Below are positions 1 to 26,496 of a stretch of 26,496 nucleotides of DNA, piece by piece. The DNA is taken from the NCBI RefSeq assembly GCF_035285525.1, contig NZ_JAYKGW010000136.1, positions 1 through 26,496 of the forward strand, in the 5' to 3' direction. Each line of letters opens with the position of its first letter. The first letter of the stretch is position 1. Source of the stretch: Okeania sp. (GTDB taxonomy: Bacteria > Cyanobacteriota > Cyanobacteriia > Cyanobacteriales > Microcoleaceae). The notes under the pieces are model-generated. The model was not told the DNA's origin. It ran no database searches and saw only the letters and a list, made by a program, of their open reading frames with translations. The translations under genes were made by a program, and so were the position numbers.

Positions 1-65
1 TTTTCATATTCTTCCATAGAATAGTAAGAATAATATATTCAGTCAATAGAAAACAGGAATTTACA

Positions 66-623
66 ATGACAACAACTAAAATTCACTTATGGACAGTAAA
101 AGAATACCATAAAATCATAGACTATGGTATTCTCACCCCAGAATCTCGTGTCGAACTTTTAGAAGGTCATATTATTAAAATAAACCCTCAACGTGCCCCC
201 CATGCTGCCACAACTCAACGGACATCTGATTATTTAAAAGCTCAATTAAGTCAGCAAGTTTATATTAGAATGCAGTTACCTATTACATTATCAAATTCTG
301 AACCAGAGCCAGATATTGCTGTAGTTAAAATCGATCCATTATTTTATGGAATTCACCACCCTACTCCACAGGAAATATTCTTTTTAATTGAAATTTCTGA
401 CACGACTTTGAAAATAGATAGGCAAGAAAAAGCACTTATTTATGCCAAAGCAAATATTCCCGAATATTGGATATTAGATGTGAGTAACCGTCAAGTTTAT
501 GTCTGTCGTTATCCTACAGCAAAAGGTTATCAATCAGAAACTATTTTGTCAGATAATGAAGTAATTAATCCTTTGAATTTTCCATCAGTTTCTTTATCTC
601 TGACAGAAATGTTTTTGCCATAG
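66..623 (+). CDS. Uma2-family (DUF820) PD-(D/E)XK putative endonuclease
   Basis: 185-aa ORF with the family-typical layout: N-terminal WTVKEYHKI / ELLEGHII segment, EPDIAV, then EISDTT...K..YA...IPEYWILD core. Confidence 0.85.
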   Translation: MTTTKIHLWTVKEYHKIIDYGILTPESRVELLEGHIIKINPQRAPHAATTQRTSDYLKAQLSQQVYIRMQLPITLSNSEPEPDIAVVKIDPLFYGIHHPTPQEIFFLIEISDTTLKIDRQEKALIYAKANIPEYWILDVSNRQVYVCRYPTAKGYQSETILSDNEVINPLNFPSVSLSLTEMFLP

Positions 624-683
624 TATAGGTTGTTATATATAATCAAATTGAACAGCTATTATTGTGGCGTTTTATAACTAAAA

Positions 684-1295
684 TTACTGTCCGACTTGAA
701 ATATTTGTTCTGCTGTTAAATTTATTTCGGGAAAAGTAGGGGAAACCACCACATTTTCACCTCCAAATAAATTGAGGATATATTCACCTTCAACTAAATA
801 GTAAACCGAAATAGTTGGCTGTTTGGGGTTTCCAATATAGCGCCCACCTCCTAACCCTAAATAATCAATTATCCAATACTCGTTTATCCCTAATTTTTCA
901 TATTCTCTCAACTTCATTAAATAATCATCTTGCCAATTTGTACTTACTACTTCTATTGCTAATTTAACACTTTTACCTTTAGTAATGGTGGAGCGCTTAT
1001 TCCAAATAGGCTCATTAACCTCCCCCCTTTCAAAGGGGGGTTGGGGGGGATTTATAACATTAATCATCCAATACTATTACATTAGGAATATAAGCAGATT
1101 TATCGGAATCTATAGCCTTAATTAGTCCTTGTCGAGGCATAAAAAAAAGGAAGGTTTAAACATTTAATTTCCACACTTAATTCTGAAGCGATAAAACCAG
1201 CTACTTTTTCGTTAGTTCCAGTAGATTGCACTTTGATAATTTCTCCATTATGTAATTAAAACCGACCATAACCATCAGGATACTATTCCCATTAA
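684..1295 (-). pseudogene. Decayed Uma2-family nuclease, paralog of the 1418..2047 gene
   Basis: The C-terminal 127-aa ORF (684..1067) aligns with the neighbour (KLAIEVVSTNWQDDY..., INEYWIIDY, GNPKQPT, SPTFPEINLTAEQIF). Upstream, 1068..1295 still translates to the N-terminal half (YPDGYGRF*LHNGEIIKV...AYIPNVIVLDD). That half is broken by two in-frame stops and by frame changes near the A8 run at 1141..1148 and near 1065. A palindromic mini-insert also lies inside it. Confidence 0.7.
1019..1050. repeat. Small G/C-run palindromic insert (CCCCCCTTTCAAAGGGGGG plus TTGGGGGGG) inside the Uma2 pseudogene
   Basis: A palindrome at 1022..1040 encodes the segment PPQPPFERGE. That segment has no counterpart in the intact paralog at the same alignment position. 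A related CCCCTTAAAGGGG(G) lies at 8023..8036. Confidence 0.6.
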
Positions 1296-1297
1296 TA

Positions 1298-1421
1298 CTC
1301 CTTTTGATATATTAATTATTAATTATTAATTATTGCAAAATATCCTGTTTTGATTCTGGAATCAGCATTTTAGTAATCCTTTTGATATATGGATTATTAA
1401 TTATTAATTATTAATTATTAC
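1298..1421. repeat. Duplicated TCCTTTTGATATAT + (TTAATTA)n heptamer block
   Basis: Two copies, at about 1298..1335 and 1377..1421. The second overlaps the stop codon of the 1418..2047 gene. Similar TTAATTA-type runs lie near 7960, 8091..8122, 8474..8512, 8901..8935 and 22090..22125. Confidence 0.75.
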
Positions 1422-2047
1422 AAAGCCAAATTGAAAATCTCGTTAGCAGATAAATTAAACTGGGGAAAAGTTGGGGAAACAATTAAAGCTTTTTCAGTAA
1501 AAGAAATCATCTGATATTCTCCATCAACTAAACTACAAACAAATAATGTCGGTTGCTTAGGATTACCAATAAATTTTCTCCCTCCCAATGCTGCATAGTC
1601 AACTATCCAATACTCCTCAATACCCATTTCTTCATAATCTCGAAATTTATTATAATAATCATCACGCCAATTAGTAGAAACAACTTCAACAATTAACTTC
1701 ACCGAATCAGAATTTTGAATAATTGATTCACTTTCCCAACGGGGTTCGGCATCAATAACTTCCTTGTTTAAAACAATTATATCCGGTTCATAACCAGATT
1801 TTTCACCAGTAGGTTTAACAATAGATTCTCTAGGAATAGTCCAAATACCACCTTTATCCATCTCCCTAATACTTATCAATAATTGCTCAATTAAAGAACC
1901 CGTTAAATTAGAATGTTTTCCCCTTGGTTTAGGCATTTCGATAATTACTCCATCATGTAATTCGTACCGGAGTTTTGAATTTTCAGGATACCAGATGATA
2001 AATTCATCAAAATTATATAGTTTTGGTTGAGCTTGGGTATAAGTCAT
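1418..2047 (-). CDS. Uma2-family (DUF820) putative endonuclease
   Basis: 209-aa ORF with YELHDGVIIEMPKP, EPDIIVL, LIVEVVSTNWRDDY, GIEEYWIVD and GNPKQPT motifs. Confidence 0.85.
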   Translation of the reverse strand: MTYTQAQPKLYNFDEFIIWYPENSKLRYELHDGVIIEMPKPRGKHSNLTGSLIEQLLISIREMDKGGIWTIPRESIVKPTGEKSGYEPDIIVLNKEVIDAEPRWESESIIQNSDSVKLIVEVVSTNWRDDYYNKFRDYEEMGIEEYWIVDYAALGGRKFIGNPKQPTLFVCSLVDGEYQMISFTEKALIVSPTFPQFNLSANEIFNLAL

Positions 2048-2323
2048 TTCAGTTATCAGTTGTCATAATATCATTTTTGCTTCAATACTTATGTTTAGTA
2101 ATACTTGAGCAAATTATACTCCATTTTAGCCTCTTACTCCACCGATCGAGTCTTTTTTCACCTTTGAGAAAAACACAGCGATCGCCCATTTCAGTTATCA
2201 TTTATCAGTTATCAGTTATCAGTACCAACTTCCCAAACGTAAAAGAATTTTATCTTGCAAGTATTTTCCTTTCCAAGCATTCCAATTTCTGATAAATTTC
2301 CTAGTAATTGTTTACAATTGAGT

Positions 2324-2906
2324 GAGGCCAGAAACCCAGTTTCTTATGTAGGCTGAGAAACCCAGTTTCTTATGTGGGCTGAGAAACCCGGTTTCTTTAA
2401 GAAACCGGGTTTCTGATTAGCTCCGAACATAATTTACTACAAGCCGATAAATTTTTTAACTGTACAGGAACTACTTAAATTTATTTGAGCTTGTGGAGCT
2501 AGAAACCCGGTTTTTTCAAAAAACCGGGCTAGTCAGGAAGTAAGGACTCTAGAACGTGTGGGGACATAAAGAGTAAGCCCAAAAATCTATGTATGCCCAA
2601 AAACCCTCGTGAGGCCAGAAATCCGGTTTTTTACCCACCCCAGAAACCCAGTTTTTTACCCACCCCAGAAACCCGGTTTCTGAACCGAGGTCGGGTTTCT
2701 GATTACCCAGGTCTATTTTCTTTTGGCTATTGGCGGGTTTATTAACCAATTTATCTCTTTGTACCTCAAAAGCATGGAAATTACTATATCTTAAAAAATG
2801 TAATCTAACTAAAAATATCTCTACGCAGATGAAACCAGAAACCGAGTTTTTCCTAGACTTCTATTGCTCAAAACAAAGATTTATCGTAGAAACCGGGTTC
2901 CTCCCT
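2324..2906. repeat. Local array of about 11 copies of the near-palindrome AGAAACCCGGTTTCT, organised in two homologous triple-repeat modules plus a central hairpin
   Basis: Motif starts at 2330, 2356, 2382, 2400 (inverted), 2501, 2617, 2642, 2667, about 2686 (inverted, degenerate), 2837 and 2888. Module 1 is 2324..2420 and module 2 is 2611..2708. The hairpin is at 2499..2532. Confidence 0.8.
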
Positions 2907-3055
2907 TGTAAGTCCTAAAAATATAATCTACAGCAACAGACAAGGCGATTAGGACATGGACTGATGATGAATCAAAGACCAGGGAAAGACTTTTCCACCT
3001 GTTCCCACCTTCTGTGTTCCCAGTTAAGTGCTATAACTAAAAAAATCTCTAAACT

Positions 3056-3562
3056 ATGAAACTTCAAACTACTTGGCAATTAGGCAGTAATAATCCAGAA
3101 AATCCTAATAATCTAGATACTATTCGTCAATGGTGGGCAGCTCTAGCCGGAAAAGAAATTACCTGGCGACAACGACTAATTCCTGATAGTGGAGATATTT
3201 CCCAACTTGATTGGGAACCACAAAGATTTGATGAAATATTTCTGATTTCTCAACCAGAAATTCGTGGTATTACTCTTTATTGGCAGAAACCTAATTCTGC
3301 GACAGAAAGCAATACAACTCCACAAAAGTTAGCACTAAATCATACCCGTCAAGAGTTATATATTTTTCCCCAATCTCAACAAAGTTTGGTAATTAGAGTT
3401 GGATTATTAGAAGTTAAATATCAAAGAATTGAACTGAATAATCCTGAAGTTTTTGTGGAAAATAATGTTTTATTATTTCAGGATAAAAACCAGTTATTAG
3501 AAGTACAAATTAAACTAACTTCTGAACAATTAAATCAATTAAATAATTTCCTAAAAAGTTAA
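3056..3562 (+). CDS. Hypothetical protein (168 aa), no family recognised
   Basis: Clean ATG ORF of non-repetitive sequence with codon usage similar to its neighbours. It sits alone between repeat-rich non-coding DNA. Confidence 0.5.
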   Translation: MKLQTTWQLGSNNPENPNNLDTIRQWWAALAGKEITWRQRLIPDSGDISQLDWEPQRFDEIFLISQPEIRGITLYWQKPNSATESNTTPQKLALNHTRQELYIFPQSQQSLVIRVGLLEVKYQRIELNNPEVFVENNVLLFQDKNQLLEVQIKLTSEQLNQLNNFLKS

Positions 3563-4205
3563 ATAATAAGGTGCAGGTTTTTCCCAGAGAAGACAACCTA
3601 CCCCTCTATCCATTATCCATAACTCTTGAAACCCTTACAGCGATTTTCATTTCAGTAAACCACAGTAGGGACGTTCCATAACAAAAATGCGTTTCATGTC
3701 GCGTAGCGATACGTCCCTACAAGATTTTGGTTATGGTGACGTGGTTCATCCATTTGCAAAGCTCTGTATGATGAGCTTGGGGAGTTTGGGAGGTAAGAAT
3801 TTTGCCTACTTTTCTCAAAAAAATATATTTTTCAACACACTTTAGTCCCAAAAGAGCCGTTCCCAGACTTAGCCATAATTTGTCAATTTTGTCAAACCTT
3901 ATTTTAAGAAATATGTAAGTAATGGATAGCTCGACTGAAATTAGAAAAACTTACCCTTATCAGCTCTCCCCATCTCCCCATCTAATTTTATAGCTTCCAA
4001 ATAAGTTCTATAAGAGACAAATTTTCAAGTTAGACTCACTACCACTATAATTAATTTCAGTAATTTTAGATAGGACTTGCGCAACATAAGAAAATATACA
4101 CCACTTGTAGCAGCAAATACAATTCTCTCTTACTAGATATGCTGCTTTTGCCTAAGTCCTGTTAGAATCAAATTGTTTTTTGAGTCACTAAAAAAATTAA
4201 TATAT

Positions 4206-5672
4206 ATGAACTTACCTGTAATTTTAGATATTGTCATTGGATTAATATTTATTTACCTTAGTTTCTCTTTACTATCAAGTGAAATTCAAAATCTGATAAC
4301 TATAATTTTGCAATGGCGAGCTACCCACTTAAAAAAATCAATAGAAGAATTAATTGCTGGTGAACTTCATATTCAAAACTACAGTTCCCCATCAAATCCG
4401 CAATTAGAAAAAACGAAAAAGTTAACTAATTCTTTATATCAAAATCAATTAATTAAAAATCTTAATTACAGTGGTGGCAAAGGTCCTTTAGAAAGAGGAT
4501 TTCGGAAAATTGTTCAACGTATTGGCAGTTTAATAGAAAGAATAACTGGAAATGAAAATACTTTTGGTCACCCAAAAACAGGTCCTTCTTATATTCCATC
4601 AAATGCTTTTGCTGCTAGTTTAATTGATACTTTGAAAATCCAAGAATCAATGAAAGAAATTAGCGAATATAAACTAGAATATTTTCTAAATAAAACTTTA
4701 ATTAGAATCAAGAAAATTTTATATGAATTACATATAGAAGATTCTAGAAGTAAGCAGATGATTAAAAATGAATATAAAAATTTAATTCAAGAATTTAAGC
4801 AAATTTCTCACAACTATAAAAACGATTTAGCTAGTTTAAATTTGACCTTGGAGCGAATATTAGACAGACTAAATTTATATACAAAAAAAACTGTAAGATA
4901 TGTGTCAGTGATAGACCATTCTGAATTTAGTAGTAAAATGAATTTAGTGAGGCGAGTATTAGTAAATCTCCAGGAAAAACAAGTCTTGATTGCTGATATG
5001 GAGCCAAGTTTTTCTAATCTATTAAAGTTCTGGGGAAAGGTCATAGAAATAGGAGAATCTACAAAAGCAGAATTTAAAGGTAATCAGGGAAGGATATATC
5101 AAAAAATTAAAGATACTGTTAATATACTGCCTGAATCTTTACAAAAAAGTTTATATATTTTAGCGCAACAAGCGACAACAAAAATTGGAGAAACAGATAA
5201 TGCTTTTCATCAATTTCAGGTAGAAATTGAGAAATGGTTTGATAATAGCATGGAAAGAGCGACTGGTGTTTACAAACGTAATGCTAGAGGTGTTGCTTTT
5301 TTGATTGGTTTTACTATTGCTATAGCTGCTAATGTTGATACATTAAATATCATCGATCATTTATCAAAAGATACTTTGATGCGAGCCACTATTAGTAATT
5401 ATTCTGAAGAGTTAGTGAGTCAAGCTAATGATAATCTCAATGAGGAAGAATTACAAAAGGTTCAATCTCAAGTAAATTTGGCTCTAGATAATTTAGAATT
5501 ACCTATTGGTTGGAGTCAAGATAATAATAATAAAACAAGTGAAAGTCAATTATCTATTTATTTAGTAGGATTGAAAAAATTATTGGGTTGGATAATTAGT
5601 GGAATCGCCATATCTATGGGAGCTAATTTTTGGTTTAATTTATTGAAGAAGATTTTTGAGTTGAAAAAATAG
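4206..5672 (+). CDS. Membrane protein with an N-terminal TM helix, a long coiled-coil/charged central region and two C-terminal TM helices
   Basis: The ORF track starts at TTG 4173. The in-frame ATG at 4206 (MNLPVILDIVIGLIFIYLSF...) begins directly with the hydrophobic helix. C-terminal helices are GVAFLIGFTIAIAANV and LLGWIISGIAISMGANFWFNLL. Confidence 0.7.
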   Translation: MNLPVILDIVIGLIFIYLSFSLLSSEIQNLITIILQWRATHLKKSIEELIAGELHIQNYSSPSNPQLEKTKKLTNSLYQNQLIKNLNYSGGKGPLERGFRKIVQRIGSLIERITGNENTFGHPKTGPSYIPSNAFAASLIDTLKIQESMKEISEYKLEYFLNKTLIRIKKILYELHIEDSRSKQMIKNEYKNLIQEFKQISHNYKNDLASLNLTLERILDRLNLYTKKTVRYVSVIDHSEFSSKMNLVRRVLVNLQEKQVLIADMEPSFSNLLKFWGKVIEIGESTKAEFKGNQGRIYQKIKDTVNILPESLQKSLYILAQQATTKIGETDNAFHQFQVEIEKWFDNSMERATGVYKRNARGVAFLIGFTIAIAANVDTLNIIDHLSKDTLMRATISNYSEELVSQANDNLNEEELQKVQSQVNLALDNLELPIGWSQDNNNKTSESQLSIYLVGLKKLLGWIISGIAISMGANFWFNLLKKIFELKK

Positions 5673-5718
5673 AAAGCTCGCACTTTTTCAAGACTTAATA
5701 TAAGTATAGCAATCCTAA

Positions 5719-5866
5719 ATAAGTTATAAAATTTGATGGTAGGGGTTTGGTCTCCCAACCCATATCGGTCTCCCAACCCATATCTATAATAAGTTATAAA
5801 ATTTGCTGGTAGGGGTTTGGTCTCCCAACCCCAGCTTTAAGGGATTTGGAAACCAAACCCCTACAG
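5719..5866. repeat. Duplicated 43-nt unit ATAAGTTATAAAATTTGNTGGTAGGGGTTTGGTCTCCCAACCC plus an inverted partner
   Basis: Copies at 5719..5761 and 5789..5831. An 18-nt tandem GGTCTCCCAACCCATATC x2 lies at 5748..5783. The same GTAGGGGTTTGGTCTCCCAACCC core recurs in the 118-bp repeats at 15032..15355. Confidence 0.8.
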
Positions 5867-5870
5867 TTTT
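5809..5870 (+). terminator. Candidate intrinsic terminator between convergent genes
   Basis: A perfect 12-bp inverted repeat, GTAGGGGTTTGG (5809..5820) / CCAAACCCCTAC (5853..5864), is followed by AGTTTT. It is built from repeat-family sequence. Confidence 0.4.
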
Positions 5871-5893
5871 ATCTCACAAATCACTCTATATTC

Positions 5894-7576
5894 CTATAGT
5901 TCTTCTAATATTGTAAACCTGACATGATTAATTGCCAAATTACCAATTGAAACTTCTTCTTTGTTAACAGGAACTCCCTTATTTTTAATACTTTCAAATT
6001 TAATTCCTTTACCAATTTCTACATGATACCAAGCTAAACCCATAAAAAATCTCAATGGATAAGGACCACCTTCATATAAATCATCAGGATTTGACTCCAT
6101 TGGAACCCAACCAAAACCAGGTAAATAAAACTCTAACCATACATGATTAAATTCTGGCTCCAAAGGTACGCCTTTTCTATCAGCAAAAGCCGGACATTTA
6201 TAACGACCTATTGTTCGACAAGCAATACCATTTAATCGCGCTAAAGCTAACAATAATCCCACATATTCTCCGCAGGAACCAATACCTCTTTCCAACACAA
6301 TATCTGGAGTTTCAATCTTAGATGTTACTTCATAAGAAAGTTGATCGTAGACATAATTTCTAATATTTAAAAGTTGACGTAATATATTAGTTTCTCTTCT
6401 AACCGCTTCTTCAGCACCTCGAATAACTATCTCTTTATCCATTGCCAAATTATCATTATCTACCAAATATTTGGCTTGAAAATCTGGTGGAAGTTCGGGA
6501 ATATTTTCTACATTAAAAGGTTGAATTTGATACTTAATTGCCCTAACTTCTAATAAAGCTTTCCAACCAAAGATTCTTCTTTCTGTTTGACGTAGTGGTT
6601 GAAACCGAAAAACCGCAACTTTTTCTCCATCTTGAATTTCTTCAGTAAAAGGCATTCCAATCGCAGAAATTTCCCTAACTTTTTGTCGATGAGTTTCTGA
6701 AGGTAAAGCCATACGCCATTCTAAATCTTCTAAAAATACTTCATCTAAAGGTTCTAATTCTTCCACATAAGACATCTCAATTAAAAAACCATTAGAAACC
6801 GCATATTTTTCCTGTTCATTATAATAGAAATTAAGAGGATGTATGAAAGTGCGATCGCGCTTACTTAATTGATATTGTTGTGCCGAGTTGGGGTCATCTC
6901 TAATATAAAGTTCATCCCCAGAATAAGCAACATAAAGTTGTCTTTCTCCTGTAGTTAAATTCCGATAAAATGCTAATCCAGTTGGAGATTCAAAAGGAGT
7001 TAATACACTAAATTTTACTTGACCAGTTGCTCTTTCTAAACAATAAACAGTTTGTTCTTCGCGATCGCAAACCCACAATTCTTCGTCGTATACAGTAATA
7101 TTTTCAAGCCCTATTCCTGGAGCATAAAATCCTGTAATTTGTTGTTTAGTATTTTTATCAAAAACTATAATTTTTCCCAATTTTTGACAGGTAACATAAA
7201 CAGTTGATTCCCAAACAGCAATTCCATCAGCATTATAAGGTAAAGTAAAAAAATGCTGCCATTTTAAGACTTTTTCTGATGAATTACTGATAGCATTGAG
7301 ACAGAAATAAATTTTATTTTCCCATGTTAACCAGAGAGTATCTTTCCAGATAGAAATACCAGTAACATCAACAAATTCATCAGTTTGATAAGGATTAATA
7401 ACAATAGTGTTATCTGTTTTTGGGTCGATTTTTAGCAGAAAACCACGGTTTTTGTCAATAGCATAGAGAGTCTCTCTGGCAAAGACAATACTATGCAATG
7501 AAGCTACTCCAACTGGTCTAATCGTCCGTAGTCCATTATTTGGTTTTTGGGTATTTTCAGATGATTCAAAATTCAT
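5894..7576 (-). CDS. Transglutaminase-core domain protein with an N-terminal repeat (propeller-like) region
   Basis: 560-aa ORF. The C-terminal GIGSCGEYVGLLLALARLNGIACRTIGRY ... FNHVWLEFYLPGFGWVPMESNPDD matches the transglutaminase-like Cys...His core. Confidence 0.85.
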   Translation of the reverse strand: MNFESSENTQKPNNGLRTIRPVGVASLHSIVFARETLYAIDKNRGFLLKIDPKTDNTIVINPYQTDEFVDVTGISIWKDTLWLTWENKIYFCLNAISNSSEKVLKWQHFFTLPYNADGIAVWESTVYVTCQKLGKIIVFDKNTKQQITGFYAPGIGLENITVYDEELWVCDREEQTVYCLERATGQVKFSVLTPFESPTGLAFYRNLTTGERQLYVAYSGDELYIRDDPNSAQQYQLSKRDRTFIHPLNFYYNEQEKYAVSNGFLIEMSYVEELEPLDEVFLEDLEWRMALPSETHRQKVREISAIGMPFTEEIQDGEKVAVFRFQPLRQTERRIFGWKALLEVRAIKYQIQPFNVENIPELPPDFQAKYLVDNDNLAMDKEIVIRGAEEAVRRETNILRQLLNIRNYVYDQLSYEVTSKIETPDIVLERGIGSCGEYVGLLLALARLNGIACRTIGRYKCPAFADRKGVPLEPEFNHVWLEFYLPGFGWVPMESNPDDLYEGGPYPLRFFMGLAWYHVEIGKGIKFESIKNKGVPVNKEEVSIGNLAINHVRFTILEEL

Positions 7577-8150
7577 GTTAAATTTAGAATAAATATTGTC
7601 AAGAAATCTTTTTTTTTGAGTATTGATTTTATACTATAGCAATCCGTGCATAGATTGCGAAAAATCAAAAAGTAGATAAAAAAACCAAAACTCTTATCTG
7701 TTCTCTGTTCCCTAAAAGTAGTAAGATTTTTATACACAAATATATTAGAGGATTGCTATATACGATTATTAGATATCTCCAAAAAGAAAAAACAGGAAAT
7801 CAATTCTTATCCATAAATTATGAATTATTTCTCCCTATTGCCTATTGCCTATTCATTTATTGACAAAGTTAAATAGTTTGTGTTCCAACTTCAGAAAAAA
7901 CTTATATTTGTTATCATTTTAGAACTGTAGTTCCTTTTAGCAATTAACAATGAAAAATTAATAATTAATAATGGTTCCTTCTTAAAAGAAGGGGATTGCC
8001 TAAAAGGAAAACTTTTTATTTATCCCCTTAAAGGGGGAGGCTTTAAACCTGAACTATTGAATAAATAATTATTGAATATAAACTCTTGATTATTAATTAT
8101 TAACTATTAATTATTAATTGTTTTGTAAGCCTTATTTATGTAATATTTTC

Positions 8151-8379
8151 GTAAGTATTTCCTGGGTCATGCTGCGCCAACAGCTATTAGCCATCAGCCG
8201 TCAGCAAATCCTATCTAAGATATGAAAATGGCTTTAAATAAATATAACCTTTAAGGTCGCCTTTGAGAGTAAGATTCAATTTACCCCAACAAAGCCAAGC
8301 TTTTATCCACAAATAAAATAAATAGCTGACCGCTAAATACTGACTGCTATTTGCGCAGCATTCTCCAGGAAATGCTTAC
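8151..8379. mobile_element. MITE-like element with about 55-nt imperfect terminal inverted repeats and an 8-bp direct flank duplication
   Basis: The left arm is GTAAGTATTTCCTGGGTCATGCTGCGCCAACAGC... (8151..8205). The right arm, reverse-complemented, is GTAAGCATTTCCTGGAGAATGCTGCGCAAATAGC... (8325..8379). ATATTTTC occurs directly on both sides, at 8143..8150 and 8380..8387. Confidence 0.6.
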
Positions 8380-8951
8380 ATATTTTCAGTCTTGAAAGTA
8401 AACCATTTTTTAGAATAAATTTTTAATATCTAGTTAATTGGAGAGTAAGCATTTCCTGCCAAATGCCCACATTATTAATTATTATCCCTATCCATTATTA
8501 ATTATTAATTAGGGGTTGCTGAATAAATCTAAAAGTCTTTAAAGATAAAAGTTTTAGCCTTTTTAAGTATGGAAAAAGTAGCTAGTTTTTGGCTGTTGTG
8601 GTCTGAAAATGGTAAAGTTTTGACACTAAAAATCAGAAAATTTGGCCGTAGCAGATAGTATAAACAGTTAAGTGTTCCCACCTTCTGTGTCCCCTTTCTT
8701 CACTAACAAACTTTTTCAGCAAACCCTAATTATTAACTAGACAGTGCAAAGTTCTAGGAATAACTATTGCTAGCTAAGAATTTCAGCTATCTAAAAGTTA
8801 GAAACTTTCTACTGAGAACTGTAGGTGCTATAAACCTTTACCAGTAATACTTTAACCCTTGAAAATAAATAATTTTTTAGGAGAACTTTAAACTCTCCAG
8901 TATTATTAATTATTAATTATTCATTATTCATTATTTTCCTTATTCCTAAAA

Positions 8952-11156
8952 ATGTTAAAAATTATCTTATTAACTCCTAGCACATTGATAATTATTTGCC
9001 TATTAGCTAATCAAGCTATATCCGAAACTATAACTATAAATAAAAATAAATCATTCAGCAAAACTTCTTCAGGACTCACCCATAAATCTGGTTTATTAAC
9101 TAAATTTCCCAATTTTAAAAATAATAAACATAATCAACCTACTTTATCAGTTGATTCGTGTAAATTTTGTTCATTAACAACCGAGAAAAAAAATATTTCC
9201 GCACTCAAAAAATCTAAATTTAGATCATCTAAGTTAACTTCTGAAAATAAGGCAAAAGCCAAGAAAAAAATTAATCCCAAAATTTTAATATCTCAAATAA
9301 AAAAAATAGAACAGATAAAATTAATTGCAGATTCAAAAACCTATCCTCAACCAAAACATATTCCACAAATACAAACACCAAAACTAACTGAAACCTTACC
9401 CCATAGTCAACAAATACTTACTTCCCCTAAACTAATCAATACTTTAACCAAAACCCCATCAACCTATGCCCAAAATACTCAAACCAATCCATCAGTAAGA
9501 CCAAACTTACCAGAAAACCCCCGACCAGAGCCAAATCGCGATCGCTTTCTCCAACCCCTTCCCCAACCAACCGAACCAGAAACCCCCAAAAAAGAGGAAC
9601 TAGAAAAACCACCATCTCCCCAACCTCTTCCAGATGAACCAGCTCAACAGATTCCTGTCCAGAAAATTTTAATATTAGGAAGTACAATTTTAACCCCAGA
9701 AGAAATTAATACCCTCGTTAGGCCATTAGAAGGACGTTCAGTCACCTTATCAGAACTTAGACAAGTAGCAGATAAAATTACCGAAATCTATCTAGAACGT
9801 GGCTATATAACCTCCAGAGCATTTTTACCTCCTCAAACCATCACAGAAGGAACCGTTGAAATTCAAGTTATAGAAGGCATTTTAGGAGAAATCCAAATTG
9901 AAGGGACAAAAAGACTAAGGGACTCCTATATCAAAAGTCGCATCCAACTTGGGGGCAGAAAACCATTAGACACTGCTAAACTAGAAAATCAGCTACGGTT
10001 GCTTCGGTTTAATCCTTTATTTGAAAATATTGAAGCTAGTTTACGAGCTGGAGAACAACCAGGAGAAAGTATTCTCATTGTTCGAGTTACAGAAACAAAT
10101 CCTCTGGAATTGAGTATAAATATTGATAATTATTCTCCTCCTACCGTTGGTTCCGAAAGAGCTGGTTGGACTGCCCTACATCGTAACTTAACTGGGCGGG
10201 GTGATTTTTTGGTAGTATCTTACAATACTACTAGGCTTTTTAACGATGAATCAGATGTCTTTGACTTTATCTATAGTTTGCCTATTAATGCCATGAATGG
10301 TACTTTGCAGGCAAGAGTCGCACCAAATAGTAATAGAATTGGTCAAACTTTTGATAATTTGGATATTAGTGGCACAACAGATGTATACGAGCTTAGTTAC
10401 CGTCAACCTATATTGAGAAGTCCCAGAGAAGAATTAGCTTTGTCTTTGGGTTTGAGTTATCAGCAGACAAAAACTTTCCTTAATGATGAACTTTTTAATT
10501 TTTCTAACCCAGATGACGCTCAGGATGATGGTATTAATACTACTACTGTGATTAGACTGGGACAAGATTATATTCGTCGAGATTCTCAGGGTGCTTGGGC
10601 CCTGCGATCGCAATTCAATATTGGTACTGGTTTATTTGATGCTACTGTCAGACAAGACCCAGAACCTGATGGACATTTCTTTAGTTGGTTAGGCCAAGTC
10701 CAAAGAATCCAGAGATTAAGTCGTAATCATTTATTAATTGTCCAGGGAGATTTGCAATTGTCCTCAACTCCTGTATTACCGTATCAACAATTTATTATTG
10801 GTGGTGGTTTATCGTTACGGGGCTATCGTCAAAATATTAGGTCTGGAGATAATGGTTTTCGGTTTTCTATTGAGGACAGAATTACGGTTTATCGGGATGA
10901 GTCTGGTTTGCCATTGATACAGCTTACTCCTTTTATAGATATTGGAGCTGTCTGGAATGATGGTAATAATCCTAATAATGAGTTTCAACCAGACCAAAGA
11001 TTTTTGGCTGGAACTGGAGTAGGTTTAATTTGGCAACCTTTGCCAGAGGTTGATTTGCGTTTGGACTATGCTTTTCCTCTGGTAAATCTTGATGATCGTG
11101 GCAATAATGCTCAAGATTCTGGATTTTATTTTAGTGTAATTGTGAGACCTTTCTAA
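8952..11156 (+). CDS. ShlB/FhaC/HecB-family two-partner-secretion (TpsB) outer-membrane transporter
   Basis: 734 aa. It has a signal-peptide-like N-terminus, then a K/S/T/P-rich linker of about 210 aa. A POTRA-like segment follows (ILGSTILTPEEINTLVRPLEGRSVTLSELRQVADKITEIYLERGYITSRAFLPPQ...IQVIEG). The C-terminus is a beta-barrel with alternating-pattern strands, ending ...GFYFSVIVRPF. Confidence 0.85.
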   Translation: MLKIILLTPSTLIIICLLANQAISETITINKNKSFSKTSSGLTHKSGLLTKFPNFKNNKHNQPTLSVDSCKFCSLTTEKKNISALKKSKFRSSKLTSENKAKAKKKINPKILISQIKKIEQIKLIADSKTYPQPKHIPQIQTPKLTETLPHSQQILTSPKLINTLTKTPSTYAQNTQTNPSVRPNLPENPRPEPNRDRFLQPLPQPTEPETPKKEELEKPPSPQPLPDEPAQQIPVQKILILGSTILTPEEINTLVRPLEGRSVTLSELRQVADKITEIYLERGYITSRAFLPPQTITEGTVEIQVIEGILGEIQIEGTKRLRDSYIKSRIQLGGRKPLDTAKLENQLRLLRFNPLFENIEASLRAGEQPGESILIVRVTETNPLELSINIDNYSPPTVGSERAGWTALHRNLTGRGDFLVVSYNTTRLFNDESDVFDFIYSLPINAMNGTLQARVAPNSNRIGQTFDNLDISGTTDVYELSYRQPILRSPREELALSLGLSYQQTKTFLNDELFNFSNPDDAQDDGINTTTVIRLGQDYIRRDSQGAWALRSQFNIGTGLFDATVRQDPEPDGHFFSWLGQVQRIQRLSRNHLLIVQGDLQLSSTPVLPYQQFIIGGGLSLRGYRQNIRSGDNGFRFSIEDRITVYRDESGLPLIQLTPFIDIGAVWNDGNNPNNEFQPDQRFLAGTGVGLIWQPLPEVDLRLDYAFPLVNLDDRGNNAQDSGFYFSVIVRPF

Positions 11157-11160
11157 TTTA

Positions 11161-11230
11161 AGTCAAAAGTCAAAAGTCAAAAGTCAAAAGTCAAAAGTCA
11201 AAAGTCAAAAGTCAAAAGTCAAAAGTCAAA
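11161..11230. repeat. Heptamer tandem array (AGTCAAA) x10
   Basis: A perfect period-7 run begins 5 nt after the TpsB stop codon. Confidence 0.95.
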
Positions 11231-12103
11231 AGTTAAGTAGGGTGTGTTAGCGATAGCGTAACGCACCAGCAAATCAAAAATGGTCCAGTAGGGTGTGTTA
11301 GTAGATTTTTGTTGGGTTGAGGAACGAAACCCAACCTACGTTTATTCCACTAATTTTGACTTTGGAATTATTTTTTTTGTTGTAAAAATTAACCTTGACT
11401 GATTATTCTCCTCAATAATTGAATTTATGACAAGCCCATAATTCAATACTCAAATTCAACTCAATATCAATTTGAGCCTCAAAGTATTTGATAGCTTAGA
11501 TTTCAGCAGCAAAATTTTTTCTTAATATATGATTTTATCAATTTTTTTTAATATTGTAACTATTTAATAATAATAAAATAAATAAAAATTTTAATAATGA
11601 TAAAATTTAGATTAATTATTACTATCAGCTCAAAAAATAAACTTTAAAATCAATCAAAATAAAATAATCACTCTTAGACCAGTTTATAAAATTTGACCCT
11701 CTTTCTTTTTCTATTGAAGTTAGACAATAATCTCAATTGAGGAGGCAAAAAAAATGGCTACAGGAAATTAGAAATCAGAAATCTAAAGTAATCTCTGACC
11801 TGAAAATCAGGTTTCAAGCCTATCCATTCCAGGATTTACTGATAACTAATAACTGAAATGCCTTATTTAACCGGGGCTGGCTGATTAAATATAAAAGTCT
11901 TTATATATAAAGGTTTTAGGCTTTTTAGGTGGTAAAAAAGTACGCTGGTTTTGGCTCATGAAAACTGCTCAAGTGAGTATTTGGGTAAAACAAAAGCGCC
12001 CAAGTCAGGGGATAATTTTTCCGATTTATCGGGAACCGTGTATGTCTTCTACAACTCCTTATTCCTCTTGACTCTGTAAGGACGTTGCATAAGGACGTCC
12101 CTA

Positions 12104-12159
12104 CTACTCCCTACTCCCTACTCCCTACTCCCTACTCCCTACTCCCTACTCCCTACTCC
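12104..12159. repeat. Heptamer tandem array (CTACTCC) x8
   Basis: A perfect period-7 run ends 67 nt upstream of the chlL start. A two-copy remnant lies at about 17787..17803. Confidence 0.95.
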
Positions 12160-12226
12160 CTCCCTGCCTTAGCAGAAAGACAATTAAAGCGCAAACCCTA
12201 CCTAGATAATTATTAGGAGAAAAAAA

Positions 12227-13093
12227 GTGAAACTATCAGTATACGGAAAAGGTGGAATTGGTAAATCTACAACAAGCTGCAATATCTCAGTTGCCCTAGC
12301 CAAACGTGGTAAAAAAGTTCTACAAATCGGTTGTGACCCCAAACACGACAGTACATTTACCCTGACAGGATTTCTAATTCCCACAATTATTGACACCTTG
12401 CAAGAAAAAGACTATCATTATGAAGACATTTGGCCAGAAGATGTCATCTATAAAGGCTATGGCGGTGTAGACTGTGTAGAAGCAGGTGGACCTCCCGCTG
12501 GAGCAGGTTGTGGTGGCTATGTTGTTGGGGAAACAGTAAAACTACTCAAAGAATTAAACGCCTTTGACGAATATGACGTAATTCTATTCGACGTATTGGG
12601 CGACGTAGTTTGTGGAGGTTTTGCCGCCCCACTAAACTATTCCGACTACTGCATGATAGTTACAGACAATGGTTTTGATGCCCTATTTGCAGCGAACCGG
12701 ATAGCCGCTTCTGTACGAGAAAAAGCTCGTACCCACCCCCTACGTTTAGCTGGCCTCATCGGCAACCGTACATCAAAACGTGATTTAATCAATAAATATG
12801 TAGAAGCCGTACCAATGCCAGTATTAGAAGTTCTCCCACTAATTGAAGATATTCGAGTCTCTCGTGTTAAAGGCAAAACCCTCTTTGAAATGGCCGAAAC
12901 CGATCCTTCTCTACAATATGTTTGTAACTATTACCTAAATATCGCCGACCAAATTTTGGCATTGCCAGAAGGAGTAGTACCCAACGAATCTCCAGATCGG
13001 GATTTATTCTCTTTGTTATCTGACTTCTACTTAAATCCCAGTCAAACTCAAGTTAAGTTGGAGGATGAAGAGCTAGACTTAATGATGGTTTAA
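12227..13093 (+). CDS. chlL: Light-independent protochlorophyllide reductase, iron-sulfur ATP-binding subunit
   Basis: GTG start with AGGAG 8 nt upstream. It has a NifH-like P-loop ([14 protein letters not shown]), the cluster cysteines ([15 protein letters not shown]) and typical ChlL sequence throughout. Confidence 0.97.
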
Positions 13094-13131
13094 TAGATTT
13101 AGCCGTTCTCAGGATAAGGAATACAAAAATC

Positions 13132-14628
13132 ATGGTTTTCTTTAAACAACTATCAACGTCCCTCAAACAAAAATGGTTAGAGTATTACCAAAAAAACCGC
13201 CCTTGGTTAATACTCCACATGACAGAACAAAATACAGTCCAAACTCCCGATGGAGGTAGGAGACCCGTATCATACCTTATCCTGGGAATTCTCAATGCCC
13301 TGGATCCAGAATTAGAAGCGCTAATGTTGCCTTTCTCTAAGCTCAAGGCCGATGCAGATAGTTTAATAGAGGTTTTAGAGTTAAATTTTGACCCTGACAT
13401 TGCCATAGGGAAAAAATCAGGTTCTTCCCCAGATAAGTCAACATCTATAGGTCAGACAAGTGAAGATTCTCACGAGTCACCAGGAGCAGATCAGCCAATT
13501 ATGCCAGATATCATTGAAGATTCTGATGATTTGGGTACTGCTGCTGCTGCTGCGATTACTGGAGCTGCTGCTGTGGCTGGAGGAGTAGCATTGGCAGCAG
13601 GATTAGATCAAAATGGCAATGATTTATCTGTTGATGACCAAGATGAATCAGATTTGGCACTGGAAAGTGATGATGAGTTGATTTTAGATTCTGGCTCAGA
13701 AGTTGAGGATGATTTGGAATTAGATATGGTTCCCGATCAATCGGATTCAGAAACAGATGATGATTTTAATTTGGAATTAGATACGGTTCCCGATCAATCA
13801 GATTCCGATTCAGAAATAGATGATGATTTTAATTTGGAATTAGATTCAGATTCAGATTCAGAAATAGATGATGATTTTAATTTGGAATTAGATTCAGATT
13901 CAGATTCAGAAACAGATGATGATTTGAATTTGGAATTAGATTCAGATTCAGATTCAGAAACAGATGATGATTTGAATTTGGAATTAGATTCAGATTCAGA
14001 AACAGATGATGATTTGAATTTGGAATTAGATTCAGATTCAGAAACAGATGATGACTTAGATTTGGAATTAGAATCAGACTCAGAAACAGATGATGACTTA
14101 GATTTGGATATAGAATCAGCAGCAGATGAGTTAGATATGGCAGCAGATTCTGGCTCAGAAATAAATGATGAGTTGGAATTGAATATAGAATCAGAACCAG
14201 ATGATTTAGATTTGGAATTAGATATGGTTCCCGATCAATCAGATTCAGAAGCAGATGATGATTTGAGTAGTATTGACCTTGATGATTTAGGTGACAATCA
14301 GTCTGATGATCTTGATATAGATGCCAATGGCTCTAATTTTCTGGCAGAAGATATTCCCGATCCATTCGAGGATACATCAGCTAAGTTACATGAGTCAGGA
14401 TTGGATGATCTTGGTGATGATGATATAGATTTATTTGGTCAAGATTCCTCAGATGAAATTGGCGATCTAGATCTCAGCGACTTAGGAGATGATTTGTCTT
14501 CTGATGACTTAGAAGACTTAGATATTGACTTGGATGGAGAAGATTTGAGTTTAGATGAAGCCGATCTAGATTCTTTAGCAGGAGATAAAAAGTCTTCTCA
14601 AGATGATCTTGAAGGATTGTTGGGTTAA
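13132..14628 (+). CDS. Hyper-acidic tandem-repeat protein with a conserved-looking N-terminal domain (DUF5331-like, by recollection) and an Ala-rich hydrophobic segment
   Basis: 498-aa ORF starting 38 nt after chlL. The first 95 aa or so are non-repetitive (KQKWLEYYQKNRPWLILHM...). The segment LGTAAAAAITGAAAVAGGVALAAGL is at 13531..13605. The remaining 340 aa or so are dominated by D/E/S with LELDSDSETDDDLN-type repeats. Confidence 0.8.
   Translation: MVFFKQLSTSLKQKWLEYYQKNRPWLILHMTEQNTVQTPDGGRRPVSYLILGILNALDPELEALMLPFSKLKADADSLIEVLELNFDPDIAIGKKSGSSPDKSTSIGQTSEDSHESPGADQPIMPDIIEDSDDLGTAAAAAITGAAAVAGGVALAAGLDQNGNDLSVDDQDESDLALESDDELILDSGSEVEDDLELDMVPDQSDSETDDDFNLELDTVPDQSDSDSEIDDDFNLELDSDSDSEIDDDFNLELDSDSDSETDDDLNLELDSDSDSETDDDLNLELDSDSETDDDLNLELDSDSETDDDLDLELESDSETDDDLDLDIESAADELDMAADSGSEINDELELNIESEPDDLDLELDMVPDQSDSEADDDLSSIDLDDLGDNQSDDLDIDANGSNFLAEDIPDPFEDTSAKLHESGLDDLGDDDIDLFGQDSSDEIGDLDLSDLGDDLSSDDLEDLDIDLDGEDLSLDEADLDSLAGDKKSSQDDLEGLLG
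13714..14103 (+). repeat. In-frame coding minisatellite of eight contiguous units
   Basis: Units start at 13714, 13771, 13834, 13882, 13930, 13978, 14020 and 14062, each beginning TTGGAATTAGA. Their lengths are 57, 63, 48, 48, 48, 42, 42 and 42 nt. A related unit lies at about 14213..14270. Confidence 0.9.
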
Positions 14629-15031
14629 GTACCAAGAATACTAATTCTGTAAGCATTTCCTGCGGAATGCTGCCAAAACAGCCATTAGCAGTCAGCCAAC
14701 CTCCTGCGGAGGAACTGCCTCTTGCAGAGGAGCTGCCTCTTTCATCCGAAAATATAAGGAACCGGGAAGATGTCCCCATACAAAAAACTATTAAAATCTC
14801 AAGCTCATTTATGCAATGCCATTATAAAAATAGCTAATACAGGACTTACGCAAAGGTACTATATATAGTGTGTCGGTGCGTTGTCGTTGTACGCTAAAAC
14901 ACCCTACTAGACCCTTTCACCTTAAAATGGTGCATTAGAAAATGGGGAGATGGGATGATGGGGGGATGGGGGGATGGGGTGACGAAAAAAGCTATTGCAC
15001 TATTTTAGGTGAAATAATGCACTACCAATAG

Positions 15032-16843
<1,812 letters not shown>

Positions 16844-16936
16844 TTAATGGATTTTTAGTGGGTTTTACTAATGGATAATTGATAATTGATAATTTGAGAT
16901 AGTTTTCATTATTGATTATCCATTAATTAATAGATA

Positions 16937-17151
16937 TACTAATTTTTTAGGAGTCGGAAACTAAAAGAAAGCTGAGATTTTATAGGCAAATCTAGTCAGT
17001 CGAAAAATTCTGATAATTTTGCCAATAAATATTTTCACATCGAGTTAGACAAATACTCTGGGTTAGTTTTGAGAATTTACTGATTTAGATTTCAGGCAGA
17101 TAGGAGATGATAATTTTCTGATTCTACTAATTTTTTAGGAGTCGGAAACTA
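16937..17151 (+). repeat. Two identical 27-nt copies of TACTAATTTTTTAGGAGTCGGAAACTA, 188 bp apart
   Basis: Copies at 16937..16963 and 17125..17151. The second is followed directly by ATG and a 13-codon micro-ORF (MINDPRKLNLTHY). Confidence 0.85.
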
Positions 17152-17816
17152 TGATCAATGACCCTCGAAAATTAAATCTTACTCATTATTAATAGATTTA
17201 GAACCAAGCTCTGTACTCAAATACCTCTAAACTGTCTAAATATAATTTCTACTAATCTATAGAAGCTTTAACATTGTTTTTGTTAATAAAAAAAATCCTA
17301 TTTTTTCTGAATTATTACAAAATATTTCACGAGCTTGCGTTGTTTCATGGATTTGTATCATACTGATACATTAAGGTATGATGCCAATGTTCTGTTTAAA
17401 ATCAAAATTACTTCTTTAAAATAAACCTACAATCAAGTATTTACGTTAAAACTATTCTAGATATTGAGATTTGTCACTAGGTGGCTAGAAGCTGAAAAAA
17501 ACAAATTTTGCAGAAGTAAAAATACCTAAGTAATTATAGGCATTGACAAAATATTACAAATAGTGTAAAAAACTGAGCTACTGATTAAATCTCAAAAAAA
17601 TTACAGATAAAGGCAAGTGTCTTTTTCGGTCGGGAAAAAGTACCTGGTTTTTAGCTTTTCATGCACGATTCCCGAAAAATAGGATTTTGGATAAACAAGA
17701 ACGGAAAAATGAAGGTAAAATTATTACCCCTACCTTATCTCTCTTCCTACCCTCCCACACTCTGCTTTTTTCAGCAAACCCTAACTACTCCCTACTCCCT
17801 ACCTTAAAAAGACTTT

Positions 17817-20333
17817 TTAAGAATTAACAACTGATTTTGCTGTTTTTACCTGGTTTGGATTAATTGCCGCTTTGGGATAAGCAATACGTTTGTGATTGTA
17901 CTGCTCCCAAACCTGTACAAAAATCTCCGCAATACTCGACATTTCTCCCCTTGTCAAACCAGAATCAACCAATTGATTATCCTGCCATCGTGCCCGCATA
18001 ATTTTTTTCACCATTTGCAGCGCATCCTTATGAGTAGCATCCTTCAGCGATCGCAACGCTGCCTCACAAGAATCTGCCAACATCACAATACCTGTTTCCC
18101 GTGACTGAGGAATAGGCCCTGCATAGCGAAAAACCTCTTCCTTCACCACCTTTTTTGTCTTTTCATTTCTTTGCTTGGCTTGGTAATAGAAAAAAGCAAT
18201 TAACATCGTACCCTGATGTTCAGGAATAAACGCCGTAATAGCGTTCGGCAACCTATGCTTACGAGCCATGACCAACCCTTCAGTAACGTGCTTTTTAATA
18301 ATTTCTACACTCACCCACGGATCATTAATTTGATCGTGTTTATTCGGTCCTCCCATTTGATTTTCAATAAAACCTAATGGATCGTGCATCTTACCAATAT
18401 CATGGTACAAAGTACCCGTTCTCACCAATTCCACATTGCAACCAATTTCTCTTGCTGCTGCTTCCGCCAAACTTGCCACAAACATAGTATGCTGAAAAGT
18501 ACCAGGTGCTTCCGATGCCAAACGCTTCAATAAAGGACGATTAGGATTAGCCAACTCAGACAAACGGATCGGAGTAATCAAATCAAATAAATGCTCCAAA
18601 TATGGACTCAAACCCAAAGCCACAATACTCCAAAGCAGACCCGCTAGTGCTTGTAAACCCACTGGAGCCATAATTGCAGACCATAATAATTCCGAACTAG
18701 CACGAACAATCAAAATTGTCAATAAATACACCAGACCTTGAGTTAACCCCACCCCTACACCCAAGAGAGCCTGTTCCTCACGGGAGCGCATTTTTTGAGC
18801 TACCAGACTACCAACAATACCACCAGCAGCACTAGCAAACCAATCTATCCCATCAACATCCATACCAATAGGGAGTACCACAGATATCAATCCCACCAAT
18901 GTTACTCCCATAGTTGAACCATAGAAGTTTCCTACCAACAAACCAACTGCTGGTAAACTACTATTCCAAGGAACTTTGAACCCCACCAGTAACGGCGCAC
19001 TTAAACTCAATAATAGTAAAAGTATATTATCTCTACGCCTCAATCCAGATTGTAATTGTGTTTGTACTATAACTACTATACCTACAGCGCCACTCACAAT
19101 ACAGACAAATACCACTAAGCTACTCCAATTTACCCTCCGGCGACTCAGAGTAAAGTGGTCTAGCAATATAAATGCCTTGCGGTTAATTTTTTCTCCTGCC
19201 TTGACAATAACTTCATTCTTTCGGACTTTGTACTCTACAGGTTTAACATCTTCTGCTGCCAACTCTACTAATTTCTTAGTTCCTTCTAAATCTTTTACTA
19301 AATTAGCCTCCAAAACATTCTTCAAAATTTTAATTGCTAAATCTTCACTTTCCGAGGGAACTACACCAGTGACCTGAACTTTTAGTGCTTTAAACCATTC
19401 CTGTCTGGGAAAATTTGGGGATATTCCTTGAGCCAACATCCGAGCTTTTACTATTTGAACACCCACCTGAGTTTTTTCCCAAACAGCATCAGATAACTCT
19501 AGTAAAGTAGGATCATAAACCTTATAACCTTTATTTTCTCCATCTTCACCCAAAATTTTTGTAGCGTTTTGATAGGAGTTGCGAGCTTGGGATACCTCTT
19601 CTATAATTTGAAGGTAGTTTTCAAATAAACTTCCTTTACGATATGCTAGTAATTCGGAAATTGCTTTTCTATCTCTAGTATTAATGACTGTAAGAATATT
19701 TTTTTGATTATTTTTTGGTATTGATGTTTTGCCAGACAATTCTTCTTCTACTGAAGCTTGTATTTCCACATTATTGTTTTCACTTGTAACTTGTTCTGAG
19801 TTTTGAGTTGCTGTAGGAGAAGTAGTTCTTTTTGATTCAGGACCAGGAGGTTTTTCTTGTAATTTTTCCTCAATTATTTTTTGAATAACCTGCCACTTTT
19901 CTTGGGAAACTTGACGTAAATATTGTTGAGTAGTGGTTGATAATATACCTGTGTTTACAAAAGGAAAATTACCAACTTCTTCTCTAGCTTGATTACCCAG
20001 TAGCAATATTTCTTTTAATTCCTTGTCCACCCTTTGATTCACTGATTCATTAATCATAAACACAGTGATATCCCCAAGTCTTACTGACTTACGCTTCTGC
20101 TCAGTTAATTTACTATCAATTACCACAGCATTATCTGGAGCTTTTATGGTTTTTGGAGAAATAATTTCCTCTCTCAATTCTGGTTCCCTGTAATAACCTT
20201 GACCCATAGTAGCTGTTAGGGATGCTATTGCAACTACAACCAACATTGGAGAAGTCGCCATAGTTGACCAACGGGATGTTTTTTCTGTTTTCTGGGGTTT
20301 CAACAATTTCCCAATTAAATGTGTTAGATACAT
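17817..20333 (-). CDS. 7TM receptor with an intracellular HD/HDIG phosphohydrolase domain (PgpH-like)
   Basis: 838 aa. It has an N-terminal anchor, a large extracytoplasmic domain, about 7 hydrophobic helices, then HD-domain motifs (FQHTMFVASLAE..., GTLYHDIGKMHDP, ADSCEAALRS). Confidence 0.9.
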   Translation of the reverse strand: MYLTHLIGKLLKPQKTEKTSRWSTMATSPMLVVVAIASLTATMGQGYYREPELREEIISPKTIKAPDNAVVIDSKLTEQKRKSVRLGDITVFMINESVNQRVDKELKEILLLGNQAREEVGNFPFVNTGILSTTTQQYLRQVSQEKWQVIQKIIEEKLQEKPPGPESKRTTSPTATQNSEQVTSENNNVEIQASVEEELSGKTSIPKNNQKNILTVINTRDRKAISELLAYRKGSLFENYLQIIEEVSQARNSYQNATKILGEDGENKGYKVYDPTLLELSDAVWEKTQVGVQIVKARMLAQGISPNFPRQEWFKALKVQVTGVVPSESEDLAIKILKNVLEANLVKDLEGTKKLVELAAEDVKPVEYKVRKNEVIVKAGEKINRKAFILLDHFTLSRRRVNWSSLVVFVCIVSGAVGIVVIVQTQLQSGLRRRDNILLLLLSLSAPLLVGFKVPWNSSLPAVGLLVGNFYGSTMGVTLVGLISVVLPIGMDVDGIDWFASAAGGIVGSLVAQKMRSREEQALLGVGVGLTQGLVYLLTILIVRASSELLWSAIMAPVGLQALAGLLWSIVALGLSPYLEHLFDLITPIRLSELANPNRPLLKRLASEAPGTFQHTMFVASLAEAAAREIGCNVELVRTGTLYHDIGKMHDPLGFIENQMGGPNKHDQINDPWVSVEIIKKHVTEGLVMARKHRLPNAITAFIPEHQGTMLIAFFYYQAKQRNEKTKKVVKEEVFRYAGPIPQSRETGIVMLADSCEAALRSLKDATHKDALQMVKKIMRARWQDNQLVDSGLTRGEMSSIAEIFVQVWEQYNHKRIAYPKAAINPNQVKTAKSVVNS

Positions 20334-20363
20334 ATTTCTTGATGCCTAAACATCATAGAGTTT

Positions 20364-21506
20364 TCAAGAGCTACTAGCTGAATGGGGGCGAGGTGAAATA
20401 ACATTGCTGGCAACAACTGTCGGCATTATACTTGGTGTAATATTTGGATCATAAACCCCACACCAAACTGCCCAAAGGTTTTTTGCTAACTTCATAATCT
20501 CTATTTCATCTTTCATGCTCAAAAGTTCAACCCCCATTTTTTGTCGCCATTCTACAGGAACTCCAAAAATACTATTATAAGCTCCTGACAAAGTACCTAC
20601 AATAGTACAGGTTTGAGTTGTCCATCCTGTTCTTGCGGAACGTAATACTGCTAAACTAAAGTCTTCTGGGGTACTTAAAAAGCAATATAGGGCCAGAGAG
20701 ATAGGTGTGAAAAAAGTAGAAGATAGGGACTTTTGTTGACCTTGCCACAGTATTTGCTGTTTTTCAATATATTTAACATCTTCTGAGAAATGATTTATGG
20801 CTGCATCTAAATTTGCTCCCTCATTAATCAATTTGTCTACTTGTCTAAGTTGTCCTACTAATGGTTCTTTTTCCCCAATATAGTCGATAATTTTTGGTAT
20901 AATGTTTAGTGGTTCTAGTCTCTCTGTCAAAATTTGGGTTATTATATATCCAACTACTAAATTGCTGAGATTAACTTCTAAATAATTTTTCCAAACTTTT
21001 CCCCATTCCTCCAATTTTTGTTGCAGTTTCAATTTATTATCATGGTAAAGCAAGGAAACTGGCAAACTAGAAATAATTGCATTACTGGCTGTTGGGTTGA
21101 AAATATCGTCATTGTTTATGTAGTTAAGACTAGGCTGTTTATTATTAACTATGCTTACTAATTTTTCTAACTCTTTTGGAGAAGATTTTATTGTTGTATT
21201 TGGAGCATTAGTATAGTCTTTTTTCTGATTCCACTTATCTTGCCATTCTTTATAAACTTTTTGCCAATCATCTTGGTTAAATTCCTGTTTTCTAATTAAA
21301 CTTTCTGAAGAATTAACAATAATTTCTACCCATTTTTGTAGTTGTTTTTTCTCATAATTTGATAGGTGTAATTTATCTTTATTAATAGATAATCTATAAT
21401 TTTCCCTATTCTTTTCTATTTGATTCTCAAAGTAAAAACCTACATAACTTCCTAAAACTGCTCCTAGCAAAGCACCTTGAAATTTACTCAAGAGAGAATA
21501 GTTCAC
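20364..21506 (-). CDS. ADP-ribosylglycohydrolase-fold-like protein with degenerate metal-binding motifs
   Basis: 380 aa. It has an N-terminal FQGALLGAVLGSYVG, a central NAIISSLPVSLLYH and a C-terminal ARTGWTTQTCTIVGTLSGAYNSIFGVPVEW. These resemble the ARH family signatures but lack the acidic ligands. Its stop is 30 nt upstream of the HD gene start. Confidence 0.6.
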   Translation of the reverse strand: MNYSLLSKFQGALLGAVLGSYVGFYFENQIEKNRENYRLSINKDKLHLSNYEKKQLQKWVEIIVNSSESLIRKQEFNQDDWQKVYKEWQDKWNQKKDYTNAPNTTIKSSPKELEKLVSIVNNKQPSLNYINNDDIFNPTASNAIISSLPVSLLYHDNKLKLQQKLEEWGKVWKNYLEVNLSNLVVGYIITQILTERLEPLNIIPKIIDYIGEKEPLVGQLRQVDKLINEGANLDAAINHFSEDVKYIEKQQILWQGQQKSLSSTFFTPISLALYCFLSTPEDFSLAVLRSARTGWTTQTCTIVGTLSGAYNSIFGVPVEWRQKMGVELLSMKDEIEIMKLAKNLWAVWCGVYDPNITPSIMPTVVASNVISPRPHSASSS

Positions 21507-22153
21507 TATTGTTTCATTTATTATAAAATTTATAGTCAGTATTCAGCCTTTAGCTAGGCTATTTATATTAGGAAATGCGAAATTCAGCAAAGAAAGAATT
21601 AACGTCCAAATAAAATTAAAAGTTATAAATAAAATTAGTCATTATAACCTTAGAATTGCTTAATTACTAAAAATAGCTATTGGTGAAGTATTGCGCAGGA
21701 AATGCTTAATACTTACAATCTATTTTATCTTTGTTATTTAATTTTCTGACACTATCTTATCTAGATATACTAATCCTAAATAGGTCGTAAAAATTCCAAA
21801 AATAGGGATAAGCTCCAAAGCTCTTGCCCATTAGCTATAAAAAAGGCAATATTTTTGCTCCGAATAAAATAGGACTGCTATGCACAGGACTTTGCAGAAA
21901 AATTAAAGTATAAAGCCTATTCATTCATGGAGAAAAAGGAGTATTTACCGGAGTTTGTCATAGGATTGGATGCTTTTAGGGAAATAGCTTCCCGCTCTTG
22001 CAAGGCAACTCCGAAGTACGCCATATCCAATCAACCAAGAAAAGAAAAAAATTCTTTTTAGCCAATCCTCTTCTTTATAAGAAAAAGTAATAATTAATTG
22101 TTAATTATTAATTATTTAAACTCCTTGTATGTATCATAAGGTTAGACAAATAT

Positions 22154-22600
22154 TTAATTATCCCTATTTTGAAGATAATTAACTATTGCTTTTAGCCCCA
22201 AGACATAACTTTCTGAACCAAAGCCACTAATTTGACCAATAGCTACTGGTGCAATAAAAGAATGATGTCGAAATTCTTCTCGACGATAGATATTACTAAG
22301 ATGAACTTCTACTGTAGGAATATTCACTCCAGAAATAGCATCCCTAATAGCAACACTGGTATGGGTATATGCACCACCATTAATAACTATGCCTTGGTGC
22401 TGCTCACTACTTGAGTGAATTGCATCCACCAAGACACCTTCATGGTTAGACTGTAATAGAGAGACTTTTACTCCAAGAACTTCAGCTTCTTTCTCTAATA
22501 GTCGATTTATATTATCTAAAGTTACTGAGCCATATATTCCTGGTTCCCGAAGACCCAGGAGATTTAGATTCGGCCCATGTACAACTAAAATACTAAACAA
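22154..22600 (-). CDS. aroQ: Type II 3-dehydroquinate dehydratase
   Basis: 148 aa with [45 protein letters not shown] and [18 protein letters not shown]. It has an apparent TTG start, and stops lie just upstream in frame. Confidence 0.95.
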
Positions 22601-22628
22601 ATTATGTACAAATTGAATTATAAAATTG

Positions 22629-22796
22629 TTAACGACGGGAGCGGTCGTTTACTGGAATAGGAATAGGTTCTGGTTCTGGTTCAAGCTCTGGACCCAATAG
22701 AGCTTCAATTAGCTTGCGAGTCCATTCCTTTAATTTTTCTAGTACCTTTTCAATATAATCCATTAATATCGCATTCCCGCTAGGTACTCTCACCAT
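22629..22796 (-). CDS. Small ORF (55 aa, or 44 aa from ATG 22763) upstream of aroQ
   Basis: It is absent from the supplied track, presumably because it is too short. The sequence is [55 protein letters not shown], an amphipathic helix followed by a Pro/Glu tail. It ends 28 nt before the aroQ start on the same strand. Confidence 0.35.
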
Positions 22797-23597
22797 AGGT
22801 ATGTTATTTTACTTCTACAGTGAGGGGTAAGCGGGGCGGGTTCTGCCGCTTCCCTTTTCATATAATGTCACTTGGATATTTTAACAACTGAGCCACAATC
22901 AATATAGATTATGGCCTTTTGTTGGTTGATCTTTACTACTTCTTTATACTAACACTTTCTTTTGTTGTTGGTTGAGAAGGCCATCAAGTTATGATTAGTT
23001 TATTGGACAGAAGTATGGACGAAAATTACTCACCTAGGGTTAATTATAATCAAGTTTTCTGATATTGTCTTTTTCAGTAAGCATTTCCTGGGTCATGCTG
23101 CGCCAACAGATATTAGCCGTAAGCACTTCAGCAATTAGTAATGAATAATTAGTTACTTCTGAGAAATTGGGAAGGGGACTTCGGCAATAACTTTTTATTC
23201 TTTCCTAGAATGAGTCCTGTACTGCCCACACTTCCCACACTCTCCTTACTTTTTAGTCGCTCAAGTTGAAAAAATTGCACTTTTTCAGAAATTAAAAAGG
23301 CTAAAACTTTTACCAGTAAACGCTTTGAAATTTACAGTACTTATGAAAAGGCACTATATATAGGGTACTGGTAAGTTACGAGATACACTAACGCACCCTA
23401 CTGCATTGTTTGATCTAAAACTGTACATTAGGAAGAGAGGGTAGGGGCTGTTTGATCCGTAGGGAAGTTTTGCGCTCCGCTTTATATGTCGCGTAGCGTT
23501 AACGCGCGTTGTGCGAAGCGCAAAACGCTGCGGGACATGAAACGCATTTTGGCCGATGCAACGTCCGTACAACGAGTTTTCACCTATTAAGTTAGCT

Positions 23598-23643
23598 AAA
23601 CCCGCCCCTAATGATATAGCGAACTGTCCTAGGGGGCGGGTTT
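23598..23643. repeat. Hairpin repeat AAACCCGCCCCT ... AGGGGGCGGGTTT
   Basis: A 12-bp stem with one extra G. A third half-copy (AAACCCGCCCCTAC) lies at about 23679..23692. It is embedded in an intergenic stretch of about 1.2 kb (22797..23979) made of nested small repeats. Confidence 0.7.
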
Positions 23644-23979
23644 ATATAAATGTTGGAGTAAACATGAAAATTATGGCTCAAACCCGCCCCTACGCTTTGC
23701 ACTATTTTAGGTGAAACAGCCCACTACTGCATTGTTTCATCTTAAATGATGTAATAGATGTAGATTGGGTTTCGTACCTCAACCCAACAAAAATTTTTCT
23801 CTTGTAGGGACGCCTTTATGGAACGTCCCTAGTTACTCCCCAACTCCCCTAATCCCTAATGCGCCATTTTAGATGAAACAGTTCACTACTAATAGCATTT
23901 ATGCGTAAGTCCTAATTTAATCAGCAAGCCCTAAAATATAGTCACAGCAAGAATTTAACTTGGCAACCTCAGACTTTTG

Positions 23980-25074
23980 CTATAACTTCCTTCTTAATAA
24001 GTCAAGAGCAGTACAAGCACTAACTCTTCTTATCCAATCACGATCACGTAAAGGACTAAAGCGGTATTCAAAACTTTCTACCTGATCTTCAGACCTAGCT
24101 ATGCCAATATAAACTAGACCTACAGGTTTAGTGTCAGTTCCTCCTCCAGGTCCAGCAATACCAGTAATACTAATTCCCCAGTTAGTTTCTAATTTGTTGA
24201 CTATTCCACTTGCCATTTGCTTTGCTACTGCATGACTTACAGCACCTTCAGTAACTAAACTGCCCTGCTCTACATCTAATAAGGTAATTTTTACTTGATT
24301 TTCATAAGCTATAACTCCACCATGAAAATATTTTGAACTGCCTGGAGTAGAAGTCAACATACTACCCAAATTTCCACCCGTACAAGATTCTGCCACGGCT
24401 AAAGTTTCGCCTCTTTCTAATAATAATTTTCCTACTACTGAAGCGAGAGAATCATCATTAATGCCATAACAATATATTCCAGCAATATCTCGTATTTGTT
24501 GTTCTACAGAGGCAATTAATTTATCTGCTAATTCCTGAGACTCAGCACTGGCAGAAATTCGTAATTTTACTTCTCCAAAATTCGCATAAGGAGCAACTGT
24601 GGGATTTTTCCCTTCGAGTAAGGGTGCTACTTTTTCTGCTAAAGCTGATTCTGAAATACCCCAAAATTTTAGGGTGCGACTATAGATAGTTTCTCCACAC
24701 CAACCTTGACTCTGAAAATAAGGTACAGCAGTTTGTTGCCACATCTGTTTCATTTCCGTGGGAACTCCGGGAAATGTCATTATTGTGACATTTTGTACTG
24801 GTTCCCAAATAATTCCTGGAGCTGTACCTATGGGATTAGGTAAAATAGTTGCACCTTGGGGAATTAATGCTTGTTTTCGGTTGCTGGGAGTCATGGTGCG
24901 ACCCCGATGGGCAAATTTTTTGGTAATATCTTCGATGATTTCCGGTCTTTCTATAAGTGGGGTGTTAAAAAAGTCGGCGATAGTGGTCACTGTTAAATCG
25001 TCTGGGGTTGGGCCTAACCCTCCTGTGAAGATTAATATTTGAGACCGTTGGGAGGCGATCGCTAATACTTGTTT
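23980..25074 (-). CDS. cinA: CinA-family protein (MoCF-type N-domain plus nicotinamide-nucleotide amidase-like C-domain), 3' exon only
   Basis: The frame is open from about 25080 down to the stop at 23980. It reads KQVLAIASQRSQILIFTGGLGPTPDDLTVTTIADFF...PNPIGTAPG...LAVAESCTGGNLGSMLTSTPGSSKYFHGGVIAY. The first 50-60 residues or so expected for CinA are missing. The upstream boundary is approximate and is the inferred intron 3' splice site. Confidence 0.85.
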   Translation of the reverse strand, partial: KQVLAIASQRSQILIFTGGLGPTPDDLTVTTIADFFNTPLIERPEIIEDITKKFAHRGRTMTPSNRKQALIPQGATILPNPIGTAPGIIWEPVQNVTIMTFPGVPTEMKQMWQQTAVPYFQSQGWCGETIYSRTLKFWGISESALAEKVAPLLEGKNPTVAPYANFGEVKLRISASAESQELADKLIASVEQQIRDIAGIYCYGINDDSLASVVGKLLLERGETLAVAESCTGGNLGSMLTSTPGSSKYFHGGVIAYENQVKITLLDVEQGSLVTEGAVSHAVAKQMASGIVNKLETNWGISITGIAGPGGGTDTKPVGLVYIGIARSEDQVESFEYRFSPLRDRDWIRRVSACTALDLLRRKL

Positions 25075-25115
25075 GTTAAACTAAGCCAGCTTGTTACCAA
25101 ACCGACTCGTCTTCA

Positions 25116-25150
25116 GAACCGGACGTGAGACTTTCACCTCATCACGGCTC
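25116..25150 (-). ncRNA. Group II intron domain V
   Basis: The minus strand reads GAGCCGTGATGAGGTGAAAGTCTCACGTCCGGTTC. It has the AGC triad, a two-part stem and a GAAA tetraloop. Confidence 0.85.
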
Positions 25151-25223
25151 CTCTCTTAAACGTTCCTTGTCATGAATACATCCCTACCTCAAAACCAACA
25201 TATCGTCAAGCCATAAATAATTC

Positions 25224-26496
25224 TCAGGTAAGTCCTGTGGCTTTGGCGCATGGATATGTTTTATTGTCTAAAGCAGTTTTAGTATCGTGGCAATGTCGGT
25301 GCAACAATTGTTTATTTTTCATCGTGTTGTCACCACCAAATGACCTTGGTTTTATATGGTCTATTGACCTAAGGTTAGTTGGCTTAAAAGTTAGTCCACA
25401 AAATGCGCATTTATTCTTTTGCCGTTTTAACAGCGTTGTGACTTCTTTCCTGACGCCTGGATATTTGACAATTCTATTACTCCAATAAGTCCAGTCGCCG
25501 TCATCAGGGGATTTATTACCTTTCACCTTGATGTGCCGTACAATAAGAACATCTGAGTGTTGGTTTAGTATATATTCGCCATTATTGAGAACCCAGTTTC
25601 TGGTTCCTATTGAGGGGAAATACTCTTTCTTCACCCATTTAGCTGGCTTATTTGGATGTCTTCTACTTGCCCATCTCCATAATCTTTTCCATAAGAGCAT
25701 ATCCAGTTTATTGAATACCTCTTTACTGACGACGGTAGAGAAGTAGTGAGCAAATCCCCTGATTATCGGATTTAACTTAGCGATTATTGCTTTAGTAGGG
25801 GCAGTTTTGTGAGAATCACATATATCCGCCAATTTCCGGTAATGAGTTTTTATACTCTTGGAAGATGGTTTAATCAGCGTCTTAAATCCGTTTTTGGTTG
25901 ACTTTACCTTCCACTGCCTGACCGTGAAGCCTAAGAAGTCAAATCCAGGTTTGTTCCCTTCATATTCCTCCAAGGTGTGGGCAATTTTGGTCTTTTCTGG
26001 TTTTAGTTCTAATCCTACTTGGGTTAACCATTCCTGTATTACGGTTTTTGCTTGCAAGACTACTTTGATATCTTCGTGTAAGATTACGAAGTCATCAGCA
26101 TAGCGTATTAAAGAGAGACTATATCGTTTATCTCTTTTGGAAATTGTTTTTCCATTAGGGTATTTAAGTGGAAAATTTTCGATAAATTCCATTAGCCTGT
26201 CTTCCATACCGTGCAGGGCGATGTTTGCTAGTAGGGGTGATATTACCCCGGACTGTGGTGTTCCTTCCACAGTGTCTGAGAATTGTTTATTGTCAAATAC
26301 CCCAGACTTTAGCCATTGTTTAATTAATCGTCTATAGGGGGATTGACCAACTTTTCCCAACAGTGCATCATGGTTAATTTGGTCAAAACATTTGGATATA
26401 TCAGCATCTAATACATACTTGGGTTTATGGTTGATGCTGACATAGATTGCCTCAATGGCATCATGTGTTGACCCCCGGAAAAGACCATAACTATTA
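25224..26496 (-). CDS. Group II intron reverse transcriptase/maturase with a C-terminal HNH endonuclease domain (5' end outside the window)
   Basis: The frame stays open upstream of the tracked start (26360) to the window edge (…THDAIEAIYVSINHKPKYVLDADISKCFDQINHDALLGKV...). It has PLLANIALHGMED, RYADDFVILH, a maturase-like W/R-rich region, and HNH (CAFCG...IDHIKPRSFGGDN...HRHCH). Confidence 0.9.
   Translation of the reverse strand, partial: NSYGLFRGSTHDAIEAIYVSINHKPKYVLDADISKCFDQINHDALLGKVGQSPYRRLIKQWLKSGVFDNKQFSDTVEGTPQSGVISPLLANIALHGMEDRLMEFIENFPLKYPNGKTISKRDKRYSLSLIRYADDFVILHEDIKVVLQAKTVIQEWLTQVGLELKPEKTKIAHTLEEYEGNKPGFDFLGFTVRQWKVKSTKNGFKTLIKPSSKSIKTHYRKLADICDSHKTAPTKAIIAKLNPIIRGFAHYFSTVVSKEVFNKLDMLLWKRLWRWASRRHPNKPAKWVKKEYFPSIGTRNWVLNNGEYILNQHSDVLIVRHIKVKGNKSPDDGDWTYWSNRIVKYPGVRKEVTTLLKRQKNKCAFCGLTFKPTNLRSIDHIKPRSFGGDNTMKNKQLLHRHCHDTKTALDNKTYPCAKATGLT

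Follow-up and report, generated by a model that had tools for sequence, protein, structure and literature searches.

The open reading frame at positions 13132..14628 (+ strand; ATG start, 498 aa plus stop) of the 26,496-nucleotide stretch of Okeania sp. DNA analyzed here (hereafter, the window) is a real gene and encodes a protein of the cyanobacterial DUF5331 family with a hyper-acidic tail. The gene lies between chlL and chlN, which encode components of DPOR, the oxygen-sensitive, nitrogenase-like enzyme that makes chlorophyll in the dark and works in oxygen-making cells. It suggests an unrecognized helper of this enzyme, our guess being an accessory protein or adaptor of the L-protein that acts through its tail and tip. 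The chances seem to us evenly balanced that the protein, translated from the chlL mRNA, works with the DPOR L-protein by means of a folded head, a disordered acidic linker and a conserved tip. Given a frame of 498 aa, a domain match at the 1e-42 level and intact orthologs in about 70 species, a chance open reading frame is far from plausible.

DUF5331 (PF17265) was the sole Pfam family matched by the protein at E values of up to 0.1. The match covered residues 1 to 105 with a score of 142.7 bits (cut-off, 27; E=4.7e-42), bearing out the sequence-only reading, which had proposed this family for the N-terminal domain. Residues W15, L16, W25, P45, L84, F86 and P88 are invariant across 30 diverse DUF5331 members, and the window protein has all of them; its N-domain (residues 1 to 95, 13132..13416, + strand, delimited by Pfam and the AF2 model) also carries the family-wide motifs KWL, NRxW and LNFDP and the TPDGGRRP hairpin. 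The AF2 model of residues 1 to 96 (pLDDT, 84.9; pTM, 0.75) is a helical bundle plus a beta-hairpin bearing TPDGGRRP, and residues 97 to 105 had pLDDT values below 50. A profile search of the PDB with the N-domain gave a best E of 0.12 and no relative, and Foldseek gave no significant fold match (best E, 5.6 in the PDB and 0.27 in BFVD). Similarly, no second Pfam or NCBIfam family recurred among 30 diverse DUF5331 members. The window protein is thus a fresh member of a catalogued but uncharacterized family and, since that family has no assigned function, membership gives no mechanistic explanation.

The gene immediately upstream, chlL (12227..13093, + strand), encodes the DPOR L-protein, a [4Fe-4S] ATP-dependent reductase (TIGR01281, E=8e-145; PF00142, E=7.8e-110). 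The gap between its stop codon and the open reading frame is exactly 38 nt, as had been claimed (13094..13131, + strand), and contains the ribosome-binding site GGATAAGGAA. In a sequence scan of this spacer, neither a promoter-like site nor a + strand terminator was found; the promoter and terminator scans perform at chance level and were used only for the absence of a + strand terminator. The tight placement after chlL proved to be a conserved coupling, with a spacer of 31 to 39 nt and an AGGA ribosome-binding site in 79 species, and an alignment of nine relatives showed 88% mean column identity over the spacer.

On the other side, 817 nt (14629..15445, + strand) separate the gene from chlN (15446..16843, + strand), which encodes the NB-protein subunit N of DPOR (NF002768, E=1.2e-200; PF00148, E=1.5e-45). 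The chlN gene lies within an open reading frame spanning 15353..16843, and its likely start, the ATG at 15446, is backed by an alignment with relatives. The 817-nt spacer contains 4.8 copies of ATGGGGGG at 14942..14979, and 2.7 copies of a 118-nt tandem repeat at 15032..15343, whose units each carry a T-run and a 12-bp hairpin. About 80 nt directly 5' of chlN form an element that is kept in relatives. An Rfam search around the gene returned nothing at E values of up to 1. Since chlN lies so far off and is preceded by a conserved element of its own, the operon in the window lineage may consist of chlL and the DUF5331 gene only.

The gene had been described as inserted between chlL and chlN, a description that has to be dropped: it is a widespread, conserved operon member, and what is lineage specific is the length of its tail. 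Of 80 Microcoleaceae species loci, 79 have chlL on the upstream side and 72 have chlN on the downstream side, the remaining contigs stopping too early to judge. The order chlL–DUF5331–chlN also occurs in seven further lineages, among them Gloeocapsopsis, Arthrospira, Leptolyngbya PCC 6406, Prochlorothrix, a Nostocales-type contig and the "YLNKIREE" clade. In Anabaena PCC 7120, where chlN is all5076 and chlL is all5078, a single gene, all5077, lies between them and is the ortholog by position. The recurrent linkage and the conservation of the N-domain, on both of which the sequence-only reading had staked its claim, are therefore found; the DUF5331 domain is kept across orthologs. Frame-disrupted copies in close relatives had been named as a further risk, and the seemingly broken ones among the 80 Microcoleaceae loci turned out to be N-runs or contig ends, so that a pseudogene reading of them (L020, L029, L039, L056, L060 and L078) was rejected. 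In Arthrospira, an apparent frameshift splits the gene. No copies were found in the plasmids and phages searched.

The closest described counterpart is Tery_1531 of Trichodesmium erythraeum IMS101, which shares with the window protein its position, N-domain (93% identical), Ala/Gly stretch, acidic tandem repeats, C-module (73% identical) and DDLEGLLG tip. It differs in its repeat unit (FALEL, against LNLEL in the window), in copy number and in total length (415 aa against 498 aa). Tery_1531 was detected by mass spectrometry, with non-zero spectral counts in 24 of 24 proteome samples, and through this ortholog the peptide evidence that had been asked for is at hand. The exact sequence of the window protein was not found in a collection of 15 billion proteins. 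That no function had been assigned to the gene agrees with the literature searched, which holds no mention of DUF5331 or all5077; articles on the chlL/chlN operon, DPOR accessory factors and ORF467 gave no description of it, and all5077 is not listed in the supplements of a paper on calcium in Anabaena (PMC4915528).

The gene is not universal among DPOR-containing cyanobacteria. In Acaryochloris, chlN and chlL bear adjacent locus tags, as do slr0749 and slr0750 of Synechocystis. It has been possible to reconstitute DPOR with no more than its three subunits. As the gene is non-universal and the enzyme was reconstituted without its product, any role of the protein is accessory.

Beyond the N-domain, the window protein continues with an acidic Ser/Pro-containing linker (residues 96 to 133, 13417..13530), recognized by its composition and predicted to be disordered where modeled. 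It is followed by an Ala/Gly-rich, weakly hydrophobic stretch (residues 134 to 158, 13531..13605; LGTAAAAAITGAAAVAGGVALAAGL), by an acidic low-complexity region (residues 159 to 402, 13606..14337) and by a C-terminal non-repeat module (residues 403 to 498, 14338..14625), all on the + strand. The first residues of this C-terminal module are FLAEDIPDPF (14338..14367), and its final eight form the tip DDLEGLLG (14602..14625). The tail as a whole (residues 159 to 498) contains 148 Asp plus Glu against 3 Lys plus Arg, a net charge of about -145 over 340 residues. The earlier account of a tail of about 340 aa, almost pure in Asp, Glu and Ser, was correct as to length and acidity but overstated its purity, since these three residues make up 57% of it (Asp alone 32%) and Leu 16%, and its last 96 residues or so are not repeats. 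The tandem array proper lies within the low-complexity region at 13712..14119 (TRF period, 48) and comprises nine units of 14 to 21 aa, of the type DSDSE[TI]DDD[FL][ND]LEL, in each of which a short hydrophobic motif (LNLEL or LDLEL) comes after a run of acidic residues. The units are near-identical at the DNA level and thus of recent origin.

Comparison of orthologs showed which parts of this architecture are constant. Total length ranges from 344 to 535 aa and both copy number and unit sequence of the repeats vary among genera, other lineages having different units of the same type, that is, an acidic run plus a short hydrophobic motif. FLAEDIPDPF, for its part, is present in 58 of 68 orthologs, always 74 to 92 aa from the C terminus and 242 to 441 aa from the N terminus, and the C-module of about 90 aa was shown to be conserved by cross-genus alignment. 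A module kept at a fixed distance from the C terminus, 3' of variable repeats, indicates that the reading frame through the repeats is under selection. The tip DDLEGLLG is common to Okeania/Trichodesmium-type orthologs, in 11 of which the last eight residues are identical; tips elsewhere read EISGFLSDFK, EISRLFPNF or xLLPD. Across the family the tail ranges from about 20 to about 430 aa, and a C-terminal tip of one type is retained. The family core combines the roughly 95-aa N-domain with an acidic, disordered linker that varies widely in length and a conserved C-terminal tip; the long tandem repeats are lineage-specific expansions of that linker. To judge from the retention of the tip over so wide a range of lengths and from the selected frame, the tail appears to be functional rather than junk. 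As a separate observation made post hoc, the tip resembles the C-terminal segment DLFSLLSDF of ChlL, a loose pattern whose background rate is not negligible.

We regard it as improbable that only the N-domain and the tip matter and that the array is selectively neutral, slippage-prone DNA tolerated in frame. Such an array would fit the near-identity and recent age of the repeat DNA, its variation by genus and the existence of short-tail orthologs, but it leaves unexplained why independent expansions in many lineages yielded the same kind of unit and why all of the approximately 70 complete Microcoleaceae orthologs keep long tails. Together, these last two features suggest that selection in these filamentous forms has favored a linker that is long, acidic and multivalent.

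The composition of the tail recalls calsequestrin, acidic cation buffers and Ser-Asp repeat adhesins, with which it shares an extreme content of Asp and Glu (and of Ser-Asp), and the first reading had accordingly proposed a calsequestrin-like buffer or a DNA mimic. Both proposals were drawn from composition alone and fail on orthologs that, at the same locus, have tails of just 20 to 30 aa or so, which means that a high charge capacity cannot be the core function of the family. A high-capacity, low-affinity buffer of Ca2+, Mg2+ or Fe beside DPOR, working in the manner of calsequestrin, thus seems to us quite improbable for the window protein. It would suit the charge and Asp content given above and, circumstantially, the response of the Anabaena DPOR genes to long-term calcium levels (PMC4915528). 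However, no calsequestrin (thioredoxin-fold), EF-hand or other recognized Ca-binding domain was matched in Pfam at E values of up to 0.1, and the recurrence of hydrophobic motifs at regular intervals, like the retention of the tip, indicates protein contacts. The NCBIfam matches to the adhesins ClfA, ClfB and SdrC were weak and compositional, their 31.5, 19.9 and 19.1 bits not reaching the cut-offs of 1150, 999 and 1700, respectively. Unlike Ser-Asp adhesins, the window protein has, on reading its sequence, an N terminus unlike a signal peptide and no LPXTG motif, and unlike calsequestrin and the adhesins its family has a tail that is dispensable in orthologs. Among the earlier readings, that of an electrostatic tether comes, it would seem, closest to the anatomy of the protein.

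The 25-residue Ala/Gly stretch is present as first described (12 Ala and 5 Gly) and was found in 71 of 72 long Microcoleaceae-type open reading frames, the window counted. It contains 10 small-xxx-small motifs. As a possible membrane anchor, one of the roles first suggested for it, the stretch gives mixed signals: its best 19-mer scores +2.15 kcal/mol on the Hessa scale, a marginal hydrophobicity of the order seen in some helices of the 7TM-HD protein encoded in the window. In two DUF5331 paralogs, P0138 and P0150, the C terminus forms a clearly hydrophobic anchor, the sums of -1.2 and -2.6 kcal/mol lying well below that value. The conservation of the stretch, its small-xxx-small motifs and the anchors of these paralogs would accord with a tether in which the stretch sits in or on the thylakoid membrane, or zips into oligomers, and keeps ChlL or DPOR close to those steps of chlorophyll synthesis that are membrane bound, the acidic tail projecting as a spacer. 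We consider this tether unlikely, given the marginal score and the flanks, both of which are acidic and devoid of Lys or Arg. Furthermore, no such stretch occurs in the orthologs of Nostocales, Leptolyngbya and Prochlorothrix type that occupy this locus, which makes it at most a lineage-specific add-on.

A partner for the N-domain is suggested by a paralog clade of the family. In 65 of its 79 loci with room upstream, the gene lies directly 3' of a gene for a thioredoxin-like [2Fe-2S] ferredoxin, and neither chlL nor chlN is present at any of these loci; the DUF5331 domain thus tracks small Fe-S electron carriers. The same linkage could point to a dedicated maturation or assembly chaperone, with the N-domain helping ChlL (or, in paralogs, the [2Fe-2S] ferredoxin) to fold, dimerize or gain its cluster, as NifM does for NifH though without homology, and the tail serving as a solubility-enhancing entropic bristle. 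Both clades directly follow a gene for a small Fe-S protein, the translational coupling to chlL is tight, and the N-domain is the sole strictly conserved globular part, all of which would suit a chaperone. Even so, we think this possible rather than likely: a bristle would need neither a conserved C-terminal tip nor a C-module, species without the gene still make ChlL, and the N-domain offers no Cys or His as a ligand and, across the 30 diverse members searched, resembles no known Fe-S assembly factor. In the window protein, Cys is absent from residues 1 to 133. Gene order alone cannot tell a regulator from a maturation factor.

Our preferred reading, an accessory protein or adaptor of the L-protein, places ChlL as the partner, has the tip bind in trans and assigns the protein a regulatory or protective role; these three elements we infer. 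The N-domain, as the constant part of the family, would most likely bind the small Fe-S redox protein encoded just upstream, here ChlL. The acidic tail and tip would remain free and probably contact a basic or hydrophobic surface in trans, most plausibly that of the L-protein at its positively charged cluster/docking face, or that of the NB-protein. With such a contact, the protein would act as a tether, mask or regulator of the oxygen-sensitive component. In Microcoleaceae, the linker would have been enlarged by tandem duplication into an array of acidic plus hydrophobic mini-motifs and the Ala/Gly stretch gained; both may add reach, valency and possibly self- or membrane association, and would be unnecessary for the core function.

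Structure predictions show the tail to be disordered. In the AF2 model of the Prochlorothrix ortholog, residues 1 to 94 had pLDDT values above 90, and the tail and tip had values of 34 to 42. Docking of the tip in cis on its own domain is unsupported at these values, and the model gave no hint of a binding site for the tip.

A precedent for masking in a DPOR system is the disordered peptide of BchL, which covers the [4Fe-4S] docking face and is autoinhibitory (Corless et al. 2020, PMC7948495). There, too, a disordered, partly acidic peptide is associated with the L-protein, but it lies in the L-protein itself, at its N terminus, and has the motif DGEGSVQVH, whereas here a separate protein is concerned and masking would be pure inference. 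The peptide is absent from cyanobacterial ChlL; the N terminus of the window ChlL opens directly at the P-loop, without a BchL-type extension bearing a DGEGSVQVH-type motif.

In overall design, the DUF5331 proteins may be compared with bacterial SSB, which consists of a folded domain, a disordered linker of variable length and a conserved acidic/hydrophobic C-terminal tip. The DUF5331 proteins likewise have a head that stays constant, a linker that differs in length by more than tenfold among lineages, and a short conserved C-terminal peptide predicted to be free and not docked in cis; some DUF5331 paralogs even have ...IFIPF as their last residues. However, their head is helical rather than an OB fold, their linker is far more acidic and repetitive, and DNA binding is unsupported, so that the likeness is one of design and not of homology. 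A further comparison is offered by Shethna protein II (FeSII), a [2Fe-2S] ferredoxin, and CowN, small proteins that protect nitrogenase. They too are small accessory proteins of a nitrogenase-type, oxygen-sensitive two-component enzyme. The DUF5331 N-domain differs in lacking Cys ligands and any sequence or fold similarity to them, and protection by it is putative, by analogy.

A broader reading, which we put forward tentatively and hold to be on the unlikely side, is that DUF5331 is an unrecognized family of partners of small Fe-S electron carriers, with the chlL-linked clade as a facultative fourth component of DPOR. With a free acidic tip and tail, this component would act in trans on the [4Fe-4S] face of ChlL as a cap or tether, comparable to the autoinhibitory peptide of BchL, and so tune, in oxygenic phototrophs, activity or oxygen tolerance. 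In Microcoleaceae, the multivalent array would, together with the Ala/Gly stretch, gather DPOR into an assembly of a membrane-associated or condensate-like kind.

For the question of how cyanobacteria keep DPOR working, a conserved and expressed gene found between chlL and chlN in hundreds of species is an obvious candidate accessory factor. Its role is directly testable in Anabaena PCC 7120, which is genetically tractable and has all5077 as the ortholog by position. The linkage of the sister clade to a thioredoxin-like ferredoxin suggests a more general partner domain of Fe-S proteins, and the tails, which span 20 to 430 residues while the tip stays fixed, form a natural series for the study of disordered-linker evolution. 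If the protein stabilizes or regulates the L-protein, it would be relevant to the expression of nitrogenase-like enzymes in oxygenic hosts.

The 498-aa ORF between chlL and chlN (13132..14628, + strand, ATG start) begins exactly 38 nt after the stop codon of chlL (12227..13093, +; TIGR01281, E = 8e-145; PF00142, E = 7.8e-110), and chlN follows it (NF002768, E = 1.2e-200; likely ATG at 15446). The profile score places its product clearly in Pfam DUF5331, a catalogued but uncharacterized family, with residues 1 to 105 reaching 142.7 bits (cut-off, 27), as the sequence-only reading had supposed. In a search with the N-domain profile, at least 453 species genomes contained relatives, and gene order was scored in the 80 top-ranking loci (Trichodesmium, Okeania, Microcoleus, and Tychonema). 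In 79 of these, chlL lay 31 to 39 nt upstream of the ORF, the contig of the 80th beginning 78 nt ahead of it, while chlN followed in 72, the contigs of the other 8 ending within or shortly past the ORF. The same chlL-DUF5331-chlN order was found in Gloeocapsopsis (183-aa protein), Arthrospira, two long ENA contigs, Leptolyngbya PCC 6406 (115 aa), and Prochlorothrix hollandica (124 aa), as well as with a 128-aa "YLNKIREE"-type protein and a 329-aa Nostocales-type protein. In the published gene table of Anabaena PCC 7120, chlN is all5076 and chlL is all5078 (PMC4915528), so that one gene lies in between. The chlN and chlL locus tags of Acaryochloris are adjacent; thus, the DUF5331 gene, though widespread, is not universal. 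The linkage therefore recurs across lineages, and the gene, earlier described as inserted between chlL and chlN, is a conserved member of the operon.

The tight placement after chlL that had been remarked upon is likewise a conserved trait: column identity in the spacer alignment averages 88%, and a ribosome-binding site of the AGGA type lies within the spacer. No terminator was found in a + strand scan of the whole region. On the other side, most lineages have a short spacer to chlN (-4 to about 300 nt); the Microcoleaceae range is 220 to 1500 nt, with 817 nt in the window. An element of about 80 nt just upstream of the chlN start codon (window 15380..15445) is kept in the Okeania/Trichodesmium-type relatives (loci L001, L004 to L008, L014, and L016), unlike the rest of the spacer, and its conservation suggests that chlN has a promoter or leader of its own in this lineage. 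Thus, the firm coupling of the gene is to chlL. The window spacer also contains a G-rich octamer (ATGGGGGG, 4.8 copies, 14942..14979) and a 118-nt tandem repeat (15032..15343; 2.7 copies, 89% matches), each unit of which has a 12-bp hairpin (GTAGGGGTTTGG..CCAACCCTCTAC) followed by CAGGGTTTTTTGA. The 118-nt repeat had no further site in the window and was absent from the 93 loci compared; it may act locally as an attenuator/terminator array or represent a small mobile repeat. Upstream of chlL, the first half of the ∼1.07-kb intergenic region (11157..12226) is very AT rich (GC 0.20 to 0.29 at about 11300 to 11900), and the region gave no Rfam match.

Elsewhere in the window, two genes near each other (66..623, +; 1418..2047, -) belong to the Uma2 family (putative restriction endonuclease-like), of which filamentous cyanobacteria have very many members. 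A group II intron (25075..26360, -), recognized by domain V/VI matches to RF00029 and RF04357 and by an RT/maturase/HNH ORF, probably interrupts cinA, since the cinA ORF directly downstream (23980..24990, -) matches only the C-terminal half of the MoCF_biosynth model (positions 77 to 142 of 144).

The DUF5331 protein consists of a head, an acidic disordered linker, and a conserved C-terminal tip. The head (residues 1 to 96) was modeled by AlphaFold2 from a 79-sequence alignment with a mean pLDDT of 84.9 and a pTM of 0.75, as a small helical bundle plus a beta-hairpin carrying the invariant TPDGGRRP. No significant structural match was found in PDB or BFVD, and no second Pfam or NCBIfam family recurred among 30 diverse members. 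An FeSII-type ferredoxin was rejected because the N-domain contains no cysteine, and SSB, whose head-linker-tip plan the design resembles, because the head is helical. The Ala/Gly stretch that follows (residues 134 to 158, LGTAAAAAITGAAAVAGGVALAAGL) might, on a rival reading, serve as a membrane or self-association tether; it is only marginally hydrophobic (+2.15 kcal/mol), with acidic sequence on either side.

Residues 159 to 498 contain 148 D+E versus 3 K+R, a net charge of about -145. The coordinates and descriptions of the sequence-only reading were all correct except for a tail "almost pure D/E/S," since D+E+S amounts to only 57%, Leu contributes 16%, and the last ∼96 residues are nonrepetitive. 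A Ser-Asp adhesin was rejected (31.5 bits versus a cut-off of 1150). Within the tail, Tandem Repeats Finder delimited an array of 48-nt period (13712..14119) encoding nine units of the type DSDSE[TI]DDD[FL][ND]LEL, almost identical at the DNA level. Each lineage carries a unit of its own, of the LNLEL, FALEL, LDMGL, VSDFDM, ISDFDM, DLGGLGL, MDLSAF, or MDLGLG type, and in all of them an acidic run precedes a short hydrophobic motif; judging from these sequences, the lineage repeats are independent expansions of one theme.

Tail length after the N-domain ranges from about 20 to 30 residues (Leptolyngbya, Nodosilinea, Prochlorothrix) through about 80 to 240 in Nostocales-type proteins to 250 to 440 in the Microcoleaceae. 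The calsequestrin-like cation buffer proposed earlier is therefore very improbable, given that short-tail orthologs sit at the same locus; no calsequestrin domain match was obtained either. Across these lengths the tip type is constant, a short acidic/hydrophobic end: ...EISGLLPD, ...SRLLPD, and ...TPLLEGLEGL in short-tail forms, ...EISRLFPNF in the Nostocales type, ...EEISGFLSDFK in Microcoleus (54 of 68), and ...DDLEGLLG in the window protein and Okeania/Trichodesmium-type orthologs, 11 of which share the exact last eight residues. In a model of the short Prochlorothrix ortholog (97 sequences), the head exceeded a pLDDT of 90 and the tail plus tip scored 34 to 42, so no docking of the tip on its own domain is predicted. 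It was noticed post hoc that ChlL residues 259 to 267 (window 13001..13027) resemble the Microcoleus tip; this may be chance, and if real, the tip could mimic that ChlL segment. Two DUF5331 genes lie in tandem on a short metagenomic contig (L096), and three representatives (P0087 to P0089) have two DUF5331 stretches within a single protein.

In the Microcoleaceae the tail ends in a ∼90-aa module, alignable between genera, that opens with F[VIL]AE[DE]IPDPF (window residues 403 to 412). It always lies 74 to 92 residues from the C terminus, yet 242 to 441 from the N terminus, indicating that variable repeats are inserted between the Ala/Gly stretch and the module. A frameshift within the repeats would destroy the module, yet about 70 orthologs of 344 to 535 aa retain it; thus, the tail is coding. 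A neutral repeat expansion is improbable. Frame-disrupted close relatives had been named as a sign against the gene, and of the 80 loci, six seem to hold truncated or frameshifted orthologs, every one of which coincides with N-runs or contig ends. In the Arthrospira sp. PCC 9108 chromosome (L082, 5001..6517), the gene is split into 173-aa and 327-aa ORFs by an apparent frameshift within 17-aa acidic repeats (DDATDDLATDDMDLGLG); either a genuine disruption or an error in sequencing might explain the split, and two long ENA contigs (L083, L084) show similar ones.

The gene is real and expressed, as seen through Tery_1531, its Trichodesmium erythraeum IMS101 ortholog. This protein, named only "hypothetical" or "DUF5331 domain-containing," closely resembles the window protein in architecture (head 93% identity, C-terminal module 73%). 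In the normalized spectral-count table of the published proteome, which includes proteins with at least 2 peptides, it is nonzero in 24 of 24 samples, which supplies the peptide evidence sought.

An exhaustive DUF5331 profile search yielded 310 cluster representatives, the more distant of which have basic instead of acidic tails, often ending in ...EAIFIPF. The end shared by many basic-tail paralogs (P0128, P0137, P0141, P0152, P0153, P0155, P0170, and P0172), W[DN]R[DE]E.[IV][FLY]I.F (e.g., EAIFIPF, EAIVIPF, EAVYIRF), resembles the DDDIPF tip of bacterial SSB. A few representatives, among them P0138 and P0150, have a strongly hydrophobic C-terminal segment, as in tail-anchored proteins. Three of four distant representatives looked up lie just downstream of a gene for a ∼100-aa thioredoxin-like [2Fe-2S] ferredoxin (PF01257, above the gathering score). 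When metagenomes were scanned with a profile specific to this clade, 80 loci were obtained, 79 with room upstream (second-clade loci: L097 to L176, L089, L092, and L093). In 65 of these 79, the ferredoxin gene directly preceded the paralog on the same strand (gap, 32 to 276 nt; median, 60), and in two more it lay farther upstream; neither chlL nor chlN occurred at these metagenome loci. In L089 a metallothionein gene directly follows the paralog. Thus, in both clades DUF5331 follows a gene for a small, low-potential Fe-S protein, and the second clade points to Fe-S partners.

We give an even chance to an accessory or adaptor of the DPOR L-protein acting through head and tail. The head would bind the Fe-S protein encoded upstream, here ChlL, and the free acidic tail and tip would engage, in trans, a surface that is basic or hydrophobic. 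DPOR itself offers a precedent: BchL has at its N terminus a disordered peptide that spans the [4Fe-4S] docking face, autoinhibiting the enzyme until ATP is bound, and cyanobacterial ChlL does not conserve this region (PMC7948495); the window ChlL begins directly at the P-loop. By analogy, a separate protein lending a disordered acidic peptide to the L-protein is a reasonable, testable model, in which the peptide might serve regulation, tethering, or oxygen protection. A specific masking mechanism is a much weaker proposition. It is doubtful that the protein is instead a dedicated ChlL maturation factor whose tail is merely an entropic bristle.

No mention of DUF5331 or all5077 was found in the searchable literature, and the DPOR and chlorophyll synthesis reviews checked name no such factor. 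Against that literature, three findings appear to be new: how widely and strictly the chlL-X-chlN arrangement is kept, the architecture of head, variable acidic linker, and conserved tip, and the sister clade linked to a thioredoxin-like ferredoxin. The protein remains a conserved hypothetical one with an inferred role, which is directly testable and worth testing by a DPOR or nitrogenase specialist.
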